Of a DNA stretch of 64,000 nt, positions 1 through 64,000 are shown piece after piece (within the stretch, counting starts at the first letter, position 1; every line of letters begins with the position of its first letter). A program made the translations under genes and the position numbers. The notes below the pieces were generated by a model, which saw only the letters and a list, made by a program, of their open reading frames with translations, made no database searches and had not been told where the DNA came from. This stretch comes from Candidatus Edwardsbacteria bacterium RifOxyA12_full_54_48 (lineage in GTDB: Bacteria > Edwardsbacteria > AC1 > EtOH8). The stretch is taken from contig MFFN01000004.1 of NCBI GenBank assembly GCA_001777915.1, forward strand, positions 617,744 to 681,743, written 5' to 3'.

Positions 1-3000
1 AGCAAACTTAGATGGGATCGCGCAGGTTTCCTGACCATCATGTCACCCCTGGTCCTGCATGACACCCTGTATCTGGTGCAGGGCGTGGTGGACAATTCCG
101 CCAACCTAAGCCTGCGCACCGGCTCCACCATCGTCCGCAATTCCGGGAGCCTGTTGATGCCTCCGGTGCTGCAGAGCGACATCAACCTGGTCTATGGGCC
201 GCACGGAGGCGGGACCCTGGCCGCCGGCAACGAGCTGCCGGGCGGGGCCTCCGATCTTTATCATTTGGCCGTCGGCTTAAACTCCCAGCCCAACGACACC
301 ATACTCCTGTCTTCCGACGCCCAGGTCAACGGACGATTGAGTATTTATGAAGGGGCCCTCAATATAGGCGGCAACGCCCTGACGCTGCTGGATAGCATCG
401 ATCTGTTCGCCGGCAGCCTGTCGGCCGACAGCACATCGACCCTGATGGTCCTCAACAATCCCTATATGTTCCGGCTGCCGCCGAACATAAAAAACCTGGA
501 CAGCCTGGTGCTGGCCAGCTTTCCGGGGCTGGAGCTGGCCGACACGGTCCGTATCCGCTCCGGCTACCGGCAGACCACCGGCAGGATCGCCACCGGACAA
601 TTGGCCTACGGCCCGGCCGCCGCTTTGATCTATGACAATCTCGGGGCCGACACCACCTCCAATTTCGAGTTCCCGGTCATCGGCGGACCCCGTGACCTGA
701 CAGTTGCCGCCGTGGCGCTTCAGCTACATGCCGACAGGACGATCAAAGGGAGCCTGAACCTGGACGGCGTTCTGAACACCGGCGCCAACACCATCACCCT
801 AGACACCCTGGGGAATTTGTGGCTGTTATCCGGTTACGTGGACGGCAAGCTGTCCAAACTCATCCCCGTTTCGGCTGACACCACCATCTACTACGAGCTG
901 GGCACCGCCTCCGGGGGGTACAGCGAAGCCGGCATCCAGGTGTTCAACAACACCGTGCCGGCCTTCGTCACCACCGGGATCAAGGGAGCGGGACACCCGC
1001 TGGTCAACGATTCCAGCGCCTGCCTCAGGAAGACCTGGTCCTTCTCCGGGGCCGGACTGGCGGCCGACGCCAGCCTGATCACCCTGAACTACCTGCCGTC
1101 GGATTTCAACAGCGGATTCTCCGAGGCGGCCGACGAATCCACCATGGTGGCCGGGCGCTACGACAACGGGGCCACCCCGGGCTGGCAGTTCCCGAACATC
1201 GCCGTCCGCAACATCTACGGCAATGCCGACGGCGGATCGATAGTCCTAAGCCAGGCCGGCAATTTCACCGACAATCCAGAGTTCACCCTGGGGCGCGATA
1301 CAATGTCGATCTTCAACCCGGCGGCCGATACCACCCTGCCCTACATCGCGTCTAACCTGCCGCTGGACTGGGCATCGACGGTGGGTCTCTCGGACAGCGT
1401 GCGGATCACCTTCTCCGAGCCGGTCCGGAAATCCGGGGTCAGCTACAGCTTCGTGCCGGCTCCCGGCCTGGTGGATACGGCCTGGAGCGCGGACTCCACC
1501 ACAATAGTATTCAATCACAGTCCGTTTTCCGAATTAACCTCCTACACCGTCAGGGTGCTGGGGGTGCAGGATACGGCCGGCAACTCTCTGACCGGGCGGG
1601 ATAGCATCGGGTTCATGACCGCAGCGGCGTCGGACACCATCGGGCCGTACCTCAGCTTCGTCCAGCCCTTCAACGGTCAGACCGGGGTGATGCTGGACCA
1701 GCCGATCATGATCGGCTTCTCCGAGCCGGTGGACAGTTTTTCCCTGCGCTTCACCTGCACCCCCAACCCCGGCGGCTGGGTGCAGAACTGGGATTCGACC
1801 GGATATAATGTCTTCCTGATGCACAACAACTTCCTTCCGGGCGCCAGTTATTCCTTCCGGGTGGATTCGGTCAGCGACATCAACAGCAACCAATTGCGGA
1901 CCGACACCACTACCGTGCCCAACCCCTGGACCTTCACCGCCCAGCCCTACGAGACCCTCAGCGTGGCCTGGACCGGAGGGGCCTACAAACTGTTCTCGGT
2001 CCCGGTCAAGCCGGGGACCAATGCCGCCCTGACCAATCTGAGCGACGATCTGGGAGCCTACAGCGACAGCACCTGGCTGATGTTCGGATATGATGCCGCC
2101 GCAAATTCGTTCCCGGCCCGTCCGGACATCTACAACGGCTACGGCTACTGGCTGGCCTCGGCCAACAACGCCACCATCGATATCCAGGGCCTGCAGCAGG
2201 ACAATTACTCAAACGTCGGACTGCAGCCCGGCTGGAACCTGATCGGCTGTCCGTTCGAGGACCCGGTGCTGGTCCAGTCCATCGAGGTCATCGACACCCT
2301 GCAGCAGATGCGGACCTACAACGATACCACCAATAATATGTTCCTGAACGACAGCCTGGTCCGGCAGAGGATGTGGAGCTATTCCGACCACAGTTACGAT
2401 TTCGTCAACAACGGGGCCTGGGACAGCCTGTCGGCCTTCGACAGCGCCAGCCACCTGCAGCCCTGGCAGGGCTATGCGGTGTATGCTTTGCAGCCCTGCT
2501 CGCTGTTCATGATGCCGGCCTTCAAATCATCCGCCAAGGGGGTCCGCCTGGTGGCCTCCCCCAAGGTCGAGGTAAGCTGGCAGGCGGAATTCTCGGCAAG
2601 CAGCGGCCAGGCCGCCGACCGGGGCATCAGGATCGGGATCTCGCCCCAGGCTAAGGCCGGCTACGACCGGCTGGACGCCGAAAAACCGCCGCTGGTCAGC
2701 AGCGACGTTATGGCCTACATCCCGCATGACGACTGGAACCAGGGTCCCTGCCGGTCATACCAATACGACTTCCGCCCCGGTTCCGACCACGTCGAATGGC
2801 CGCTGACGGTCAGGACCTCCTCGGACGACCGGCCGGCGGAGCTGGCCTACAACCTGTCCCAAACAATTCCCGATGGTTACCAGCTTTACCTGGTGGACCG
2901 CAGGACCGGCAAGGCCACGGTGATAAGCGGAAGCGGAAAGATGGGATTCTCCGGCAGCCGGGAGTTCGCCGTCATCTACACCAACCGGAGCCTGGGCGGT

Positions 3001-3294
3001 CTGGACCTGAAACCCCTGAGCTTTGACCTCAACCAGACCTATCCCAACCCCTTCGCCCAGAGCATCACCGTCAACTACCAGCTGGTGGCCGCCGGGCAGG
3101 TCAGCCTGAAGGTCTACAATGTGGCCGGACAGCTGGTCAGGACCCTGACCGAGGGAACCGCCCTGCCGGGCTATTACAGCCAGACCTGGAACGGCCGGGA
3201 CAACGGCGGCCGGAAGATAGCTTCGGGCGTCTATATCATGCGCCTGGCGTCGGGCGGCCAGGAGCGGACCCGTAAATTAGTGAAGATCAAATAA
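1..3294 (+). CDS. Large secreted protein with Ig-like (SbsA/Big-type) repeats and a C-terminal T9SS (Por) sorting domain. 5'-partial: the reading frame is open to the window edge and the first Met at 40 has no signal peptide after it.
   Basis: The C-terminal ~80 aa (YPNPFAQSITVNYQL...LKVYNVAGQLV...YSQTWNGRDNGG...ASGVYIMRLASGGQERTRKLVKIK) match the T9SS type-A sorting-domain pattern. The middle has repeated 'SxVxITFSEPV' Ig-like modules. There is no stop codon upstream of the Met at 40. Confidence 0.7.
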   Translation, partial: SKLRWDRAGFLTIMSPLVLHDTLYLVQGVVDNSANLSLRTGSTIVRNSGSLLMPPVLQSDINLVYGPHGGGTLAAGNELPGGASDLYHLAVGLNSQPNDTILLSSDAQVNGRLSIYEGALNIGGNALTLLDSIDLFAGSLSADSTSTLMVLNNPYMFRLPPNIKNLDSLVLASFPGLELADTVRIRSGYRQTTGRIATGQLAYGPAAALIYDNLGADTTSNFEFPVIGGPRDLTVAAVALQLHADRTIKGSLNLDGVLNTGANTITLDTLGNLWLLSGYVDGKLSKLIPVSADTTIYYELGTASGGYSEAGIQVFNNTVPAFVTTGIKGAGHPLVNDSSACLRKTWSFSGAGLAADASLITLNYLPSDFNSGFSEAADESTMVAGRYDNGATPGWQFPNIAVRNIYGNADGGSIVLSQAGNFTDNPEFTLGRDTMSIFNPAADTTLPYIASNLPLDWASTVGLSDSVRITFSEPVRKSGVSYSFVPAPGLVDTAWSADSTTIVFNHSPFSELTSYTVRVLGVQDTAGNSLTGRDSIGFMTAAASDTIGPYLSFVQPFNGQTGVMLDQPIMIGFSEPVDSFSLRFTCTPNPGGWVQNWDSTGYNVFLMHNNFLPGASYSFRVDSVSDINSNQLRTDTTTVPNPWTFTAQPYETLSVAWTGGAYKLFSVPVKPGTNAALTNLSDDLGAYSDSTWLMFGYDAAANSFPARPDIYNGYGYWLASANNATIDIQGLQQDNYSNVGLQPGWNLIGCPFEDPVLVQSIEVIDTLQQMRTYNDTTNNMFLNDSLVRQRMWSYSDHSYDFVNNGAWDSLSAFDSASHLQPWQGYAVYALQPCSLFMMPAFKSSAKGVRLVASPKVEVSWQAEFSASSGQAADRGIRIGISPQAKAGYDRLDAEKPPLVSSDVMAYIPHDDWNQGPCRSYQYDFRPGSDHVEWPLTVRTSSDDRPAELAYNLSQTIPDGYQLYLVDRRTGKATVISGSGKMGFSGSREFAVIYTNRSLGGLDLKPLSFDLNQTYPNPFAQSITVNYQLVAAGQVSLKVYNVAGQLVRTLTEGTALPGYYSQTWNGRDNGGRKIASGVYIMRLASGGQERTRKLVKIK

Positions 3295-3305
3295 GGAGAT
3301 ATAAA

Positions 3306-4121
3306 ATGAAAAAGATCGTCTCGATTTTAACCGCGGCCATAATGCTGATGGCCCTCCAGCCGGCCCGGGCCGAATTCAAGCCGTCCCAGGCCAGGATCAC
3401 CTTCATCAAGGGAAAGGTGGAGGTGCAGCGCCAGGGCAGCCAGACACCGGTCCCGGCCATGATGAAGATGACGGTATATCCCGGGGACATGATCTCCACC
3501 GATGACGGGTCCGAGGCCGAATTGAAGCTGTCGGACGGCAGCATCCTCAAGCTGAAGGACCAGGGACGGCTGGAGATCGAGAGAATGGAGAGGCAGAAGA
3601 AGCCCCTGACCACCATAAATTCCTTCCGGCTGGCAGCCGGCAAGATCCTGGGCTCCATCCGCAAGCTGTCCTCCCAGGAATCAAAGTTCACGGTGACCAC
3701 ACCGACGGCGGTGGCCGGCATCCGGGGGACGGTGTTCGGGGTGTTCGTGGAGGGGGACTCCACCGAGCTGAACGTGCTGAAGGGTGAGGTGGCCATCCAA
3801 GGCGACGCCGGGGGCGAGGTGCTGGTGAAGGACAAGATGATGCTCACGGTGGCCAAGGGGGACTCGGCCCACAACCCGGTGGTGATGACGGCGGCCAAGC
3901 TGGCGTTCATGACCATGTGGGCCGGAGCGGCCCTCAAGATAGGGTCGATGGGCAGCGCGGCGGCCACGGCCTGGTACGCCACCACGCCGGCCATCATCGG
4001 AGGTGCGGCGGCGGTGGTGGCCACCTCGGCGGTGGTGATCATCGCCAGCCAGAACGACGAGACCCCGGCCCCGGAGCCGGGCGCCCAGACCATCCCCGCC
4101 CCGCCGGGCTGGCCGCAATAA
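3306..4121 (+). CDS. FecR-like domain protein with signal peptide and Ala/Gly-rich C-terminal tail
   Basis: N-terminal signal peptide (MKKIVSILTAAIMLMALQPARA). The 'ITFIKGKVEVQRQG...DGSILKLKDQGRLEI...TTPTAVAGIRGTVFGV' stretch looks like a FecR/anti-sigma sensor fold. The C-terminus is a low-complexity Ala-rich run ending PAPPGWPQ. Confidence 0.45.
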   Translation: MKKIVSILTAAIMLMALQPARAEFKPSQARITFIKGKVEVQRQGSQTPVPAMMKMTVYPGDMISTDDGSEAELKLSDGSILKLKDQGRLEIERMERQKKPLTTINSFRLAAGKILGSIRKLSSQESKFTVTTPTAVAGIRGTVFGVFVEGDSTELNVLKGEVAIQGDAGGEVLVKDKMMLTVAKGDSAHNPVVMTAAKLAFMTMWAGAALKIGSMGSAAATAWYATTPAIIGGAAAVVATSAVVIIASQNDETPAPEPGAQTIPAPPGWPQ

Positions 4122-4256
4122 ACCAACCTAACAGAACCCCGTGGGCTGTGTCCGCCTGTCTTAACAGGTCAGATGATCCGGACAGGTTTGCGGGGTTTCA
4201 TTTTAAGACTGGCAAACAAAGGTCTTTTCTGTCATATAAAGAGGAAAAAGGGTTTT

Positions 4257-4994
4257 ATGAAGTGGGTGGTTTTGTTTCTTTTTGGGGGCTTGGGGCTGGC
4301 TTCCCTGACCGCCGGCCTGGTGTGGGGGGCCAAGAGGGCGGCCCTTTTCCGAACCGGATTGATCGCTCAGGGCAGGGTGGTGGCGATGCACCAGGGCGAG
4401 GTGGTCGACGACGAGGAAAGCCCCCGTCCATCCTATTATCCGATGGTGGAGTTCCGGACCCCGGATGGCCGGAGTTTCCAATTCAAGGGCAGCACCGGCA
4501 GTTCCAGCCCGGAGTTCACGATCGGGGCCGAGGTGGAGGTCAGATACAATCCCCAAAAACCCCAACAGGCCCAGTTGGCCAAGTTCTCCCATTTTTGGCT
4601 GGGGCCGCTGCTGCTGACCATCGGGGGACTATTGGCCCTGTTCCTGGCCTCGGGGGTGTTCTACATCTTCGGCGACATCGAGGGCGGGAAGAGCCCGGCC
4701 GGCCGGAGCATCAGAGCCCGGATGCTGGAGGCCAGCGGCAAGGCGGTCAGGATCGAGGGCCGGATCACCGGGGTCCGGGAAAGGGGCCGGGGCCGCTACG
4801 TATTCATCTGCCGGGGGGCCAGGCCGGGGTCAGATCGGGAGGAGGACTTCGAGTCGGAGGAGTTCGGGGTGAAGCCGGAGGGCGAACTGATCGGCCGGAG
4901 CGTGATTATCCTCATCAATCCCGACAAGAAGGATGAATACAGCGTCGAGCTGGGGCCGCTGCTCAAGGAGGTTGTGGAGAACCAATCCAGGTGA
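4257..4994 (+). CDS. DUF3592-like membrane protein
   Basis: TM helix, then a beta-rich segment (GRVVAMHQGEVVDDEE...YYPMVEFRTPDG), then a second TM helix, which is the DUF3592 architecture. Start moved to the internal Met (MKWVVLFLF), which follows an AT-rich spacer. Confidence 0.4.
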   Translation: MKWVVLFLFGGLGLASLTAGLVWGAKRAALFRTGLIAQGRVVAMHQGEVVDDEESPRPSYYPMVEFRTPDGRSFQFKGSTGSSSPEFTIGAEVEVRYNPQKPQQAQLAKFSHFWLGPLLLTIGGLLALFLASGVFYIFGDIEGGKSPAGRSIRARMLEASGKAVRIEGRITGVRERGRGRYVFICRGARPGSDREEDFESEEFGVKPEGELIGRSVIILINPDKKDEYSVELGPLLKEVVENQSR

Positions 4995-5044
4995 CCAAGC
5001 GGTGATTCGATCGGAATCGATCAGTAATTTCTAAAAAATTCAAA

Positions 5045-5851
5045 ATGAAAATAATATTGCCCCCGGCATTTTTCATAGCCCTTCTGGCAGGGGTTTTAAC
5101 GGCGGCTTTTCCGGGGTGCGCCCCCACCGTGTCCATAAAATACGACATCCACCGCAACCTGCCGATCATAGCGGACAACAGCCGCCCCGGGAAAACCTTT
5201 CAGGCCGGGGTGTTCCACGATTTCAGCAGCCGGGACACGGTCGAGATAGACTACTTCTACACCAGTCAGGTCAATCAGACCTTTTCGGCCTGGAACCAGT
5301 CTAACAGCCTATTGTACCTGTCCTATTCGCCCGTCGGGTCTTTTTCGGTCACAGGGATGATGGACGATGTGGGACCCGCCGCCGAACTGGTCTTCCGGCC
5401 AAAGATGGACGATCCCTGTCTGGCCCTGAGCGCCGCGGGATGGAAGAGTGATAAAGCTCTGTACTTCCGGGGCACGGCCGCGGGATCGCACCGCCCCTTC
5501 AGAAAGGATACTTCTGAAGTTGATGACGGCTTAAGCGGCCTCGGATTCTTCGGAAACCTGAGCTGGGCCCAGTATCCGGTCAGCATAGAATTCGACCAGA
5601 CCTATTACGATACTTTGGGAACCGAGTATTCCTGGCGGCTGGCCGGCGAGGAGAAAGGTTCGGCCCTCATTGCCGGGGCCGGCCTGGAGGCGGACCTGGG
5701 CTGGATCAAGGCCCAGCTGGGGATATCCCATTCATTCGCCATGAAGGAGCGGGGGGTGCGGGTGGACCTGGGCAGCCAGCCGGCCTACCTGACGGATGTC
5801 CGTCCGGCTCCGGTGACAAGGTTTCTGGCCGGGGTGATAGTGGGATTTTGA
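5045..5851 (+). CDS. Hypothetical secreted/outer-membrane protein
   Basis: Signal peptide with a lipobox-like 'FPGCAPT'. Aromatic-rich alternating pattern. No recognisable catalytic motif. Confidence 0.35.
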   Translation: MKIILPPAFFIALLAGVLTAAFPGCAPTVSIKYDIHRNLPIIADNSRPGKTFQAGVFHDFSSRDTVEIDYFYTSQVNQTFSAWNQSNSLLYLSYSPVGSFSVTGMMDDVGPAAELVFRPKMDDPCLALSAAGWKSDKALYFRGTAAGSHRPFRKDTSEVDDGLSGLGFFGNLSWAQYPVSIEFDQTYYDTLGTEYSWRLAGEEKGSALIAGAGLEADLGWIKAQLGISHSFAMKERGVRVDLGSQPAYLTDVRPAPVTRFLAGVIVGF

Positions 5852-5868
5852 AATATTTGCCAATAGGA

Positions 5869-5900
5869 TTATGTCGTAAACCGGGGCGATCCGATATCGC
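5869..5900 (+). terminator. Rho-independent terminator (ccggggcgat-N5-atcgccccgg + T-rich tail)
   Basis: 10-bp perfect inverted repeat followed by tcttatttat. Confidence 0.45.
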
Positions 5901-6067
5901 CCCGGTCTTATTTATCCTTGATTTTAAAGGGGGTAAAGAGTTATAATAAATGTTCAAATCAACATGGATTCCCGATTCCTCGGGAATGACAATCGACATT
6001 TTTATATATGATCCGCGAAAATCCGTGGCCAATTAATTTAAGCAACAATAATTGCGAGGGAATTCAA

Positions 6068-7759
<1,692 letters not shown>

Positions 7760-7794
7760 CATATAATTGAAGGCATAATAAAGCAATACTCAAA

Positions 7795-7824
7795 GGGCGG
7801 CCGGCATGCCGCCCTTTCTTTTTC
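7795..7824 (+). terminator. Rho-independent terminator after glyQS
   Basis: gggcggc-cggcat-gccgccc stem-loop followed by tttcttttt. Confidence 0.5.
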
Positions 7825-7860
7825 AAGGCCTTGGCCCGCAAATTCTAAGGGAATTTATTG

Positions 7861-7890
7861 TTGACATTATCCATTAAGTTATGATATGAT
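7861..7890 (+). promoter_or_regulatory. Sigma70-like promoter (TTGACA-N18-TATGAT) upstream of the Crp-family gene
   Basis: ttgacattatccattaagttatgatatgat read directly from the sequence. Confidence 0.35.
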
Positions 7891-7923
7891 ATTTTGTTAA
7901 GTATGTTTTAAAAGGAGAATATA

Positions 7924-8568
7924 ATGGCCGAAGCTCAAGGGGCTTTCGAAAAGAACCTGGCCGCCGGGGAGGTCCTCTTTAAGGAGGGGGACAAAGGCGA
8001 GGAGATGTATCTGATAAAATCCGGCAAGGTGGAGATATCCAACAACGCCGGGGGGGTCAAAAAGGTCTTGGCCGAGTTGTCCGAGGGCTCATTCCTGGGC
8101 GAGATGGCCATCGTGGATGATGCCCCGCGCTCGGCTGCGGCCATAGCCCTAAGCGAGGTCTCACTGCTGATACTGGACCGGGCGGCCTTCAAGGCCCAGC
8201 TGCAGGAGAACCCCATGGTGGAATACCTGATCTCCAGCCTGGTCAAGCGCCTGCGGGAGACCAACGAACAGGTGAAGATACTGCTGCAGAAGGACGATGT
8301 CTGCCGGGTGGCGGCCTCGCTGCTGGCCATGGGCCGGGAGAAGGGCGCTCCGGACGGATCGGGAGTTTTCATCAAGGGCAGTTACACCCCGGAGGGACTG
8401 GCCAAGCAGGTGGGGGTCAGCATCCCCAAGGCCAAGGATATCCTGGAGAAGATGCAGGCCTCGTCGCTGATAGCCTTCTCTCCCGAGGGGATCAAGATCC
8501 CCTCCATGCCGGACCTGGAGGAATACTGGCGCTACGCCACCCTCAAGGAGAAGTTCAAGGAGATCTAG
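7924..8568 (+). CDS. Crp/Fnr-family transcriptional regulator (cNMP-binding domain + C-terminal HTH)
   Basis: The 'GEVLFKEGDKGEEMYLIKSGKVEI...GSFLGEMAIVDDAPRSAAAIA' stretch is a cyclic-nucleotide-binding fold. The C-terminal 'TPEGLAKQVGVSIPKAKDILEKM' is HTH-like. Confidence 0.7.
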   Translation: MAEAQGAFEKNLAAGEVLFKEGDKGEEMYLIKSGKVEISNNAGGVKKVLAELSEGSFLGEMAIVDDAPRSAAAIALSEVSLLILDRAAFKAQLQENPMVEYLISSLVKRLRETNEQVKILLQKDDVCRVAASLLAMGREKGAPDGSGVFIKGSYTPEGLAKQVGVSIPKAKDILEKMQASSLIAFSPEGIKIPSMPDLEEYWRYATLKEKFKEI

Positions 8569-8569
8569 T

Positions 8570-8960
8570 ACCGGCCACAGAGATTTTTTATATTGTAGGG
8601 GCGAAAGGTCTTTCGCCCGGACCTCATTACCAGGCAATACAGTCATTCCCGTGCCGACGGGAATCCATGGGACCAGCCCCTTTTTAACCACCAAGACACC
8701 AAGGCACAGAGATTTTTGTCACCCTGAGTTTTCCTTCTGTCTGGCAGGATGAGTGCCTTCGCCGTAGCTGCGGCACTCGAGGTAGCCAATTATAAAAGCG
8801 AAGGCGAAATGGGTGACGATAACGCCATTTCAACCACAGAGGGCACAAAGAAAACATTATCGTAGGGCGGATCGCGATCCGCCCAGGTTCTCCGCCTGCC
8901 AAGGCAGGTCATTCCGGTGCAGACGGGAATCCAGGGCCAACATTTTTATAATTTCAATAA
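8570..8960. repeat. Intergenic tract with three or more copies of the dispersed mosaic repeat family, minus orientation relative to the 57.6-59 kb copies
   Basis: Hairpins 'gtcattcccgtgccgacgggaatcca' and 'gtcattccggtgcagacgggaatcca'. 'ttaaccaccaagacaccaaggcacagagattttt' is the reverse complement of 'aaagtctttgtgccttagtgtcttggtggttaa' at 57.99 kb. Also a strong hairpin gggcgaaag-gt-ctttcgccc. Confidence 0.7.
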
Positions 8961-8975
8961 TCAGATAGAGCGAAG

Positions 8976-9944
8976 ATGCGATTTCCCAAGGGCAGGTCAA
9001 GCCTCCAGAACGCCAAACTTGAATTCGTCCACCTGGACAACATTTTGGCCGACAATAAAAAAGAGCGGGCCAGCAAGATCTCCGGATACCTGGAGATCAT
9101 CTATCCCGACATGGTCCAGCTGCTGTATCTCAAGAAGGGCGAGCCGGTGAACGCCGGGCATTTCTCCCGCACCGAACGCAAGCAGATCTCCATCTCCGAG
9201 GTGATAGATAAGGCCAAAAAATCCACCACCGGCACGGTCTCCATCTACGAGACGCCGGAGGAGCTGGTGGACATGATGCTGGCCGTCTTCAGCGTCAAGC
9301 CGGTTTTCAAGAACCTGGACCTGTCCAATGTGGAACCGGAAAAGTTGTTCGAGAAGCTGACCTCGGTCAAGTTCGACGGCTTTATGGAGATCCGGCGGGG
9401 GGTGGATATCTCCTACGTCCGATTCAAGGAGGGGGCGCCGGTCTCCGGCTATTTCACCTGGAAGGTGGAGGGCATTACCCCCGACCTGCTGAAGGCGGCC
9501 CTCAAGGCTGCGGCCACCGCCCCCGGGGCGGTGATCGTGGACGCCTATGACAAACTGCCGGTGCTGGCCGAGCATGCCAGCCCCGCCCAGATAGAGCTGT
9601 TCGTCAAGGCCATGAACAAGCTGATGGCCGAAATGCGCAACATCGCCGGCCCCACCCTGGTCAGCAAGACCATCGCCTCCTCGAAGGAAGCGGCCTCGGT
9701 GCACTATCCCTTCCTCAAGGACTTCGATTCCGGAGACGAGATCAAGGGCGAGGGCAAGATCGTGACCACCTCCGAGGAGCTGGGCAAGGGATTTGCCGAA
9801 TGGATGGATAATTTCGTCGACTCCTTCCGGATAGTGCTGGGCAAGCGCCTGGACGGGATAGTGCAGAACGCCCTGAAGGATTTCCGCTTCGCCCTCAAGG
9901 CCTCCAGCTTCGGACGGTACTCCAAGCTCAAGGATCTGCTCTAA
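8976..9944 (+). CDS. Hypothetical protein with two DUF4388-like repeats
   Basis: Two repeats of a 'G.L(E/M)I...(P)D..QLL...K.G.PV.(A)G(H/Y)F' pattern (GYLEIIYPDMVQLLYLKKGEPVNAGHF and DGFMEIRRGVDISYVRFKEGAPVSGYF) resembling DUF4388. No catalytic motif. Confidence 0.3.
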   Translation: MRFPKGRSSLQNAKLEFVHLDNILADNKKERASKISGYLEIIYPDMVQLLYLKKGEPVNAGHFSRTERKQISISEVIDKAKKSTTGTVSIYETPEELVDMMLAVFSVKPVFKNLDLSNVEPEKLFEKLTSVKFDGFMEIRRGVDISYVRFKEGAPVSGYFTWKVEGITPDLLKAALKAAATAPGAVIVDAYDKLPVLAEHASPAQIELFVKAMNKLMAEMRNIAGPTLVSKTIASSKEAASVHYPFLKDFDSGDEIKGEGKIVTTSEELGKGFAEWMDNFVDSFRIVLGKRLDGIVQNALKDFRFALKASSFGRYSKLKDLL

Positions 9945-9959
9945 ACCAACGTTCAAAGA

Positions 9960-10643
9960 GTGATTCAGATGCCGGGAATATTATATTTAGTGGCCACGCC
10001 CATCGGCAACCTGGAGGACATCACCCTGAGGGCGCTGAAGGTCCTCCAGGAGGTTCAGTTGATCGCCGCCGAGGATACCCGGCACACCGGCCTGCTGCTG
10101 AAACACTACGGGATAAGCACCCCGTTAAGTTCTTTCTACTCTTACAACCAGAAGGGAAAAGCCCCGGAGCTGATCCGCCGGATGCAGGAAGGGGCCAATA
10201 TGGCCCTGGTGTCCGACGCCGGGACCCCCGGCATCTCCGATCCGGCGGTGGCCCTGGTGGCCCAGGCGGTGGCGGCCGGCATCAAGGTGGTCCCCATCCC
10301 CGGGCCGACCGCCCTGATCTCCGCCCTGATCGCCTCCGGCCTGGACACCAGCCAGTTCGTCTTCACCGGATTCCTTCCGGTCAAGCCGGGCCGCCGGGCT
10401 AAGGTCCTGGGGCAGCTGGAGCGGGAATCCCGGACCATCGTGATCTACGAATCCCCCCACCGCATCAGCCGCACTTTGCAGGAACTGGCTGATGTTTTTA
10501 AATCCCGCCCGGCGGCGGTCTGCCGGGAGATCACCAAAATGTTCGAGGAATTCGAACGGGGCCCGCTGCCCGAGCTGGCGGAAAAGTATCGAACCAAGAA
10601 GCCCAAGGGCGAATTTGTAATCGTTATTGCCGGAAAGGAATAG
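9960..10643 (+). CDS. rsmI: 16S rRNA (cytidine1402-2'-O)-methyltransferase
   Basis: '[44 protein letters not shown]' and 'IYESPHRI' are RsmI (tetrapyrrole-methylase fold) signatures. Confidence 0.85.
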
Positions 10644-11255
10644 ATGTTTCCCAATTGGCTGAAGACCGGATTTGTCAACCTGTTCAATCCGGTGATAAAT
10701 TTCTTCATCTGGACCAGGGTCAAGCCCAACTGGCTGACCACCGCCGGATTTCTGTTCGGCCTGGGCTCCGGCCTGCTGTTCGCCACCGGCCATTTCTTCT
10801 GGGGCGGCCTGGTGGCCCTGCTGTCGGCCATCTGCGACGCCATCGACGGCTCGCTGGCCCGCCGCTCGGGCCGCAGCACCAAGTTCGGCATGTTCTACGA
10901 CTCGGTGCTGGACCGCTACTCGGAGCTGGCCATGTTCATCGGGCTGTCCTATTACTATGCCGGCAGCGAGATGTGGCGGCTGGTCATCCTGACCGACCTG
11001 GCGCTGGCCGGCTCGTTGATGGTCAGCTACGCCCGGGCCAGGGCCGAGGGGCTGGGCGAGGACTGCAAGGTGGGCATCATGGAGCGGCCGGAACGGATAG
11101 CGGTGATCATCACCGCCTCGGTGTTCACCGGGATCTTCGACCAGCACTGGATATTCGAGATCGCCCTGTGGGTGCTGGCGGTATTCACCAACGTCACCGC
11201 GCTGCAGAGGATCCTGCATATCCGCCAGAAGACCAAGGGGCAGGGGATTCCCTGA
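10644..11255 (+). CDS. CDP-alcohol phosphatidyltransferase family protein, likely a phosphatidylinositol-phosphate / inositol-phosphotransferase class
   Basis: The '[30 protein letters not shown]' stretch matches the CDP-OH phosphotransferase D(x)2DG(x)2AR...G(x)3D(x)3D motif. Multiple TM helices. Immediately upstream of inositol-1-phosphate synthase. Confidence 0.75.
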
Positions 11256-11314
11256 ATAAGAGACAAGAAAACACCATCAGAAAAATAAAAATTCAGTTTT
11301 TAGGAAGGGACCAC

Positions 11315-12448
11315 ATGGCAAAGAAGATCATCAAAAAGACCGTCCAGCCGGCCGCCAAAAGTTCCGGCCAGCGCAAAGTCCGGGTGGCCATCATCGGGGT
11401 GGGCAACTGCGCCTCCTCCTTCGTCCAGGGCGTTCATTATTACCGCAACGCCAAGCCGGGCGACAAGGTCCCCGGCCTGATGCACGTCAACCTGGGCGGC
11501 TATCACATCTCGGACATCGAGTTCTCGGCCGCCATCGACATCGACAAGAACAAGGTGGGCAAGGACCTGGCCACCGCCATCTACACCAAGCCCAACAACA
11601 CCTTCAAGTTCTGCCAGGTGCCCAAGAGCGGGATCACCGTCCAGCGCGGCATGCTGCACGACGGTCTGGGCAAGTATCTGTCCCAGATCATCCAGAAGGC
11701 CCCGGGCTCCACGGTGGACATCGTCAAGCTGCTGCAGGACACCAAGACCGACGTGGTGGTCAGCTACCTGCCGGTGGGCTCGGAGATGGCCACCAAATGG
11801 TATGTGGAGCAGATACTGGAGGCCAAGTGCGCCTTTGTCAACTGCATTCCGGTGTTCATCGCCCGCGAGCAGTACTGGTCCAACCGCTTCAAGAAGGCCG
11901 GGGTGCCCTGCATCGGAGACGACATCAAGTCGCAGGTGGGGGCCACCATCACCCACCGGGTGCTGACCCGCCTGTTCATGGACCGGGGGGTCAAACTGCA
12001 GAAGACCTACCAGCTGAACTTCGGCGGCAACACCGACTTTCTGAACATGCTGGAGCGGGAGCGGCTGGAGTCCAAGAAGATCTCCAAGACCAACGCCGTC
12101 ACCTCCATGCTGGACTACAAGATGGATCCCGACGACATCCATGTCGGCCCGTCGGATTACGTGCCCTGGCTGCTGGACCGGAAATTCTGCCACATCAAGA
12201 TGGAGGGCCAGACCTTCGGCGACGTGCCCCTGAACCTGGACATGAAGCTGGAAGTATGGGATTCCCCCAATTCGGCCGGGGTGGTGATCGATGCGGTGCG
12301 CTGCGCCAAGCTGGCCCTGGACCACAAGCTCTCCGGGACCATGCTGGAGCCCTCCAGCTACTTCATGAAATCGCCCATGGTCCAGGTGCCGGACGACCAG
12401 GCCAAGAGGAACGTGGAAGAGTTCATCAAGAAACTGGGGCGGAAATAA
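11315..12448 (+). CDS. ino1: myo-Inositol-1-phosphate synthase (MIPS)
   Basis: '[23 protein letters not shown]...' is a Rossmann NAD-binding start. Motifs such as 'SYLPVGSE' and 'NGSPQNTFVPG-like' of MIPS are present, at ~377 aa length. The annotated long ORF 10655..12448 is an artefactual fusion; the true start is ATG 11315. Confidence 0.8.
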
Positions 12449-12463
12449 ACTTGCTTTGAACGA

Positions 12464-12495
12464 GGGTTACTACGAGTGTGTGCTCGTAGTAACCC
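12464..12495. other. Perfect 13-bp inverted repeat (gggttactacgag-tgtgtg-ctcgtagtaaccc) at the junction between ino1 and the AT-rich island
   Basis: Read directly from the sequence. It sits 16 bp after the ino1 stop. There is no T-run, so it is not a classical intrinsic terminator. Confidence 0.6.
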
Positions 12496-12520
12496 TAACA
12501 ATGAGAGTGAGGGATCTGTA

Positions 12521-12787
12521 ATGGAAATTAAAATCGGCGCAGATGAGCTTATTCTTTGGCTAAGGAAAACCAATAACGCCGTAGGCAGAAACAATAAAGA
12601 TTTAGGCAAAGAAATACGACAACAAATTGAAAGCCTTGGCGGTATTTTAATCAACGAAGATGTTGATGTACATTGGTCCAATGAAGGTCATAATATTGGA
12701 GATACGAATTTACCGAAAACAGCAGCACAGTACACAATAGATACAAGTAAATTGTGCAAACTATATGAATGGCTAACCACCTTATAA
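12521..12787 (+). CDS. Hypothetical small protein (88 aa) in the AT-rich island
   Basis: ORF with GAGGGA RBS 7 nt upstream of ATG 12521. Low GC. No recognisable motif. Confidence 0.3.
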   Translation: MEIKIGADELILWLRKTNNAVGRNNKDLGKEIRQQIESLGGILINEDVDVHWSNEGHNIGDTNLPKTAAQYTIDTSKLCKLYEWLTTL

Positions 12788-12884
12788 CGATTAAGTAATT
12801 TATTTGGCAATCCAATGTATCCAATAGTCGAAAAAATGCTCGTAAAAAATAAAGAGGTGCTGTTTAATAAAAAAAGGAAGTATC

Positions 12885-13739
12885 ATGAATACAAAAACCA
12901 TCTTTTTATGCTTCTCATTTTTTACCTATTCGTTACTTTTTGCACAAAGTAATATGGATATATTGGGACCAAAACCCAAACCAATAGAAAATGATACTTC
13001 TACCGGGCCACATTATGATAGTGATAAGCAGAGGCCATCACAAAAGAATAAAAGTTTAACAATTGTTACTCCCAAGTTGTATTGTAATTCAGAAATAATT
13101 GAAAAGGAAAAAATAAAACAGATAATAAATATTGTAAAAAAAGACATATATCAAGTTTATCCAGAATTAAATAAAAAATTAGCTGGTAAAAGCGATCTTG
13201 AAAAAGAAGCTTACTTAGAAACAGAGGATGGAAAAAATTATGTTACAGATTTAAAAGAACGAAGATCTGATATTATTAATTCTTCATTTCTATTTAAATT
13301 AGAATCTTCACTCCCCGATTATGACCCCAGTATTAATGCTTTTGAAATATCTATCAAAGATTATCTATCAATTGATGATAGTTATACAAGTATTCAAAGC
13401 AGCAAAAGCAACAAAATATTCTATACAAACACAATAAATGCTATTTGGTGTAACGGGCTGCCTATAAAAATAAAATCGTTTCGTGGGGTATACTACTCCG
13501 TATTACGGATTAATCCTGGCTCTAAAGCAACAGCACTTATGTTGGAAAGAAACAAACATAACATTCATATTTATTTTGGGTTTAGATTAAGCGGGAAACT
13601 TAAGAAACTGCCGTATACTTCACTTCATAATGATGATATAGTGTGGGAAAGCTATGCTATGGCTAAAGATATGGTTATATTGTTGGTAGATTCAAAAACG
13701 GACAAAGTAGTATTTTCCAGAATGTATCATACAAAATAA
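12885..13739 (+). CDS. Hypothetical secreted protein (284 aa) in the AT-rich island
   Basis: Signal peptide MNTKTIFLCFSFFTYSLLFAQ. Asn/Lys/Ser-rich. ~30% GC versus ~63% in flanking genes. Confidence 0.45.
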   Translation: MNTKTIFLCFSFFTYSLLFAQSNMDILGPKPKPIENDTSTGPHYDSDKQRPSQKNKSLTIVTPKLYCNSEIIEKEKIKQIINIVKKDIYQVYPELNKKLAGKSDLEKEAYLETEDGKNYVTDLKERRSDIINSSFLFKLESSLPDYDPSINAFEISIKDYLSIDDSYTSIQSSKSNKIFYTNTINAIWCNGLPIKIKSFRGVYYSVLRINPGSKATALMLERNKHNIHIYFGFRLSGKLKKLPYTSLHNDDIVWESYAMAKDMVILLVDSKTDKVVFSRMYHTK

Positions 13740-13741
13740 GT

Positions 13742-14428
13742 ATGTCTATAAAAACAAACTGTTTGGAAGCAAGAAAAAGAAAGTCAATTCCGATTATTAG
13801 AAAAGGCCTTTTCATAAGCTTTGAGGGCATCGAGGGCTGCGGGAAAAGCACCCAGGCCAAACTATTGGAGAGCTGGCTCAAGGCCCAGGGCTTTAAGGTA
13901 GTACTGACCAGGGAACCCGGCGGCCCTTCCATTTCCGAGAAGATAAGAAAGATCCTGCTGGACAGCCGCAACCAGGGGATGTCCGACCTCACCGAGCTGC
14001 TGCTGCTGCAGGCCTCCCGGGTCCAGCACCTGGCCCAGGTGATAGTGCCGGCCCTGAAGGCCGGGAAGGTGGTGATCTGCGACCGTTTTGCCGACTCCTC
14101 CACCGCCTACCAGGGCTACGGCCGGGGCCTGGACCTGAAGATGGTGGGTGAGCTCAACGATTTTGCGGTGGACGGCCACTGGCCCCAGCTGACGCTGGTG
14201 CTGGACCTGCCGGTGGAGAAGGGTTTCTTAAGGGCCCAAGGCCGGCGCCGCAGCTTGGACCGGATGGAGACCCAGGCCGTAAAATTTCACAAAAGGGTCA
14301 GACAGGGTTTTAAGGCCATAGCCAAAGCAGATCCAGGGCGGGTCAAACTTTTGGATGGCAGCCAGCCGCCGGAGGTGATCCACGCCGCGGTGCGGCAGCT
14401 GGCGCTGAGCGCCATGAAAAAAAGATAA
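13742..14428 (+). CDS. tmk: Thymidylate kinase
   Basis: 'GLFISFEGIEGCGKSTQAKLL' P-loop, 'DRF' motif and 'SSTAYQG' lid. The first ~20 codons are AT-rich and unlike Tmk N-termini, so the true start is uncertain (possibly TTG 13763). Confidence 0.85.
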   Translation: MSIKTNCLEARKRKSIPIIRKGLFISFEGIEGCGKSTQAKLLESWLKAQGFKVVLTREPGGPSISEKIRKILLDSRNQGMSDLTELLLLQASRVQHLAQVIVPALKAGKVVICDRFADSSTAYQGYGRGLDLKMVGELNDFAVDGHWPQLTLVLDLPVEKGFLRAQGRRRSLDRMETQAVKFHKRVRQGFKAIAKADPGRVKLLDGSQPPEVIHAAVRQLALSAMKKR

Positions 14429-14487
14429 CGTAACTATTCAGCGTTGTGAAAAGACGAAGTGGTTTTTTAACCACCGATAACACACAG

Positions 14488-14883
14488 ATGAACACCGAGA
14501 AAGGTAAAAGGGTTGATCTTCTATTTGAAGATTTGACCTATAAGATCATTGGTGCGGCAATTGAAGTGCACAAAATCTTGGGCCCAGGATATTTGGAATC
14601 CGTTTATGAAGATGCTTTGTGTTACGAGTTGGAAGCTTTAGATATTCGTTTTCAGCGACAAGTGGATTTGGATGTCAAGTACAAGAACGTCGTTTTCAAG
14701 AGAAAATTCAGGGCTGATCTGTTGGTGGAAGAGAAAGTTCTGGTTGAAAACAAAGCTATAACAACTCTAACCGCCAGCGATGAAGCGCAGTTGTTCAATT
14801 ATTTAAAAACGACGGGACTGCGGGTAGGATTGCTCTTCAACTTTGGCAGTTCCAAGCTGCAAAAAATAAGGAGGATAGTGTGA
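14488..14883 (+). CDS. GxxExxY-family protein (PD-(D/E)XK-like small nuclease family)
   Basis: 'LTYKIIGAAIEVHKILGPGYLESVYEDAL' contains the eponymous G-x2-E-x2-Y motif. Length ~131 aa from the internal Met. Lies in a lower-GC mini-island. Confidence 0.6.
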   Translation: MNTEKGKRVDLLFEDLTYKIIGAAIEVHKILGPGYLESVYEDALCYELEALDIRFQRQVDLDVKYKNVVFKRKFRADLLVEEKVLVENKAITTLTASDEAQLFNYLKTTGLRVGLLFNFGSSKLQKIRRIV

Positions 14884-14958
14884 TCTATCGGTGTCAATCG
14901 GTGCGCCATCCGTGGTCAAATGGCTAGATAGTTACAAGATAGTGAAAGAATATTTATT

Positions 14959-16566
14959 ATGGAAGACGGTATTCAGAAAGGCAGGTTCATCATGATCACC
15001 AGGCGTAAATTCGCTTTGATAGTGTCAGCAGTCGTGCTGTTCAGCGTGCTGGCCGGAGGGACGATAGGTCTGTTCGCTCAAAGCCGAAGCTTTGATCAGA
15101 TCAATTTCCAGCTTCGGATATTCTCCACCGCCTTCAAGCAGGTGCTGGACCGCTACGTCACCGCCCCCGACCCGCAGAAGCTGATCTACGGCGCCATCAA
15201 GGGCATGATGGAGACCCTGGACCCCCACTCGGTATTCATGGATGCCAAAACGTTCCGGGACCTAAAATCCAGCACCCAGGGCTCCTTCGGCGGCATCGGC
15301 ATCCAGATCGGGGTGCGGGACGAGGTGCTGACGGTGATCGCCCCCATGGCCGGGACCCCGGCCTCGCGGATGGGCATCCAGGCCGGCGACCGGATCGTCA
15401 AGATAGAGGGCAAACCCACCAAGGGCATCACCAGCGACGAGGCGGTGGGCAAGCTGCGGGGAGAACCCGGCAGCAACGTCACCATCACCATCGAGCGCGA
15501 GGGGGTAAGCGAGCTGATGGATTACACCATCACCCGGGCCCTGATAGAGATCGAAAGCATTCCCTACTACGGATTCATCGCCGACAAGATCGGCTACGTC
15601 TGGCTGGCCAACTTCTCACAGAAATCAGGTCCCGACCTTTCCAAAGCCCTGCAGGACCTGGAGAAGCAGGGGATGAAGCAGCTGATCCTGGACCTGCGCA
15701 GCAACCCCGGCGGATTGCTTAACGAGGCGGTGGAGGTCTCCAGCAATTTCCTGGATAACGGCTCCCTGGTGGTATTCACCAGGGGTCGCCTCAAGGAATC
15801 GGACCAGGATTACAAGGCCTCGGGCCAGGTGCTGTTCGGGCCCAAAAAGGGATCGATGGTGGTGCTGGTGAACCAAGGGTCAGCCTCGGCCTCGGAGATC
15901 GTGGCCGGCGCGGTGCAGGATTGGGACCGGGCCCTGGTGCTGGGACAGACCAGCTTCGGCAAGGGTTCGGTGCAGAATGTCATGCCCTTGGGCGATTCCA
16001 TCGCCATCAAACTGACCACCGCCAAGTACTACACCCCCTCCGGGCGCTGCATCCACCGGGACAACAGCGCCTGGCAGTCGGGCGACCTGGACAGCCTGGT
16101 GGAGGATTCCACCGCGTCCCAGGAGGTCTATGCCACCCTGGGAGGCCTCAAACGCAAGGTCTACGGCGGCGGCGGCATCACCCCGGATATCAAGGTGGAC
16201 CTGCCGCGCCTCAACCGCTTCCAGATGGACCTGGAGCGCAAGACGGTCTTCTTCAAGTTCGCCATCAAATACACGGTGGGCCACAGCAACCTGCCGAAGG
16301 ATCTTATAGTGGACGAATCCATGGTCGACGAATTCACCAAACTGCTCAAGGAGGACAAGATAGAATACACTCCCGAGGAGTTCAAGGAGAGCAGGGATTA
16401 CGTCAAGCAGGGCATCAAGCGGGAATTGCTCTCCAAGCTTTACGGCGACAAGGCCCGCACCGCCTACCTGCTGCAGAACGACGCCCAGGCCCAGAAGGCG
16501 GTGGAGCTGCTGCAGAAGAACAAGGACCTCACCAAACTGCTCAAAGAAGGGCAGAACGGAAAGTAA
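14959..16566 (+). CDS. ctpA: Carboxyl-terminal processing protease (S41 family)
   Basis: PDZ domain (GIQAGDRIVKIEGKP) plus the S41 catalytic region ('GSASASEIVAGAVQDW...GQTSFGKGSVQ'). N-terminal signal anchor. Start may be ATG 14992. Confidence 0.85.
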   Translation: MEDGIQKGRFIMITRRKFALIVSAVVLFSVLAGGTIGLFAQSRSFDQINFQLRIFSTAFKQVLDRYVTAPDPQKLIYGAIKGMMETLDPHSVFMDAKTFRDLKSSTQGSFGGIGIQIGVRDEVLTVIAPMAGTPASRMGIQAGDRIVKIEGKPTKGITSDEAVGKLRGEPGSNVTITIEREGVSELMDYTITRALIEIESIPYYGFIADKIGYVWLANFSQKSGPDLSKALQDLEKQGMKQLILDLRSNPGGLLNEAVEVSSNFLDNGSLVVFTRGRLKESDQDYKASGQVLFGPKKGSMVVLVNQGSASASEIVAGAVQDWDRALVLGQTSFGKGSVQNVMPLGDSIAIKLTTAKYYTPSGRCIHRDNSAWQSGDLDSLVEDSTASQEVYATLGGLKRKVYGGGGITPDIKVDLPRLNRFQMDLERKTVFFKFAIKYTVGHSNLPKDLIVDESMVDEFTKLLKEDKIEYTPEEFKESRDYVKQGIKRELLSKLYGDKARTAYLLQNDAQAQKAVELLQKNKDLTKLLKEGQNGK

Positions 16567-16852
16567 CTTTCGAAAATAGTTATTGGTCTTTAGTTAATAG
16601 GGGTTTACCTTTGCCACCAAGCATGCACTGAGCGATGCCGAAATGACACTAAGATATTTAATCTGTTTATTGTCATTCCGAGATGATTGTCAACCCAACA
16701 GATTTGGTGATCCTTCGGCTTGGCGGGATCAGAAAATTTTTTCGAACGACCACCCCTAAATCCCCTCCTTGATCAAGGAGGGGACAGGGGAGGTCAAAAC
16801 GACTCGGAACATGGTTATACCGATTATAAAAACAAATATTATTTGAGGACTT

Positions 16853-17650
16853 ATGATGAATAAAGGAAATCTTATCGCCATGTCTCTTATGACGGCGGTC
16901 CTGATCCTGGCCGGATGCGGCCAGAAGCGGGAGGCGGTCATCATGGCCGGCTCCACCGCCTTCCAGCCCTTCGCCGAGAAGCTGGCCGACCAGTTCATGG
17001 TCCAAAATCCCGGGATCAACGTCACCGTCCAGGGCGGCGGCTCGGCGGTGGGCATCCAGTCGGCCCTGGCCGGCACCGCCCAGATAGGGATGGCCGACCT
17101 GGTGCAGCTGCCCGAGGAGGCCAAGGATCTCACCGCCACCGAGGTGGCCCGGGACGGCATCGCCATCGTGATCAACCCCGGCAACAGGATCGAGGGGCTG
17201 ACCATCAAGCAGGTGCGGGAGATCTTCAATGGGGTCATCGCCAACTGGAAACAGGTGGGCGGAGATGATCGTCCGATCACGGTGGTATCCCGCGAGGCCG
17301 GATCGGGAACCAGGACCTCCTTCGAACAGATAGTGGGCGATATATCGCTGATAAAAGAAGCCCTGATCCAGGACTCCAACGGCACCATCCGGGAGACTGT
17401 GGCCAACGACGCCAATGCGGTGGGTTACCTGTCGCATGGTCTGATAAACGAGAAGATCAAGCCGGTCAGACTGGACGGCGTGGAGTGCACCACCGAGCAG
17501 ATCATCAGCGGAAAGTTCAAGCTGGTCCGTCCGGTGTTCCTGCTGACCCAGGGACAGCCCCAGGGAGCGGTCAAGCAGGTGATAGACTACATGCTTTCGG
17601 CGGAGGGCCAGGAGACCATCAAGAGCAGCGGCCTGATCCCTGTCAAATAG
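16853..17650 (+). CDS. pstS: Phosphate ABC transporter substrate-binding protein
   Basis: Lipoprotein signal (LAGCG). 'MAGSTAFQPFAEKLADQF...VQGGGSAVGIQSALAGTAQIGMAD' is the PstS-family signature. Confidence 0.85.
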   Translation: MMNKGNLIAMSLMTAVLILAGCGQKREAVIMAGSTAFQPFAEKLADQFMVQNPGINVTVQGGGSAVGIQSALAGTAQIGMADLVQLPEEAKDLTATEVARDGIAIVINPGNRIEGLTIKQVREIFNGVIANWKQVGGDDRPITVVSREAGSGTRTSFEQIVGDISLIKEALIQDSNGTIRETVANDANAVGYLSHGLINEKIKPVRLDGVECTTEQIISGKFKLVRPVFLLTQGQPQGAVKQVIDYMLSAEGQETIKSSGLIPVK

Positions 17651-17668
17651 ATTGATTTTATCCAGCCA

Positions 17669-18526
17669 ATGAAATTCTTAGGCGAGAAGGGCGTTCGGAG
17701 AGTGCTGGCGGGGATAGCTTTTTCGGCTATCTCGGCCCTGCTCCTTATCGCCCTTTTTATCATCAAGGAGGGCCTGCCGTTCATCATCAGCTACGGCCCC
17801 CTAAAATTCCTGTTTTCCTCCGACTGGCAGCCCCAGGCCGGAAGGTTCGGGATCTGGCCCATGATCGTGGCCTCGGTGTGGGTGACCCTGGGGGCCATGC
17901 TGCTGGGGGCCCCGTTGGGGGTGGCCTGCGCCGTCTTTTTGACGGAATTCGTTCCCCGCCGGGTGATGGGGGTGATCAAGCCCACCATCGAGCTGCTGGC
18001 CGGCATTCCCTCGGTGGTCTACGGGTTCATGGGGGTGATGGTGCTGGCCCCGCTGATCCGCTCCCAGCTGGGCGGGCCGGGGCTGTCGGTGCTGGCCGGG
18101 GCCATCATCCTGGGCGTGATGATCCTGCCCACCATCATCAGCATCTCCATCGATTCCATCCAGTCGGTGCCCAATTCTTACCGGGAGGGCTCCTTGGCTT
18201 TGGGCGCCACCCATTGGCAGACCACCTATATGGTGACGGTGCCGGCCGCCAAATCCGGCATCATCGCGGCCATCATCCTGGGCATGGGCCGGGCCATCGG
18301 CGAGACCATGGCGGTGATCATGGTGGCCGGCAACGCGGTCAAGATCCCCATATCGGCCCTGGACTCGGTCCGGACCCTGACCGCCAACATCGCCCTGGAG
18401 ATGGGATACGCCACCGGGCAGCACCGCCAGGCCCTGTTCGCCACCGGGGTGGTGCTGCTGGTGATAATCATGATCCTGAACTCCCTGGCCGGAATGGCCA
18501 TCAGGAAGAAGGCGGGTAAAAGATGA
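17669..18526 (+). CDS. pstC: Phosphate ABC transporter permease
   Basis: ABC permease EAA-like motif region. Order after pstS. Confidence 0.85.
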   Translation: MKFLGEKGVRRVLAGIAFSAISALLLIALFIIKEGLPFIISYGPLKFLFSSDWQPQAGRFGIWPMIVASVWVTLGAMLLGAPLGVACAVFLTEFVPRRVMGVIKPTIELLAGIPSVVYGFMGVMVLAPLIRSQLGGPGLSVLAGAIILGVMILPTIISISIDSIQSVPNSYREGSLALGATHWQTTYMVTVPAAKSGIIAAIILGMGRAIGETMAVIMVAGNAVKIPISALDSVRTLTANIALEMGYATGQHRQALFATGVVLLVIIMILNSLAGMAIRKKAGKR

Positions 18527-19359
18527 GAGTGCCGCCCAAATATACCCAGATGGCAGCCAAGCTGGTGATGGGCCTGGCCACCCTGGCCACCCTGGCCATC
18601 CTGGTGTTCATCATCCTGTTCGTGCTGGAGAAGGGCCTTCCGGTGGTGGGATTCAAATTCCTGCTGACCAGCCCCCAGGACATGGGAAAGGCCGGGGGCA
18701 TCTTCCCGGTGGTGGTCGGGACCATCCTTTTGACCCTGGTGGCCATAGCCATCGCCACGCCATTGGGGGTGGGCACCGCCATCTACCTGACCGAATACAC
18801 CAGGGAGAGCCGGGCCACCAAGATCATCCGTTTCGGGGCCGACTGCCTGGCCGGGATCCCCTCCATCATCTTCGGCCTTTTCGGCTTCATCTTCTTCGTC
18901 ACCATACTACAAATGGGGTGGTCCATCCTGTCCGGCGGACTGACCCTGGCCTTCATGATCCTGCCCACCATCATCCGGACCTCGGAGGAGGCCATCAAAT
19001 CGGTGCCCAATTCCTTCCGGGAGGTGTCGTTCTCTCTGGGGGCCACCCGCTGGGAGACCGTCCAGAAAGTGGTGCTGCCCAGCGCCCTGCCGGGCATCGT
19101 CACCGGGGTGATGCTGGGGGTGGGACGCTCCATCGGCGAGACCGCCGCGGTGATCTTCACCGCCGGCTCCTCTCTCCGGATGCCGTCCTCGCTGATGGAC
19201 TCGGTCCGCACCATGTCGGTGCATTTCTACATCCTGGCCCGGGAGGGCATCTCCACCGAGAACGCCTACGGCACCGCGGCCATCCTGGTGATCACCATTC
19301 TGCTGATAAACCTGACGGCCTACGGACTGATGAACCGCTTCGTGGCCAGGAACAACTGA
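18523..19359 (+). CDS. pstA: Phosphate ABC transporter permease
   Basis: Paralogous permease overlapping pstC by 4 bp. 'SLGATRWETVQKVVLP' is a PstA-type motif. Confidence 0.85.
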   Translation: MRVPPKYTQMAAKLVMGLATLATLAILVFIILFVLEKGLPVVGFKFLLTSPQDMGKAGGIFPVVVGTILLTLVAIAIATPLGVGTAIYLTEYTRESRATKIIRFGADCLAGIPSIIFGLFGFIFFVTILQMGWSILSGGLTLAFMILPTIIRTSEEAIKSVPNSFREVSFSLGATRWETVQKVVLPSALPGIVTGVMLGVGRSIGETAAVIFTAGSSLRMPSSLMDSVRTMSVHFYILAREGISTENAYGTAAILVITILLINLTAYGLMNRFVARNN

Positions 19360-19363
19360 TAGC

Positions 19364-20128
19364 ATGATGAGCAACGAAATAAAAATATCGGCCCAGGACC
19401 TCAAGGCCTTCTACGGGCCGGAGCAGCTGCTGATGTCCCTCAACATGGACATCCAGGCCAACCAGATACTGGGCATCATCGGGCCTTCCGGCTCAGGCAA
19501 GACCACCTTCCTGCGCAGCCTGAACCGGCTCAACGACCTGGTGCACGGCTTCCGGATCGAGGGCCGCATCCTGCTGGACGGGCAGGACATCTATCACCCC
19601 AACTCCGACGTGGTGGCCCTGCGCAAACGGGTGGGAATGCTGTTCGCCCTGCCGGTGCCCCTGCCCAAGAGCATCTACGAGAATGTGGTCTACGGACCCA
19701 GGCTGTCGGGCGCAGGAGACCGGAAAAAACTCGATCAGCTGGTGGAGGCCAGCCTGAAGTCGGCCTTCATCTGGGACGAGGTCAAGGACCGTCTGAATTC
19801 ACCGGCCATGCGCCTGTCCGGAGGACAGCAGCAGCGGCTGTGCCTGGCCAGGATCCTGGCCCAGGAGCCGGAGGTGATCCTGCTGGACGAACCTTGCTCC
19901 GGGCTGGACCCCATCTCCACCGCCAAGATCGAGGAGGCCCTGACTATCCTCAAGCAGAAGTACACCGTCATCCTGGTCACCAACAACACCAAGCAGGCGG
20001 CCCGGGTGGCCGACCAGACCGCCTTCTTCCTGATGGGCTCGCTTATCGAATACGGACCGACCAAAGATCTGTTCACCGTGCCAAATGACAAAAGGACCAG
20101 CGATTACATCACCGGACGTTTCGGGTAA
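19364..20128 (+). CDS. pstB: Phosphate ABC transporter ATP-binding protein, copy 1
   Basis: Walker A GPSGSGKTT, signature LSGGQQQRLCLAR, Walker B ILLDEP. Ends 'DYITGRFG', which is typical of PstB. Confidence 0.9.
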   Translation: MMSNEIKISAQDLKAFYGPEQLLMSLNMDIQANQILGIIGPSGSGKTTFLRSLNRLNDLVHGFRIEGRILLDGQDIYHPNSDVVALRKRVGMLFALPVPLPKSIYENVVYGPRLSGAGDRKKLDQLVEASLKSAFIWDEVKDRLNSPAMRLSGGQQQRLCLARILAQEPEVILLDEPCSGLDPISTAKIEEALTILKQKYTVILVTNNTKQAARVADQTAFFLMGSLIEYGPTKDLFTVPNDKRTSDYITGRFG

Positions 20129-20250
20129 AGAGGTACCTGCCCACTAAACACACGAAAGGTTATTAACCGGTCAAAACAAGATATAAGAACAATCCATTCG
20201 GCATGATACAGATCGAAAGATCCACCTATTTCCGCTTTTAACGAAATCAA

Positions 20251-21006
20251 ATGAACAACAAGATAGAAATAAATCGGCTCAACCTTTATTACGGCAAATT
20301 CCAGGCCCTTAAGGCGGTGGACATGCCGATAAGGGAGAATTCCATCACCGCCCTGATCGGGCCTTCGGGTTGCGGCAAATCCACCCTGCTGCGCTGCCTC
20401 AACCGGATGAACGACCTGATCGCCGGGGTCAGGATAGACGGACGGGTGCTGCTGGACGGCAGGAATATCTACCGTCACGGCCTGAACGTGCCGGAGCTGA
20501 GAAAAAGGGTGGGCATGGTGTTCCAGCGGCCCAATCCCTTTCCCCATTCGGTGTTCGACAACGTGGCCTACGGGCTGAAGGTGGCCGGGATCAGTGATAA
20601 GAACCGCATTTCCGAAACAGTGGAGCGCAGCCTCAAAGGGGCCTGGCTGTGGGAGAATTTAAAGGATAGATTGGACCGTCCGGCCCTGGAACTGCCGTTG
20701 GACCAGCAGCAGCGTTTATGCATCGCCCGTTTGCTGGCGGTGGAGCCGGAGGTCATTCTGATGGACGAGCCTTGCTCGGCCCTGGATCCCATCGCCACCA
20801 TGAAGGTGGAGGAGCTGATGCTGGATCTGTGCAAACGTTACACCATCGCCATCGTCACCCACAACATGCAGCAGGCGGCCCGGGTATCGGAATATTCCGG
20901 CTACATGCTGCTGGGCGATATGGTGGAGTTCGACCTGACCGCCAATATCTTCACCAACCCCAGGGACGCCCGCACCCAGGATTACATCACCGGCCGCTAC
21001 GGGTGA
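20251..21006 (+). CDS. pstB: Phosphate ABC transporter ATP-binding protein, copy 2
   Basis: [26 protein letters not shown]. Ends 'DYITGRYG'. A second tandem pstB. Confidence 0.9.
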
Positions 21007-21009
21007 TGG

Positions 21010-21545
21010 TTTTGGAACACGGATCGAGTCAGGTAGGTTCTCTCACCAAGCCACCAAGGATTTATCAATTTACTTAGGCACACTTTGAGAACCCAGGCAT
21101 TTGCGTCATTCTGGGCTTGCTTTGAAGCTATCCACGTCGAAGAATCTGTCGATGGATCACTGAAGGTATATCACACAAAGCCACTAAGACACGACGTTAT
21201 TACTTAATAGAGCATTGTCACCACTTCGAAAATTTTATTTTTGCCAACCTCAGTGCAGGCTCTGGGGTCTCTTCCCGCTTGGCAGGTTGAAGGGGTGGCA
21301 AAAGGCTATGCTCACACATTCAGCCAGTCAGGCAAGGTGGCCTTCTCTGTGTGACAGTTTTATTTTTAAGCGTTCAAATTTTAATTTATCACACAAAGCC
21401 GCCGAGCCACGAAGCCCACTGGTTTGCCAGAGATGGATTCGGTTGATGGCTACAAGTTAATTTATAGATTAATTCAGCTTGGTGTCTTGGTGGCAAATAA
21501 CATAGAAGGCTGATAATATCAAAAATCCTTAAAAAAAACGGGGAG
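21010..21545. repeat. Repeat-rich intergenic tract between pstB2 and phoU, with mosaic-repeat modules in both orientations
   Basis: 'caccaagccaccaagg' (21.04 kb), 'cacacaaagccactaagacacgacgttattacttaatag' (21.17 kb), 'cacacaaagccgccgagccacgaag' (21.39 kb) and the forward 'cttggtgtcttggtggcaaat' (21.48 kb). All share motifs with the 8.6, 56.9 and 58 kb loci. Confidence 0.65.
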
Positions 21546-21550
21546 CGCCA

Positions 21551-22213
21551 ATGGAAAGACATTTTGATACCGAGTTGACCCAGCTGAAACAGCAGCTGCT
21601 GAAGATGGGGGCCCTGGCCGAGGCCATGATAGACGCCGCGGTCACCGCCCTGGTGGAAAGGAACGCTGATCAGTTGAAGCAGATATATGAGAATGAGAAG
21701 CAGGTCAATAACCTTCAGGTGAGCATAGACGAGGACTGCTTGCGATTGACCGCCCTCTACCAGCCCACCGCCGGAGACCTGCGCTTCCTGCTGGGAGCCT
21801 CCAAGATCAACACCGAACTGGAGCGGCTGGGCGACCAGGCCATCAACATCTGCGAGGTGGTCAATAAGCTGCTGCAGGAGCCTCAGCTCAAGCCGCTGAT
21901 AGACATCCCCAAGATGGTGTCCATCGCCACCGACATGGTCCGGGACAGCCTGAACGCCTTCGTGGAGCGCAATGTCGACAAGGCCCGGGCGGTGCTGCTG
22001 CAGGACGACCAGCTGGACGACCTGAAGGACAAGATAGTGGCCGAGCTGACCGAGTTCATGACCAAGGATTCCGGCTCGGTCAGCCGGGCCATTCAGCTGA
22101 TCCTGGTGGCCCGCAGTCTGGAACGGATAGGCGACCATGCCACCAACATCGCCGAGGACGTCATCTTCGTGGTGCAGGGCAGGGATATCCGGCATCATGC
22201 GCAAGATATGTGA
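21551..22213 (+). CDS. phoU: Phosphate transport system regulator PhoU
   Basis: Two PhoU repeats, each with the 'E..V..LGD.A.NI.E' pattern (ERLGDQAINICE and ERIGDHATNIAE). Confidence 0.85.
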   Translation: MERHFDTELTQLKQQLLKMGALAEAMIDAAVTALVERNADQLKQIYENEKQVNNLQVSIDEDCLRLTALYQPTAGDLRFLLGASKINTELERLGDQAINICEVVNKLLQEPQLKPLIDIPKMVSIATDMVRDSLNAFVERNVDKARAVLLQDDQLDDLKDKIVAELTEFMTKDSGSVSRAIQLILVARSLERIGDHATNIAEDVIFVVQGRDIRHHAQDM

Positions 22214-22225
22214 TCATCGATCCCA

Positions 22226-22705
22226 ATGGCCAAGACCATCATAATTGACGGCTACAATCTGGCTTTCGCCTCCGGCAAGATAAGGCCGGTTCTGCTCAAG
22301 GAAAAGAAAGAAGGGCGGGCCTTGTTGCTGGACATTTTGGCTGGGTATAAGAAGGCATTGGGGTATGACATTACCGTCATCTTCGACGGGGCGGAAGGGA
22401 AGGAGCACAAGGGAGACAGGGTCAGGGGCATAAGGGTTTTTTACTCCAAGCCGCCCCAGAACGCCGACCGGGTGATCAAGGACAAAGCCTCAATTATGAA
22501 GAAGACCAAAACGTTGACCGTGGTCACCTCCGACCGGGAGCTGGCCCATCATGTCAAGGGGCGGCAGGTGGAGGTGATCGGCTCCGGGGCATTCTTGGAA
22601 AAGATGGAGCGGGAGATGACCCTGCGGGGCGCGGATAAGGAGAGGCCCGGGAAGATAGATGTGAAAGAGTGGATGGAATATTTTGGGATAAAAGGGAAGG
22701 AATGA
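22226..22705 (+). CDS. NYN-domain (YacP/Rae1-like) predicted ribonuclease
   Basis: 'TIIIDGYNLAF...VIFDGAEG...VVTSDRELAHHV' matches the YacP-like NYN fold (acidic residues after beta strands). Confidence 0.55.
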   Translation: MAKTIIIDGYNLAFASGKIRPVLLKEKKEGRALLLDILAGYKKALGYDITVIFDGAEGKEHKGDRVRGIRVFYSKPPQNADRVIKDKASIMKKTKTLTVVTSDRELAHHVKGRQVEVIGSGAFLEKMEREMTLRGADKERPGKIDVKEWMEYFGIKGKE

Positions 22706-22786
22706 AGATAAATCGATCGACCGGTCGGCGCATCTTTTCAATACCGGGTCCTACTGAATTTTAAGACACATTGCCAAGGGGGATCA

Positions 22787-23332
22787 ATGCTGGCTCCGTT
22801 ATTCATCCTTAAAAACACCAAAGGCAAGGGCTGCGGGCTTTTCGCCAAACGGGACATTCCCAAGGGAACGGTGGTGTTCTATGAGTGTTCGCAATGCACC
22901 GTCATCCCCAAAGCCAAATTCGACAAGCTGACCAAGACCCAAAAGGAAAAGCTGTTGTTCCACGCCTACACCCGCCAGGACGGCTCGGTGGTCAATCCCT
23001 GCGGCGATTCCATTTACATGAACCATTCCTGTGATCCCAATATCCTGGATACCGGAAAGGGTTTTGATGTGGTGGTCCGGGACATCAAAAAAGGCCAGGA
23101 GGCCACCTGCGATTACCGGGTCTTTTATGATAAGGATTGGGGCTTTGAATGTCATTGTGGCAGCAAAAACTGCTGCGGGACATTCACCTGTCGCCGGCCG
23201 CTGGCCTCCGGGGTCAAGGCCTTTTGGGAAAAAATGACGGCCCCGGCGTTGAAACGGATATCGAAAGTACCCCAGCCGCTCAAAGAGCAATTTCTGAAGG
23301 AGTATCCGGCCAAGGCCCGGTATTTCAAATAG
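22787..23332 (+). CDS. Bacterial SET-domain protein (putative lysine methyltransferase)
   Basis: 'GKGCGLFAKRDIPKGTVV', 'NHSCDPN' (SET pseudoknot motif), 'ATCDY', and the Cys-rich post-SET 'ECHCGSKNCCG'. Confidence 0.7.
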   Translation: MLAPLFILKNTKGKGCGLFAKRDIPKGTVVFYECSQCTVIPKAKFDKLTKTQKEKLLFHAYTRQDGSVVNPCGDSIYMNHSCDPNILDTGKGFDVVVRDIKKGQEATCDYRVFYDKDWGFECHCGSKNCCGTFTCRRPLASGVKAFWEKMTAPALKRISKVPQPLKEQFLKEYPAKARYFK

Positions 23333-23484
23333 CCATTGACCGGCCAAAGAACTGATTTTATGCTTGACTTTGCCATGGGTTTAAGTTACATTTATTGCAA
23401 AGAGTTATCTGCCGGGATGCTCATAAGGCCCCGGCGGATGATTTTATGAATGGTTTTTAATAATCCTGTTATAGGAGTTCTGGG

Positions 23485-24246
23485 ATGAAGCTAAAGGTCC
23501 TGGGAGCATCGGGATCAAAACTGCCCGGTTTCGGTCTGACCAGCTTCCTGCTGGACAAAAACATCCTGATCGACACCGGGGCGGCCGCCTCCATGCTGGA
23601 CTTTGACGAACAGCTGAGGCTGGATGCGGTCCTGCTGTCGCACATCCACATCGACCACAGCCTGGGGCTTTTACTGATGGCCGACAACCTAGTGGGCAGC
23701 CTCAACAAATCCATCCAGATCATGAGCATCCCGGAGGTGCTGGACGGCCTGCGGGAGCATTTGTTCAACAACCAGGTATGGCCGGATTTCACCTCCATTC
23801 CCAACAGCAAGGATGCCATCTTCAAGCTGAAGCCCATGGCCGAGGGCAAGCCGGTGAAGCTGGGCAAGTACACCATCCGGGCCATCCGGGTCAGCCACTC
23901 GGTGCCGACGGTGGGCTTCATCATCAGCGACGGCAAGAGCTCCCTGCTGTACACCGCCGACACCCGGGCCACCGAAAAGATCTGGAAGGAGGCCAAGAAG
24001 ATCCGGGGCCTTAAGGGGGTGCTGATAGAAACCTCTTTTCCCAACCGGCTTCACGGGCTGGCCGACCTGTCGGGCCATCTTACGCCGCACGCCCTGCTGC
24101 AGGAGATAAACAAATCGGGGCTGAAGGTGCCGTTCTACGTCTTTCATATCAAGGCCATGTTCGTGGAGGAGGTGCAGAAGGAGATCGCCAGACTTAAAAA
24201 TTCCCAGATCCGGCTGGCCATGGAAGGCGCCACCTATAATTTTTAG
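23485..24246 (+). CDS. Metallo-beta-lactamase-fold hydrolase, class-II 3',5'-cyclic-nucleotide phosphodiesterase-like
   Basis: 'HIHIDHSLGLLLMAD' resembles the class-II PDE signature H-x-H-L-D-H. The N-terminal 'KVLGASGS' and overall ~250 aa length fit. Confidence 0.5.
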   Translation: MKLKVLGASGSKLPGFGLTSFLLDKNILIDTGAAASMLDFDEQLRLDAVLLSHIHIDHSLGLLLMADNLVGSLNKSIQIMSIPEVLDGLREHLFNNQVWPDFTSIPNSKDAIFKLKPMAEGKPVKLGKYTIRAIRVSHSVPTVGFIISDGKSSLLYTADTRATEKIWKEAKKIRGLKGVLIETSFPNRLHGLADLSGHLTPHALLQEINKSGLKVPFYVFHIKAMFVEEVQKEIARLKNSQIRLAMEGATYNF

Positions 24247-24336
24247 GATCCGACAATATCGCGTTCAGCAAGCCGGAACAATAGACGATGTTTTATTTTC
24301 CGGCTTTGCCTTTATAGTTTTCAAAGGGGTTGTAAA

Positions 24337-25986
24337 GTGAAAAAATTATTGATCATTTTGCTGGCCTTTTCGGCCGGCTGCGCCAAGCGCCAGGTGCTCA
24401 ATCCGGAGCAGGCGCAGCAGACGGTGATGGACCAGGTGATGCAGGCCGCCATGCTGGAGCAGGACGGCCAGAATAAACCGGCCATCGAACTTTACAAGAA
24501 TGCCCTCCGGCTGGACAAGAGGTCGTCCCTGTTGAACCTGCTGATATCCCAGAATTACTACGAGCTGGGCAACGACACCCTGGCGGTGCTCTATGCCCGG
24601 CGGGCCGTCAAATTGGAGCCGGACAATCCCGACAACCGCCTGATGCTGGGCAACGCCTACCTGATGGCCCGGGAGCTGGAGCTTTCATTGGAGCAGTATA
24701 AGGCGGCGGTCAAACTGAAGCCGGGCGACCCGGACATCTCCATTACCACCGCCGGGATTTACGAGGCCCTGGGCCGCCGTGATTCGGCCATCACCGTCAT
24801 GGAAAGCATCGCCCGGCGGACCGGCGACCCGGACATCATCATGCAGCTGGGTTCCATGCTTATGCGCCACAAGCAGAGCGGACCGGCCAAAGAAATCTAC
24901 CGGCAGGTGATAGGCCGGGATTCCTCCAACATCAGGGCCTGGATATCGCTGGCCGCCGTCTACGAGGTGGGCCAGCAGCCGGATTCGGCCCTGCATTTCT
25001 ACGGCACCGCCGCCCGGCTGGATCCCGAAAACCTGAGCATCCAGAAGCATATCTTCAACCTGCTGCTGTCGGTAAACCAGTACCCGTGGGCGGCCCGCCA
25101 GGCCATGATCATTCTGGAAAGGGAGCCGGGGAACGCCGGTCTTCGTTTGCAGCTGGCCCGGCTGTTCTACCACCAGCAGGCCTTCCAGCCTGCCCAGGAG
25201 CAATTTCTGGCTGTCCTGGAGAGCGACAGCAATAACACCGAGGCTCTTTACACCGTGGCCCGGATAAGCTTTCAGCAGAAGGATTACCCCCGGGCGCTGC
25301 AGTATTTTCGGAGGACCACCGGCTTGCTGCCCAAAATGGCCGAAGGCTGGGTCTCTTTGGGCAATTGCTTCTTGGCCCTGGACCAGCCGGATTCCGCGGC
25401 AGCTGCATTTGAGAAGGCCCGGCGTTTGGGAGTAAAACAGGATATTGACCGTTTGATCGGCGCCGGATATTCCCTGTCCGAAAAGTACCGGGAGGCCATA
25501 CCATTCTTTCAGAATCAGTACCGAAAGAAACCCAAGGATCCCGATCTGATGTTCGGTCTGGCGGTGGCCTACGAGCGCAGCGGGGACTTTGATAACGCGG
25601 TAACAATGTTCAAAAAACTGCTCGAGCTAGATCCAAAGAGTGCTATCGTGCTGAACTATCTGGGCTATATGTATGCCGACAAGGGCGTCAACCTGGAGGA
25701 AGCCAAAGATCTGGTAGCCAGGGCCCTGGAGGCCGAGCCGGATAATGCCTTTTATATTGACAGCATGGGCTGGGTGTTTTATAAAACAGGCCGATTTGAA
25801 GAAGCCCGCCAGAGCCTGGAGAAAGCGGTCAGCCTTTTGCCAACGGACGCCACTTTAAGGGATCACCTGGGCGATGTTTACCTATCTCTCAATTTAAAAC
25901 AGCAGGCCGTCGAGCAGTGGCAAAAGTCACTGGAACTCGATCCCGGCAAGGAAATGATACAGGAAAAGATAGATGCGGCAAGATAA
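24337..25986 (+). CDS. TPR-repeat lipoprotein
   Basis: Lipobox LLAFSAGCA. More than 10 degenerate 34-aa TPR repeats (W-LG-Y / A-F-A-P patterns). Confidence 0.7.
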   Translation: MKKLLIILLAFSAGCAKRQVLNPEQAQQTVMDQVMQAAMLEQDGQNKPAIELYKNALRLDKRSSLLNLLISQNYYELGNDTLAVLYARRAVKLEPDNPDNRLMLGNAYLMARELELSLEQYKAAVKLKPGDPDISITTAGIYEALGRRDSAITVMESIARRTGDPDIIMQLGSMLMRHKQSGPAKEIYRQVIGRDSSNIRAWISLAAVYEVGQQPDSALHFYGTAARLDPENLSIQKHIFNLLLSVNQYPWAARQAMIILEREPGNAGLRLQLARLFYHQQAFQPAQEQFLAVLESDSNNTEALYTVARISFQQKDYPRALQYFRRTTGLLPKMAEGWVSLGNCFLALDQPDSAAAAFEKARRLGVKQDIDRLIGAGYSLSEKYREAIPFFQNQYRKKPKDPDLMFGLAVAYERSGDFDNAVTMFKKLLELDPKSAIVLNYLGYMYADKGVNLEEAKDLVARALEAEPDNAFYIDSMGWVFYKTGRFEEARQSLEKAVSLLPTDATLRDHLGDVYLSLNLKQQAVEQWQKSLELDPGKEMIQEKIDAAR

Positions 25987-26755
25987 AAACAGATCAAGTT
26001 CTAATCATCGGATCATAACTCTGGCGGTCCTCTGTTTCATGATGGTCGGGTGCGCCCATGTCAAACGGGCTGAAAAAGGAGACCTGGAAGATCTTTGGAA
26101 CAAAGCCTGGTCGTCATTCAAGACGGATGACCAGCCTTTCTCGGCCCAGGGAAAGATAACCTACGATTCGCCCAAGCTGACCCAGTCCCTGAACTTCGTC
26201 TGGCGCCAGGATGGCAGCCGGCATATCCGGATAGATATCTCCGGATTTTTTGGCATCAGCCTGGCCTCGGCCTGCATATCAGACGATAAGGCCTGGCTGA
26301 ATGTTCCCCTGAAGTCCCTGTACGTCAGTGGCTCCATATCGGACGTCGATTCGATGGCCGAAAAAGCGGCCGGGATCGGCATCGAAGGACTTTTGGAGGT
26401 CTTGCAGGGCCGCCCGCCGCTGGAGGCCGGCCGATATTCCATAGCCCAGGATGCGGAGAAATTCTATCTATTTGTCTTTACCAAAAAGGACACCACCGTA
26501 ACCTACCGGCTGGATCGGCATAATGCCAGGATCGTCGGCTATCAATTGGATATCACGGGAAAGCCGGAATACAGCATCGGCTATAACGACTGGAAGCCCT
26601 TCAACAACAGCTTCCGGCCGCAGGCGGTGGAAATATTTTCTTACCGGGACCAGACCGGGCTTACTGTTAAATTCTCCTCCGTGAGCCCAGAGCGGTCATT
26701 TGCCAAAGACGTTTGGGAACAGCCGGCGCCCCGAAGGGGTTTTGGCGATGAGTGA
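25973..26755 (+). CDS. Hypothetical lipoprotein (DUF4292/LolB-like fold suspected)
   Basis: Lipobox 'MMVGCAHV'. Overlaps the TPR gene. ~260 aa with the beta-rich character of LolB-like lipoproteins. No catalytic motif. Confidence 0.35.
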   Translation: MRQDKNRSSSNHRIITLAVLCFMMVGCAHVKRAEKGDLEDLWNKAWSSFKTDDQPFSAQGKITYDSPKLTQSLNFVWRQDGSRHIRIDISGFFGISLASACISDDKAWLNVPLKSLYVSGSISDVDSMAEKAAGIGIEGLLEVLQGRPPLEAGRYSIAQDAEKFYLFVFTKKDTTVTYRLDRHNARIVGYQLDITGKPEYSIGYNDWKPFNNSFRPQAVEIFSYRDQTGLTVKFSSVSPERSFAKDVWEQPAPRRGFGDE

Positions 26756-27314
26756 GGAGGCAAATAAACACGGCTGGAAAACGGTCGGGACCAAACAGGC
26801 CTATCAAAACCCGTGGATAGCGGTCCGCGAGGACCGGATAATCTATCCCAACGGGCAGCCCGGCATCTACGGGGTGGTGGAGAAGGGGCCGGGAGTGGCG
26901 GTCATCGCCCTGGACAACCAAAAGAACCTCTGCCTGGTAAGGCAATACCGTTATCCCCTGGACGATGTCTTCCTGGAACTGCCGGCCGGGGCCATCCATC
27001 AGGGCGAGACCGAGATCGAGTCCGTCAGAAGGGAATTATTCGAGGAGACGGGCATCCGGGCCGGGCGTTTAGAGAGGCTGGGAAATTTCTATACCGCCCT
27101 GGGCCACGAGACGGCCGAGATCATCGCCTATCTGGCCGATCAACTGGAACCGGACCGGCACTCGCTGGCCAACCAGCAGCATGACGAGTCCATACTGGAG
27201 ATAGTACGGCTGCCCGTTGGCCGGGTAAAACAGATGATGGCCCGGGACGAGATAAAATGCGGGATCTCTTTGGCGGCGTTAAGCCTGCTGTTCGTTAAAT
27301 ATCCGGGGCTGTGA
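26745..27314 (+). CDS. NUDIX hydrolase (ADP-ribose pyrophosphatase-like)
   Basis: Nudix box 'GAIHQGETEIESVRRELFEETGI'. Start moved to ATG 26745 to avoid the overlap with the upstream gene. Confidence 0.75.
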   Translation, partial: AMSEEANKHGWKTVGTKQAYQNPWIAVREDRIIYPNGQPGIYGVVEKGPGVAVIALDNQKNLCLVRQYRYPLDDVFLELPAGAIHQGETEIESVRRELFEETGIRAGRLERLGNFYTALGHETAEIIAYLADQLEPDRHSLANQQHDESILEIVRLPVGRVKQMMARDEIKCGISLAALSLLFVKYPGL

Positions 27315-27973
27315 TCGTGCCCGCCGGAGCCATCATATTCTACAGCGATCAGGTGATGCCGGAGAACGAAAGGCTGGACAGGCGGTTCCTTGAGCTGATC
27401 AACAAAGACCGGCCGAAGCTGGCTTACATCCCTTCGGCTTCGGACGGCACCCGGAGATATTATCGCGAGAAGTGCCAGTATTATAAAAGGTACGGCATAG
27501 AGGATCTTTTATATTTCGACCTGAACAGGGAATACGATCCGGCTAAGACCGAAGAACTGCTGGCCTGTGATGCCATTCATCTATCCGGCGGTGATCCGTT
27601 CCAGTTTTTGGGATCTATCAGAAAACGAAAATTTGGGCCGGTGCTGAAAGAATATCTGAATAAAGGCGGCATACTGCTGGGCATCAGCGCCGGGGCCATA
27701 GTGCTGACCCCCAGCATCAACATCTCGCATGTCTTTTATAGATCCCGGACCGACCAGCATCAGGCGGTGAGCCTGGTGGATTTTCACTTTTTGCCGCACT
27801 GGAACTTGCGGCAAGACCAAGTGGATGCCGTTAAAAAGTTCTCCATAGATAACCAAGCCATGGTCTATGCCTGCCAGGACGGGGACGGGATGGTGGTCCA
27901 CGACGGCAATATAGAATTGGTGGGAAATGTGGTGAGGATAGAGAAGGGAAAGGCTTTTGTAAATAATGAATGA
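27311..27973 (+). CDS. Peptidase S51 (dipeptidase E / cyanophycinase-like) family protein
   Basis: 'LAYIPSASDG...' N-terminus, 'IHLSGGDPFQFL' and 'GISAGAIVL' (catalytic Ser in a GxSAG context). ~220 aa. Confidence 0.55.
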   Translation: MIVPAGAIIFYSDQVMPENERLDRRFLELINKDRPKLAYIPSASDGTRRYYREKCQYYKRYGIEDLLYFDLNREYDPAKTEELLACDAIHLSGGDPFQFLGSIRKRKFGPVLKEYLNKGGILLGISAGAIVLTPSINISHVFYRSRTDQHQAVSLVDFHFLPHWNLRQDQVDAVKKFSIDNQAMVYACQDGDGMVVHDGNIELVGNVVRIEKGKAFVNNE

Positions 27974-28751
27974 TTCTGAGATCAAACAATATTGGGAAGA
28001 AAATGCCGAGGCTTGGACGGCTCTTTCCCGGGCCGGGTATGACGTATACCGTGATCATGTTAACGCTCCAGCTTTCTTGAAGATGTTGCCCTTGGTCAAA
28101 GGCCAGAAGGGGATGGATATCGGATGTGGTGAAGGACATAACACAAGGCTAGTGGCCCAGCAGGGTGCAATCTTAACAGGAATAGATATATCGGAAGCTT
28201 TTATAAAGCAAGCTATAAGCAAGGAGACGGAGCACCCTTTGGGAATAAAGTACCAGGTTTCCTCGGGACAGAAAATGGATTTCACTGAAGGAAGCTTCGA
28301 TTTCTGCATGGCCACAATGAGTTTAATGGACATGGCTGATCCGATAAAGGCCATAGGTGAAGCATATCGGGTTCTTAAACCAGGCGGGTTTTTCCAATTT
28401 TCGATATCGCATCCCTGTTTTGCCACCCCGAAATGGAAATGGCTAAGGGACGAGTCCGGCCGGAAATCAGCTTTAGCCTGCGGTGATTATTTCCTTCAAC
28501 CCAAGGATAGTATCGAAAAATGGATATTTGGAGCGGCTCCGGATGAAGAAAAGAAAAAATACCCACTTTTCAAGACCCCTCGTTTTACATTGATCTTGAG
28601 CAATTGGATCAACTTCTTGATAAAGGCCGGATTTACAATAGAAGAACTTTGCGAACCGTATCCCGATGAAGAAACCGCCAATAAGTGTCCGGATGTGGCC
28701 GATGCCTCCATTGTGGCATATTTTTTAATCATACGTTGCAGGAAACCATGA
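27966..28751 (+). CDS. Class I SAM-dependent methyltransferase
   Basis: Motif I 'GMDIGCGEGHNT'. Acidic motif II 'GIDISEAFI'. Motif 'FDFCMATMSL'. Confidence 0.75.
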   Translation: MNDSEIKQYWEENAEAWTALSRAGYDVYRDHVNAPAFLKMLPLVKGQKGMDIGCGEGHNTRLVAQQGAILTGIDISEAFIKQAISKETEHPLGIKYQVSSGQKMDFTEGSFDFCMATMSLMDMADPIKAIGEAYRVLKPGGFFQFSISHPCFATPKWKWLRDESGRKSALACGDYFLQPKDSIEKWIFGAAPDEEKKKYPLFKTPRFTLILSNWINFLIKAGFTIEELCEPYPDEETANKCPDVADASIVAYFLIIRCRKP

Positions 28752-29158
28752 ATTGTATAATCATCTATTCCACCTTTCCTTCCCGGGAGCTGGCCGAAAG
28801 AACGGCCCGCACCCTGCTGGAGGAACAATTAGTGGCCGGGGCCAATATGGTTCAGGCCGAATCCCTGTTCCGCTGGCAGGGGAAGATCGAGCAGCGGGCC
28901 GAATGGGCGGTGTTCTTTCAGGCCGAGCGGAATTTTTACAAACGGATAGAATCACGCATCAAACAACTGCATTCCGACCAGACCCCCCAGATCGTGATGT
29001 GGAAGATGAAGGACGGATACGTTCCGTTTCTCAACTGGGTGATCGACCAGACCAGCCGCCCGGTGCTGAAAAGGGAGCGGAGGGATAAGGGCAAAGAGTT
29101 CCGGAAGAAGAAGTCCGAGCTGTTGAAGGGAAGAAAAAAAGATGGAACGGCAAGCTGA
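28748..29158 (+). CDS. cutA: Divalent-cation tolerance protein CutA with Lys/Arg-rich C-terminal extension
   Basis: 'IIIYSTFPSRELAERTARTLLEEQLVAGANMVQAESLFRWQGKIEQRAEWAVFF' is CutA1-like. The extra ~30-aa tail is [26 protein letters not shown]. Confidence 0.65.
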   Translation: MNCIIIYSTFPSRELAERTARTLLEEQLVAGANMVQAESLFRWQGKIEQRAEWAVFFQAERNFYKRIESRIKQLHSDQTPQIVMWKMKDGYVPFLNWVIDQTSRPVLKRERRDKGKEFRKKKSELLKGRKKDGTAS

Positions 29159-29675
29159 ACCTGCCATTTTCAGCGAAGAGCAGCGGTTTGGCCAAGTCTG
29201 GCTGTGGATCATCATACTCGGAATGGATGTTTTTTTCTTCACATTGTTTTTTGCGCAGTTTTTAGGTCCGGTACGGCCTCAAACCAGCGGACCTGCCGAC
29301 TGGTTCGGTTTGATCCTGGTCTCCCTGCTGTGCCTTGGCATAACCGGGCTATTTGTTTACCTAAAGTTGATCACCCGGGTCACCAGCCAGGGCCTCTCCA
29401 TCCAATTCTTGCCACTCCATAGGAAACCTGCAGTAATATCATTTTCGGATATCAGTGAATGTTCAATTCGCACCTACCGGCCGATAATGGAATACGGCGG
29501 GTGGGGGATCAAGCGGGGGATCGGAGGGCTGGCCTACAATGTTTCAGGAAACCAGGGGTTGCAATTGGTTCTTACCGATGGCAGAAAAATATTGATCGGG
29601 ACCCAGAAGCCGGAACAATTTATTAACGCAATGAGCTCAGCCGGGAAAATCAAAAGGATACAAGATGGAGTGTAA
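29142..29675 (+). CDS. Hypothetical membrane protein (2 TM + PH-like cytoplasmic domain)
   Basis: Two hydrophobic helices followed by a beta-rich domain. No motif recognised. Confidence 0.3.
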
Positions 29676-29859
29676 TAAGATAAATAACCTAAAAAGCTGC
29701 AACTGCAGCTACCAGCCGTGCTCCCGCAAGGGGGTCTGCTGCGAATGTATAGCCTATCACCGGGCCATGGACCAGCTGCCGGCCTGTTATTTCTCGGAAA
29801 AAATTGAAAGAAGCTGCGACCGATCAATAGAAGCCTTCATCAAGGATCAGAAACGTTGA
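29665..29859 (+). CDS. Small Cys-rich protein (64 aa; 10 Cys, putative metal-binding)
   Basis: C-x-C-x4-C-x5-C-C-x-C-x3-H pattern ([22 protein letters not shown]). Overlaps its neighbours in an operon-like arrangement. Confidence 0.3.
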
Positions 29860-30314
29860 GAATAGACCAAAGCTGGTATGTCAAGCCGCCGGGTATAGCC
29901 GAGCATACCTCCTGTGGCGGGGTGGTGGTCAGAAAGGTTGGAGATCGGATCCTGGTGGCGCTGGTCACCGAGCCGGGATTTAAGGAATACATCCTTCCCA
30001 AGGGCCATGTTGAATCCGGGGAGAATCTGGAGCAGGCCGCCCGGCGGGAGATAGCCGAAGAAGCGGGCTTCACGGAGTTAAAGCTGGTTAAAAGCCTGGG
30101 ATCGATCGGACGCTTGGATTTCCGGAAACGCTCCTGGGGCACCATGCACTACTTTCTATTCACCACCAGTCAGGAGGAGACCAGCCCCAGCGATCCGGAA
30201 CACCAGTACATCGTGAAATGGTTTCCGATAGATGCCCTGCCCGAAATGTTCTGGCCGGAGCAGGGAGCGCTGATAGAAGATAATACCGATATGATCAGAA
30301 AGATTTTTGAATAA
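29856..30314 (+). CDS. NUDIX hydrolase
   Basis: Nudix box '[23 protein letters not shown]'. Confidence 0.7.
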
Positions 30315-31014
30315 TATGCTGGGTACAGTCGTCAACACCGGAGCCATAATTGCAGGAAGCGTCCTGGGGCTCTTGCTGCATCGGAAACTATCGGCCCGAT
30401 ATTCCGAGATAGTAATGAAAGCCATCGGCCTGTTCACCATCGTCATCGGGCTGGATCTGGCCTTTAAGAGCAACCGGATGCTGCCGGTACTTATATCACT
30501 GGTTTTGGGAGGACTGCTAGGCGAATTATTGAAGCTGGACGAAAAACTGGAATCGTTGGGTCGAAAACTCAGGGAAAGATATTCCCGGGATGCCGGTTCG
30601 TCTTTCGTGCCGGGATTTGTGGCCAGCGCGCTGCTGTTCTGCGTCGGACCCCTGGCCATAGTGGGCAGCCTGGAGAGCGGACTTAGGGCGGACCATACCG
30701 TGCTATTCACCAAATCGCTGATGGATGGCATTGCTTCGGTTGCTCTGGCCTCGGCCATGGGCCTGGGTGTGATATTCTCGGCCGGGACGGTCCTGGTATA
30801 TCAGGGATTGCTGACAGTGACAGCCATAATATTCAAGGGACTGTTGCCAATGCCCTATGTCAACCTGATGTCGGCGGTGGGTGGGATACTGCTGCTGGGG
30901 GTGGCCCTCAACCTGATACTTGACATAAAATTGAAAGTGGCCAACCTGCTTCCGGCCATTTTTATTTCGCCGTTGGTCTTGAAGATCGCTTTGATGATAG
31001 TCACGATAAAATAA
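30307..31014 (+). CDS. DUF554 (YqgA-like) membrane protein
   Basis: 'MLGTVVNTGAIIAGSVLG' start and ~235-aa polytopic profile typical of DUF554. Confidence 0.55.
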   Translation: MNNMLGTVVNTGAIIAGSVLGLLLHRKLSARYSEIVMKAIGLFTIVIGLDLAFKSNRMLPVLISLVLGGLLGELLKLDEKLESLGRKLRERYSRDAGSSFVPGFVASALLFCVGPLAIVGSLESGLRADHTVLFTKSLMDGIASVALASAMGLGVIFSAGTVLVYQGLLTVTAIIFKGLLPMPYVNLMSAVGGILLLGVALNLILDIKLKVANLLPAIFISPLVLKIALMIVTIK

Positions 31015-31016
31015 CC

Positions 31017-31685
31017 ATGGAAAAAGACAGCAGGATAAATACCGAAAATCTCCGCGCCATCGCCCTGGATGAGGGGATGGCCGTCTTCGGCGTGGCCGAG
31101 CTTGACCCCATCAGACAAACATTTCACCCCGATATCGTCCGGGCCGCCGAAGGGCTAAAATACGGAATATCAATAGGCTTCCGTCTTTCCGATCCCACCC
31201 TAGACGATATTGCCGACCGGCCCACCCTGTTGTATAAGCACCACTACAAGGTGGCCAACTATACGTTGGACAGGGCCGGGGCCAGGCTGGAAGCCTGCAT
31301 CCAATCCAACGGTTATAAAGCCCTGCCCATTCCGGCCTCGCAGACCATAGACTGGGAGAAGCACCTGGGCCACCTGTCCCACAAGGCCGTGGCGGTTCAG
31401 GCCGGCTTGGGATGGATAGGAAAGTCGGCCCTGTTCATCCATTCCGAACACCGGGCCCGGCTTCGGCTGGTAACCGTTCTGACCGACATGCCGCTGGAGG
31501 CGGGAAGCCCCGTCAAAAGATCCTGCGGCAGTTGCCAGCTTTGCATCAAGGCCTGCCCGGCCGGGGCCATATCGGACCAGGGCTACGACAAGCCCAAGTG
31601 CATCGCCCAGCTGAGGGAGTTCTCGCACCTGCCGGGCATCGGGCAGTATATCTGCGGAGTGTGCGTCAAGGTATGCCGGGGATAG
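31017..31685 (+). CDS. Epoxyqueuosine reductase (QueG)-like 4Fe-4S protein
   Basis: 'SHKAVAVQAGLGWIGKSALFIHSEHRARL' resembles the QueG core. Two Cys clusters (CGSCQLCIKACP and CGVCVKVC). Shorter than canonical QueG. Confidence 0.45.
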   Translation: MEKDSRINTENLRAIALDEGMAVFGVAELDPIRQTFHPDIVRAAEGLKYGISIGFRLSDPTLDDIADRPTLLYKHHYKVANYTLDRAGARLEACIQSNGYKALPIPASQTIDWEKHLGHLSHKAVAVQAGLGWIGKSALFIHSEHRARLRLVTVLTDMPLEAGSPVKRSCGSCQLCIKACPAGAISDQGYDKPKCIAQLREFSHLPGIGQYICGVCVKVCRG

Positions 31686-31724
31686 AACTTTTCCCACGAA
31701 ATACACGAAAAGGGATAAAAATAA

Positions 31725-32687
31725 ATGGATATAAACAGCGATGAATTCAAGGACCGATCAGGCGGATTAAAAGCCTTCGGGGTGGTGCTGATAATTTTAG
31801 GGGCCTTTAACCTGCTGATGATCCCGTTGGCTGTGCTGGGCAGTGTAATGGGCCGGTCCGCCGGCGCCGGGCAGTCGGCCGGATATTGGGCCTTCTCTCT
31901 GGCCGTCAATCTGCTGACCTACCTGTTCCTGGGAGGGACCTTTCTGTGGACCGGGATCGATTCCATCCGGCTTAAACGCTGGGTGCGGCCGGTGCTTCTC
32001 TCCATCGGCTGGGTGTGGTTGCTGCTGGGCTTGATGGTCACGGCCCTGATATTTTTCCTATTGCCCAGGATGATGGGATATTTCATGCCGCCTGATGTGT
32101 CGGCCCCATCAAGCATCATCAATATCGTGATCGCGGTATCCGGAACAGTGTCATTTATTTTCATGGTCCTGCTGCCCGGGCTGTTGGTATGGTTCTATTC
32201 CCAAAATGCAGTAAAGCGGACCATAGAGGCAAAGGATCCCGGTCCGGCCTGGACCGATGCCTGTCCTCCCCCGGTGCTGGCAATAAGCCTGTTCTATGGG
32301 GTAAGCGCTGTATTGACGCTACCTGCTTCATTTATGGGTGTTACCTATGCCTTTGGTCACTTGATTACCGGGGTGCCTGCAATTCTTATTATGTTAGCTG
32401 CTGCAGTTATAGCAGGTTATATATGTTACGGTTTTTATAAACTAGATATTCGAGCTTGGTGGGTATCGATTGCGACAACGTTGTTTTGGTCTGCCGCCTT
32501 CCTCTTTACTCTTTCAGAGGAAGATATGGTTCGAATGTTTTCATTTACCGGCAATGATCAAAACATTAAATTTGGTCAAAGTTGGATGCAATTTGTCTGG
32601 AACTATCAGATCCCGGTTATGATAATTTCTGCTATAACCTTTATTGCGTATCTTCTATATATCAAAAAATATTTCAAGCGGACCTGA
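31725..32687 (+). CDS. Hypothetical polytopic membrane protein
   Basis: ~8 predicted TM helices. No motif recognised. Confidence 0.35.
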   Translation: MDINSDEFKDRSGGLKAFGVVLIILGAFNLLMIPLAVLGSVMGRSAGAGQSAGYWAFSLAVNLLTYLFLGGTFLWTGIDSIRLKRWVRPVLLSIGWVWLLLGLMVTALIFFLLPRMMGYFMPPDVSAPSSIINIVIAVSGTVSFIFMVLLPGLLVWFYSQNAVKRTIEAKDPGPAWTDACPPPVLAISLFYGVSAVLTLPASFMGVTYAFGHLITGVPAILIMLAAAVIAGYICYGFYKLDIRAWWVSIATTLFWSAAFLFTLSEEDMVRMFSFTGNDQNIKFGQSWMQFVWNYQIPVMIISAITFIAYLLYIKKYFKRT

Positions 32688-32693
32688 ATTGCT

Positions 32694-33236
32694 ATGGCAA
32701 TAGTCAGGAGCGTTAAGCCGGTCAAGTTCTTCCTGGGCCTGATCTACTCCCAGGAGGTGAGCCTGTGGGATCTGGAGCGGGAACTGCAGAAACGCTTCGG
32801 CACCATCGACCGCAAAAGCCCGGTGCTGGATTTCAGCGGCTCCACCGATTATTATTCCCCGGAGATGGGCCCAAAACTTTTCCGGGCCTGGTGGAGCCTG
32901 CACCAGCTGGGAGATCCCGGAAAACTGCCGGAGCTTAAGCTGCTATCGAACCAACTGGAGGATGAATACCTTAAGGCCAGTGAAGGCACCGGCCGGATAG
33001 TCAACATCGATCCCGGATATGTAAACGAGGCCCGGGTGATACTGGCCTCCTGCAAGGATTTTTCCCACCGGGTCTACCTGGGCCAGGGAATATACGGGGA
33101 TGTCACCCTCATCTACCGGGGCGACGGATTCAAGCCGCTGGAATGGACCTACCCCGACTACCAATGCCCCGAGGCTTTTAGATATTTCCAAGCATTGAAG
33201 GACGATTACCGAAAACAGATCAAGGAGGCGAAATGA
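32694..33236 (+). CDS. DUF4416-like protein
   Basis: 'PVKFFLGLIY' start and ~180 aa length resemble the DUF4416 family. Overlaps the next gene by 4 bp (ATGA). Confidence 0.35.
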   Translation: MAIVRSVKPVKFFLGLIYSQEVSLWDLERELQKRFGTIDRKSPVLDFSGSTDYYSPEMGPKLFRAWWSLHQLGDPGKLPELKLLSNQLEDEYLKASEGTGRIVNIDPGYVNEARVILASCKDFSHRVYLGQGIYGDVTLIYRGDGFKPLEWTYPDYQCPEAFRYFQALKDDYRKQIKEAK

Positions 33237-33700
33237 CCGAGGAGAAAAGCAAGGTGATTTTAGAATGGACCGTCTTCCCGCTGGCGGAATCAAAAACCAA
33301 GGCCCTGATAGCCATTTTGACCCCGCCGCTGGCGATGCTGGTCATCTATCTTTTGATGCAGTCCTGGCTGTGGGCCGGGCTGGGTTTTTTGCTGCTGTTC
33401 TCCTCGGAGTTCCCGTTCTTTCTTAAATCCCGGTATACCTTCGACCAGCAGGGGGTAAGCATGAAGCGTGGCGGGGTGACCATCACCCGCAAGTGGGAGC
33501 AGATCAACAGTTATTATCCCGACAAGAACGGGGTGCTGCTGTCGCCCTTTGCCAAACAGACCTGGCTGGAGAATTTCCGGGGCATCTATCTTCAATACGG
33601 AAAACACCGGGACCAGATAATGGCGGTGCTTAGGGACAAGGTGAAAGTGGCGAAAATAGCCCAAAAAGAAACCATCAAAAATGATTCGGAGCCAAAATGA
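33233..33700 (+). CDS. Hypothetical small membrane protein (bPH-like)
   Basis: Two TM helices then a soluble domain. Translationally coupled (ATGA overlaps) to both neighbours. Confidence 0.3.
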   Translation: MTEEKSKVILEWTVFPLAESKTKALIAILTPPLAMLVIYLLMQSWLWAGLGFLLLFSSEFPFFLKSRYTFDQQGVSMKRGGVTITRKWEQINSYYPDKNGVLLSPFAKQTWLENFRGIYLQYGKHRDQIMAVLRDKVKVAKIAQKETIKNDSEPK

Positions 33701-36645
33701 AAAAGATCCATTCATTCACAGCCGTCCTGCTCCTTGTCTTTGCCGGCGTTTGCCAGGCATGGCAGCAGAGGGTGGAATATAATATCGAAGCCCGGCTGGA
33801 TACGGCAGAGCACAGGATATATGCCACCCAGCACCTGCGGTATTTCAACAATTCGCCGGATACTTTGACCGCTGTTTGGTTCCACCTGTATCCCAATGCC
33901 TACCGGGACAACTCCTCCTTCTTCGCCCGGGAGGCCGAGCAGCAGCAGGATTACCGGTCCCGGCACTCCTCCCCGGAGGATAAGGGATGGATCAAGATAA
34001 ATTCCCTGCTGGTGTCCGACAGCACCGCAGTATTCAAATACGGCCCAGAATATGGTGTCCCATTTATCCGGGGCGGCCGAGCGGATGAAATGGCGATATT
34101 CGGTGATTACGGAGGCACCCACCCGGCTGTTAATAAAAAATTCAAAGAACCAAAATATAAGCTGGATTCCACCTCGGCCAGCCTGGAACTGCCAATTCCC
34201 TTGGCTCCCGGTGATTCAGTAGATTTCTATTTCGATTTTACTGTCAAGGTGCCGAAATTCTTCTCCCGGATGGGGCATGAGGGAACTCATTACGAGATCT
34301 CCCAATGGTATCCCAAGATCGCCGTTTATGATGCCAAGGGCTGGCACGCCGACGGCTACCACTACATCGGGGAATTCTACGGGGATTACGGATCTTTCCA
34401 AGTCGGTTTGGAGACCCCGAAAGACCTCAAAATAGGCGCCACCGGATCGCAGGTGCTTGAATACGACGACCAGGGACAGCCGTTAGACGATATAGCGGGA
34501 TATCACCTGTTCGCCGCCGACAATGTCCATGATTTTGCCTGGTGCGCCGATCCGGAATACATCGAAACCACCGAGCAGCACGGGGATATCGGCATCACGG
34601 TTCTGGTCCGCCCTAAAGATAAAGAACGCTGGAAAAATGTGATGCAGTATGCCAAGGACGCCCTGGATCATTATGGAAGGTGGTACGGCCAATACCCCTA
34701 CCCCGCCCTGACGGTCTGCGACGGCGACATGGCGGCCGGGGGCGGCATGGAGTATCCCAATCTGGTGATCGTTTCCACCGGCGAGGACCAATACACCCGG
34801 ACCCTGGAGATGGTGGTGATGCACGAGATCGGCCACCAGTGGTTCTACGGCATCCTGGGCAACAACGAGATGGACCAGGCCTGGCTGGACGAGGGTATCA
34901 ACTCCTTTTCGGAGCAGAGATATTTTGAGGAGAAATACGGGCCGGCCGGCAACTACCTGGCCAAGGAATCATTAAGAAAATTGCTGCCCGAGGCCAGCAA
35001 CCGGAACGTGGGCCGGATGATTCCCTACCTTTATTCTGCCAATAGAATGGACCAGCCGGTCGATGCCAGGGCCTGCATCTCCGGGGAGATGGGGCAGTAT
35101 GCCGCCAGCGCCTACATGAAGCCGGCGGCCATGATGTGGTGGCTAAAAGGATATCTGGGGAATTCTACTTTCGACCGGGTGATGCAGGGTTATTACCGCG
35201 ACAACCAGTTCCGACATGTCGGTACTGAAAAATTCTATGAAGCAGTGGAAAAATATTCACAAAAAGACGTCAAGCCATATTTTGCCCCCTGGTTAAAAAC
35301 CACCGGAATGAGCGATTACTCGGTGGCTTCGGTGCGTCAGATAAAGGAACAAAGAAATACCTACAGTATCACCCTGGCCAGAAAGGGGAATCTGGCCATC
35401 CCGGCGGCATTTTCAGCCGAGGATGCCATCAATAAAAAATACGACGTTTTATGGAGCGGCAGGGGAAGGGATACAACCTTTCTTCTGCAGACCGACGGAA
35501 AGCTGGTCTCCGCAGTGATCGATCCCGACAATGTTTTACTGGAGACCAATCGCTGGAATAACTGCCGGCCCCGCAGATACAGGGTAACCCTGGGTCCCCG
35601 CCTGCCGTCCTTCGAATCGTACAACATGTTCTGGCTGCCGGTTCCCTGGTACGATAATGTCAACGGTTTTAGGTTGGGAACCATGCTGCACGGGGCCTAC
35701 CTGGCCGACGGCGATCCCATGGTGGGACATCATCAGTGGACCTTCTCGCCCTTCTACGGCTTCAAGTCCAAAGAGATCAGCTTCAGCTTCGATTACCAGA
35801 CCCCGGTGGGCTTGCGCCCCCGACCGCCCCGGGCATATCTTACCGCCGGCTCGGCCTTCGACATCAACTACGCCGGGATCGGGCTCAAACGGACCTGGGG
35901 GCCGCGGCTGATGCTGGATCCCACCGAGAGCTTCGACCTGAAGCTGGATTATACCCGCTACAAGGATTACCGCTTCTGGGACCCCCGGGATGTCGATACC
36001 GCAGCGGTGGTCAGCCTGATGGCCCAGCGGGGTTATGGCCTGACCCGGCATTGGGGCCGGTCATCGTTCCTCAGCCGGATAACGATAGGATACATACAGC
36101 GGCCGGAATCGGATATCAATAATTATCTCAAATTCGAACTGGAGGAGAAGCTCAACGTCAGGATCAATAAACATATCAACCCCAGATTCCGGCTGACTGT
36201 CGGTTACATCCAGGGGCCGGCCCCGGCTCAGGAGCAGTTCTTTCTGGCCGGGAGTTTCAAGACCACCGGCCTGGACAACATGCTGGCCTCCGGAAAGGAC
36301 TGGTTCTCCACCCAGGAGCATTACCACGTGGACGGCGGGGCCAATCTGCCGGGATATTACGGCACCCATATCCGGGGCCGGAATATGTGGGCGGTCAACC
36401 TGACCCTGCCGGTTATGAAAAGCCCGCTGTCACTTTTCGCCGGGGCCGGGCAGGTGTCCAACGATTGGTTGGAGTTCACCGCCGGAAGCATCCGGGCCGA
36501 TGCCGGGCTGTCATTGGCCCTGGGGCCCATGCGGCTGATGTTCCCGCTGTGGATAAATAAACCCGAAGAGGGCAAGAAACAGTTCGATTGGCGGTGGACC
36601 ATCGGCTTCGGCGGCAGCGGGGAAGGGATGGGGATAAAGTTTTAA
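33697..36645 (+). CDS. M1-family zinc metallopeptidase (aminopeptidase N-like) fused to a large C-terminal putative outer-membrane beta-barrel domain
   Basis: Signal peptide. 'VVMHEIGHQWFYG' (HExxH) plus 'WLDEGINSF' (downstream Glu) make the gluzincin M1 signature. The last ~400 aa show alternating aromatic/hydrophilic beta-strand patterning and end in ...GMGIKF, a C-terminal Phe typical of OMPs. Confidence 0.7.
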   Translation: MKKIHSFTAVLLLVFAGVCQAWQQRVEYNIEARLDTAEHRIYATQHLRYFNNSPDTLTAVWFHLYPNAYRDNSSFFAREAEQQQDYRSRHSSPEDKGWIKINSLLVSDSTAVFKYGPEYGVPFIRGGRADEMAIFGDYGGTHPAVNKKFKEPKYKLDSTSASLELPIPLAPGDSVDFYFDFTVKVPKFFSRMGHEGTHYEISQWYPKIAVYDAKGWHADGYHYIGEFYGDYGSFQVGLETPKDLKIGATGSQVLEYDDQGQPLDDIAGYHLFAADNVHDFAWCADPEYIETTEQHGDIGITVLVRPKDKERWKNVMQYAKDALDHYGRWYGQYPYPALTVCDGDMAAGGGMEYPNLVIVSTGEDQYTRTLEMVVMHEIGHQWFYGILGNNEMDQAWLDEGINSFSEQRYFEEKYGPAGNYLAKESLRKLLPEASNRNVGRMIPYLYSANRMDQPVDARACISGEMGQYAASAYMKPAAMMWWLKGYLGNSTFDRVMQGYYRDNQFRHVGTEKFYEAVEKYSQKDVKPYFAPWLKTTGMSDYSVASVRQIKEQRNTYSITLARKGNLAIPAAFSAEDAINKKYDVLWSGRGRDTTFLLQTDGKLVSAVIDPDNVLLETNRWNNCRPRRYRVTLGPRLPSFESYNMFWLPVPWYDNVNGFRLGTMLHGAYLADGDPMVGHHQWTFSPFYGFKSKEISFSFDYQTPVGLRPRPPRAYLTAGSAFDINYAGIGLKRTWGPRLMLDPTESFDLKLDYTRYKDYRFWDPRDVDTAAVVSLMAQRGYGLTRHWGRSSFLSRITIGYIQRPESDINNYLKFELEEKLNVRINKHINPRFRLTVGYIQGPAPAQEQFFLAGSFKTTGLDNMLASGKDWFSTQEHYHVDGGANLPGYYGTHIRGRNMWAVNLTLPVMKSPLSLFAGAGQVSNDWLEFTAGSIRADAGLSLALGPMRLMFPLWINKPEEGKKQFDWRWTIGFGGSGEGMGIKF

Positions 36646-36735
36646 ATATTCGGTCTCCTCGATACTAGCCTTTGGCTAACTCGGTAACCGAAAAATACGA
36701 TTGTCCGATTTTGGTCATTAAGCACAGATTGAGTT

Positions 36736-37032
36736 ATGTCTATGATGGGTTACATGTACATACTTAAGTGCAATGATGGCACCTATTATACCGGCAGTAC
36801 AGTGAACCTCAAAAAAAGACTGAACGAACACCAAAGTGGTGTGGGGGCGAACTACACAAAAAAACGGTTGCCGGTTGATTTGGTTTATTATGAAGAATAT
36901 CCCAGAATAGATCAGGCATTCTATCGGGAAAAGCAGATACAAAACTGGAGTCGAAAAAAGAAAAAATCATTAATAATGGGCGAGTTTTCAGAGTTACCAA
37001 AGCTGGCCAAGAAAATTTTTAGAAAAAGCTAA
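36736..37032 (+). CDS. GIY-YIG nuclease family protein (UPF0213-like), in a low-GC mini-island
   Basis: 'GYMYILKCNDGTYYTGSTVNLKKRLNEHQSG' contains the GIY...YIG/YTG motif. 98 aa. Low GC relative to the backbone. Confidence 0.7.
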   Translation: MSMMGYMYILKCNDGTYYTGSTVNLKKRLNEHQSGVGANYTKKRLPVDLVYYEEYPRIDQAFYREKQIQNWSRKKKKSLIMGEFSELPKLAKKIFRKS

Positions 37033-37201
37033 TAAAAAACCGCCAGGGTTAATATTTGTTATTTTTTCAGCGCACTTAATATTGTTAAGCCTGGTCGTCG
37101 AGTGCCGGACAGAATCAGGCGCTATAAAGCACCTCCACTCTGAACCGGCGTATCGAGACGACAGGAAGGTAATGCATTATTTTATCAGGCAATAAAAAGG
37201 C

Positions 37202-37966
37202 ATGAAATATCTGACCCTGGCCCTGGTCCAGATGCGTTGCCAGAAGGCGGCCATAGAAGACAATATAAAAGAGATGCGCCGATATCTTGACCAGGCCAAA
37301 GGTGCCAAGGCCGACATCGTCTGCTTTCCCGAGATGAACATCACCGGATATATCGACCCCCGGCAGCATCCGGAGGCGGTCATCTCCCGGGACCATCCCG
37401 CCATCAAAGAAATCAACGGGTTAAGCCGGGAATACCATACTACCATCATCGCCGGGTTCGTGGAGCAAAATAACGCAGACAAACCATTCATCACCCAATT
37501 TGTTGCGGAAGGCGGATCGATCAAGGGATACTACCGCAAGAAGACCGTCAAGGAGGATGAGATAAAACGGTTCAGTCCGGGAGAGGAACAGCCGATATTT
37601 GCCATTAAAGGCCTGACCTACGGTTTGTCAATCTGTGCCGATCTCGATGATGGAAACATTTTTAAAGAGCTGGCCCGCCAGGGGGCCAAAATGGTCATAG
37701 AGTGCGCCGCCCCAGGCCTTTACGGAGACCAGAAAACCAGGAACTGGCAGGAGGGTTACGATTGGTGGAGGGGAGAATGCTTCGGCAAGCTGGGCAAATA
37801 TGCCGCCGACAACGGCATCCATATTGCGGTGGCCACCCAGGCCGGCCGGACGACGGACGAGGATTTCCCGGGAGGGGGCTATTTGTTTTCCCCTGATGGC
37901 AGGTGCTTGGCTCAGTCGGCCGGCTGGAAAGAGGGGATGCTGACGGCAAAAATCCCATCAGGATGA
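37202..37966 (+). CDS. Carbon-nitrogen hydrolase (nitrilase superfamily)
   Basis: 'LALVQMRC...' N-terminus, 'ADIVCFPEM' (catalytic Glu), catalytic Cys in 'GLSICAD'. Confidence 0.75.
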   Translation: MKYLTLALVQMRCQKAAIEDNIKEMRRYLDQAKGAKADIVCFPEMNITGYIDPRQHPEAVISRDHPAIKEINGLSREYHTTIIAGFVEQNNADKPFITQFVAEGGSIKGYYRKKTVKEDEIKRFSPGEEQPIFAIKGLTYGLSICADLDDGNIFKELARQGAKMVIECAAPGLYGDQKTRNWQEGYDWWRGECFGKLGKYAADNGIHIAVATQAGRTTDEDFPGGGYLFSPDGRCLAQSAGWKEGMLTAKIPSG

Positions 37967-37988
37967 TGTTTTATTTCTGAATATAAAA

Positions 37989-38012
37989 GCCCCGCCGTTG
38001 GCGGGGCTTTTT
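37989..38012. terminator. Bidirectional rho-independent terminator between convergent genes
   Basis: gccccgcc-gtt-ggcggggc flanked by an A-run upstream and a T-run downstream. Confidence 0.6.
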
Positions 38013-38025
38013 GTTTGTATCGCGT

Positions 38026-39306
38026 TTATAATTTGCGTTCGATGAAGTACTGGGCCTTCAGCTTCTTCATCCAGGCTTCGTAGAGCTCCTGCATCTTTTT
38101 GGATTTCAAATACTCCACCAACTGGTCCTTCACCGATTCCAGGGTGGGGGTCTTGGCCGGGTAGCGCTTTTCCAGCTTGACGATATGGAAACCGGTGGGG
38201 GTCTCGATCACATCGCTGACCTCGCCCTCCTTCAGGATGGCCAGCTCGTCCTTGATCTCGGCCGGAAAGCCCTCCACCGGAATGCCCATCAGTTTGCCGT
38301 CGGTGTTCTTGGCCTCGGGATCGTCGGAGTAGGTCTTGGCCAGCTTGTTGAAATTTTCCTTGCCCACGATCACCCTCTCGTGCAGGGCGGTGACGGTCCT
38401 TTTGGCCCGGGCAATATCGGCCGTCGAGGGGGCCACCATGATCAGGATGTGGGCGGCGTGAACCTGGTCGCCCTTCTTCTCCAGCAGTTTGATGATGTGA
38501 AATCCGAACTGGGTGACGATCACGCCGGACACCTGCCCCGGCTTGAGGGCGAAGGCCGCCTGCTCGAACTCCGGCACCATCTGGTTGCGCCCGAACCAGC
38601 CCAGATCGCCGCCCTTGACGGCGGAACCTTCATCGTCCGAATATTTTTTGGCCACCTCGGCGAATGGTTTTTTCAGCTTGAGCTGGTTCAACACCTGTTG
38701 GACCTTGGCCTGGGCATCGGTCTTGGATTTCTGGCCCGGCTTGGGAGTTATCAATATATGCGACAGATCGACCTTCTCCGGCTCGCCGGGGATGGAATCC
38801 TTGTGGCTGGCAAAGAAAGCCTCCAGCTCCTTGGTGGTCGGCGGGGTGACCTGGGAGCGAAGGTTCCGGTCGATCAATCGCTGAACGATCAGCATGTTCT
38901 TGACGTCGCTGCGGTGTTTGGCCTTGAGCTGGGCCACCGTGGTGCCCTCGATCTTGAGCTGGGCGCTGAACTGTTCCTCGGTGGGGAACTGGGACCTCAT
39001 CTCGGCGATCCGCTGGTCCAGTATCTCGTCTATCTCGGTGTCTTTTACAAAAATGGATTCCTTTTTGGCCTGGGCCAGCATCACGTAGTTCTCTATCTTC
39101 TGCTCCAGGGCCATCTTTTGCAGTGAATCCAGCGGGGTGGGATCCTGGGGAACCTGCATCCGGTAAAGCTGGACCTGGCGGTCCACCTCGCTCTTGAGGA
39201 TCGGCTGGTCGCCCACCCTCCCGATGACGGCATCCAGGGTGTCGCCGGCCCGGGCAATGCCGCCCAACAACAGCAATAGAGCCAGCAGGGTCTTGGAAAT
39301 CTTCAT
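38026..39306 (-). CDS. surA: SurA-like periplasmic chaperone with two parvulin PPIase domains
   Basis: Signal peptide. Two parvulin cores (…FGFHIIKL… and …TGFHIVKL…). N-terminal chaperone region. Confidence 0.7.
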   Translation of the reverse strand: MKISKTLLALLLLLGGIARAGDTLDAVIGRVGDQPILKSEVDRQVQLYRMQVPQDPTPLDSLQKMALEQKIENYVMLAQAKKESIFVKDTEIDEILDQRIAEMRSQFPTEEQFSAQLKIEGTTVAQLKAKHRSDVKNMLIVQRLIDRNLRSQVTPPTTKELEAFFASHKDSIPGEPEKVDLSHILITPKPGQKSKTDAQAKVQQVLNQLKLKKPFAEVAKKYSDDEGSAVKGGDLGWFGRNQMVPEFEQAAFALKPGQVSGVIVTQFGFHIIKLLEKKGDQVHAAHILIMVAPSTADIARAKRTVTALHERVIVGKENFNKLAKTYSDDPEAKNTDGKLMGIPVEGFPAEIKDELAILKEGEVSDVIETPTGFHIVKLEKRYPAKTPTLESVKDQLVEYLKSKKMQELYEAWMKKLKAQYFIERKL

Positions 39307-39347
39307 TATTACCTCTCGTAAATATTAGGCGTGATTTGATCTGGGGA

Positions 39348-40166
39348 TCATTTTATCAATTCCGGATGGCTCTCCACCTTGGAGGCCAGCCTCAGGCTGT
39401 CGCTGATATTGTCGAACCGTGTCTTCTGGCGGAGCATGGTCAGCCCGTAGACCAGATCCTCCCGGATGTCCTCGAACTTGACACTCTGGGAGGGGCGGCG
39501 GTCGGTGACCTTCATGATATGGTAGCCGTCCGACAGCTTGATGGGTTCTGATATTCCGCCCTTCTTTAGAGAGAAGACCTTTTCCTCGAAATCGATCGGG
39601 ATCTGGCCGCTGCCGCGCCGCAGGTATATCCCCAGGTCTCCGCCCTTGTCCTTGGTGGTGGGATCCAGTGATTTTTCCCGGGCCAGCTTGGCAAAATCCT
39701 CGCCATTGTCCAGGGAGGCCTTGACCATCTGGGCCTGGTCTTCCGTGGCGGTGAGGATCTGGCTGAGTTTTACCTCCGCCTGGTACTCCTCCTGGTGGGC
39801 CTCGAAATATTCCTTGGCCTCGGTGTCGCTGACCTTCAGCTTCTCCACGATCTCCTTCTGGATGAACTGATTGGCTAGGATCTCCTTCTGCAGGTCGCGG
39901 ATCTGCTTAGCTATCTTGGGCTCCTTGTCCAGCCCCTTCTTCTGGGCTTCCTGGTAGAACAGCTCGGTGTTCACCCAGCGGCGGACGAACTCCTCCTTCT
40001 GGGCCGGAGTGACGTTGGTCATCCCCTCGGGCAGGATATCATTGAAATCCTGCTGAACCAGCACCGCCTGGTTGACCCGGGCAATGGCCGGCTGATCGGA
40101 TGATTTCTTCCCGCAGCCGAATACGGCCAGCCCCAGGACGGCCAGGGATATCAGGATTCTCTTCAT
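39348..40166 (-). CDS. Parvulin-type peptidyl-prolyl isomerase lipoprotein (PrsA/PpiC-like)
   Basis: Lipobox 'AVFGCGKK'. Single parvulin core 'DGYHIMKV'. Confidence 0.65.
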   Translation of the reverse strand: MKRILISLAVLGLAVFGCGKKSSDQPAIARVNQAVLVQQDFNDILPEGMTNVTPAQKEEFVRRWVNTELFYQEAQKKGLDKEPKIAKQIRDLQKEILANQFIQKEIVEKLKVSDTEAKEYFEAHQEEYQAEVKLSQILTATEDQAQMVKASLDNGEDFAKLAREKSLDPTTKDKGGDLGIYLRRGSGQIPIDFEEKVFSLKKGGISEPIKLSDGYHIMKVTDRRPSQSVKFEDIREDLVYGLTMLRQKTRFDNISDSLRLASKVESHPELIK

Positions 40167-40167
40167 G

Positions 40168-41850
40168 CTATTTCTCCTCCACGGCGGTTGAAGCCTCGGC
40201 CTTGGCCAGAAGGGCCTGGTCGATCTCGACCGGATATTTGGCCTTGAGGGAGGTCAGCAGGTCGCCCAGTATGGCCTCCTCCTGGGACTGCCGCAGCTTG
40301 AACTCTATCTCCCGCTGGGACTCCTCGAAGGTCCGCTGTTTGGCCGGGGTCTTCTCGGTGACCTTGATGACGGCGAAATTATTGCGATAGGCAAAGGGGC
40401 GGCTGGGCTGGTTGAGGGCCAGGCCGAAGGCCATCCGGGAAAGCTCCGGAAGTTCGGCGTCGTTGCTCTCCACCCACCGCAGGGCTCCGCCGGAGGCCTT
40501 GGAGGGATCCACCGAACGCTCCCTGGCCAGCTGGGAGAAATCGGCCCCCTTGGACAGCAGGCTGTAGATCTCCTGGGCCTGGGCCATCTCCGGCACGGCG
40601 ATGATGTAAACCAGGGCCTTGGCCGGCTGGTAGAACTCCTTTTTATTTTTCTGATAATACTGCTTGGCCTGATCGGGGCCCAGCAGCACCTTGCCGGAGA
40701 CGTCCTCCCGATAGTAAGCCTCGGCCAGCATATTGTCCCTGGTCCGGCTGAGCTGGTCTTTGACCTTGGGGTTCTGCTCGATGCCCTTGGATTTGGCCCG
40801 GGCCAGCAGCAGGTCGCTGACGATCAGCCCCTCCACCTGTTCCTTCAGGCGGTCGGCCTGGTTCAGGTCCAGGGCCCCGCGCATATAGCGGTTCACGTTA
40901 TCATACAGGGTCTGCACCGTCCAGGAGCCGCCGTTGTAGGTGATGACGGTCTTCTTGAGTTCCTCGGGGGAGGCCTGGGGCAGGGCCGGCAGGGGCTGGC
41001 CGGGGGCCTGCTTGGCGGCCAGGGCCTGGATGATATCGCCCTTGATCTTTATATTGGCGCCATCCCGAAGCTTGGTGATGTATTTATTGGCCAGCTCCCT
41101 GGGCCGGGTGGAGGAGATCTGCTGTTTGATGCGGTCCTTCATTTCTTCGAAAGGCTGAAGCGGCACCTCCCGCAGGGAATCCAGCCGGATGATGTGGAAG
41201 CCGAAGGCGGTCTTTATGGGCTTGCTGGTCTGGCCCGGCTTCATGGAAAAGGCCGCCGCCTGAAATTCCTCGACCATCTTGCCCCAGCCGAACCATCCCA
41301 GGTCGCCGCCACGCTGAGCGGAGCCTCGGTCGACCGATTTGCTGCCGGCCAGCTGGGCGAAATCTCCGCCGCCTTTAAGGGCCTGGGCGACCTCTTTGGC
41401 CTCCTCTTCGGTCTTCACCAGGATATGGCTGGCCTTGGCTTCCTTGCCCAGCCGTTCATAAAATTTCTTGACATCCGAATCGGAGGGCTGGGCCCTTTTG
41501 AGGATCTCGTCCCTGTAAAGCTCCTGCAGCAGGATGTTCTTCTTGAGCTCTTCCAGGTCCTGGACCAGTTTGGGATCCTTGTCCATTCCCCGGGCCACCG
41601 CCTCATTGACCATCAATTTCTGGTCCACCATCCGGTTAAGCAGTTCCTGCTTGCCGGCCAAAACAGCGGCCGAATCGCCGGGGATCATAGGCGGCTTGTA
41701 GGCATCCTGGAACTCGCCCAGGGTTATTTTGCTGCCGCCGACACTGGCGATGGTCTTATTGCGGCTGCTGCACGAGGTTAGCGCTATGGTCAAGCTTAAG
41801 ATCAGGGCGGTAGAAAGCCATCGTTTCATTTTTCTTAAACTCCTTAACAA
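40168..41850 (-). CDS. PpiD/SurA-like periplasmic chaperone with parvulin domains
   Basis: Lipobox 'LTSCSS'. Parvulin cores '…FGFHIIRL…' and '…NFAVIKV…'. 560 aa. Confidence 0.65.
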   Translation of the reverse strand: MLRSLRKMKRWLSTALILSLTIALTSCSSRNKTIASVGGSKITLGEFQDAYKPPMIPGDSAAVLAGKQELLNRMVDQKLMVNEAVARGMDKDPKLVQDLEELKKNILLQELYRDEILKRAQPSDSDVKKFYERLGKEAKASHILVKTEEEAKEVAQALKGGGDFAQLAGSKSVDRGSAQRGGDLGWFGWGKMVEEFQAAAFSMKPGQTSKPIKTAFGFHIIRLDSLREVPLQPFEEMKDRIKQQISSTRPRELANKYITKLRDGANIKIKGDIIQALAAKQAPGQPLPALPQASPEELKKTVITYNGGSWTVQTLYDNVNRYMRGALDLNQADRLKEQVEGLIVSDLLLARAKSKGIEQNPKVKDQLSRTRDNMLAEAYYREDVSGKVLLGPDQAKQYYQKNKKEFYQPAKALVYIIAVPEMAQAQEIYSLLSKGADFSQLARERSVDPSKASGGALRWVESNDAELPELSRMAFGLALNQPSRPFAYRNNFAVIKVTEKTPAKQRTFEESQREIEFKLRQSQEEAILGDLLTSLKAKYPVEIDQALLAKAEASTAVEEK

Positions 41851-42036
41851 TTAGATTGGATTATAAACGGTTATTAAATGCAAAACATCAGTTTATCATA
41901 GTTAAGCGCTGTTTGCAATATGAATTTTTAAAATATTACGACTCCGTGACGGCCGCAGAAATCTATTGAGAAACCGGGGCCGATTCTGTTATAATAAAAG
42001 CCCGTCAACTGTTAAACTTAATAAATGAGGTGACCT

Positions 42037-43758
42037 TTGCGCTGGAGTAAAGCTTTCATACCCACCATCAAGGAGGACCAGGCCGAGGCCGAGATGCAGA
42101 GCCATCAGCTGATGCTGAGATCCGGAATGATCCGCCAACTGACCGCCGGGGTCTACGAATATCTGCCCCTGGGGTGGCGGGTGTTCCTGAAGGTGATGCA
42201 GATAGTCCGGGAGGAGATGAACCGGGCCGGGGCCCAGGAGCTTTTTCTGCCGGCCCTGGCGCCGGCCGAGATCTGGCAGGAGAGCGGGCGGTGGGAGGAT
42301 TTCGGGGACGAGATGTTCCGGGTCAAGGACCGTAAAAAAAGGGACTATGCCCTGTGCCCCACCCACGAGGAGATCATCACCGACCTGGCCCGGGCCAAGC
42401 TTCGTTCCTACCGGGACCTGCCCCAGAACTGGTACCAGATGCAGGTCAAGTTCCGCGACGAGCCCCGGCCCCGCTCCGGGGTGCTCCGGGTGCGGCACTT
42501 CATAATGAAGGACGCCTACAGCATGGACCGGGACCAGGCCGGGCTGGACATCTCCTACCAGGCCATGTACGACGCCTACCACCGTATATTCTCCCGCTGC
42601 GGCATCAAATTCTTCGTGGTGGGGGCCTCCTCGGGGCTGATGGGGGGCAGCGGCTCCCAGGAGTTCATGGTGGCCTCGCCCTCCGGCGAGGATTCCTGCG
42701 CGGTCTGCCCGGCCTGCGGATACGCCGCCAACCTGGAAGTGGCCCAATCCCAGGTCGCCAGCCCGGCCTATCCCGCTGCGGCACTGGCCGAGGTGCCCAC
42801 CCCGGAGAAGCGGACAGTGGAGGAGGTCTGCGGGTTCCTGAAAATTCCCGCCTCGCAGCTGGTCAAGAGCCTGCTATATATGGCGGACGGCCAGCCAGTG
42901 TTCGCCCTGGTCCGGGGCGACGATGAATTGAACGAGTCCAAGCTCCAGACGGCCCTGGGGTCTGGCAACTTCCGTCCGGCCACCCCGGAGGAGGTGCTTA
43001 AAACAACCCAGGCCAATGTGGGTTTCATCTCCCCGGTGGGGATCGACGGCATAAAAGTGCTGGCCGACCTGGCTCTGCAGGGCGCCCAGGGCATGGTCTC
43101 CGGCGCCAATAAGGACCACCATCACCTGAGCGGCATCGACCTGGCCCGCGACGTCAAGGTGGAGAGATATGCCGATCTCCGGATGGTCAGGGCCGAGGAG
43201 CCCTGCATAAAATGCGGCCAGCCGCTGATCGTCACCCAGGCCATCGAGCTGGGGCACGTCTTCAAGCTGGGCACCAAGTATTCCCAGGCATTAAAGGCCA
43301 ATTTCGTGGACGAGGACGGCAGCGAAAAACCGCTGGTGATGGGCTCCTACGGCATCGGGATCGAGCGGGTGGCGGCCTGCATCATCGAGCAGAGCCACGA
43401 CCAGTCGGGCATCATCTGGCCGCTGGCGGTGGCGCCCTATCAGGTGATCATCAGCCAGCTGGGCGGGCCGGGCACCGAATCGGCCAAGGTTTCGGAATCC
43501 CTGTATAATGAACTGCAGGACGCCCGGTTCGAGGTCCTGCTGGACGACCGCGAGGAGCGGCCGGGCTTCAAGTTCAAGGACGCCGACCTGACCGGAATTC
43601 CCATCCGCATCAACGTGGGCGAGAAGAGCCTGCGGGAGGGGCTGGTGGAGATCAAACAGCGCCGGGACGGGCAGGTGTTCAAAGTGCGCCCCGAGGAGGT
43701 GCGCCGCAAGATCCAGGAGCTGACCTCGGTGGAGATGTGGCCGCTGAAGCAGCAGTAG
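42037..43758 (+). CDS. proS: Proline--tRNA ligase (bacterial type with INS editing domain)
   Basis: 'AFIPTIKEDQAEAEMQSHQLMLRSGMIRQLTAGVYEYLPLGWRV' is the ProRS N-terminus. Class II motifs present. Editing insertion and C-terminal anticodon domain present. Confidence 0.9.
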   Translation: MRWSKAFIPTIKEDQAEAEMQSHQLMLRSGMIRQLTAGVYEYLPLGWRVFLKVMQIVREEMNRAGAQELFLPALAPAEIWQESGRWEDFGDEMFRVKDRKKRDYALCPTHEEIITDLARAKLRSYRDLPQNWYQMQVKFRDEPRPRSGVLRVRHFIMKDAYSMDRDQAGLDISYQAMYDAYHRIFSRCGIKFFVVGASSGLMGGSGSQEFMVASPSGEDSCAVCPACGYAANLEVAQSQVASPAYPAAALAEVPTPEKRTVEEVCGFLKIPASQLVKSLLYMADGQPVFALVRGDDELNESKLQTALGSGNFRPATPEEVLKTTQANVGFISPVGIDGIKVLADLALQGAQGMVSGANKDHHHLSGIDLARDVKVERYADLRMVRAEEPCIKCGQPLIVTQAIELGHVFKLGTKYSQALKANFVDEDGSEKPLVMGSYGIGIERVAACIIEQSHDQSGIIWPLAVAPYQVIISQLGGPGTESAKVSESLYNELQDARFEVLLDDREERPGFKFKDADLTGIPIRINVGEKSLREGLVEIKQRRDGQVFKVRPEEVRRKIQELTSVEMWPLKQQ

Positions 43759-43844
43759 GTGTTCATTTAATTTATTCATATTCACCAATTTTTTTTGGTA
43801 AGTTGGATATTCCGACAGAGGGCGCTATAAAACATATTAGAAAA

Positions 43845-43873
43845 GGCTGGGACTATGCCCCGGCCTTTTTTCT
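43845..43873 (+). terminator. Rho-independent terminator after proS
   Basis: aggctggg-actatg-ccccggcct followed by ttttttc. Confidence 0.5.
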
Positions 43874-43918
43874 TTCCTGCCGGGGTAATTGCATTTCCCG
43901 GCAACGCTGTGGTAATAT

Positions 43919-44671
43919 ATGTCCATGGAGTTTTCACCCCATCTCATCGAAGCAATAAAAAAGGCCCGGAGCTGTCTGGTCCTGACCGGGGCCGGGGTCT
44001 CGGCCGAGAGCGGCCTGCAGACCTTCCGGGGCATGCAGGGTTTATGGGATGATTTCGATCCCATGAAACTGGCCACCCCGGAGGCCTTCGCCTGCGAGCC
44101 GAAAAAGGTCTGGGAATGGTACCAGTGGCGCCGGGAGAAACTGCCGCTGGTCCAGCCCAACCCTGCTCATAAGGCCATCGCGGAGATGGAAAGATATTTC
44201 GACGATTTTCTGCTGGTCACCCAGAACATAGACGGCCTGCATCAACGGGCCGGCAGCACCAAGATGGTGGAGCTGCACGGAAATCTCAACCGCAACAAGT
44301 GCTCCCGCTGCGGCCTGATGATAGAGACCCTGCCGGCCTCCGACGAGATCCCGCCCCGCTGTCAGTGCGGCGGGCGCATTCGTCCGGACGTGGTCTGGTT
44401 CGGCGAGATGCTGCCGGAGGCGGTCCTCAGGCAAGCCTGGCGGGCGGCCGAGAATGCCGACCTGTTCCTTTCGATGGGCACCTCCTCGGTGGTCCAGCCG
44501 GCGGCCTCCCTGGGACTGGTGGCCAAAAATAACGGGGCGGTCTTGATCGAGGTGAACCTGGAGAAAACTGAACTGAGCGGCATTTTCGACCAGGTCTTTT
44601 TGGGGAAGGGCGGCCAGGTAATGCCTTCGATCCTGGAGGAGATCATAAAGGCCAAGGCCGGCGGGAACTGA
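43919..44671 (+). CDS. cobB: NAD-dependent protein deacylase (Sir2 family)
   Basis: 'LTGAGVSAESGLQTFRG' Rossmann motif, 'QNIDGLH', and the Zn ribbon C-x2-C…C-x2-C (CSRCG…CQCGG). Confidence 0.8.
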   Translation: MSMEFSPHLIEAIKKARSCLVLTGAGVSAESGLQTFRGMQGLWDDFDPMKLATPEAFACEPKKVWEWYQWRREKLPLVQPNPAHKAIAEMERYFDDFLLVTQNIDGLHQRAGSTKMVELHGNLNRNKCSRCGLMIETLPASDEIPPRCQCGGRIRPDVVWFGEMLPEAVLRQAWRAAENADLFLSMGTSSVVQPAASLGLVAKNNGAVLIEVNLEKTELSGIFDQVFLGKGGQVMPSILEEIIKAKAGGN

Positions 44672-44727
44672 ATGATTGGCAATGGTTTTGCAACGCTCAA
44701 GGGCTGGCTGTCGGCCTAAGTATTGTA

Positions 44728-44756
44728 TTGACAGGGCCGGCTTTTTGTAATAATAT
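44728..44756 (+). promoter_or_regulatory. Canonical sigma70 promoter (TTGACA-N17-TAATAT) upstream of the first GWxTD gene
   Basis: ttgacagggccggctttttgtaataatat read directly from the sequence. Confidence 0.45.
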
Positions 44757-44809
44757 GAAGATAAGATTTTCAGGGCCCGGGTCCATCACTGATGACGGGG
44801 GTGGCCGAT

Positions 44810-46282
44810 ATGAATCGGAAAGTCTTGAAAAATTCTTGGAGCAGCGGCAGGCATCAGCGCCTGATCTTTACGATGTCCGGCCTGATGCTTTTTATGTTTG
44901 CTGGATGCGCCACCACCTCTTTTTGGCAAAAATGGGATCAAACGGAACAGAAAAGATATTTCGGCCTTACTTTCATCGAGGGCGATTCCATCCCGGCCAG
45001 GTACCGCAGCATCCCGGATCAGGAATCGCGGGACGCTTGGTATAAGCTGTATTGGGCGGTAAAAGATCCGGAGGGATGGTTGCTGCCCCAGCACCAGGCC
45101 AGGCTGGACAAGGCCTGGAACGAATACGGCGGCAAAATGTTCTTTCGGGATGACCGCAGCCGCATCCTGGTAAGGTACGGCCCGCCGGAAAGCCAGGCCG
45201 GCAACCAGCCCTTCAGGCATGCCCTGGGCTCGGAGCGGCTGGCCGGAGGGGAATACATAAAGGAAAGAACCTGGATGATCTGGGAATATCCCTCCCAGGG
45301 CCGCTATTACGATTTTCTGCTGAACCACAGCCGCTTTGAACTTATTGCCGCCACCTTCAGCGACAAGATGCATCCGGTGGCCTATTTTTCGGCCGACTCT
45401 GGCGGAAGGCGAACCGGGACATCCCCCAGGGCGGAGAGACCGCTGGATTGCGGTCATGGCCGGTTCAGGTCGGCCGACGGCAGCAAGGTCCGCTGGGAGA
45501 TATATTGGCGGATCCCGGCGGCAGAGTACAAACAGCATGGTCAGGATAAAAGATATTCAGGTATATTCCAGCTGTATGGCAATGACAAATTGATCTCCAG
45601 CGACACGGTGGATTATGCCATTAAATATACCGGGGAGGAGCTGCTGCTGCCCCGGGCCTACGGCCAGAGAAATTTAGATCTGATACCAGGGCGGTACAAA
45701 ATGAAAATAGAGTTGATCCCCCAGCCCGGCGACACGGTTTATACCGGCGAGATGGAGGCCGAGCTGGTGGGATACCGTTCCGGGGTCCGGGAGGCCAGCG
45801 ATGTCGAGATGGCTGTTCTGCAGGACAGCAGCTATGTCTCCTCCGATTTCCGCAAAGGGAAATTCCGCAGAATAATGCCGGCGGTCTCGGAAAAAATTAA
45901 CCGGGGCCAGCCCTTCTACGTTTATTACGAGATTTACAGCCTGAGCATCAATTCATCAGGCGAACATCAGGCGGCCGTGGGACACGGGATATTTTTAAGC
46001 GATACCACCGGGGTGCTTAAAGAATGCATCGTCGATACCAGGGACCTGTTCTACCAGGATAAAGGTGATCAGTTGGATGCCTGCCACAAGGTGCATCCCA
46101 TGGGCCTGGAGCCGGGAGAATACATACTGGTGATCGACGTCAAGGACCTGATCTCGGGAAGGATCAGCAAGATAACCCATCCCTTCCAGATAACTGGCGC
46201 TCCCGGTGACCGGATCATGGCGGATAAAAAAAATACCACCCTGCCGGTGTATGCCCCTCCCAAATCTCCGCTGAGGTATTGA
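44810..46282 (+). CDS. GWxTD-domain lipoprotein (paralog 1)
   Basis: Lipobox LMLFMFAGCA. 'GWLLPQ…RDDRSRILVRYGPPE' region matches GWxTD-family conservation. Start could be 44792. Confidence 0.55.
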   Translation: MNRKVLKNSWSSGRHQRLIFTMSGLMLFMFAGCATTSFWQKWDQTEQKRYFGLTFIEGDSIPARYRSIPDQESRDAWYKLYWAVKDPEGWLLPQHQARLDKAWNEYGGKMFFRDDRSRILVRYGPPESQAGNQPFRHALGSERLAGGEYIKERTWMIWEYPSQGRYYDFLLNHSRFELIAATFSDKMHPVAYFSADSGGRRTGTSPRAERPLDCGHGRFRSADGSKVRWEIYWRIPAAEYKQHGQDKRYSGIFQLYGNDKLISSDTVDYAIKYTGEELLLPRAYGQRNLDLIPGRYKMKIELIPQPGDTVYTGEMEAELVGYRSGVREASDVEMAVLQDSSYVSSDFRKGKFRRIMPAVSEKINRGQPFYVYYEIYSLSINSSGEHQAAVGHGIFLSDTTGVLKECIVDTRDLFYQDKGDQLDACHKVHPMGLEPGEYILVIDVKDLISGRISKITHPFQITGAPGDRIMADKKNTTLPVYAPPKSPLRY

Positions 46283-46286
46283 TAAG

Positions 46287-47717
46287 ATGAAATATCGCAG
46301 CCCCTTATATTTCATGGCCTTTGCCTTGGCATTGATGGGCGGATGCGCCACTCTGAATTATCAAAAAGTACCCAAACCGGAGCGTAAAAGATATTTTGAG
46401 CTGGCGGCCGTCTCCTCCCAAAAAGCGGCCGATGAATATGCCGCCCTGGCCGATTCAACCGACCGGGAGATGTTCTGGCGGAAATTCTGGAAGGAGAAGG
46501 ACCCCACCCCCACCACCCAGGGCAATGAAAGATACGACGAACATTTGCGCCGGGTGGCCTACGCCGACACCTTCTTCCCCCAGCTCATCACCTTTTGGGA
46601 CGACCGGGGGAGGACATATATCAGATACGGCGAGCCGGACTACCGGGAAGTGAATCCCATGGGGGATGCCTTGTACGGCCATGATCCCTTTGATGTTAGC
46701 ATTGATGCAGACATTGAAAAAGGATCGCGCCGAAAGATTTCCGGCACCTACGGCTGGGAGAAGTGGACCTATAGCCAGCTGGCCCAGACCTTCTCCTTTC
46801 TCCAAAGGGACGTGGGATATTTTTTGGTCAGGGACCTGGATGCCGCCAAAAGCGGTATCGCTGCGGCCACCATAATGTCTATGCAGGCCATTGATGCCCC
46901 GATGCCGACCCTGTCCGATACCATGGCCTCCGATTTATACCGGCATGACTACGGACAGCCGCTGAATTTTCCCTTCGACCTAGCCAGGTTCGCCGCCCGG
47001 GGAAAAGCCGAGGTGTGGATAAGCTACAGCATCCCCCTGGGGAAGATAGATTATGATACGGCAGACGGCCGGGGTCTCTTGAACAGAAGCATCGTGATAT
47101 TTGATGAAAAGATGGCGGAGGTCGGCTGGGAAGAAAGCGTGCTTGCCCCCCAAGGGCCGGGAGGCGCAGTAAAAGGGGACGAGCTCCAGGCAGTGGATCT
47201 GGTCAAATTCAGCCTAAACCCGGGCGGGTACACCATGGCCATCAGTTTGATGGACCTTAATTCCGGGAAGACCGGGATATACAAATATAAGTTCTCGGTG
47301 ATCGATTATAAAACCGGGGCCGAGGAGACCAGCGATCTGCTGCTGTGCAGCGATATCCGGCAGGACAGCAGCCAAGGGAGATTCAGCAAAGGGGGATACC
47401 GGCTGATACCCCAGCCCGGGAAGTCCTTTAAAAAGGACCGGGATATATATTTCTATTGCGAGTTATATAATATAAAATACTCTCCGGCCGAACCCCGGAT
47501 GTTGCGGGTCAGACACCTGATATTTCCCAAAAAGGGAAACAAGGTCATGGCATCCCAGCCGGTATTGATCCGGGCCGGCAGCGAAACGCTGGCGCTGACC
47601 AGCGGCATAGCAACCGGGGACCTGCCGGCAGGGGATTATATCCTGGTGGTCGAGATCTGGGATCAAGATAACGGAAAAGTAAAAAATGTGGCGACCTCCT
47701 TCCGGATCCATAAGTAA
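46287..47717 (+). CDS. GWxTD-domain lipoprotein (paralog 2)
   Basis: Lipobox LMGGCA. 'TFWDDRGRTYIRYGEPDYRE' is a GWxTD-type motif. Tandem paralog of the upstream gene. Confidence 0.6.
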   Translation: MKYRSPLYFMAFALALMGGCATLNYQKVPKPERKRYFELAAVSSQKAADEYAALADSTDREMFWRKFWKEKDPTPTTQGNERYDEHLRRVAYADTFFPQLITFWDDRGRTYIRYGEPDYREVNPMGDALYGHDPFDVSIDADIEKGSRRKISGTYGWEKWTYSQLAQTFSFLQRDVGYFLVRDLDAAKSGIAAATIMSMQAIDAPMPTLSDTMASDLYRHDYGQPLNFPFDLARFAARGKAEVWISYSIPLGKIDYDTADGRGLLNRSIVIFDEKMAEVGWEESVLAPQGPGGAVKGDELQAVDLVKFSLNPGGYTMAISLMDLNSGKTGIYKYKFSVIDYKTGAEETSDLLLCSDIRQDSSQGRFSKGGYRLIPQPGKSFKKDRDIYFYCELYNIKYSPAEPRMLRVRHLIFPKKGNKVMASQPVLIRAGSETLALTSGIATGDLPAGDYILVVEIWDQDNGKVKNVATSFRIHK

Positions 47718-47737
47718 TGATTGGACGAAATCCCTTC

Positions 47738-47767
47738 TTGACAAGGATGTTGCCATAGTTGTATATT
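47738..47767 (+). promoter_or_regulatory. Sigma70-like promoter (TTGACA-N18-TATATT) upstream of the small basic ORF
   Basis: ttgacaaggatgttgccatagttgtatatt read directly from the sequence. Confidence 0.4.
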
Positions 47768-47813
47768 AATACCGGTAAACCGATAACTATAACAATCAGC
47801 TACAGGAGCGAAC

Positions 47814-47945
47814 ATGGCCAGGAGCAAGAATAAACAGAAAAAGAAAAGTCTGGATTTCAAGAGAAAACGAACCCGCCGTATCCAGAGGAAAAAAGCCATC
47901 ACGGCGGTAGCCGGCGGAATCAACAAGGCGTCAGCCAAAAAGTAA
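47814..47945 (+). CDS. Small highly basic protein (43 aa; MARSKNKQKKKSLDFKRKRTRRIQRKKAITAVAGGINKASAKK). Not in the supplied ORF track because it is under 60 aa.
   Basis: AGGAG RBS 5 nt upstream of the ATG and a canonical promoter upstream. 21 of 43 residues are K/R. Translated by hand from the sequence. Confidence 0.35.
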   Translation: MARSKNKQKKKSLDFKRKRTRRIQRKKAITAVAGGINKASAKK

Positions 47946-48039
47946 ATCCGGCCGGCGCCGTCAGCAGCCCCATAAAATACAGCGGCTGGCTTCGATAAGC
48001 CGGCCGCCGGAATTTCCAACGTTTTTTAGGAGACAGGAC

Positions 48040-48345
48040 ATGGCCATTGCCGAGATCACCCTCGTGCCGGTGGGCACCGGGAGTCCCAGCGTTTCCAGTT
48101 TTGTGGTGGACACCATCAAGCTGGCAAAAAGCACCGGGCTGAAGCTGGAGATAACCTCCATGGGCACCAATATCGAGGGCCCGCTGGAAGATATTCTGGC
48201 CGTGGCCCAGGCCATGCATCAGCGCTGCCTTTCCACCGGGGCCGAACGGGTGTTCACCTCCATCAAGATCGACGACCGCAGGGACAAGCCGGTCACCATC
48301 GAAGGAAAGCGGGCCCGGGTGGTGGAGGGGCTCAAGAAAAAATAA
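48040..48345 (+). CDS. MTH1187/YkoF-family (DUF77) thiamine-binding-like protein
   Basis: 'AIAEITLVPVGTGSPSVSSFV…' is a ferredoxin-like split beta-alpha-beta fold sequence typical of the family. ~100 aa. Confidence 0.65.
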   Translation: MAIAEITLVPVGTGSPSVSSFVVDTIKLAKSTGLKLEITSMGTNIEGPLEDILAVAQAMHQRCLSTGAERVFTSIKIDDRRDKPVTIEGKRARVVEGLKKK

Positions 48346-48374
48346 TTCCCGACGCAGCTGTTTCACTTAGGGTA

Positions 48375-49574
48375 ATGAAAATGGAACATATCTATCTTGA
48401 TCACAACGCCACCACGCCGGTGCGGCCCGAGGTCCTGCAGGCCATGCTTCCCTTTTACGGCCCCGAGTACGGGAACCCCTCCAGCATCCATTGGCTGGGC
48501 CGCGAGGCCCGCCAGTCCATCGAGAAATCCCGGGAACAGGTGGCGGCGGCCCTGGCCTGCGATCCCTCGGAGGTGGTCTTCACCGGCTCCGGGACCGAGT
48601 CCGACAACCAGGCCATCAAGGGGGCGGTCTTTGCCAACCGGGACCGGGGCGACCACATCATCACCACCAGGATCGAGCATCATGCGGTGCTCCACAGCTT
48701 TGAGTACCTGCAAAAACATTTCAACATCCGGACCACCTTTCTGGGGGTGGACCGATACGGCCTGGTGGATCCCGAAGAACTGCGACGGACGATAAACCAG
48801 AAGACCATACTGGTCTCGGTGATGCAGGCCAACAACGAGGTCGGCACCATCCAGCCCCTGCCGGAGCTGGCCGATATCTGCCGGGAGAACAAGGCGTTGT
48901 TTCACAGCGATGCCGTCCAGGCCTTCGGCAAACTGGAGACGGATGTGAAAACCCTGGGGGTGGATCTGCTGTCGGTATCGGCCCACAAAATATACGGCCC
49001 CAAGGGGACCGGGGCGCTGTATGTCAAAAAGGGAACCCGCCTGCATCCCCTGATCCACGGGGGCGGGCACGAGAGGAACCGCCGGGCCGGCACCGAGAAC
49101 GCCGCCGGGATCGTAGGGCTGGGGGCGGCCTCCGAGCTGGCGGCCGGCGAAAGGCTGGCCCAATGGGACCGCCTGACCGCCCTGCGGGAAAGATTGTGGC
49201 GGGGCATCGAGCGGAACATCCCCCATGTCCGGCGGAACGGGCATCCGGAAAAATCGCTGCCCGGCACCCTGAATGTCTCATTCGAATACGTCGAGGGGGA
49301 GGGCATCCTGCTGTCGCTGGACATGAAGGGGATCGCGGCCTCCTCCGGCTCGGCCTGCACCTCCGGCAGCCTGGAGCCGTCCCATGTGCTGGCGGCCATG
49401 GGCGTGCCCACCGAGATCGCCCAGGGGTCATTGCGTTTTTCCCTGGGAAGGGACAACACCGAACAACAGATGGATTACGCCGTGGAGGTGCTGGCCCAGG
49501 CGGTGGCCCGCTTGCGGGAGATGTCGCCCATCGCCCCCCGGGCATCCTGCGGCATCGAGGGCAAATCCAGCTGA
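48375..49574 (+). CDS. iscS: Cysteine desulfurase (NifS/IscS class V aminotransferase)
   Basis: 'IYLDHNATTP' start, 'SAHKIYGPKG' (PLP Lys), and the active-site Cys loop 'SSGSACTSGSLEPSHVL'. Confidence 0.85.
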   Translation: MKMEHIYLDHNATTPVRPEVLQAMLPFYGPEYGNPSSIHWLGREARQSIEKSREQVAAALACDPSEVVFTGSGTESDNQAIKGAVFANRDRGDHIITTRIEHHAVLHSFEYLQKHFNIRTTFLGVDRYGLVDPEELRRTINQKTILVSVMQANNEVGTIQPLPELADICRENKALFHSDAVQAFGKLETDVKTLGVDLLSVSAHKIYGPKGTGALYVKKGTRLHPLIHGGGHERNRRAGTENAAGIVGLGAASELAAGERLAQWDRLTALRERLWRGIERNIPHVRRNGHPEKSLPGTLNVSFEYVEGEGILLSLDMKGIAASSGSACTSGSLEPSHVLAAMGVPTEIAQGSLRFSLGRDNTEQQMDYAVEVLAQAVARLREMSPIAPRASCGIEGKSS

Positions 49575-49630
49575 GCTGTTTGACCCAAAGATTTTTAACA
49601 GGCCATCATCAATATCAGATGAGGTAAGTT

Positions 49631-50482
49631 ATGAAATCCCGCAAGAACAATTTCACCAAGGAGGTCATTTCATCCCTGGGCCAGGACAACGGAGAGACCG
49701 CGGAAATATTGAAACAGGTGGAGGCGGTGCGCCGGGAGAAGGCCGACAGCCTGTACAGCGATCTGATATTCACCCTGGTCCACCTTCACTTCAGCGAGAA
49801 CCAGGCCAAACAGCACTGGGAGAAGGTGCTGCAGCACAAGCAGGAGATGAGCCGGAAGCTGGGCCGCAATGTGGGGGTCAGGGTGGCCCTGCTGGATTAT
49901 TTCATCAACCTCCAGCAGCAGATCCAGAATCCCAAGATCATCGAGATTGACCTGTTCGAGAAGACCCTGCTGTCGGCGGTGACCGACGGCCTGACCGGGC
50001 TCTACAATCACCGTTTTTTCCAGGACCGTCTGGACGAGGAGGTGGAGAGGGCCCGGCGCTACGGGATGTCCTTCTCCCTGCTGATGATCGATGTGGACGA
50101 TTTCAAGATCTACAACGACACCAACGGGCATATCGCCGGAGATGTGCTGCTGGTTGAGATCTCCAAGATCCTGCTGCGGGCGGTGCGCAAGGTGGATGCC
50201 ACCTCCCGCTACGGGGGCGAAGAATTCACCATCATCCTGCCCTCCACCAAAAAGAAGGGGGCCCTGACCATCGCCGGGCGGATCTGCCAGAAGATAGCCG
50301 CTGGACGTTTTCCCAATCAGAAGGTGATGCCGGGCGGCAAAATCACGGTCAGCGCTGGGGTGGCCTCGTTCCCCGATGACGGGGCCAGCAAGATCGAGCT
50401 GCTGGATTGCGCCGACAAACTGTTGTATAGGGCCAAGGCCATGGGAAAGAACCAGGCTTTTGGGATCTGCGTGGAGGAGTGA
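49631..50482 (+). CDS. GGDEF-domain diguanylate cyclase with N-terminal uncharacterised sensory region
   Basis: 'DGLTGLYNHRFF' start of GGDEF, 'RYGGEEF' active site (GGEEF), I-site 'RxxD' upstream. Confidence 0.8.
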   Translation: MKSRKNNFTKEVISSLGQDNGETAEILKQVEAVRREKADSLYSDLIFTLVHLHFSENQAKQHWEKVLQHKQEMSRKLGRNVGVRVALLDYFINLQQQIQNPKIIEIDLFEKTLLSAVTDGLTGLYNHRFFQDRLDEEVERARRYGMSFSLLMIDVDDFKIYNDTNGHIAGDVLLVEISKILLRAVRKVDATSRYGGEEFTIILPSTKKKGALTIAGRICQKIAAGRFPNQKVMPGGKITVSAGVASFPDDGASKIELLDCADKLLYRAKAMGKNQAFGICVEE

Positions 50483-51654
50483 AGTTGATAAAAAGGCCGG
50501 CGAACATCGATAATTATGTCATAGAATGGCGCAGACATTTCCATAAAAATCCCGAGCTCTCCTTCGGAGAATTTCAAACCTCCCGGGCGGTGGCGGCCGA
50601 ATTGAAAAAGCTGGGAATGGCCGTCAAAACCAGGGTGGGCGGCACCGGGGTGGTGGGCCTGCTGCGGGGCGGCCGCAAAGGGAGGACCCTGGCATTGAGG
50701 GCCGACATGGACGCCCTGCCGGTCAAGGAGGAGAACAAAACATCCTATATTTCTAAAAATCCCGGGGTAATGCATGCCTGCGGGCACGACGGACACATGG
50801 CCATGCTGCTGGGTGCGGCAAAAATGTTGTCCTCCCAAAGAAACCAGATCAGGGGCCAGGTGAAATTCCTTTTCCAGCCGGGGGAGGAAACGCCCCCCGG
50901 CGGCGCCCTGGGAATGATTAGGGACGGGGCCATGGAGGGTCCAAAAGTGGATGCCGTCTTCGCCCTGCATCTTGATTCATCCCTTCCCACAGGTAAGGTG
51001 GGGCTCTGCAGGGGGCCGATGATGGCGGCCTCTGACAACTTCGAGATAACCATCGCCGGAAAGGGCGGCCATGCCGCCCGGCCCCATGACTGCCTGGACC
51101 CGGTGACCGCTGCGGCCCAGATAATCATGGGCCTGCAGACCATAGTCAGCCGAAAGGTCGATCCGGTACATCCGGCGGTGGTGACCGTGGGTAAGATCCG
51201 GGCCGGCAGCAAGCACAATATAATCCCCCAGGAAGCCATCTTGATCGGCACCGCCCGCACCATCGATCCCTATTCCACCAAAATGATGCCCCTCTGGATC
51301 AGACAGTTGGCCGAAGGGATCGCCCGGGCCAACGGCCTGAAAGCCAGGGTTGGTTATGAGAGGGGCTATCCGGTGCTGTTCAACGATCCGGACATGGTCG
51401 ATTTCTGTGAAAAGGCGATAGCTTCGCGGTACGGCAAAAAGGCGCCGGTCCGCATCACCCAGCCCATGATGGGCGGCGAGGACATGGCTTATTTTTTACA
51501 AAAGGTGCCGGGGGCCTTTTTGAGGCTGGGCAGCCGCCAAGGCCGGGAGACCGCCTTCCCCTGGCACCACCCCAAATTCAGCATCGACGAAAAAAGCCTT
51601 TCCCTGGGGGCCGGGATCCTGACGGAAATAGCATTAAATTTTCTATCCCAATAG
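50479..51654 (+). CDS. M20/M40 amidohydrolase (hippurate hydrolase / N-acyl-amino-acid amidohydrolase family)
   Basis: 'RADMDALPV', 'MHACGHDGH', and the metal-binding 'FQPGEE'. GTG start overlapping the upstream gene by 4 bp. Confidence 0.8.
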   Translation: MKLIKRPANIDNYVIEWRRHFHKNPELSFGEFQTSRAVAAELKKLGMAVKTRVGGTGVVGLLRGGRKGRTLALRADMDALPVKEENKTSYISKNPGVMHACGHDGHMAMLLGAAKMLSSQRNQIRGQVKFLFQPGEETPPGGALGMIRDGAMEGPKVDAVFALHLDSSLPTGKVGLCRGPMMAASDNFEITIAGKGGHAARPHDCLDPVTAAAQIIMGLQTIVSRKVDPVHPAVVTVGKIRAGSKHNIIPQEAILIGTARTIDPYSTKMMPLWIRQLAEGIARANGLKARVGYERGYPVLFNDPDMVDFCEKAIASRYGKKAPVRITQPMMGGEDMAYFLQKVPGAFLRLGSRQGRETAFPWHHPKFSIDEKSLSLGAGILTEIALNFLSQ

Positions 51655-51668
51655 CGAGGAGCAATCAG

Positions 51669-52226
51669 ATGTCAGGCAGAATCAATAATCTTTATTTCTG
51701 GGTAACGGTAGGTTATCTTTTTTTATCCTGCGCCAAGCCGGTGGAGATCATAATTCCGGATGATCCGGTATATCCCACAGCGGGTACCGCCACCGTAGAT
51801 AACAAGGCTGTGGCAAATTACACCGGGAGCGGATTTCTCTTTTCAACCGCCCAGGTGATATTCTATCCCAACACCAGCGAGGTCTTTCCGGACATTTCGG
51901 CAAGAGTATCTGCGGCCCCCGCATATATGCCGCAATTTTGGTCGATAGACGGCAGTTCGGCCTTCAAATTGCTGGATAGTTCTCCGGACTCATCAACCGC
52001 CTTTGCCTTTTTCGACTCTTTGGCGGCCATTGGGGATACCTCGGGGTTTGGCTCCCCGATATCCGGCCTGGCGGCATACCGGACCGTTGCGGTCAGGGCA
52101 CACCAGAACAAATATGCCAAGATCCTGATCACCAAAATAACGGTCGACAGCAGCAACAGCATTATCGAGACGACCTTCAAATGGGTCTACCAGCCCGACG
52201 GCAGCCTGATCTTCCCGTCACCCTGA
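51669..52226 (+). CDS. Hypothetical lipoprotein
   Basis: Signal peptide ending LSCAK. No motif recognised. Confidence 0.3.
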   Translation: MSGRINNLYFWVTVGYLFLSCAKPVEIIIPDDPVYPTAGTATVDNKAVANYTGSGFLFSTAQVIFYPNTSEVFPDISARVSAAPAYMPQFWSIDGSSAFKLLDSSPDSSTAFAFFDSLAAIGDTSGFGSPISGLAAYRTVAVRAHQNKYAKILITKITVDSSNSIIETTFKWVYQPDGSLIFPSP

Positions 52227-52246
52227 ATGATGCAATTGATAGGCCT

Positions 52247-53803
52247 ATGAATCACCCTTCAAGAACAACCATCCTGCTGCTGGCCTGGGCCTTGATCTGG
52301 TCCGGTGCAGCGGCCTTCCGGGCGGAATGGCGCCAGTACCGGAGCTTCGGCGGCGCTACCTTCGAGGGCGACATCAGGACCATCATCTCCGATACCCGCT
52401 TTGTCTACGCCTTTTCCTCCGTCTCCGGGGCCAGATACGACAAGCTGTTCGACCAGTGGGATTTTTCGTTCATCGGGCATCTGCCGCCCGGCAGCTACCA
52501 GTTTGCGGCCTTGGACCATTACTTCAACGACCTCTATTTTGTCTATGCCGACAAAATGATCCCCTACCGCCTGATATCCGACATGCAGAACCCCGCCATC
52601 TATCTTCCCGAAGCCATCATCCGGGTGGCCTTCGACGGCCGGGGCATCTGGGTCCAGACCTCCGGAGGGTATTACCTGTGCGACCGCTGGTCCGGAAAGT
52701 GCAATAAGAATGCGTCCGTCCCCCAGCAGCTGGAATGGTTCGGCCGGGTTGATGCTGAATCGCTCAGAAGCAACAGCCGGCTGTATTTTTTGGCCCAGCC
52801 GATCTGGGACAGCTGGGCCGGCCGGCACTATCTGACCGCCTATGCCACGGAGTTTGCCGGCAACTATGCCTGGGCGGCCTATTCCGGATTGGGGCTGTGG
52901 AAGTATGACCTGATAACCAAGGAAAAGACCCAGTTGACCAGCGGGTTTTTGGCCAGCACCGGGGTTGCCGGACTGTACGCCAGCGGCGGCACCGTGGGCA
53001 TGACCGGTCCGGGCGGGGTGACGCTGGTGGACGCCGGACGCGACCACTGGCAGCAGCTGAACAAGCTGTTCAACCTGGACCTGACTGGCTACAGCCTGAA
53101 CTGTCTAGCCTTTGACGATAAGAAAATATTCATCGGGACCGACCGGGGGATTATTGTCCTCAAGAGGGGGGACGATTTCGCCTCCACCCTGACCCGTTAT
53201 GACGGGCTGCCCGACGATGCGGTCACGGCCCTGCTGCTGCAATCCGACACCCTTTGGATCGGCACCAGGTATGGCCCGGCGGTCTACCTGATTAAAGCCG
53301 GGAGAAAGGCCGAAAGTTGGGAGGGGCAGGAGGACAGGACAATTCACCAGATGGCCGCCGATCAGAGATTCCTTTACCTGGCCACCAGCCGGGGGGGCCT
53401 GATGTTGGACCGGACGGACAGCCTTAAGATATTCCGTTACGATGCCAGCTCCCCGCCGGAGCTGGATGAAGAAATCCTGGGGGTGGCCGTCGACGGGGCT
53501 TGGGTCTGGTGGCTGGCCCCGGACCTGCTGATGCGTTATGACCGGAAAAACTTCGTCTGGGAAAAATATCCCCGGGCGGGCAATTATAACGCCGGCCGGG
53601 CACTATGCCTGGCGGTGGATGACAGGAACCTTTGGATCGGCACCGATGCCGGGTTGGTGCGACTCAATAAAGATAAAAACCTGTGGACGGTGTACCGCAA
53701 GGAGGATGGATTGCTGAATGATTATGTGACCAGTCTGGCCTCGGTGGACGGAGCATTGTGGATCGGGGGAGAGACCGGCCTGACAAAATTTTTCTGGAAA
53801 TAA
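52247..53803 (+). CDS. Secreted beta-propeller protein with two-component-regulator-propeller-like repeats
   Basis: Recurrent 'LWIGT(R/D)(Y/A)G' and 'ALWIGGETGL' motifs, as in Reg_prop/Y_Y_Y sensor propellers. Signal peptide at the internal Met. Confidence 0.45.
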   Translation: MNHPSRTTILLLAWALIWSGAAAFRAEWRQYRSFGGATFEGDIRTIISDTRFVYAFSSVSGARYDKLFDQWDFSFIGHLPPGSYQFAALDHYFNDLYFVYADKMIPYRLISDMQNPAIYLPEAIIRVAFDGRGIWVQTSGGYYLCDRWSGKCNKNASVPQQLEWFGRVDAESLRSNSRLYFLAQPIWDSWAGRHYLTAYATEFAGNYAWAAYSGLGLWKYDLITKEKTQLTSGFLASTGVAGLYASGGTVGMTGPGGVTLVDAGRDHWQQLNKLFNLDLTGYSLNCLAFDDKKIFIGTDRGIIVLKRGDDFASTLTRYDGLPDDAVTALLLQSDTLWIGTRYGPAVYLIKAGRKAESWEGQEDRTIHQMAADQRFLYLATSRGGLMLDRTDSLKIFRYDASSPPELDEEILGVAVDGAWVWWLAPDLLMRYDRKNFVWEKYPRAGNYNAGRALCLAVDDRNLWIGTDAGLVRLNKDKNLWTVYRKEDGLLNDYVTSLASVDGALWIGGETGLTKFFWK

Positions 53804-54335
53804 TCCGCCGGACAAAATAATAAAATGCCTTGGGTCATCAAGAGGCGACGAAACAACGCGGTGCAATATTCAGGCTGCTTAGGGCCGGGCCCAAACCAGC
53901 CGGGATTGAAAACAGAATCTTTTGTCTGGTAGGAGATTTACTTTAAAGTGTGACATTTAATAAAATATGTGCCATAATGTCGCAAATTTATTAAATCTAT
54001 AAATAACAATACCTTAACATATCTAATCCTTTCGACAATAAGAGCCAGTGAGACATAATGTCTCATTGGCTTTTGTGTTTTAATATAAAGGCAACATATA
54101 TAAATTATAACATATTGTGATGCATCGTCTTGATTAAATAGAAAAAGAATTGCTTCTTGGCATGAATATTGGAAACCTTAATAAATGACAGTCATTTTAA
54201 AGTCATTCAAGAAACAGCTAATTTGAAAGCAGATGAAACTCAGTCTCCGGTGGTTCCCACGGGAATCGTTCCAGATGTTTGATCACTTAGCGGTACCAAA
54301 GGCCCATCCAGCTTCCATGACAAAGGTGGCATAAA
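53804..54335. other. AT-rich (~30% GC) 530-bp non-coding tract. No ORF; palindromes present.
   Basis: Near-perfect 13-bp inverted repeat gccagtgagacat|aatgtctcattggc at ~54.04 kb. Also 'tgacagtcattttaaagtcattca' direct repeats. The base-composition break against flanking 60-65% GC is sharp. Confidence 0.6.
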
Positions 54336-55580
54336 ATGGAGCAGAATATTTATCCCGTGATATTTGTCCCCGGGATCATGGAGACGGAGTTGTCCGGCCC
54401 CTGCCCGTTGGACCACCGGGCGGCCTGCCATCCGACCTTCGACAAGATGACGGCCGATCTTGATACCGTGAAGCTGGACGACCATGGCGATTACCACCGC
54501 CCGCCGAACCGGCGGATATGCCGGAATGAGGTGTTCTCTTTGGTTTACGGCGAGATGATTGCCGCGCTGCGGGAGAGCCTGCCGCTGGATCAGGAAGAAT
54601 GCGCCAGGGTCTATGTCTTTCCCTACGACTGGAGGCGCTCCATCAGCCATAACGCCGCCCGGCTGGCGGATTTCGTGGAGCGGATCATCCGCAGCAGCCA
54701 GGCCCATCCCCCGTACCGCCGGCGGGGGATCAAGCCGGACAAGGTGAATATCGTCGGCCACAGCGTGGGGGGATGTCTGGCCAAGCATTACGCCACGGCG
54801 CTGTTGGGCGAGGGCCGGGTAAATCGGATGGTGATGCTGGCTTCCCCGCTACGGGGCTCATTGTGCGCCTTGAAGCACCTGATAACGGGCGAAACCTGGT
54901 TCTTCGACTGGTTGAACGGCAAAAGTCAGCGGCGCTATGCCCGGACCCTTCCCGGGATATACCATCTGCTGCCCTATGACGGCTTTGCCAATCCAGAGGA
55001 GAAGCTGATGTGGCCCAGCCCGGCGGCAGAGAGAAGGGGCCAGCCGGTCAATATCTTCGATCCCTCCGGCTGGCAGGACAATGTGGCCGCCCAGGTCGGG
55101 CCGGAGGTGTTGGCCAGCCACCTGGACAATGCCTACAATTACTACCGCAACGCCCGGGATTTCTCCCCGGAGTTCCGAAAGAACGTCCTGATGGTTTACG
55201 GCAAGGGGGAGCGGACCCTGCGTGAGGTCAATATCGGCAGCCGCCAGCCGGTGGAGTACAACTTTCCCCGGGAGGATGGTTGCGGCGCCATCGGCGACGG
55301 CACGGTGCCGGCGGTCAGCACCTACAGCCAGGGCATCTACCAAGCCTGTGTCACCAAGAAAAAGATGGGTGACTGGGAGCTGGACCTGGGTCGGGTGGCC
55401 GGTTTCCATGCCTCTTTCTGCGCCTACGACCTGGTCCAGGACCTGGTGATATCCTTCCTGACCGGAAGGGTTATCAGGACGGTGCGGAGGGAATTCAAGC
55501 TGACCGAGATAGAACAACTGCCCAAGTTCACTCCGGACCAGGTGGACAAGCTGGACCGGGAGCCCATCTGCCGGTTCTGA
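54336..55580 (+). CDS. LCAT-like / PGAP1-like alpha/beta-hydrolase (putative lipase or phospholipase/acyltransferase)
   Basis: 'YPVIFVPGIMETEL' N-terminal lid, 'FPYDWR' (the YDWR motif of the LCAT family), the nucleophile elbow 'VGHSVGG' (GxSxG), and a distal 'GDGTVP' Asp/His region. Confidence 0.55.
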   Translation: MEQNIYPVIFVPGIMETELSGPCPLDHRAACHPTFDKMTADLDTVKLDDHGDYHRPPNRRICRNEVFSLVYGEMIAALRESLPLDQEECARVYVFPYDWRRSISHNAARLADFVERIIRSSQAHPPYRRRGIKPDKVNIVGHSVGGCLAKHYATALLGEGRVNRMVMLASPLRGSLCALKHLITGETWFFDWLNGKSQRRYARTLPGIYHLLPYDGFANPEEKLMWPSPAAERRGQPVNIFDPSGWQDNVAAQVGPEVLASHLDNAYNYYRNARDFSPEFRKNVLMVYGKGERTLREVNIGSRQPVEYNFPREDGCGAIGDGTVPAVSTYSQGIYQACVTKKKMGDWELDLGRVAGFHASFCAYDLVQDLVISFLTGRVIRTVRREFKLTEIEQLPKFTPDQVDKLDREPICRF

Positions 55581-55753
55581 TACCGGATGGCGGGCTGTCC
55601 CTGTGCCGGCAGAGGAGTTAAGCGCTGCATCCTGCCCGTGCTGGGGGCCATTCCCCCCAATCGGGCGGACTCCGCAGTCGGGGCTGGTCGAGCCTGATGA
55701 TCGACCGGAGAACCCGGTTGATAAAAACCAACATATAAACGAAAGGAAAAAGC

Positions 55754-56089
55754 ATGAACGGCAATCCCGAAGAGGAAAAAACCAAGGACGCCCCGGCGGC
55801 GGCCAGGATCGTCAAGGGACCGGGGCTTTTTGAGACCACCCGGGGGAATGCCTCCGAGGCCTATCTCATCCTGCGCAGCAAGGGCAAGACCGTCCCATAT
55901 GCCTGGGTGAAGTCAGCGCAGGAATCCAGAAAAAAAAGGCAGGACGAGCTGGGGATCAAACTGAAAGAGAAAAGCCTGGACGCCTTCCCCATATTGCGGC
56001 AATGGGAGAGTGCGCTGGAGAAGGAACGGTTTTATTACGGGCTTCGGGCCCTGTTCGATCTGGAGCAGAACGGGGAGACCAAGCTGTAG
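55754..56089 (+). CDS. Hypothetical protein (111 aa)
   Basis: ORF with no recognisable motif. Part of the orphan cassette. Confidence 0.3.
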   Translation: MNGNPEEEKTKDAPAAARIVKGPGLFETTRGNASEAYLILRSKGKTVPYAWVKSAQESRKKRQDELGIKLKEKSLDAFPILRQWESALEKERFYYGLRALFDLEQNGETKL

Positions 56090-56151
56090 ACAGGCAACAG
56101 GGGACAGGGATCAGGACGGCAAGCATCAATGAATATAATGGAGGCTCCACC

Positions 56152-56787
56152 ATGGCATCTTCAGGCAATCAAGCGCAAAAGTACAAATGCCCCTGCGGCA
56201 AGAGTTATTACACCGTCCACAGCTACTACGATCAGGCCGGCTTGTTTGACGAGCATTGGGAGATGAACTGCTGCCGATGCAAACAGCGCTACCAGCTCAG
56301 TTCGCTCCTCAAGGAGAGCGGCCGGGGCCTCAACGAGGCCTATCTCTGGGCCCCAATAAACATCTTCAGCGAGCTGGCCATCGTGGAGGACCAGTTGCAC
56401 CGGGCCCAGGGCGATATGCTGGCCCTGGCCCGGGAGCTGTATCTGGATCGCTGGCTTGGGCACTTCTCCGGGGTTAAGGCCAGAAAAGATATCTGGCGGC
56501 GCCTGACCGACGGCGGGAAACGGGAGCCCAGCTACCGGCTGTTCGTTCGTTCGGCGCCCCGGGACAATCTGGAGGACTATCTGCAGAGATACTTCCACTA
56601 TTTCAACGTGGACCATATCCTGGAGAAGCTGGGGGTGCGGGACATCCGGCTGGATGAGATGAAAGGCCGGATCGCCGAACTGCAGACCGGCCGGGAAAGG
56701 GCCCAGGGCCTGCTGAGGATGGAAGGTTTTGCTGGACGGAGCGAATACCGGTGGGGATCATCAATAAAAACCGATAGGCGTGTATAG
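56152..56787 (+). CDS. Hypothetical protein with N-terminal Cys4 zinc-ribbon-like motif (212 aa)
   Basis: 'KCPCGKSYY…NCCRCKQRY' looks like a C-x-C…C-x2-C ribbon. The rest is helical/charged. Start taken at Met 56152. Confidence 0.3.
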   Translation: MASSGNQAQKYKCPCGKSYYTVHSYYDQAGLFDEHWEMNCCRCKQRYQLSSLLKESGRGLNEAYLWAPINIFSELAIVEDQLHRAQGDMLALARELYLDRWLGHFSGVKARKDIWRRLTDGGKREPSYRLFVRSAPRDNLEDYLQRYFHYFNVDHILEKLGVRDIRLDEMKGRIAELQTGRERAQGLLRMEGFAGRSEYRWGSSIKTDRRV

Positions 56788-56789
56788 TA

Positions 56790-57100
56790 GGGTCGGGATT
56801 CAGCCCCGACCCCGGCTATCATGTCATCCCGGTTCCGCAGCAAGTGCGGGATAAATTCCGACAGGGATGACGGGATTTAACTACCAAGACACTAAGACGC
56901 CAAGAATTTTTACTTAATACCGGACTAAGGTGTCATTCCTGCCCATCCCTCACTCCCTCACCGCTGCGGGGAGAGCCTGCACTGAGGACGGCAGTTATTT
57001 TTGCCGACCGAAGTGGAGGCCGATAGGCAGTGAGGGGTCAGGATAGGCGGGGAACCGGGGGCCGTCCCACATCTCTGACGCGGATATAACCACAGGAGAC
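56790..57100. repeat. Repeat tract with 'gtcatcccg…cgggat' hairpins, a 'ccaagacactaagacgccaag…ttacttaata' module, and a GC-rich imperfect palindrome
   Basis: Shares 'cactaagac…ttacttaata' with 21.17 kb and 20.14 kb. 'ggtgtcattcctgccc' is a half-hairpin. Confidence 0.55.
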
Positions 57101-57106
57101 AGGGAA

Positions 57107-57376
57107 ATGTATAGCATCGAGGTAAGCGAAAGGGAAAAAATGTTGGGCTACGCCCTGAGCCCCGTTCCGAATCCCGCCGGTAAACTGCCGGGGGAGCCGG
57201 AGCAGGTCCTGGCGGTGGCCTATACACTGGACGAAGAGAACCTGATCGTCAAAAAGCTGTATCCCATGGGGGGTTGCCGGTATTGGCATTTGAAAAAGGC
57301 CAGCGATGACTGGAGAACGGTGAGCAATGTGGAGCCCGACCCGGGAAAGGCCATCGAGCGGGCCAGGCTAGGATGA
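57107..57376 (+). CDS. Hypothetical protein (89 aa)
   Basis: ORF with a GGAG-like RBS (acaggagacagggaaATG). No motif recognised. Confidence 0.3.
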   Translation: MYSIEVSEREKMLGYALSPVPNPAGKLPGEPEQVLAVAYTLDEENLIVKKLYPMGGCRYWHLKKASDDWRTVSNVEPDPGKAIERARLG

Positions 57377-57599
57377 CCGCCTCCTCACTCCATCCAATTT
57401 GCCTGCCGGCACCAGTTGCTTGAGACCATCGGACAGGGGATGATTTTTTTATGCCGGGATGAAGGCCTTGGCCGGGCCTGCGGCCAGATCAAAGGCCGGA
57501 AGCGCAAGGCTAAAAAATCTCCCGGGGGTTCAGCGGCAAAACAGTTTTCATTTGACAAGCCATATCCAAAGCGGTATATTAATACTTGTAAAAGTATTT

Positions 57600-58060
57600 T
57601 TAAACCGCTTTTTTAACGCCTCGGCTCAGGGGAAACCGATGTTCAACCAACCCAGTATTAAGTTCAAAGATTAAAGAATAAAAGCCTTTGTGTATTTTGT
57701 GCACCTTTCGACTTGGCTCCGGGAATTCTTTGTGGTTAAAAGGTACCTGAGATTGCTTCGGCTGTGAATCTTTGGTGCCATCCCCGCAATGACACGGAAG
57801 GCAGGCAGAAAGCCGGTAAATAATGAAAGCCTTTGTGTCTTTGTGCTTAAAAGATTCTAAGGCTTGGCGGGTAGGCTGCCGGGCTCAGAATGACGAAAGC
57901 AATGACATAGGGCCGGAAATATCAGTGAAAATCCGTATTCCATTAAGCCTGGATTCCCGACTTCTCGGGAATGACACCTGGTGCAGGTTAAAAGAGTAAA
58001 AGTCTTTGTGCCTTAGTGTCTTGGTGGTTAATTCCGGTTTAAAATTAAAAATAAAGGAGC
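57600..58060. repeat. Non-coding tract containing direct-repeat unit X1 (~57730-57845) and several mosaic-repeat modules (hairpin 57951-57976)
   Basis: 'ttgtggttaaaaggtacctgagattgcttcggctgtgaatctttggtgccatccccgcaatgacacggaaggcaggcagaaagccgg…aagcctttgtg' is ~80% identical to 58769-58890. Hairpin 'ggattcccgacttctcgggaatgaca' is followed by 'cctggtgcaggttaaaag…ctttgtgccttagtgtcttggtggttaa'. Confidence 0.7.
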
Positions 58061-58064
58061 AGCC

Positions 58065-58469
58065 ATGATAGACCGCATGAACGAAGCCGTGATCAAGGCC
58101 CTGCTGGAGGCCATGCCGGGCGAGATCTCGGTGATCGACCACAACGACGAGGTGATCGGCTGGAACAAGCATGACACCCGGCTGTTCCATAGGCCCATGG
58201 ACAGCATGGGCATCAACTTCCGCAGCTGCCACCCCAAAAGCAGCCTGGCCAAGGTGGAGCAGATCGTGGAGGAGATGAAAAGCGGGAAGCGAGACAGCGC
58301 CAGGTTCTGGATAGACCTGCCGCTGGGACCCAACCAGGAGAAGCACAAGGTGCTGATAGAATTCTTCGCCCTGCGTGACCAGGATAAAAAATACCTGGGC
58401 TGCCTGGAGCACACCATGGATGTCCAGTACATCCGGGAGCTGGAGGGCGAGAAGCGGCTGCTGTCGTAA
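58065..58469 (+). CDS. Stand-alone PAS-like sensor domain protein (134 aa)
   Basis: 'ISVIDHNDEVIGWNKHDTRLFHRPMDSMGINFRSCHP…' and '…FFALRDQDKKYLGCLEHTMDVQYIRELE' follow the PAS fold pattern (ligand pocket, then a beta-sheet ending in D-V-T/Q-x-R). No output domain. Confidence 0.45.
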   Translation: MIDRMNEAVIKALLEAMPGEISVIDHNDEVIGWNKHDTRLFHRPMDSMGINFRSCHPKSSLAKVEQIVEEMKSGKRDSARFWIDLPLGPNQEKHKVLIEFFALRDQDKKYLGCLEHTMDVQYIRELEGEKRLLS

Positions 58470-59056
58470 AAGTTCATAAAGCTTAAAGTTTAAAGAATAG
58501 AAGCCTCTGCGTCTCTGCGGTGAAATGACCCTGGATTCCTGCCTTCGCCGGAATGACACGCAGGACAGGTTAAAAGTGAAAAAGTCTTTGTGTCTTTTAT
58601 GCGCTTTGTGGCAAAACCAGTTTAATGTTCAAAGCTTGTCACACTGAGAAGGCATTCGTGCCCTGCAAGTTGAATGTGTGAAGGGGAATTCGGGAAACAT
58701 AATATTGTCGCCCGTTCAACTTGGCAAGAGTAAAGAATTCTCAGGGTGACAACAACCACTCTGCGTTTCGTGGCTAAAAGACACCTGAGATTGCTTCGCT
58801 TGTGAATCTTCGGCGCCATGCTCGCAATGACAAGAAAGGCAGGTACAAAGCCGGAAAAGAATAAAAGCCTTTGTACGCTTTGTGGTTAAAAGGGACCCTG
58901 GATTCCAGCTGGAGTTTATGCTGAATGCAATGAAGTGCTGGAATGACAAACGCATCAGCGTAAAGCTATAAAGTCTCTCTGTGACCCAGTGTCTCTGTGG
59001 CAAAACCTCAGCCCAGAAGTTAAATAAACCGCTCCGGAAAGGGGCGGCCTTTTTTG
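58470..59056. repeat. Non-coding tract with direct-repeat unit X2 (~58769-58890), three hairpin modules and a terminator
   Basis: Hairpins 'ggattcctgccttcgccggaatgaca' and 'ggattccagctgg…gctggaatgaca'. 'ggttaaaagtgaaaaagtctttgtgtcttttatgcgctttgtggcaaaacc' and 'taaagtctctctgtgacccagtgtctctgtggcaaaacc'. Terminator ccgctcc-ggaaa-ggggcgg + ttttttg at 59029-59056. Confidence 0.7.
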
Positions 59057-59147
59057 TTGATTATTTCTCTTTTATCCGACCCCTTTTTATGTTACTATTT
59101 CTACCGGAAAGCCGAAGCCTTAAATTTTAAATCACCAGCCTATAAAA

Positions 59148-59777
59148 ATGAACTCCGCCCATAACATATTGACCCCGGTCCAGCAGGACGCCCTCAAGGA
59201 GATATTCAACATCGGCTCCGGCAACGCTGCCACCACCCTGTCCGAGGCCATTCATCAGCCAGTGCTGGTATCGGTGCCCCAGATCAAGGTCAGCACCGTG
59301 GAGGAGGCCCTGTCCTCGCTGGTCAAGCCCGACCTGCCGGTGGTCTGCCTGGTCAACATCTTCGTGGGCGACCTCTCCGGCTGCACCCTGTGGCTGATGC
59401 CGGGCGATAGCGCTTTGGCCTTCGCCCAGGAGTGCTGGCACAAGATGCCCCGGGCCAAGAACGAGGCCGAGTTCCATTTCGGGCACATCCATCTGGAGAT
59501 CTCCTCGGTGCTGACCGAGTCCTACCTGAACACCCTGGGCGACATGCTGGAGCTGACCGCCATCCCCTCGCCCCCCCTGATGCTGTCCGGGCCCATGCAG
59601 AAGGTGATGGGGAGGATACTGGGAGAGTACGCCCGTTTCGGCGAGATCCTGGCCTACGTCCAGAACCGGTTCCGTTTCCCCGGCGAGGCCGGGACGGCCA
59701 GCGGCTATTTCATGATGCTGCCGGATGCCGCCTCGCTCAAGCGGATCATGACTGCCATGAAGCTGGAGGGGTCATAG
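59148..59777 (+). CDS. CheC-like (CheC/CheX/FliY family) phosphatase domain protein
   Basis: 'LTPVQQDALKEIFNIGSGNAATTLSEAI' matches the conserved CheC-family D/S-x3-E-x2-N-I-x-x-G motif. ~209 aa with a second pseudo-repeat. Confidence 0.55.
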   Translation: MNSAHNILTPVQQDALKEIFNIGSGNAATTLSEAIHQPVLVSVPQIKVSTVEEALSSLVKPDLPVVCLVNIFVGDLSGCTLWLMPGDSALAFAQECWHKMPRAKNEAEFHFGHIHLEISSVLTESYLNTLGDMLELTAIPSPPLMLSGPMQKVMGRILGEYARFGEILAYVQNRFRFPGEAGTASGYFMMLPDAASLKRIMTAMKLEGS

Positions 59778-59891
59778 GCCCCGGGAGGGACCAGGTTCCT
59801 TTTATCTTGCAGGGAACCGGGTTAATATTGTAAAATCGTTTGTCAAAGAAACGCCACCCGCTTAAGCTTCAATGATAATCAAGAGAGATCG

Positions 59892-61211
59892 ATGACCTAT
59901 CAGCAAGCCGTAGAATATCTGATGTCCTTTGTGGACCGGGAAAAAATTCCGGGCCAGAAATACCATGAGGAGCAGTATGACCTGCAGGGCTTCCGGCAGT
60001 TTTTGACCGAGCTGGGCAGCCCCCAGAATTCCTTCAAATCCATCCTGGTGGCCGGGACCAAGGGCAAGGGCTCCACCGCGGCCATGATAGAATCGGTGCT
60101 GCGCCAGCAGAGGCTGAAGACCGGGCTGTACACCTCGCCCCACCTGATCAGCTTCTGCGAACGGATAAAAAGAGACGGCAAGAATATTCTGGAGCGGGAT
60201 TTCGCCCAGCGTCTGGAATGGCTGAAGCCCTTTCTGGAGAAGTCCCGGGCCGAAGGCCGGCCGCGTACGGTGTTCGAGATCCTGACCGCCATGGCCTTTT
60301 TGTATTTCCAGGAGGTGGGGGTGGAATGGGCGGTATTGGAGGTGGGGGTGGGCGGCCGGCTGGACTGCACCAATGTGGTCAATCCCCGGGCGGCGGTTAT
60401 CACCAACCTCAGCCTGGACCATACCGAGATCCTGGGGGAAACCATCGCCCGGATCGCCGCCGAGAAGGCCGGCATCATCCGGCAGGACGCCCTGGTCATC
60501 ACCTCTCCCCAGCCGGCCGAGGCCATCAAGGTGATTCTGAAGAAATGCCAGGATTCGCTGGCCCGGCTGTTCCAGGTGGGCCGGGATGTGGGCTTCCGGA
60601 TAACCGACCAGACGCCGCACAGCGTGACCATCGACCTGGCCGGGACCTTCGGCTCCATGACCAACCTGGAGGTGGGCCTGCCGGGCGATTTTCAGGCCGA
60701 GAATGCCGCCGCGGCCTTCGCCGCGCTGCGCAGCCTGCAGTACCGCAACCTGATCCTGAGCGACAACGTCATCCGGGAGGGGTTCCGCTCGGTCAACTGG
60801 CCGGGCAGAATGCAGCAGGTATCGCAGGAGCCGGCGATCATCATCGATGGGGCCCACAACGGCCACTCCGCCAAGTGCCTGATGGACGCCCTGGAGAAGA
60901 CCTATCCCGGGGCCGGGAGGGTGGCGGTGCTGGGCATCTCTGCCAACAAGGACATAGCCGGGATAGTGGACAGCCTGGCGCCGGGTTGCCGGGCGTTGGT
61001 GATCACCAAGGCCCGGCACTCCCGGGCGGCATCTCCCGAGATCATCAGGGAACAAGCGGCCCGGCACGGGGTGGCGGCCATAGTCACCGAGAACCTGGGC
61101 GAAGCCCTGGAGAAGGCCAAACAGCTGGTGGCCGTCAGTGATCTGATAGTCATCACCGGGTCGCTGTTTTTGGCCGGAGAGGCGTTGGAGATGTTCGGGG
61201 AGAAGGCGTAG
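59892..61211 (+). CDS. folC: Bifunctional folylpolyglutamate synthase / dihydrofolate synthase
   Basis: Mur-ligase P-loop 'VAGTKGKGSTAAMIESVL', 'TSPHLISFCERI', 'IIIDGAHN'. Confidence 0.85.
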   Translation: MTYQQAVEYLMSFVDREKIPGQKYHEEQYDLQGFRQFLTELGSPQNSFKSILVAGTKGKGSTAAMIESVLRQQRLKTGLYTSPHLISFCERIKRDGKNILERDFAQRLEWLKPFLEKSRAEGRPRTVFEILTAMAFLYFQEVGVEWAVLEVGVGGRLDCTNVVNPRAAVITNLSLDHTEILGETIARIAAEKAGIIRQDALVITSPQPAEAIKVILKKCQDSLARLFQVGRDVGFRITDQTPHSVTIDLAGTFGSMTNLEVGLPGDFQAENAAAAFAALRSLQYRNLILSDNVIREGFRSVNWPGRMQQVSQEPAIIIDGAHNGHSAKCLMDALEKTYPGAGRVAVLGISANKDIAGIVDSLAPGCRALVITKARHSRAASPEIIREQAARHGVAAIVTENLGEALEKAKQLVAVSDLIVITGSLFLAGEALEMFGEKA

Positions 61212-61560
61212 GGGCCGATAGAACGCAGATCAGACGGATTTAGACGGATTCACACGGATACAAACAGGGGTATTCTCGCACTGGTCTATTAGGCAACCTA
61301 TGCCCAGTCATCGCGAGACGGCTTTTTATTTCAGCCGAAGCGATCTCAGCTGGGACCTCTGCAAAACTAACCGCCGAAGCACGGAAATTTTAAAAACACG
61401 GAATGATATCCATCAGATATTCATTCCTTTGGTGATTCCCTTCCGAAAATCAGTGTTTCCGTGCCTGCACGCTGTAGCGCGGAGTTTACACCGATGCAAG
61501 AGGTGGCGCGCAAGCTTGGTAAAAGGTACGTTTAGCCCCTAAATGAAATAATCACTGGAG
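61212..61560 (+). other. Structured 350-nt leader/intergenic region upstream of the HD-domain gene (candidate cis-regulatory RNA)
   Basis: Tandem 'acggat' iterations (cagacggatttagacggattcacacggat). Nested inverted repeats gcacggaaa…tttccgtgc enclosing ggaatgatatc…gatattcattcc. RBS GGAGGAG before the ATG at 61567. Confidence 0.35.
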
Positions 61561-61566
61561 GAGTTA

Positions 61567-62112
61567 ATGGACAGACAACAGGCTAAGGAGCTTTTGGAGC
61601 AGACCATACCCAACAAGAACCTGCAGAAGCACATGCTGGCGGCCGAGGCCTGCATGAAAGGACTGGCGGAGCATTTCGGCGAGGATCAGGATAAGTGGGC
61701 CCTGGCCGGTTTGCTGCACGACCTGGATTACGACCGGACCGCCAACGATTTCCCCAACCACGGGCTGGTCACCGCCCAGATGCTGGAGGGCCAGGACATC
61801 TCCGAGGACATCATCTACGCCATCAAGGCCCATCCCGGGCATGTGGAGGCCAAATCGAAGATGGACTTTGCCCTGTATGCGGTGGACCCGCTGACCGGCC
61901 TGATCGTGGCCGCGGCCCTGATGCATCCCACCAAAAAACTGGCCAATGTGGACGTACCGTTTATCATGAAACGCTACAAGGAAAAGCGCTTTGCGGCCGG
62001 GGCCAACCGGGATCAGATCCAGACCTGCGATAGGTTGGGATTATCGTTGGAGGATTTCATTGGCAAGTGCCTGACGGCCATGCAGGGGATAGCTCCAGAG
62101 CTTGGGCTTTAA
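61567..62112 (+). CDS. HD-domain phosphohydrolase
   Basis: 'HMLAAEACM…GLLHDLDY' (H…HD motif) and 'AIKAHPGH'. ~180 aa HDIG-like. Confidence 0.7.
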   Translation: MDRQQAKELLEQTIPNKNLQKHMLAAEACMKGLAEHFGEDQDKWALAGLLHDLDYDRTANDFPNHGLVTAQMLEGQDISEDIIYAIKAHPGHVEAKSKMDFALYAVDPLTGLIVAAALMHPTKKLANVDVPFIMKRYKEKRFAAGANRDQIQTCDRLGLSLEDFIGKCLTAMQGIAPELGL

Positions 62113-62162
62113 TAGGTTTAAACTGTTGAAAATGTTTTAAAAAGGTTCACGAAGGGGATAAA

Positions 62163-62684
62163 ATGCTAAAATCATATAAAGATAAAACACCAAAAATCGA
62201 TAAGTCGGCCTTTGTGGCCGAGACCGCTGTCATCATCGGCGATGTGGAGATCGGGGAAAGAGCCAGCATCTGGTACGGGGTGGCCATCCGGGCCGACATC
62301 AACCATGTCCGGATCGGCCAGGAGACCAACATCCAGGAGAACACCGTCATCCATGTCGATCTGAATGATAGGGGGCTGGGCGACTGCGCCACCATAATTG
62401 GCGACCGGGTCACCGTGGGACACGGGGCCATATTGCACGGCTGCAAGATCGGCGACGACTGCCTGATCGGCATGGGGGCCATCGTGCTCTCCGGGGCCAG
62501 CGTCGGGGCCGGGTCGGTGGTGGCGGCCGGGGCTTTGGTCAAGGAAGGCCAGCAGATCCCGCCCCGCTCCATGGTGATGGGCATGCCGGCCGAGGTCAAG
62601 CGGCAGCTGCCGGAGGAGGCAATAGAAAAGATACGCGCCAGCGCCCAGCACTACGTGGATCTGGCCAAGGAATATAAAAAATAG
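62163..62684 (+). CDS. Gamma-class carbonic anhydrase / hexapeptide-repeat (LbH) family protein
   Basis: 'PKIDKSAFVAETAVIIGDVEIGERASIWYGVAIRAD…IGQETNIQENTVIH' are hexapeptide repeats with His ligands in a gamma-CA/PaaY-like arrangement. Confidence 0.8.
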   Translation: MLKSYKDKTPKIDKSAFVAETAVIIGDVEIGERASIWYGVAIRADINHVRIGQETNIQENTVIHVDLNDRGLGDCATIIGDRVTVGHGAILHGCKIGDDCLIGMGAIVLSGASVGAGSVVAAGALVKEGQQIPPRSMVMGMPAEVKRQLPEEAIEKIRASAQHYVDLAKEYKK

Positions 62685-62689
62685 AATTT

Positions 62690-63532
62690 ATGTTTATTAT
62701 GAAAAGATATTTGCTTTTATTTATACTGATTCTATCAGTCTCGCCCATTGTGAATGCCCTGGATTTGAAAGGCACATTTTGGACGGATGAAAGCAATGCA
62801 TATTTTTTCTTTCAAGATACAACAGTGCTTTTTGAGCATGGGGGGCGTGCTGATAAATTCAAATATTTAATAAAAAATGATAGCCTATACCTTTTTAAAA
62901 ACTACTGGATTGATAAGGACAGTATTAAGCATATTCAATCGTATGGTTTGATATGTGGAATAAAATCAAAGGATTCCTTGTCATTACGGCCATACTTGCC
63001 CGTAGATAATGAATGGGAAAAAGATATCATTGATCCAGTATTAACTGATACAATGAAAACATCAAGGTTTTACAACGTAGAAAAATATTATGATCCATCC
63101 TTGCTTGTCTTTGATAAATTATATTTCATGTTGAATGAATATGACTATAAAGTGGAAATCATAATAGATAAGAACAGAAACTATTATTACCATGGAAAAG
63201 GCGATATTAAAAATAAGGGGTATTACCAAGGCATAATTAGCGATTCGCTTTTTAAAGTACTGGGGAATTTGCTTGAGAAAAGTTGTTTAAGACTAATTAC
63301 ATTAGAGCCTGTTTGTTATGATATTGACACCACAGGAAAAGTATCAAATATTATATTTGTTAAAGATGGTCCCGATTATACATTAAATTTATATGTAGAT
63401 AAGGAAATAATCAATCTTCAAGGCAATAGTTTGCCATACGTGGCTAAAAATCTTTTTAATTTTCTTTCCAAGTCTAATCGTGATGTTAAATTGTTAAAAT
63501 CAAAGAGTGCAAAAAAAGCTTTTGGCCAATAA
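62690..63532 (+). CDS. Hypothetical secreted protein in an AT-rich island (280 aa)
   Basis: Signal peptide MKRYLLLFILILSVSPIVNA. Tyr/Asn/Lys-rich. ~30% GC. Confidence 0.4.
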   Translation: MFIMKRYLLLFILILSVSPIVNALDLKGTFWTDESNAYFFFQDTTVLFEHGGRADKFKYLIKNDSLYLFKNYWIDKDSIKHIQSYGLICGIKSKDSLSLRPYLPVDNEWEKDIIDPVLTDTMKTSRFYNVEKYYDPSLLVFDKLYFMLNEYDYKVEIIIDKNRNYYYHGKGDIKNKGYYQGIISDSLFKVLGNLLEKSCLRLITLEPVCYDIDTTGKVSNIIFVKDGPDYTLNLYVDKEIINLQGNSLPYVAKNLFNFLSKSNRDVKLLKSKSAKKAFGQ

Positions 63533-63620
63533 AACTATCTACATATTTATAACTTTTAGTTTTCGTGTGTTTTGTGGGAAGATTTCTCTGCGTAGAAGAT
63601 AATATTAAGGAGGCTCTATC

Positions 63621-64000
63621 GTGAGGCTCAATTATTACTGGCGGGAGGCCCTGGCCGGCCTGAAGCGGGCCAAGCTGATGACCTTTTTGTCGGTATCCAG
63701 CATCACCTCGGCCCTGTTCATCCTGGGCTCGTTCCTGCTGGTGACCCTGAATTTCCAGAGGGCCATCGACCAGGTGAAAGGCAAGTTCGAGATCCAGGCA
63801 TTTTTAAGGGACAATGTGGCCAACAGCCAGGCCCTGGTGATAGGCAGCCGCATCCGGGACATCCCCGGGATACAGGAGACGGAATACATCTCCAAGCAGG
63901 AGGCCCTAAAGCAGTTCCGGCAGGAGCTGGCCGACAAGGCCGACCTGCTGAATGCCATCGAGACCAACCCCCTGCCCCAGTCTTTCAAGGTCAAGCTCAA
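63621..64000 (+). CDS. ftsX: Cell-division ABC-transporter permease-like protein FtsX (3'-partial; runs off the window end). Not in the ORF track.
   Basis: GTG start 10 nt after AAGGAGG. 'NYYWREALAGLKRAKLMTFLSVSSITSALFILGSFLLV…' has the FtsX N-terminal TM1 and periplasmic loop. Translated by hand. Confidence 0.65.
   Translation, partial: MRLNYYWREALAGLKRAKLMTFLSVSSITSALFILGSFLLVTLNFQRAIDQVKGKFEIQAFLRDNVANSQALVIGSRIRDIPGIQETEYISKQEALKQFRQELADKADLLNAIETNPLPQSFKVKL

Follow-up and report, generated by a model that had tools for sequence, protein, structure and literature searches.

Eleven module-bearing intergenic tracts lie in the stretch of Candidatus Edwardsbacteria DNA analysed here (64 kb, referred to as the window), and together they make up 2929 bp or 4.6% of it (Table 1). 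Their modules are intergenic without exception within the 64-kb window and occur in both orientations relative to the genes, all of which are on the + strand; inside a single tract the modules are co-oriented, which fits local duplication better than repeated independent insertions. The CTTNGTG tandem module has 11 matches against 1.1 expected from shuffle and Markov controls of the window, the octamer GGAATGAC occurs eight times, always between genes, against 2.75 expected, and hairpins with GTC, an 8-bp stem starting AT and a 4-nt loop occur five times against 0.43 expected in Markov-1 simulations of the window. The preliminary description of this DNA had proposed a modular, mosaic, intergenic repeat family, dispersed in both orientations over about 5% of the window. 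The make-up of the tracts bears this out, and every site it listed contains a module, the modules as a whole being far commoner than chance would give; the element at 14429, the nest at 61222 and the solitary arm at 63560 were absent from its list. Scans of around 20 open reading frames (ORFs) of the window, itself 64 kb out of a contig no shorter than 958 kb, revealed no transposase of any kind and no recombinase or integrase gene, and no tRNA or tmRNA was found in it. TRF and repeat scans detected no CRISPR array, the units being heterogeneous and irregularly spaced. Rfam gave no match at gathering thresholds in the whole window and nothing meaningful at E <= 1 in the two richest tracts, and literature searches with the hairpin and CACAGAG-type repeat strings returned only primer noise.

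Table 1 Repeat modules and composite elements of the window (positions in nt; parts of composite features in the last column)
Feature	Position	Strand	Details
CGTC-1 REP	5965..5991	-	TGTC tag, stem ATTCCCGA, loop 4 nt, CCA tail; exact ATTCCCN8GGGAAT
Single CAC-type unit, CCACAGAGATTTTTT	8575..8589	+	
GTAG REP hairpin	8595..8618	+	8-bp stem, 4-nt loop
CGTC-1 REP	8641..8667	+	AGTC tag, CCA tail
Arm, three units (TTAACCAC CAAGA CACCAAGG CACAGAG ATTTTT)	8684..8717	+	outer end 8684; 91% complementary to 57998-58031
Long-loop hairpin variant, GTCACCCTGAG...GGGTGAC	8718..8817	+	read from sequence
Arm, two units (AACCACAGAGGGCACAAAGAAAAC)	8832..8855	+	
GTAG REP hairpin	8862..8884	+	
CGTC-1 REP	8907..8933	+	GGTC tag, one stem mismatch, CCA tail
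Intact GxxExxY (PDDEXK_3) element, 507 bp	14429..14935	+	PDDEXK_3 ORF 14488-14883
Arm with hairpin nested between two units (CCACCAAG / CATGCACTGAGCGATGCCGAAATGA / CACTAAGA)	16611..16662	+	shared with L086
Truncated CGTC-type hairpin, TGTCATTCCGAG...	16671..16696	+	full form GTCATCCCGAG...GAGGGATGA in L086
Degenerate arm	20139..20168	+	between two pstB genes
Arm (CACCAAG x2) with T-rich inner flank	21042..21078	+	inside 55-nt segment absent from L088 and L089
Older CGTC-type hairpin, GCGTCATTCTG...GAAGAATC	21103..21146	+	conserved in L088, L089
Arm with inner flank TTATTACTTAATA	21168..21209	+	'second module' of the preliminary description
Mini-pair	21385..21498	.	arm 21385-21419 and inverted arm 21475-21498, 55 bp between, no ORF
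GTAG REP hairpin	56787..56812	+	overlaps stop codon of upstream gene
Hairpin variant, GTCATCCC...GGGATGAC	56822..56872	+	DNA fold -14.3 kcal/mol, z = -4.05
Arm, three units, inner flank TTTTTACTTAATA	56876..56919	+	
Array upstream of PAS_10 gene	57673..58031	-	all parts in one orientation: arm 57673-57705, arm end 57728-57747, GATTGC hairpin 57748-57794, arm 57818-57853, GATTCT hairpin 57854-57894, CGTC-1 REP 57949-57976, arm 57991-58031
Array downstream of PAS_10 gene	58492..59006	-	arm 58492-58530, CGTC-1 REP 58531-58558, arm 58573-58617, palindrome 58637-58681, arm end 58759-58785, GATTGC hairpin 58786-58832, arm 58856-58897, long-loop CGTC REP 58898-58948, arm 58968-59006
Further nest	61222..61530	.	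4-unit arm, 10-nt period, 61222-61265; GTCATCGCGAG hairpin 61306-61345; arm 61367-61404; palindrome 61400-61427; inverted arm remnants 61455-61529
Solitary arm (TTTTCGTGTGTTTTGTGGGAAG)	63560..63581	-	upstream of ftsX-like gene

Judged by its sequence, the GGATTCC-N-GGAATGAC hairpin belongs to the CGTC-tagged REPs, type CGTC-1, because its NGTC tag, its 8-bp stem starting with AT, its 4-nt loop and its CCA tail fit the published definition. That definition comprises an unpaired terminal CGTC tag (TGTC or CCTC allowed), a stem of 8–9 bp with A-T and T-A as first pairs, a loop of 4–5 nt and an unpaired 3′ tail fitting CCA, and the neisserial dRS3 is its CGTC-1 type (Di Nocera et al. 2013, PMC3733652). 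Among the six full hairpins of the window (the CGTC-1 and long-loop CGTC REPs of Table 1), four carry a TGTC tag, one AGTC and one GGTC; GTC is invariant and exact CGTC occurs in none. The stem, ATTCC(C/G)GN, has 8 bp and a 4-nt loop in five of the six, the sixth having a 35-nt loop, and the CCA tail is present in all. Pairing holds in 97% of the stem cells, two pairs showing compensatory changes, and the dRS3 consensus ATTCCCN8GGGAAT has three exact and two near matches. Variant hairpins keep the GTC-AT frame with other stems (ATTGC, ATCCC, ATTCT and ATCGC). The hairpin half of the family thus matches a known repeat class, an outcome that the preliminary description had itself named as refuting its claim; GTAG-tagged REPs adjoin it and the organisation is BIME/NIME-like, whereas the preliminary description had found no class that it could name. 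At 8.60-8.95 kb, where three copies had been described, two of the hairpins are short and the third is a long variant; three arms and two GTAG REPs accompany them.

CGTC REPs have been reported from five phyla, Candidatus Edwardsbacteria not among them, as mainly intergenic repeats of moderate to high copy number that mostly form head-to-head dimers, the copies of Neisseria and Wolbachia being clustered and not dimeric (PMC3733652). The window copies are likewise intergenic, co-occur with GTAG REPs and have no adjacent transposase. In contrast to the dimers that predominate elsewhere, they are single and co-oriented within each tract, with no head-to-head pair; the 35-nt-loop copy and the sister variants with other stems and long loops are further differences. 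The copy at 5965 is solitary and lies 17 nt upstream of the glyQS start, and the same hairpin is found in an unrelated deltaproteobacterial MAG (L071). The three GTAG REP hairpins, which stand beside CGTC hairpins, have GTAG at the end of a G+C-rich palindrome and 8-bp stems, and their number (3 versus about 1.1 expected) is weak on count alone.

The arms consist of two to four tandem units of 8–10 nt (CACNNAG plus spacer) and end in (A/G)CCAC; TRF gives a period of 8 nt, not the 7 nt of the 'heptad' first proposed. The module CACTAAGAC-N8-TTACTTAATA, said to be shared by three copies, is indeed common to those at 21.17 and 56.88 kb (with 9 and 11 nt between its halves) but is missing from the one at 20.14 kb. 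In five of eight junctions a hairpin follows an arm at a near-constant offset, about 15–16 nt past GTGG, and direct reading of the sequence also finds hairpins between arm units. The two arrays that flank the PAS_10 gene are paralogous (108 nt at 84% and 67 nt at 82%). The arms at 21.04 and 21.48 kb, described as an inverted pair about 460 bp apart resembling the ends of one insertion, are not such ends: the hairpin at 21103 between them is present in sister species without both arms, and the region is a nest of three arms one way and one reversed, with two separate insertions around the older hairpin.

The intact 507-bp element at the tmk–ctpA junction has an outer inverted repeat (GTAACTATTCAGC / GCTAGATAGTTAC, 13 bp with two mismatches) and inner octamer arms (14467-14504 and 14884-14923), and its GxxExxY protein has intact catalytic D...ExK residues, which are invariant in the family. 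It represents a single insertion flanked by AAGATAA (14422-14428) and AAGATAG (14936-14942), a putative target-site duplication of 7 bp with one mismatch. Three sister species have an empty site here, the tmk–ctpA spacer measuring 530 bp in the window, 16 bp in L086 and 14 bp in both L088 and L089. Element copies with 93–95% nucleotide identity lie at two other loci in a sister species whose tmk–ctpA site is empty, and homologues with 70–80% identity are spread over several phyla, for the most part on contigs that are very short. The exact protein was found at one locus only in this species, and exact-protein look-ups gave a single context each. Among 80 metagenomic loci there was no second pair of filled and empty sites, IMG/VR held no GxxExxY relatives and the PDB no sequence match to the protein; confidence in its AlphaFold model is low (pLDDT 62), and Foldseek with that model gave no match below E = 0.7. 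To our knowledge, no function has been assigned to GxxExxY/PDDEXK_3, which is a large protein family.

Inverted arms flank the gene, above the level of shuffled controls, in 48 of the 67 metagenomic GxxExxY loci, and the arm unit sequence matches within a locus and varies between loci. The arms of the 507-bp element use CACCGAT units and the solitary arms of the window CACCAAG or CACAAAG units; outside this genome, CACAAAG-type arms flank the GxxExxY genes of L148 and L155. ORF-less mini-pairs and tandem arrays adjoin metagenomic GxxExxY elements, and at one symbiont locus ORF-less 130-bp units are present in 3.1 tandem copies in one assembly and 4.1 in another. The 8-nt tandem module is, on these comparisons, not a free-standing class but is built like the terminal inverted repeats of GxxExxY elements. 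From this shared architecture and the arms of L148 and L155, we infer a common origin for the solitary arms of the window and those of GxxExxY elements. Literature searches on GxxExxY, PDDEXK_3 and TIR did not find the arms or their link to the gene described. Two further ideas about the arms were rejected. The A-rich prefix AAAGAATAAAAG of solitary arms was considered as a remnant of the GxxExxY C-terminus (KRI); a six-frame search of the window with the family HMM finds the intact gene only and no coding remnants next to solitary arms, and in sister species the same prefix is a periodic AAAG repeat. Other cargo genes were also considered: the methyltransferase between the pstB genes of L088 has no arms, and further enclosed ORFs resemble host genes or an ISL3-type transposase.

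In sister species the orthologous spacers are mostly short and without modules, with genes and gene order kept, and the tracts are therefore lineage-specific accumulations. The pstB2–phoU spacer is 544 bp in the window and 200, 137, 136 and 142 bp in L086, L088, L089 and L006, and the spacer between the PAS gene and its upstream neighbour is 688 bp against 142, 28 and 82 bp in L174, L175 and L176. The PAS–CheC spacer (678 bp) varies more, with 809, 293 and 152 bp in the same three relatives. Between pstB1 and pstB2 the window has 122 bp, L086 480 bp filled by a different element, and L089 103 bp, with an arm of CGCGAAA type at the corresponding position; the two genes of L006 overlap by 4 bp (spacer -4). 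The MITE-like mobility suspected in the preliminary description draws support from these empty or much shorter sites.

We propose, with a probability of roughly 0.7, that the tracts arose in this lineage as non-coding selfish elements accumulated in permissive intergenic spacers, nesting in one another and duplicating locally. Their building blocks would be of three miniature kinds: CGTC-tagged REP hairpins (most of them CGTC-1/dRS3), GTAG-tagged REP hairpins and arms, the last being the terminal inverted repeats of a widespread element of about 0.4–0.6 kb whose sole gene encodes a GxxExxY PD-(D/E)XK nuclease-like protein, and arms alone its ORF-less derivatives. The tracts would have grown by insertion, as the empty sites in relatives show, by nesting, the hairpins in or beside arms being seen directly in the sequence, and by local segmental or tandem duplication, to which the paralogous blocks and copy-number polymorphism point. 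The arms would work as DNA, offering proteins a series of binding sites, and not as an RNA stem. The movement of GTAG REPs is probably due to a RAYT-type tyrosine transposase whose gene lies elsewhere in the genome, no such IS200-like gene being among the roughly 20 window ORFs scanned; we know of no enzyme that moves the CGTC REP class, and for the arm element the GxxExxY nuclease itself is one candidate mover. A more specific and decidedly tentative version posits an undescribed cross-phylum family of tiny autonomous mobile elements, about 0.4–0.6 kb long and defined by the arms, in which the ~125-aa GxxExxY PD-(D/E)XK protein would bind the 7-mers of the ends and drive transposition or homing, while ORF-less derivatives would seed arrays that REPs then colonised.

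In this selfish-element reading, any effects on neighbouring genes would be secondary and dispensable; those of hairpins in the untranslated regions (UTRs) of the PAS_10 transcript would be one example. The converse, that the units are structured RNAs (UTR stabilisers or attenuators, RNase III sites or small RNA genes) kept for regulating the flanking genes, seems improbable to us. The PAS_10 gene and both arrays lie between a sigma-70-like promoter (57552-57580, 11/12 matches) and an intrinsic terminator (59029-59056), so the arrays would be transcribed as UTRs of that gene; yet the modules point both ways relative to genes all on the + strand, are missing from orthologous sister spacers with the same genes and order, and match nothing in Rfam, even at E <= 1. 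Compensatory changes do preserve pairing in the hairpin stems, and many REPs have been suggested to be transcribed and to act as RNA hairpins (PMC3733652), but for the long GATTGC 'hairpins' shuffled sequence folds at least as well. The RNA of the GxxExxY element is likewise predicted to form a panhandle that buries the start codon (z = -3.67). Mismatches between paired arms, however, are divided between 46 G.U and 43 A.C, with no wobble bias, and amount to 5.9% in the 7-mer cores versus 42.8% in the inter-unit spacers (p = 2e-26). A spacer mismatch of 43% would break a helix every 8 nt, and the pattern speaks against an RNA stem under selection.

Also unlikely is a role in promoting recombination, as proposed for NIMEs, with the hairpins binding a site-specific recombinase that swaps or captures genes between arrays. 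In Neisseria the dRS3-type hairpin is an integration target of a phage recombinase (PMC1797815), and no recombinase gene is seen in the window. The directly oriented paralogous arrays enclose one small gene, PAS_10, but PAS_10–CheC synteny is kept in every relative examined, array-free ones included, and the enclosed gene is therefore ancestral and not captured. Array length does vary between sister species, although the hairpin spacing of 266-582 bp is far from the regular 50-150 bp of dRS3-RS units.

We consider it very unlikely that the arms are attC-like sites of an integron-like cassette system in which GxxExxY is one frequent cassette. Small single-gene units with imperfect inverted repeats do stand in tandem and in one orientation at several metagenomic loci (L092, L093, L104, L112), and adjacent arms make G-arm/C-arm palindromes (window 14447-14504). 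Among 72 arm pairs, however, the enclosed ORF is a GxxExxY gene or there is none, and four other enclosed ORFs, also examined, look from their sequences like host genes or an ISL3-type transposase between neighbouring elements; there is no integrase and no R/L-box motif, and the window insertion sits at a non-array site with outer inverted repeats and a putative flanking duplication of its own. Chance composition or faulty assembly of a metagenome contig is already refuted as the source of the pattern: short motifs can recur by chance in a genome of 57% G+C and loose arm regexes also match coding sequence, but the modules exceed the controls given above, all copies are intergenic, and the tracts are not assembly artefacts, since they are 99–100% identical in independent assemblies from ENA, NCBI and JGI (L002, L003, L005).

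The arrays are closest in organisation to enterobacterial BIMEs and to NIMEs, the regular neisserial arrays in which dRS3 units flank RS elements of about 50-150 bp (PMC1797815). They share with them the alternation of REP-type hairpins with other families of short repeats in arrays between genes, an array length that varies among close relatives and the nesting of other small repeats inside (PMC1797815). In contrast to NIMEs, the spacing here is irregular and a single interleaved class, the octamer arms, takes the place of more than 100 RS families; because NIMEs are a lineage-defined family, the window arrays are an analogue and not a member. The arm elements recall MITEs and their parent insertion sequences (Correia/NEMIS, Nezha, Chunjie) in having an autonomous-looking parent (inverted ends and one ORF, with an empty site and a putative 7-bp flanking duplication), short ORF-less derivatives made of two ends, and multiple copies that break short-read contigs and are patchy among relatives. 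Unlike those of MITEs and insertion sequences, their sole ORF encodes a PD-(D/E)XK-type protein of about 125 aa with no known transposase activity, their ends are tandem 8–10-nt units of lineage-dependent sequence, and many copies are solitary arms in direct arrays rather than inverted pairs. Intervening sequences of 23S rRNA, such as those of Leptospira, carry a small 'S23p' or four-helix-bundle ORF. They too are small single-ORF insertions with inverted repeats able to form a long stem and are tolerated inside transcription units, but their protein family and target are different, and the arm mismatches here argue against selection for an RNA stem.

The hairpins extend the CGTC/dRS3 REP class to another candidate phylum, Candidatus Edwardsbacteria, and again place the same hairpin in very distant bacteria. 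The arms give GxxExxY/PDDEXK_3 genes a concrete genomic context, in which these genes sit between lineage-matched tandem-repeat ends and appear to enter new sites and to leave ORF-less derivatives. Tracts of this kind also account for broken contigs and for many small, spurious ORFs of metagenome assemblies, and are best masked before searches for regulatory RNAs.

The dispersed repeats of the window are real, as the preliminary description had observed. The sequence GGAATGAC is present in eight copies, against 2.75 expected, all eight of them intergenic, and six complete GGATTCC...GGAATGAC hairpins occur. A generic search for GTC followed by an AT-initiated 8-bp stem and a short loop returned five copies, against 0.43 in Markov-1 simulations, and the CTTNGTG tandem module has 11 matches, against 1.1 expected. 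The repeat-bearing intergenic stretches (tracts) number 11 and sum to 2,929 bp, or 4.6% of the window, including three that had been overlooked (14.43-14.94, 61.2-61.5 and 63.56 kb); the genes around these repeats are almost all on the + strand. Chance or artefact is excluded by the controls; the tracts were also recovered in independent assemblies and are thus not artefacts. Two of the fetched comparison loci (L001 and L004) are 100% identical to ENA ERZ27254848 k141_402935, a 958-kb metagenome contig containing the window, and strains of about 99% nucleotide identity come from the NCBI MAG GCA_002424885.1 and a JGI oil-sands tailings metagenome. Public records name the PhoU and GxxExxY homologues as Candidatus Edwardsbacteria.

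Judged by sequence, the short hairpins qualify as CGTC-tagged REPs under the published definition. Read on the GTC-first strand, they have an NGTC tag that stays unpaired (TGTC in four copies, AGTC in one and GGTC in one), followed by an 8-bp stem of the form ATTCC(C/G)GN with a 4-nt loop, and then a CCA tail, likewise unpaired. CGTC-tagged REPs carry the tag CGTC or TGTC, stems of 8-9 bp with, 'almost invariably', A-T pairs first, loops of 4-5 nt and the tail consensus CCA (PMC3733652). Family CGTC-1, in which stems are 8 bp and loops 4 nt long, is the counterpart of neisserial dRS3 (PMC3733652); the dRS3 consensus, ATTCCCN8GGGAAT (PMC1797815), is fitted exactly by three window copies. Given this agreement in tag, stem, loop and tail, the earlier statement that the repeats resemble no REP/BIME class was wrong for the hairpin half; the superfamily is known, and the host phylum had not previously been listed for it. 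When nine copies are compared, drawn from the window, from L174 (a sister species) and from L071 (an unrelated deltaproteobacterial MAG), pairing holds at 97% of stem positions, and the innermost pair varies between C-G, A-T and T-A. Among the loci fetched from many phyla, 1.8 Mb in total, hairpins of the ATTCC type were confined to the window lineage and L071. Other tract hairpins share the GTC-AT frame but differ in stem (GATTGC...GCAATGAC, GTCATCCC...GGGATGAC, GATTCT...AGAATGAC and GTCATCGCGAG...GCGATC), and some of these have long loops and fold weakly. Three GTAG-tagged REPs and a recurrent palindrome are also present (see table).

An element that bears on the second component lies between tmk and ctpA, where the spacer measures 530 bp in the window versus 14-16 bp in three sister species. 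The difference is a 507-bp insertion bounded by outer inverted repeats (GTAACTATTCAGC and its imperfect complement) and flanked by AAGATAA and AAGATAG, a putative flanking duplication seen in this one case. Its sole ORF encodes a GxxExxY/PDDEXK_3 protein (TIGR04256, 2.9e-43; PF13366, 1e-40) in which the D...ExK triad is invariant and the GxxExxY motif is kept. A CAC-type tandem-unit tract lies immediately within the left end, overlapping the start codon, and its reverse complement lies immediately within the right end. The exact protein was found at one locus in this species. In the sister species from sample Ga0180009, the core genes of which are 85-92% identical to those of the window species, the tmk-ctpA site is empty and two copies with 93-95% nucleotide identity sit at contig ends. 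Homologues at 70-80% protein identity occur in Bacteroidota, Ignavibacteriales, Scalindua and a Desulfobacterota symbiont, the majority on contigs shorter than 3 kb; no relatives were found in viral contigs. No solved structure is homologous to the protein by sequence, and its structure model was too weak for use. The sole statement found on PDDEXK_3 describes it as 'function unknown, multiple transfers' (PMC3424549).

Using the window GxxExxY protein as query, we fetched 80 metagenomic loci; of the 67 that include both flanks, 48 show inverted arms with scores higher than any shuffle. Each arm comprises 2-4 tandem units of 8-10 nt with the outer end (A/G/T)CCAC. The 7-mer varies by locus (CACAGAG, CACGGAG, CACAAAG, CACGGAT, CACCGAT, CGCAGAG or CGCAAAG) and agrees between both arms of one locus. 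Across 72 arm pairs, the ORF inside is GxxExxY or absent, ORF-less pairs having inner distances of 29-150 bp; four other arm-enclosed ORFs, as read from sequence, resemble host genes or an ISL3-type transposase between neighbouring elements. An integron-like reading fails on this cassette content. A GxxExxY gene of the Olavius algarvensis Delta-1 symbiont is followed directly by a 130-bp arm unit that contains no ORF and is repeated in tandem 3.1 or 4.1 times, according to the assembly; this array is where many short-read contigs terminate. Solitary window modules share the arm architecture (for example, TTAACCAC-CAAGA-CACCAAGG-CACAGAG, with the outer end GTGGTTAA/GTGGCAAA on the opposite strand), and CACAAAG-type arms stand beside GxxExxY genes at two other loci (L148 and L155). 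From this we infer that the 'heptad module' of the preliminary description would be a GxxExxY-type arm, mostly without its gene in the window, a step resting on shared architecture, not demonstrated descent. The module has a period of 8 nt, not 7, and the proposed second module, TTACTTAATA, is present as the T-rich inner flank of the arm but is lacking from the 20.14 kb copy. No published account linking tandem-octamer arms to GxxExxY genes was found in the searchable literature, where most subscription journals are absent.

We compared relatives of graded distance at the pst-phoU and PAS_10-CheC regions (see table). The pstB2-phoU spacer is shorter in the relatives than in the window. The inverted arms at 21.04 and 21.48 kb, previously paired, do not form one element: each belongs to its own additional segment, and between the two segments lies a hairpin shared with L088 and L089. 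Hairpins and arms are also nested: hairpins lie between two arm units in the window and at L086, L097 and L102, and at five of eight junctions a hairpin follows the arm outer end at a near-fixed offset (GTGG-TTAAAAGGNACC-YGR-GATT(C/G)C). The sequence also shows local duplication: modules are co-oriented inside each tract, and two blocks, one of 108 nt at 84% identity and one of 67 nt at 82%, recur on either side of the PAS_10 gene. The window arrays work like BIME/NIME mosaics, yet fall outside those families, which are defined by lineage. NIME-style recombination is weakened, because PAS_10-CheC synteny is kept in all relatives compared, indicating that the enclosed gene is ancestral and that the arrays accumulated around it, and because no recombinase was seen in the window.

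Positions of repeats, compared spacers and neighbouring variable segments
Feature	Window	Other loci	Remarks
GTAG-tagged REPs	8595, 8862, 56787		8-bp G+C-rich stems; beside CGTC-type hairpins
Imperfect palindrome TCACACA...TGTGTGA, 45 nt	21312-21354, 58637-58681	related copy, L174 ~3320-3365	in two tracts; window copies 76% complementary
GxxExxY element	14429-14935
130-bp tandem array		L177 1914-2311 (3.1 copies), L179 1914-2441 (4.1)
Hairpins between arm units	16611-16662
Shared hairpin	21103-21146	L088, L089	pstB2-phoU spacer
pstB1-pstB2 spacer	122 bp	L006 -4, L089 103, L086 480	L089, homologous CGCGAAA-type arm; L086, filled by different element
pstB2-phoU spacer	544 bp	L088, L089, L006 136-142; L086 200
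PAS_10-CheC spacer	678 bp	L174 809, L175 293, L176 152
Upstream gene-PAS_10 spacer	688 bp	L174 142, L175 28, L176 82
Another ~450-bp non-coding element, two copies	related hairpin 16750-16793	L086 5530-6000, 8600-9000	pstS-pstC and pstB1-pstB2 spacers; contains GACCCGCCGGGGGCACAGGGCTTAACG and CCCTCTCC...GGAGAGGG hairpins
TehB-like methyltransferase gene		L088 8473-9096	between the pstB genes, at the junction holding an arm in the window; no arms
Putative gene, 89 aa	57107-57376		in repeat-rich 56.8-57.6 kb spacer; third-position G+C 0.72; no family match
Low-G+C (0.40) island	12449-13819		between inositol-1-phosphate synthase gene and tmk; ORFs 12476-12787, 12885-13739, no Pfam/NCBIfam match
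Low-G+C 196-aa ORF	site 22705-22787	L002 11152-11742	between yacP and SET-domain gene
DUF559 endonuclease-like gene	site 30285-30314	L002 19657-19875	after two CCCTTCCC...GGGAAGGG hairpins
GIY-YIG nuclease gene, 98 aa	36736-37032		stand-alone, in 556-bp spacer; no octamer arms
yacP to SIR2-family gene	22706-43918	L088, L006, L089
280-aa ORF	62690-63532		third-position G+C 0.30 versus ~0.8 in neighbouring genes; sub-threshold DUF6438 match only

In favour of a regulatory RNA, the hairpin stems covary, and a promoter-like site and a terminator bracket the PAS_10 arrays. The RNA of the window element is predicted to fold into a panhandle burying the start codon (z = -3.67). Against a regulatory RNA, the modules occur in both orientations, are missing from orthologous spacers and have no Rfam match, and the mismatch pattern of the arms opposes it. 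Where arm positions pair, mismatches are balanced between G.U-compatible and A.C (46 versus 43 on the sense strand), and their rate is 5.9% in the 7-mer cores versus 42.8% in the 1-3-nt inter-unit spacers (Fisher p = 2e-26). Both results count against an RNA stem as the object of selection, and the core/spacer pattern is what would be expected of repeated protein-binding sites at both ends of a DNA element, not of a helix. That the GxxExxY protein would drive movement of its own element is conceivable, and we consider it rather unlikely.

Other segments vary between strains or lineages. The low-G+C island is missing in the 99%-identical strains L002 and L003 and is thus a strain-variable insertion; the 196-aa ORF and the DUF559 gene of L002, missing from the window, represent further small insertions of this kind. 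The GIY-YIG gene is another small nuclease gene, of a type that tends towards multiple copies. In L088 yacP directly neighbours the SIR2-family gene, in L006 the two genes are near each other, and in L089 an RHS-repeat gene separates them; they lie 21 kb apart in the window, indicating a segment inserted or rearranged in its lineage. The 280-aa ORF is, by its composition, probably foreign.

Follow-up and report, generated by a model that had tools for sequence, protein, structure and literature searches.

The closest described relatives of the lipase considered here are the LCAT/LPLA2 and PGAP1-like hydrolases, with which it shares a GxSxG nucleophile elbow, the FPYDWR motif, a GDGTVP Asp loop, and a Ser-Asp-His triad. 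Its best relative of solved structure is Tle4 (also named TplE), a T6SS phospholipase effector from Pseudomonas aeruginosa that is available together with the immunity protein Tli4 (PDB 4R1D). CapV is a patatin-like phospholipase effector of the CBASS anti-phage system. The present lipase has in common with CapV/CBASS-type effectors the idea of a phospholipase restrained until a signal arrives, but it comes from another hydrolase family, and its locus lacks a cyclase, a sensor, and any other defining partner and gave no PADLOC match. With regard to regulation, the nearest parallel is provided by sigma54 operons located beside the gene of an enhancer-binding protein of the NtrC/PspF/RtcR type.

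The window, a 64-kb stretch of DNA from Candidatus Edwardsbacteria, carries four ORFs on the + strand: the lipase gene (54336-55580, 414 aa), ORF2 (55754-56089, 111 aa), ORF3 (56152-56787, 211 aa), and ORF4 (57107-57376, 89 aa). The original prediction had read them as a single cassette, a candidate accessory or defence island. All four exist as described, and public assemblies contain the same gene calls. They are real genes, as indicated by the protein-level conservation of the three small ORFs and by purifying selection on each of the four (dN/dS 0.05-0.38). The locus itself is probably a vertically inherited, Edwardsbacteria-specific chromosomal cluster with a core trio of lipase, ORF2, and ORF3, and not an island.

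Gene organization

The block genes are separated by spacers of 62-319 bp, and internal promoters could be located in the gaps between the lipase gene and ORF2 (173 bp) and between ORF3 and ORF4 (319 bp). No +-strand terminators were predicted by a terminator scan from 54076 to 59029, and the first strong intrinsic terminator 3′ of the block is found at 59029-59056 (+ strand), directly before the CheC gene. Strand, gene order, and the absence of internal terminators are thus consistent with an operon, whose genes may be co-transcribed. The composition of the cluster is not atypical, since its genes (GC3 0.72-0.81) fall within the range of their neighbours (0.63-0.90) and match the backbone. No integrase was detected among the called genes inside the four-gene block.

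The lipase

The 414-aa protein passed the Pfam cut-offs for both LCAT (PF02450; 34.6 bits, cut-off 21) and PGAP1 (PF07819; 28.1 bits, cut-off 24.3), with the LCAT profile alignment restricted to model positions 87-218 of 392. The Pfam Tle3 model scored 17.8 bits, well under its cut-off of 27. The motifs PVIFVPGIM, FPYDWR, GHSVGG, and GDGTVP are all present. Across 18 homologues, with identity down to 25%, the Ser143-Asp321-His358 triad is invariant, as are the nucleophile elbow (H142-S143-x-G145-G146) and the Asp loop (G320-D321). These data bear out the predicted LCAT/PGAP1-family membership; VIFVPGIM, previously assigned to the lid, is presumably the N-terminal strand/oxyanion-loop motif of LCAT-type folds. 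The gene evolves under dN/dS of 0.20-0.25, and no N-terminal signal sequence was recognized when the sequence was read by eye. Judged from its sequence, the protein is predicted to be a cytoplasmic LCAT/PGAP1-type alpha/beta serine hydrolase with an intact triad, and a lipase/phospholipase or acyltransferase by class.

When a profile of the lipase family was compared with PDB, matches were obtained to Tle4 (4r1d_A, E = 9e-11), human LCAT (5e-6), and human LPLA2 (3e-5). The similarity to Tle4 covers ~105 residues around the nucleophile, and an N-terminal PVIFxPGIMGT motif is common to both proteins. However, this similarity is confined to the catalytic core, and the lipase locus contains neither T6SS genes nor a periplasmic immunity gene. 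No VgrG, PAAR, Hcp, or other T6SS Pfam families were found in the genes called up to 10 kb to either side, here or in relatives, and the N-termini of ORF2, ORF3, and ORF4, also read by eye, are hydrophilic and show no signal peptide or lipobox. The present lipase differs from the LCAT family in its predicted cytoplasmic location, the lack of a signal peptide, a length of ~410 aa, and its placement in a tight bacterial subfamily (~25 clusters, 41-100% identity). Searches against viral contigs returned five remote partial hydrolase matches and nothing more.

The AT-rich upstream region

An AT-rich segment of ~530 bp had been noted ahead of the block, and this description holds: the intergenic regulatory region (hereafter the leader; 53804-54335, 532 bp) dips to 28-35% GC, compared with ~56% across the window. 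In relatives, the homologous stretch separates a sigma54-activator gene from the gene that opens the lipase-containing cluster. Blocks of the leader are conserved with the relative L012 and through seven lineages. An Rfam search of 53.5-59.3 kb gave no match.

Several elements can be distinguished within the leader. The palindrome TGTGACA-N22-TGTCGCA (53949-53984, + strand), whose TGTGAC and ATGxCxCA parts are invariant in seven lineages, is a candidate operator- or enhancer-like site; it is overlapped by a sigma70-like GTGACA-17-CATAAT sequence (10/12 in a promoter scan). Further downstream, a hairpin followed by a T-run (54038-54086, + strand) resembles an intrinsic terminator. It has an 18-bp stem with an inner palindrome, GAGACA/TGTCTC, and the stem is preserved by compensatory changes in L012, L006, and L047. 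The sequence TGGCATGAATATTGG (54158-54172, + strand) is the sole sigma54-like promoter match in the window. Its -24 element is perfect, and its -12 element reads TTGG where TTGC would be expected. TTGGCA-N7-TG with fixed spacing is invariant in seven lineages, in which the -12 element is GG, GA, or GT and never the canonical GC. The window shows no excess of sigma54-consensus matches, and taken by itself the motif does not exceed chance expectation; in relatives, the element adjoins the enhancer-binding-protein gene.

The resemblance to NtrC/PspF/RtcR-type operons is clearest in those relatives, where the upstream protein has Sigma54_activat and HTH_8 domains and a conserved TGGCAY-N5-WTGN element is preceded by palindromes at distances of ~100 and ~200 bp. 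On the other hand, the -12 element at the lipase locus is without GC, the activator of the relatives adds an N-terminal Ser/Thr kinase together with TPR and GAF domains, and in the present genome the activator has been lost altogether. With no gene for the cognate activator in the 64-kb window, it is doubtful that sigma54 controls the locus in this genome.

Two other features of the region were set aside. An upstream ORF of 33 codons that terminates at the start of the lipase gene was rejected because of a deletion there in L012, and a faint match of the leader to the relatives' secreted-peptide gene (E = 0.045 in a tiny database), which might mark a remnant of that gene, was too weak to use.

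The cluster in related genomes

The lipase gene occupies one chromosomal position in ~9 related lineages, a sample that consists mostly of metagenome contigs with unverified taxonomy. The relatives share GGDEF, M20 peptidase, 185-aa protein, and propeller genes on the 5′ flank and PAS_10, CheC, FolC, and HD genes on the 3′ flank. In most of these genomes, the lipase gene stands sixth in a cluster of co-directional genes that begins with that of a 1583-aa activator. This cluster encodes, in order, the Ser/Thr-kinase-TPR-GAF-sigma54 activator, a secreted proline-rich peptide of ~47 aa, a 62-aa protein, a response regulator, a 55-aa Cys-rich protein, the lipase, a small HNH-like protein, ORF2, and ORF3. 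No sigma54 activator gene is present in the 64-kb window, and no remnant of the HNH-like gene was found in the spacer between the lipase gene and ORF2.

ORF3 lies downstream of the lipase gene in 10/10 related loci, and ORF2 is found in every lineage except one; that lineage, L006, has lost ORF2 and carries a radical-SAM gene between the lipase gene and ORF3. Relative to L012, dS is ~0.5-0.65 for the lipase, ORF2, and ORF3 alike, and their divergence follows that of neighbouring genes. Synonymous sites are saturated in the comparison with L006.

Outside the clade, the four genes do not travel together. Lipase orthologues with 46-56% identity are solitary and have no common neighbours, and no recurrent neighbour of the wider lipase family emerged at 55 metagenome loci, where neighbours are mostly housekeeping genes.

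ORF2 and ORF3

The small proteins had been regarded as orphans, which is only partly correct. ORF2 is a member of an unnamed, widespread family of ~93-aa helical-hairpin proteins (45 cluster representatives from many phyla; 34 genomic loci in at least eight phyla) with the motif DWExxYxKECFYYGIRxLxELERxGKTKL, to which a lineage-specific, disordered N-terminal extension of 18-22 aa is added here. Its dN/dS is 0.05-0.11. No conserved partner of the ORF2 family was detected over ~24 lineages, within-family synteny in Nitrospiraceae being the exception, and in all other sampled phyla its genes are solitary and without common neighbours.

ORF3, by comparison, is confined to Edwardsbacteria, with only seven homologue clusters (dN/dS 0.26-0.38). 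It is composed of an N-terminal Cys4 zinc ribbon (C13, C15, C40, and C43, all invariant) and a helical domain; the Cys4 assignment of the original prediction therefore stands, and the length is corrected from 212 to 211 aa. A longer ORF3 reading from an ATG at 56002 overlaps ORF2, is unsupported by homologues, and was rejected.

AlphaFold2 models were obtained for ORF2 (pLDDT 85) and ORF3 (pLDDT 72). A Foldseek search of these models against PDB gave no match at E<=0.001, with maximal TM-scores of 0.5 and 0.25, respectively, and profiles of the two proteins gave no match to PDB sequences. Neither had any match in viral contigs. Searches of ORF2, ORF3, and ORF4 against Pfam, NCBIfam, PADLOC, and PHROGs yielded nothing above noise. 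As no function-bearing homology was found for any of the three, the case for pairing them with the lipase is their adjacency in a single clade, which may simply be due to common descent.

ORF4 and the variable segment

ORF4 is a real gene (dN/dS 0.25-0.28) but does not belong to the constant part of the cluster. Its distribution is patchy, with three homologue clusters and occurrences limited to the window, L046, L047, and L006, and one strain lacks it although the lipases are 100% identical. BLASTN comparison of the window with L002, a strain 97-99% identical elsewhere, delimited a strain-variable segment (56760-57989) that is replaced by unrelated DNA in L002 and is flanked by inverted copies of a dispersed repeat (56870-56910 and 57998-58038). 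ORF4, an unrelated small gene, sits on this repeat-bounded segment. The segment belongs to a hotspot of variation lying between ORF3 and PAS_10, where relatives carry restriction-modification, NACHT, and RiPP genes. The proposed single cassette thus resolves into a trio at a fixed site and a strain-variable fourth gene.

Dispersed short structured repeats (families D1-D6; 57657-59007) surround the conserved PAS_10 gene (58065-58469, assigned by Pfam). Their units are ~27-108 nt long, with ends of the form ...AATGACA and AAAGYCTTTGTG...TTGTGGYTAAAAG, and further copies occur at other places in the window as well as in L046. Short dispersed repeats are densest at 56.8-59.0 kb, in line with the earlier mention of a repeat region at this end of the block, although ORF4 lies within the repeat-rich segment and not ahead of it. 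Across the window, larger self-similarity is limited to a tandem paralogous gene pair at 18-21 kb.

Functional interpretation

Two other explanations of the locus deserve attention. According to one, it would be a defence or toxin-immunity module in which the lipase attacks membranes and is silenced or neutralised by ORF2 and ORF3 as sensor or immunity proteins; the kinase/TPR/GAF-sigma54 sensor would unleash the lipase in relatives, and the window would hold a version without the regulator. We consider this unlikely. None of the four proteins had a PADLOC-DB v2 match at E<=0.1, viral and mobile associations are missing, and the locus combines native GC3 with a chromosomal position fixed in all relatives. 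Nor does a partner recur at the wider-family loci or in the ORF2-family lineages described above. The absence of nearby T6SS genes and, as far as the sequences indicate, of signal peptides in the candidate immunity proteins speaks against the module as well, and the defence-like neighbours differ in each lineage. The reading as a defence island is therefore largely refuted.

The other explanation holds that four unrelated hypothetical genes are simply kept together by the close kinship of the sampled genomes and that the lipase is an ordinary lipid-metabolism enzyme. In its favour are the solitary occurrence of the lipase and of the ORF2 family in all other sampled phyla, the mostly housekeeping neighbours of the wider family, the intergenic gaps of 62-319 bp, and the radical-SAM insertion and ORF2 loss in L006. 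Against it stand the linkage of the lipase and ORF3 in all 10 loci despite heavy rearrangement of the surrounding DNA and synonymous saturation relative to L006, and the operon-like strand, order, and lack of internal terminators. Its probability appears low.

The reading as a vertically inherited cluster, which we favour, can be outlined as follows. The lipase, ORF2, and ORF3 are the distal genes of the co-directional cluster seen in most relatives, which is probably transcribed from a promoter of the sigma54 type that has palindromic sites ahead of it. The activator and four small upstream genes have been deleted in the present genome, L012, and L002, leaving the AT-rich leader as the remaining regulatory region, now joined straight to the lipase gene. 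Most likely, signal-dependent transcription would supply an intracellular lipase that may hydrolyse or transacylate membrane glycerophospholipids, with ORF2 and ORF3 as putative non-enzymatic partners acting as regulator, inhibitor, or adaptor.

A bolder proposal, to which we attach very little probability, is that the lipase, the HNH-like protein where present, ORF2, and ORF3 form the effector arm of a so far undescribed inducible programme specific to Edwardsbacteria, in which suicide, defence, or developmental lysis would be gated at the level of transcription. The link is supported by a second, independent pairing in another lineage, L135, whose lipase orthologue adjoins a kinase-AAA_16-GAF giant. 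If the proposal were true, the giant Ser/Thr-kinase/TPR/GAF enhancer-binding protein would sense a signal such as infection or stress and fire the sigma54 promoter, the cell would be flooded with a phospholipase of the Tle4/LCAT type together with a small nuclease and a secreted proline-rich peptide, and the window would represent a relic of the programme without its regulator.

The Lipase Gene and Its Product

The block comprises four plus-strand genes: the lipase gene (54336-55580, 414 aa), ORF2 (55754-56089, 111 aa), ORF3 (56152-56787, 211 aa), and ORF4 (57107-57376, 89 aa), all of which have identical gene calls in public assemblies. The three small ORFs are genuine genes, because their dN/dS values against orthologues are 0.05-0.11 (ORF2), 0.26-0.38 (ORF3), and 0.25-0.28 (ORF4); the lipase gives 0.20-0.25. 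The original prediction, in which coding potential had been set as a test, therefore stands on this point (0.05-0.38 for the small ORFs), and it described the sequence features correctly save for the length of ORF3 (given as 212 aa), the orphan status of ORF2, and the position of ORF4.

The 414-aa protein exceeds the gathering scores of both Pfam LCAT (34.6 bits vs 21) and PGAP1 (28.1 bits vs 24.3). Since H142-S143-x-G145-G146, G320-D321, and H358 are invariant in an alignment of 18 homologues with identity down to 25%, the Ser-Asp-His triad is intact, and the early identification as a lipase is borne out. No signal sequence or hydrophobic segment was seen when the sequence was read by eye, and the enzyme is presumably cytoplasmic. 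A hypothetical protein of Candidatus Edwardsbacteria RIFOXYD12_FULL_50_11 has exactly the same sequence (100% identity). The subfamily is tight (~25 clusters, 41-100% identity); the more distant LCAT-like proteins (25-30% identity) make up a large family, and some of them carry fused FHA domains. The top solved relative of the subfamily profile is 4r1d_A (E 9e-11), with human LCAT (5e-6), LPLA2 (3e-5), and small bacterial lipases ranking lower. The 4R1D structure is that of the type VI effector Tle4 of P. aeruginosa in complex with its immunity protein Tli4 (PMC4832377). The likeness covers ~105 residues around the nucleophile and the N-terminal PVIFxPGIMGT motif, so that the catalytic core is held in common but not membership of the Tle4 family.

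The Small Proteins

ORF2, first regarded as an orphan, is a member of a family of ~93-aa proteins that has no name; the family has 45 representatives when clustered at the 50% level and occurs in 34 genomic loci from at least eight phyla (Dadabacteria, Chloroflexota, Planctomycetota, Nitrospirota, Verrucomicrobiota, Acidobacteriota, and others). R59, W84, E91, F93, Y94, G96, R98, L100, and G107 are invariant in a 12-sequence alignment, and in some members the unit is repeated 2-5 times. The family is not covered by a model in Pfam, NCBIfam, or PHROG, and its confidently predicted fold, a small N-terminal element followed by a long helical hairpin (pLDDT 85), had no structural match in a fold search. 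The family is a candidate for a new protein domain.

ORF3 consists of a three-stranded ribbon with four invariant cysteines and a helical domain, as judged from the alignment and predicted structure, and neither fold nor sequence searches returned a match. Its homologues form only seven clusters in a set of 5.8 billion proteins, with identities of 57-97% throughout; those of ORF4 form three clusters.

Genomic Distribution and Inheritance

Presence and absence were scored by tblastn in the DNA around nine closer lipase homologues, including L012. ORF3 accompanies the lipase in 10/10 loci and ORF2 in 9/10 (the exception is L006), and ORF4 occurs in only four, namely the window, L046 (88%), L047 (57%), and L006 (60%). 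The chromosomal site of the lipase is identical in every related locus examined, with GGDEF, M20 peptidase, 185-aa protein, and propeller protein genes on the 5′ side and PAS_10, CheC, FolC, HD, and Hexapep/FtsX genes on the 3′ side, as far as each contig extends. This conserved syntenic context counts against the candidate island originally proposed.

Outside the clade, lipase orthologues at 46-56% identity are present in Deltaproteobacteria, Nitrospirae, and unassigned contigs; none has ORF2-4 beside it, and the neighbours differ at each. Among 55 wider-family lipase loci, any one neighbour family is seen in 2-3 at most. Loci of the ORF2 family have heterogeneous neighbours and lack both the lipase and ORF3 except in Edwardsbacteria, and no relatives of ORF2 or ORF3 were found in scans of viral contigs. 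The expectation that the four genes travel together consequently failed, ORF4 being patchy and the lipase and ORF2 each standing alone outside the clade. With regard to composition, the GC comparison asked for with the backbone marks the genes as native: their GC3 (0.72-0.81) lies inside the 0.63-0.90 range of the conserved flanking genes, GC is likewise in range, and synonymous divergence from L012 is similar for the lipase, ORF2, and ORF3 (0.50-0.65). Because of the fixed locus, the presence/absence pattern, the native GC3, and the matching synonymous divergence, the data fit a clade-specific trio that would have been inherited vertically; a mobile four-gene cassette does not fit.

Upstream Genes and the AT-Rich Leader

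In seven related lineages, five same-strand genes come before the lipase, encoding a giant activator (1579-1589 aa; Pkinase, P-loop region, TPR, GAF, Sigma54_activat, and HTH_8), a ~47-aa secreted proline-rich peptide (MKKF...DDDPPPPTTTG...), a 62-aa protein, a response regulator, and a 55-73-aa Cys-rich protein; a small HNH-like gene lies 3′ of the lipase in most of these lineages. The window, L002, and L012 have neither the activator nor the small upstream genes.

The conserved peptide gene (L003 8917-9063, L006 ~9432-9578, L047 8970-9113, L049 8786-8932; pattern MKKF..signal..ADDDPPPPTTTG.NPLPP.PP) lies immediately 3′ of a sigma54-like promoter in relatives and is often missed or placed on the wrong strand in public gene calls. 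A faint remnant of it may persist in the window at ~54217-54264 (E 0.045 only).

The leader (53804-54335, 532 bp) falls to 28-35% GC, in agreement with the AT-rich non-coding segment first noted, and is homologous to the DNA that separates the activator gene from the first small gene in relatives. Alignment of seven lineages revealed three conserved elements. The first is a palindrome (53949-53984) with invariant halves TGTGAC ... ATGxCxCA. The second is a hairpin with a T-run (54038-54086), whose stem is preserved through compensatory changes (CAGTG/CATTG to CGGTG/CACCG in L012; GAGACA/TGTCTC to GTGACA/TGTCAC in L047), the outer stem differing in L006. The third is a sigma54-like element (54158-54172, TGGCATGAATATTGG), in which TTGGCA-N7-TG is invariant with fixed spacing, and which matches the consensus TGGCAC-N5-TTGC save at the -12 position (G/A/T, never C).

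Taken alone, the sigma54-like motif is statistically weak and not compelling: one match was found vs 0.17 expected, 16/100 shuffles also contained it, and matches to the consensus with up to two mismatches are not enriched in the window. Its weight comes from its conservation amid diverged AT-rich DNA and from the adjoining enhancer-binding-protein gene. The leader would be the remaining regulatory region of a larger cluster that was probably sigma54-dependent, and the present-day regulation of the lipase genes in the window genome is uncertain because the cognate activator is missing. No plus-strand terminator is predicted from 54076 to 59029, and transcription reading through the block would be consistent with this.

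A sigma70-like match (GTGACA-17-CATAAT) is also present in 53949-54086, with the conserved terminator hairpin ~60-100 nt later, and this segment could alternatively encode a clade-conserved small RNA of ~100 nt. The closest canonical sigma54 -24/-12 match in the window is at 44677-44692 (TGGCAATGGTTTTGCA, 1 mismatch).

The Variable Segment and Dispersed Repeats

ORF4 is absent from the strain L002, and the lipase there is 100% identical to that of the window. The two strains are 98.9% identical over 54000-56759; unrelated DNA (L002 12425-13741) encoding a 241-aa ORF with no Pfam match then takes the place of window 56760-57989, which contains ORF4, and homology resumes at 57990, the flanks being 97-99% identical. 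The swap alters the ORF3 C-terminus (211 aa in the window vs 201 aa in L002). Its breakpoints fall within copies of short dispersed repeats, with an inverted pair at 56870-56910 / 57998-58038. These repeats are densest at 56.8-59.0 kb; the dense tract originally noted is therefore real, but as a boundary of the block it does not hold, ORF4 lying inside the variable repeat region.

Repeat copies occur in the window at 56820-56950, 57657-58040, 58476-59007, 5965-5991, 8684-8717, and 8908-8939 and in L046 at 6050-7560; the family is clustered around PAS_10, scattered across the rest of the window, and also present in relatives. The structured units end in ...(G/C)GAATGACA or CGCAATGACA, then AAAGYCTTTGTG...TTGTGGYTAAAAG, yield false ORFs whose peptides include LDSRLLGNDT, and have no Rfam match. 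Many uncultured anaerobes have 'AATGAC' hairpin repeats of similar type.

Upstream of PAS_10, the non-coding DNA contains a sigma70-type promoter close to consensus at 57552-57580 (TTGACA-17-TATATT, 11/12), and ~40-80 nt around it are conserved in L002, L046, L012, and L049. Radical-SAM genes beside tiny ORFs are found at L006 11312-12813, where the tiny ORF encodes a 56-aa peptide ending in ...DPCPGRACCNR, and at L049 13125-14707, with SPASM/PqqD; both resemble pairs of a RiPP maturase and its precursor that have been inserted close to the lipase, in the variable region.

Elsewhere in the window, 17669-21006 holds four tandem plus-strand genes (250-285 aa). The pairs 18109-18379/18945-19215 and 19478-20126/20356-21004 form the largest self-similarity in the window and, given their 66-70% nucleotide identity, are evidently paralogous duplications. 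Low-GC segments lie at 12001-14000 (0.35-0.46) and 63001-64000 (0.40), vs a window mean of 0.56.

Interpretation of the Cluster

A defence or toxin-immunity module is suggested by the structural kinship of the lipase with the toxin Tle4, the HNH-like gene of most relatives, and the conflict-type neighbours of orthologues in other phyla. One such locus carries a C14 caspase-like peptidase and another a Pol-beta nucleotidyltransferase and an ADP-ribosylglycohydrolase. In a third, of unrelated lineage (L135, 2088-12006), a 52% orthologue has a patatin phospholipase, DUF6765, and an FGE-sulfatase-domain protein on its flanks, and the gene for a 1578-aa Pkinase-AAA_16-GAF protein comes after it. 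However, the locus is fixed, its composition is native, a recurrent partner is absent, and none of the four proteins matched a PADLOC model. A defence role is accordingly unlikely, and the island interpretation fails by the tests laid down with it, the genes not travelling together and their context being syntenic.

The L135 protein is a second giant kinase adjoining this lipase subfamily, and its similarity to the Edwardsbacteria activator is limited to collinear kinase and GAF regions (25-26%); this similarity is a lead towards a conserved sensor-lipase pair and does not prove one. That the window locus is the relic of a sigma54-gated, kinase-sensed lipase/nuclease programme seems decidedly improbable. 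Mere adjacency of the genes, which would leave the lipase and its neighbours without a common role, is also doubtful.

A clade-specific regulated lipase cluster is the probable explanation, well supported as an evolutionary description and weakly supported as a biochemical mechanism. Most economically, the lipase would act as a regulated intracellular phospholipase or acyltransferase accompanied by two putative non-enzymatic partners. Of these, ORF2 represents a widespread family that has no name, and ORF3 a family restricted to the phylum.

Follow-up and report, generated by a model that had tools for sequence, protein, structure and literature searches.

What are the repeat-rich, non-coding sequences that lie on both sides of a lone PAS gene in Candidatus Edwardsbacteria? 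The gene is located within a stretch of 64,000 nucleotides that was analysed at full length (the window). The most probable answer, to which we assign a probability of about 0.65, is that its flanks are arrays of dispersed intergenic repeats belonging to the Candidatus Edwardsbacteria lineage, similar in architecture to the NIME arrays of Neisseria and acting at the level of DNA in the manner of targets for an Ssn-type nuclease.

The open reading frame at the center of the region had been read in an earlier note as a stand-alone PAS-like sensor, and it is a real gene. It matches PF13596 (PAS_10) with E = 1.2e-17, and its GC3 of 0.87 is like that of the host genes. The non-coding DNA beside it amounts to 688 + 678 nt, i.e. 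1.37 kb, or 1.77 kb including the gene; the flanks are repeat-laden as had been described, over a shorter extent than the 2 kb suggested. The gene is bracketed by direct repeats (D1), previously put at about 115 bp and 80% identity, which are 108 nt in length and 84% identical. A second pair (D3, 57948-58014 and 58530-58596) is 67 nt long with 82% identity, and the CAGGTTAAAAG module that had also been noted occurs twice at the PAS locus, each time within D3. The tandem degenerate repeats are likewise present, with a period of 8 (CTTTGTGN) and not the 7 originally assigned, and we term them octads. Hairpin and octads make up a composite unit of 85-117 nt that recurs in one orientation per array. 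At the PAS locus every module shares the orientation of the gene, and the whole set is placed between a promoter-like site and a terminator (Table 1). The sequence CTCAGGGTGACAA is found in the non-repeated filler downstream of the gene, and was also read in the 8.7 kb array.

Table 1. Repeat modules and associated features in the window and their positions. L123 and L130 are sister loci.
Feature	Position	Strand	Remarks
Solitary NTS-type hairpin	5966..5991	-	Upstream of class II tRNA synthetase gene
Opposite-orientation module array	8569..8975	-	Between two plus-strand genes; hairpins 8642, 8908; octads 8689-8711, 8835-8850
Array between pstB-like and PhoU-like gene	21007..21552	.	PhoU-like by translation; long hairpin 21105-21146 (-); octads on both strands; inverted octad pair 21392-21414 / 21478-21492
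Degenerate array, opposite orientation to neighbouring PAS array	56788..57106	-	Octads 56882-56904; half-hairpin GGAATGACA 56931-56939
Sigma-70-like promoter TTGACA-17-TATATT	57552..57580	+	11/12 consensus matches; upstream of 5′ array
Palindrome I1	57568-57611		Overlaps promoter-like site
First spacer-type module	57657..57744	+	A-rich NNNAAAG heptads, then octads (57686-57701), then TCTTTGTGGTTAAAAG end; includes D2, D4, D5 repeats; homologous block in L130 8178-8260
D1 copy 1	57729..57836	+	Variant hairpin 57751-57793 (GATTGCTTCG..CCGCAATGAC) inside
Octad module CTTTGTGTCTTTGTGCTTAAAAG	57831..57855	+
Variant long hairpin GATTCT..CAGAATGAC	57853..57894	+	Subfamily also at 21105-21146 (-) and L123 8890-8932
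NTS/dRS3-type hairpin	57949..57976	-	Minus strand = TGTCATTCCCGAGAAGTCGGGAATCCAG; exact dRS3 match ATTCCC-N8-GGGAAT
CAGGTTAAAAG + three octads	57984..58033	+	Ends 31 nt before PAS start codon; part of D3
PAS_10 sensor gene, 134 aa	58065..58469	+	Resident single-domain gene, outside repeat system
A-rich heptads + octad variant CTCTGCGTCTCTGCGGTGAA	58476..58524	+	D4; 96% identical block twice in L123
NTS-type hairpin, one internal mismatch	58531..58558	-	Minus strand = TGTCATTCCGGCGAAGGCAGGAATCCAG
CAGGTTAAAAG + octads, GTGGCAAAACC end	58566..58620	+	D3, D6
Non-repeated filler	58621..58766	.	16-nt inverted repeat I3 58666-58681 / 58708-58723
D1 copy 2	58767..58874	+	Variant hairpin 58789-58831 inside
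Octad module, GTGGTTAAAAGG end	58866..58893	+	D2, D5, D6
Long-loop NTS-type hairpin, stem ATTCCAGC/GCTGGAAT	58900..58948	-	48-nt form; orthologous position in L130 carries short form
Octad module, GTGGCAAAACC end	58972..59010	+	D14; conserved in L130
Intrinsic terminator closing PAS unit	59029..59056	+	Conserved in L130 9134-9153 and L123 9161-9182

The hairpin with invariant arms, claimed to be present four times, is real, and has exactly the arms GGATTCC..GGAATGAC three times in the region (57951, 58533 and a 48-nt form at 58900). Three further hairpins (57751, 57853 and 58789) share the base GATTxy...y'x'AATGAC and have other stems. There are six matches to the exact arms in the window where 0.02 are expected, and none of 100 shuffles reaches six. 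The earlier note left this hairpin unrecognised as a known element. Judged by its sequence, GGATTCCCG-N6-CGGGAATGACA is the NTS/dRS3 repeat of Neisseria (ATTCCC-N8-GGGAAT) read on the complementary strand. The dRS3 pattern has three exact matches in the window and one with a single mismatch, compared with 0.52 expected. Within the PAS region there is one exact 20-bp copy (57953-57972), and other copies carry compensated changes in the stem. If up to three mismatches are allowed, the NTS consensus is found at the two short hairpins associated with D3 (57949-57976 and 58531-58558), with none expected. In Neisseria the NTS/dRS3 repeat is the single-stranded DNA target of the GIY-YIG nuclease SsnA, which requires GTC on the 5′ side of the palindrome for cleavage and C on the 3′ side for binding (Chenal et al. 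2025, PMC11893778). Both the 5′ GTC and the 3′ C are invariant in 12 of 12 aligned copies from five loci.

The published criterion of at most one mismatch to the NTS consensus returns no copy here; the best copies have three mismatches, two of which form a compensated pair. The published degenerate SRM pattern gave no matches in the window or in loci L186 and L187, and in a positive control picked up the NTS copies that lie beside the GIY-YIG genes of L041, L089 and L018. The null result arises from a loop-closing stem pair that is A-T or T-A instead of C-G, and not from absence of the element. Thus repeats of this kind are under-counted by the published patterns, which miss copies with compensated changes in the stem.

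Intact copies fold with an 8-bp stem (z -2.4 to -3.8), and the one at 57949-57976 has a 4-nt loop and z of -3.84. The variant at 57853-57894 forms a 5-bp closing stem and a 10-bp inner stem (-7.4 kcal/mol), and the long-loop hairpin has a folding energy of -7.7 kcal/mol. Folding is poor for both D1-type units and for two of the region's six hairpins; 58531-58558 gives a weak fold (-3.7 kcal/mol, z -0.8), and the variant hairpin in D1 copy 1 no convincing fold (z -0.3). In the alignment of hairpin copies 96.9% of the cells are paired, and none of 500 shuffles reaches the observed score. Examination of covariation, which the earlier note had proposed, shows that two stem pairs covary (CG/UA and CG/AU/UA) with Watson-Crick changes only and no G-U intermediates.

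The modules are dispersed. All ten hairpins of the window are intergenic, where intergenic DNA is 10.7% of the sequence, and octads have 13 matches compared with 3.67 expected. Of the 21 intergenic regions that reach 100 nt, six hold modules, and those of the PAS locus also fill four others, with both orientations to the genes represented. They run antisense to the flanking genes at 8.6-8.9, 21.0-21.4 and 56.9 kb. Since these modules are also found between housekeeping genes in other parts of the window, the earlier suggestion of a binding-site array specific to the PAS gene is not supported. Nor are the copies restricted to the window. The hairpin is found in seven Edwardsbacteria-like loci (L123, L130, L166, L181, L186, L187 and L257) and in the TA06 locus L163, and the 42-43-nt type of D1 in all of these Edwardsbacteria-like loci except L186. 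A metagenome scan with AAAGAATARAAGYCTYTGYG returned 40 stretches, mostly chance matches, of which four are Edwardsbacteria-like. The orphan gene p89 (57107-57376) lies between inverted arrays. We considered it as a repeat-associated protein and rejected this; it has three homologues, and its synteny is conserved even in L256, where there is no array.

Comparison of orthologous loci separates the history of the gene from that of its flanks. PAS orthologues in L256, L257, L130 and L123 have 86.6-97.8% identity, and in all five related genomes the gene adjoins CheC-FolC. Arrays are present in four of the five loci, and those of the window, L130, L123 and L257 differ module by module. In the most distant, L256, the PAS gene is 86.6% identical and PAS-CheC synteny is kept; the flanks are just ~85 and ~150 nt long, devoid of modules and without any blastn match to the arrays. 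From these five loci we conclude that the arrays are lineage-specific insertions into the flanks of PAS, and that the gene is a bystander rather than mobile cargo.

The earlier note had raised the possibility of a composite mobile or cassette-like unit, X1-PAS-X2, with the ~108-nt direct repeats as its ends. The repeats do bracket the gene, and the gene content upstream of PAS varies between species, as this would predict. Yet a presence/absence comparison finds PAS in five of five orthologous loci with the modules alone varying, and the D1 unit is single-copy in the sisters, upstream only in L130 and downstream only in L123. Together with the conserved PAS-CheC(-FolC) synteny, the host-like GC3 and the lack of an adjacent recombinase gene, this makes such a unit extremely improbable. 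The two D1 repeats belong to a dispersed family.

The octad module has a wider distribution. It occurs in about 50 viral contigs, and a literature search revealed no matching published string. In the viral contigs octads form inverted pairs placed 1-27 nt upstream of the start codons of structural genes, with RNA fold z of -4.6 to -8.0. Such a pair folds into a long hairpin in which every fourth position is a retained mismatch; the N of CTTNGTG never pairs with its partner in nine of nine pairs examined. The phage structural genes downstream of these pairs are highly expressed. Single-arm octads come after NTS-type hairpins in a fixed order, and in other taxa species-specific tandem heptads follow canonical NTS hairpins in the same order. 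The tandem module (CTTNGTGN repeated two to three times, ending GTGG-Y-W-AAA) could conceivably be an undescribed class of cis-element across phyla and phages, a suggestion that we make very tentatively. If it were correct, the hairpin-plus-iteron architecture would recall rolling-circle origins and imply a second protein partner. The octads are the only part of the system that may be new. Readings of them by eye as Chi sites, DnaA boxes or sigma-54 promoters were rejected, as the variable positions break each consensus. No useful asymmetry emerges when NTS hairpins in viral contigs are sorted by their orientation to the nearby gene starts (21 versus 14 of 126).

The folding of the viral pairs raises the question of whether the modules act as RNA, as structured 5′ or 3′ UTR elements or processed sRNAs controlling the stability or translation of PAS mRNA. 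Such a role would be consistent with the promoter-like site and terminator that bracket the region with all modules in the sense orientation. L257 has the same promoter-like site ahead of its array; L130 and L123 lack this site but share the conserved terminator. Moreover the octad block beside the ribosome-binding site (57984-58033) is the sole module kept at the same position in three species, those of the window, L130 and L123. Against this, the orthologous loci do not keep the same set of modules, one of them being without any, and the octads at the PAS locus are direct repeats and therefore unable to pair with one another. A search of Rfam gave no matches at the gathering score in the window and none at E<=1 in 57300-59200. 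With modules antisense at three other loci and stems that vary by Watson-Crick pairs alone, the array of small structured RNAs proposed in the earlier note finds no support, and we regard action as RNA as unlikely. The arrays are probably transcribed as long untranslated regions, given their location between promoter-like site and terminator. This transcription would be a by-product, although the octad block beside the ribosome-binding site may affect expression.

If the hairpin is an NTS-type target, one would expect the genome to encode a cognate single-domain GIY-YIG nuclease of the cd10448 family, as a rule with its own motif on either side. Neither a cd10448-type Ssn gene nor an Ssn-like open reading frame was found in ~350 kb of Edwardsbacteria-like sequence. 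There is a 98-aa GIY-YIG gene in the window at 36736-37032 (PF01541, E 3e-19), which scores 61.5 bits against the UPF0213 protein 1zg2, compared with 48-50 bits for Ssn-like proteins. The inverted repeat on its two sides, GTATCGAG, present in exactly two copies, is not the NTS type. The homologues from Thermospira, Kapabacteria and TA06 likewise have another hairpin beside them, which makes a separate pairing of nuclease and motif probable, and on this ground we dropped the gene as a candidate for the cognate enzyme; no relatives were found in the viral contigs.

That no Ssn was found in this sequence would be explained if the modules were selfish DNA, mobile but non-autonomous like REP/REPIN, MITE or Correia elements, and copied into intergenic DNA by a transposase encoded elsewhere (RAYT, IS110/Piv-like or other) and having no host function. 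The strictly intergenic placement, the lineage-specific expansion with an array-free orthologue, the module-level presence and absence between sister species and the recurrent composite unit in one orientation per array would all be in accord with this. So would the presence in the same arrays of another hairpin type, with CTAC at its end like REPs, although it has just three copies and its pattern count is not above chance. However, no transposase, recombinase or RAYT (IS200/IS605-like) was detected among the Pfam-scanned genes of the window (about two-thirds of its genes), the units are not bounded by target-site duplications or terminal inverted repeats, and the residues relevant to SsnA are exactly those that are invariant. 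We consider selfish DNA of this kind possible but not probable.

The reading that we prefer, NIME-like arrays with Ssn-type action on DNA, can be put as a mechanism. An NTS/dRS3-type hairpin (GTCATTCC..GGAATCC) recurs about every 100 nt, separated by AT-richer spacers made up of A-rich heptads, CAGGTTAAAAG and tandem octads. The arrays were inserted into the short leader and trailer of the resident PAS gene and then reshuffled module by module. By analogy with the work in Neisseria, the hairpin would extrude in single-stranded DNA and be bound and cut beside its GTC flank by a small GIY-YIG nuclease of Ssn type, and the arrays might serve as recombination substrates and modulators. Nuclease-driven recombination would explain both the turnover of the arrays and the variable genes upstream of PAS.

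We thus have a new host for a known class of repeat and not a new gene-specific device, and regions of this kind should not be annotated as gene-specific regulatory devices. NIME-type arrays of NTS/dRS3 hairpins, formerly called Neisseria-specific, are extended to an uncultured candidate phylum, at a time when the link between NTS-type hairpins and a single-stranded DNA nuclease is recent. The five orthologous loci, from array-free to differently filled, offer a natural series for the origin and turnover of arrays. The octad module beside structural genes in viral contigs is a separate lead.

How do these arrays compare with known systems? The earlier note held that the layout is not a classical IS, MITE, integron or CRISPR, and we agree; the modules are a recurring repeat system. 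A MITE or composite transposon carrying PAS would have defined ends, a target-site duplication and polymorphism of the whole unit, none of which was found. The recurrent end GTTAAAAG does not fit the attC core GTTRRRY and lacks an inverse partner of the RYYYAAC type, and location between housekeeping genes argues against integron cassettes. The repeat families are too heterogeneous for a CRISPR, and Tandem Repeats Finder detected in the flanks just a 19-nt stretch of 7-nt units. A search for tRNA and tmRNA genes found none. The Correia repeat-enclosed elements of Neisseria resemble the inverted octad pairs only, as short inverted repeats just upstream of genes that form a hairpin if transcribed; the sequences are dissimilar, neither a TA duplication nor defined ends are seen here, and at the PAS locus the octads occur as single arms and not as pairs. 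REP elements are recognised as single-stranded hairpins. In the REP/BIME systems of E. coli and Pseudomonas, short extragenic palindromes combine with other motifs into intergenic mosaics, as they do here. They differ in sequence, REPs within BIMEs alternate in orientation whereas ours are uniform within an array, and no RAYT gene is seen among the scanned genes of the window.

The hairpin itself is closest to NTS/dRS3. It has the same palindrome ATTCC(C)-N-(G)GGAAT, with GTC and C on opposite sides defining the orientation, and an 8-bp stem with a 4-nt loop that is often GMAV-like on the NTS strand. It is similarly multi-copy, intergenic and clustered on both sides of genes. It differs in its host, the candidate phylum Edwardsbacteria, in the A-T or T-A loop-closing pair in place of C-G, in the common long-loop forms of 42-48 nt, and in that no cd10448 nuclease was found in the ~350 kb of Edwardsbacteria-like sequence. 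The arrays correspond to the NIMEs defined by Bentley et al. (2007, PMC1797815), who stated that such arrays were unobserved outside Neisseria. The spacer families are unrelated in sequence to those of NIMEs, and here all units of an array have one orientation. In both, hairpins are divided by families of 50-150-bp spacers; here successive hairpins start 99-112 nt apart, apart from a single gap of 255 nt, and the spacers are 57-231 nt. In both there is a wave of GC content, high in the hairpins (0.45-0.60 here) and low in the spacers (0.38-0.44). And in both, arrays flank genes, and syntenic arrays differ between genomes in the number and length of their repeats.

The PAS gene is bracketed by direct repeat D1, one of two main direct pairs returned by a repeat finder together with many shorter families (see table). 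Within the 64-kb window a pattern search gave six matches to the hairpin GGATTCC-N(4-34)-GGAATGAC, with 0.02 expected, and 13 to the tandem CTTTGTGN motif, with 3.67 expected. The earlier note had described four copies of a hairpin with invariant arms. The hairpin does recur, but the exact arms are present in only three regional copies, while three further hairpins of the region obey GATTxy...y'x'AATGAC with other stems. The tandem heptads described there are present as tandem repeats, with a period of eight rather than seven. The 134-aa ORF, read there as PAS-like, is indeed a gene of the PAS_10 family (PF13596, E = 1.2e-17), whose GC3 of 0.87 is that of a host gene. A promoter-like site upstream of the array is kept in the orthologous PAS locus L257, and the palindrome overlapping its -10 element could be an operator.

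Features of the window and of related loci (L-numbers)
Feature	Location	Details
Sigma-70-like promoter	57552-57580	11/12 match
Palindrome overlapping -10	57568-57611	20 nt, 85% complementary
Direct repeat D1	57729-57836 / 58767-58874	108 nt, 84% identity
Second direct pair	57948-58014 / 58530-58596	67 nt, 82% identity
NTS consensus	57949-57976; 58531-58558	three mismatches
Intrinsic terminator	59029-59056	
Hairpins elsewhere in window	5966; 8642; 8908; 21105	21105 long form
Octads elsewhere in window	8.69-8.85; 21.04-21.49; 56.88-56.90 kb	
Second, GC-rich hairpin type	8591-8625; 8858-8885; 56783-56815	all minus strand
Third, small hairpin type	window 16760-16795; L130 8905-8935; L123 8960-8990	
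Degenerate half-hairpins	16.57-16.85 kb	intergenic
AT-rich intergenic stretch	53804-54335	532 nt
Octad inverted pair	L206-L255 (IMG/VR); window 21392-21492	
NTS hairpin with tandem heptads	L014, L029, L045, L049, L095, L101, L109, L112, L117, L121	IMG/VR
GIY-YIG gene	36736-37032	98 aa, single domain; PF01541, E 3e-19
GIY-YIG gene region	36645-37170	includes inverted GTATCGAG copies and downstream hairpin
Thermospira/Kapabacteria GIY-YIG loci	L159 1-5300; L160-L162 1-5288	
Low-GC3 genes	12476-13739; 27966-29088; 62690-63532	methyltransferase 27966-28751
Hemerythrin and NYN genes upstream of PAS_10	L130 6813-8039	

On the minus strand the hairpin reads TGTCATTCCCGAGAAGTCGGGAATCCAG, which is the dRS3 palindrome of Neisseria, ATTCCC-N8-GGGAAT, as it sits within the 28-nt NTS consensus CGTCATTCCCGCGMAVGCGGGAATCYRG (PMC11893778). 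The exact dRS3 pattern has three matches in the window and one more with a single mismatch (0.52 expected), and the NTS consensus is matched at two sites where none was expected. SsnA, a GIY-YIG nuclease of Neisseria, does not bind the hairpin unless the DNA is single-stranded, and its cut lies upstream of the hairpin; the C directly after the palindrome matters most for binding, and cleavage relies on the three bases before it (PMC11893778). The 12 short copies from five Edwardsbacteria loci without exception have that C, and a GTC before the palindrome. The 8-bp stem is 96.9% paired over 12 aligned copies, and two pairs covary (CG/UA and CG/AU/UA) without G-U intermediates, with a score reached by none of 500 shuffles. 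Intact copies fold with z of -2.4 to -3.8; folding is poor for the D1-type units and for two copies that carry an internal mismatch. The published degenerate pattern for the Ssn-related motif picked up the canonical copies that surround GIY-YIG genes in control loci and found none of our hairpin copies, because the loop-closing pair here is A-T or T-A. Over 120 IMG/VR contigs, covering all compositions, contain the canonical form TGGATTCCCG-N6-CGGGAATGAC, so the element is very widespread. By analogy with Neisseria, the hairpins would as single-stranded DNA be targets of an Ssn-type nuclease, and might also act as recombination substrates.

A GIY-YIG gene does lie in the window, with a foreign composition (GC3 0.45, against ~0.8 for the host). 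Its product scores 48-50 bits against Ssn-like proteins lying between canonical NTS copies in loci L041 and L089, and 61.5 bits against the UPF0213 protein 1zg2. It is probably not the partner of the GGATTCC hairpin. It has its own bracketing motif, GTATCGAG, with exactly two copies in the window, in inverted orientation, and its homologues in Thermospira, Kapabacteria and TA06 (70-77% identical) are flanked by arrays of a hairpin of this same type, GGTCGCYGAGTAGC..GCGTATCGARGCGACC; on these grounds gene and motif seem to form a separate Ssn-like nuclease/motif pair. No further Ssn-like ORF, and no cognate enzyme for the GGATTCC hairpin, was found in the Edwardsbacteria-like sequence searched. 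An imperfect hairpin of ~72 nt lies downstream of the window gene, whose neighbors encode an M1 peptidase/Omp85 protein and a CN hydrolase. In the Thermospira and Kapabacteria loci the GIY-YIG gene is directly downstream of an Eco57I/N6_Mtase/TaqI_C restriction-modification gene, with further defence-like genes also upstream. Other window genes of low GC3 (0.24-0.47 against ~0.8) are probably recent acquisitions; most have no Pfam match, the exception being a methyltransferase.

The modules are not local to the PAS region. All ten hairpins are intergenic, though only 10.7% of the window is, and modules occupy 6 of its 21 intergenic regions that are 100 nt or longer. The genes beside them are ordinary, namely those for a tRNA synthetase, a cNMP-binding regulator and FolC, and pst genes with a PhoU-like gene (so labelled from its translation alone). 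Within each array all modules share one orientation, which is antisense to the flanking plus-strand genes at 8.6-8.9, 21.0-21.4 and 56.9 kb. The modules might alternatively be a purely selfish element, which is the less likely reading. An AT-rich stretch upstream of the lipase-like gene contains no module copies. The arrays also contain a second, GC-rich hairpin type (for example GGGCGGATCGCGATCCGCCCTACGATA) followed by (C)TAC-N-ATA, whose CTAC tetranucleotide resembles that of REPs; its pattern count alone is not above chance. A third, small type (TCCCCTCC..GGAGGGGA and CTCCCCTT..AGGGGAG) is found repeatedly between genes in this lineage, and degenerate half-hairpins (GTCATTCC, GAAATGACA) were also seen.

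We compared five orthologous PAS loci, with PAS identities relative to the window, whose FolC is 94% and 91% identical to that of two Candidatus Edwardsbacteria (UBP2) metagenome-assembled genomes. In the window, genes from the lipase to p89 lie upstream and CheC and FolC downstream, with arrays on both sides. L257 (97.0%) has the same upstream genes, CheC downstream, and a third module set on both sides. L130 (97.8%; hemerythrin and NYN upstream) and L123 (95.5%; Fic and nucleotidyltransferase upstream) each have CheC and FolC downstream and arrays of different modules on both sides. L256 (86.6%; lipase to p91 and nitroreductase upstream, CheC downstream) has no arrays; its PAS flanks measure only about 85 and 150 nt, are free of modules and give no match to the arrays by blastn. 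When the window, L130 and L123 are aligned, conservation is confined to the terminator and to the ribosome-binding site plus the octad block beside it; between them whole modules are gained or lost. D1 has one copy in L130, upstream, and one in L123, downstream. The last hairpin has a short form in L130 and a long one in the window; its stem changes are compensated, and homology restarts exactly at its 3' arm. It follows that the arrays are lineage-specific and were inserted into the leader and trailer of a gene that was already resident. Two proposals of the earlier note are thus not supported: PAS is not the cargo of a composite mobile unit, since L256 is array-free and module sets vary among orthologous loci, and a binding-site array dedicated to PAS does not fit modules that also lie between ordinary genes elsewhere in the window. 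In L256 the gene does without any array. Hairpins are absent from six more distant Edwardsbacteria loci, and present in one TA06 locus and in further Edwardsbacteria-like contigs from metagenomes. In L130 the hemerythrin gene is ~1.2 kb upstream of PAS_10, with the NYN-domain gene between them. Fusions of hemerythrin with PAS_10 are common in other proteins, and a hemerythrin may therefore be the partner of the stand-alone PAS.

The octad module also occurs outside Edwardsbacteria, as CTTNGTGNCTTNGTGGYWAAA has matches in 50 IMG/VR stretches of 36 to 65% GC. Among 42 unique sites there, 15 have an inverted partner upstream, and 14 are followed within 1-27 nt by a Shine-Dalgarno sequence and ATG. 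The pairs, GCCAC.AAG.CAC.AAG.CAC.AAG, an AT-rich spacer and CTT.GTG.CTT.GTG.CTT.GTGGC AAAA, immediately precede phage structural genes in IMG/VR; genes downstream of viral octads include those for a virion structural protein, a major tail protein and another tail protein. As RNA the pairs are predicted to fold with -20 to -35 kcal/mol (z -4.6 to -8.0). Pairing is depleted at their variable positions (8 of 45) and absent at the position inside CTTNGTG. The arrays may have a side role at the RNA level. In viral contigs tandem heptads occur downstream of 11 of 142 canonical NTS hairpins, against 2 of 142 upstream and 0.8% of random segments; they fall within 80 nt after the hairpin, and their sequence is taxon-specific (e.g. 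CTTGAAC, CCTGATC, AATATTC). A literature search gave no published match to the octad strings, and this octad/heptad spacer part is the only potentially new element.

We have solid grounds for reading the region as a dispersed mosaic array that carries an NTS-type hairpin and was inserted around a gene that is itself a bystander. It is a real, well-delimited example that extends a known kind of repeat system to a new host. Hairpins start 99-112 nt apart, with a single 255-nt gap, and are separated by spacers of 57-231 nt; their GC is 0.45-0.60 against 0.38-0.44 in the spacers. This layout fits the published description of the Neisseria intergenic mosaic elements, in which dRS3 elements alternate with RS families of 50-150 bp in a wave of GC content, and syntenic arrays differ in repeat number (PMC1797815).
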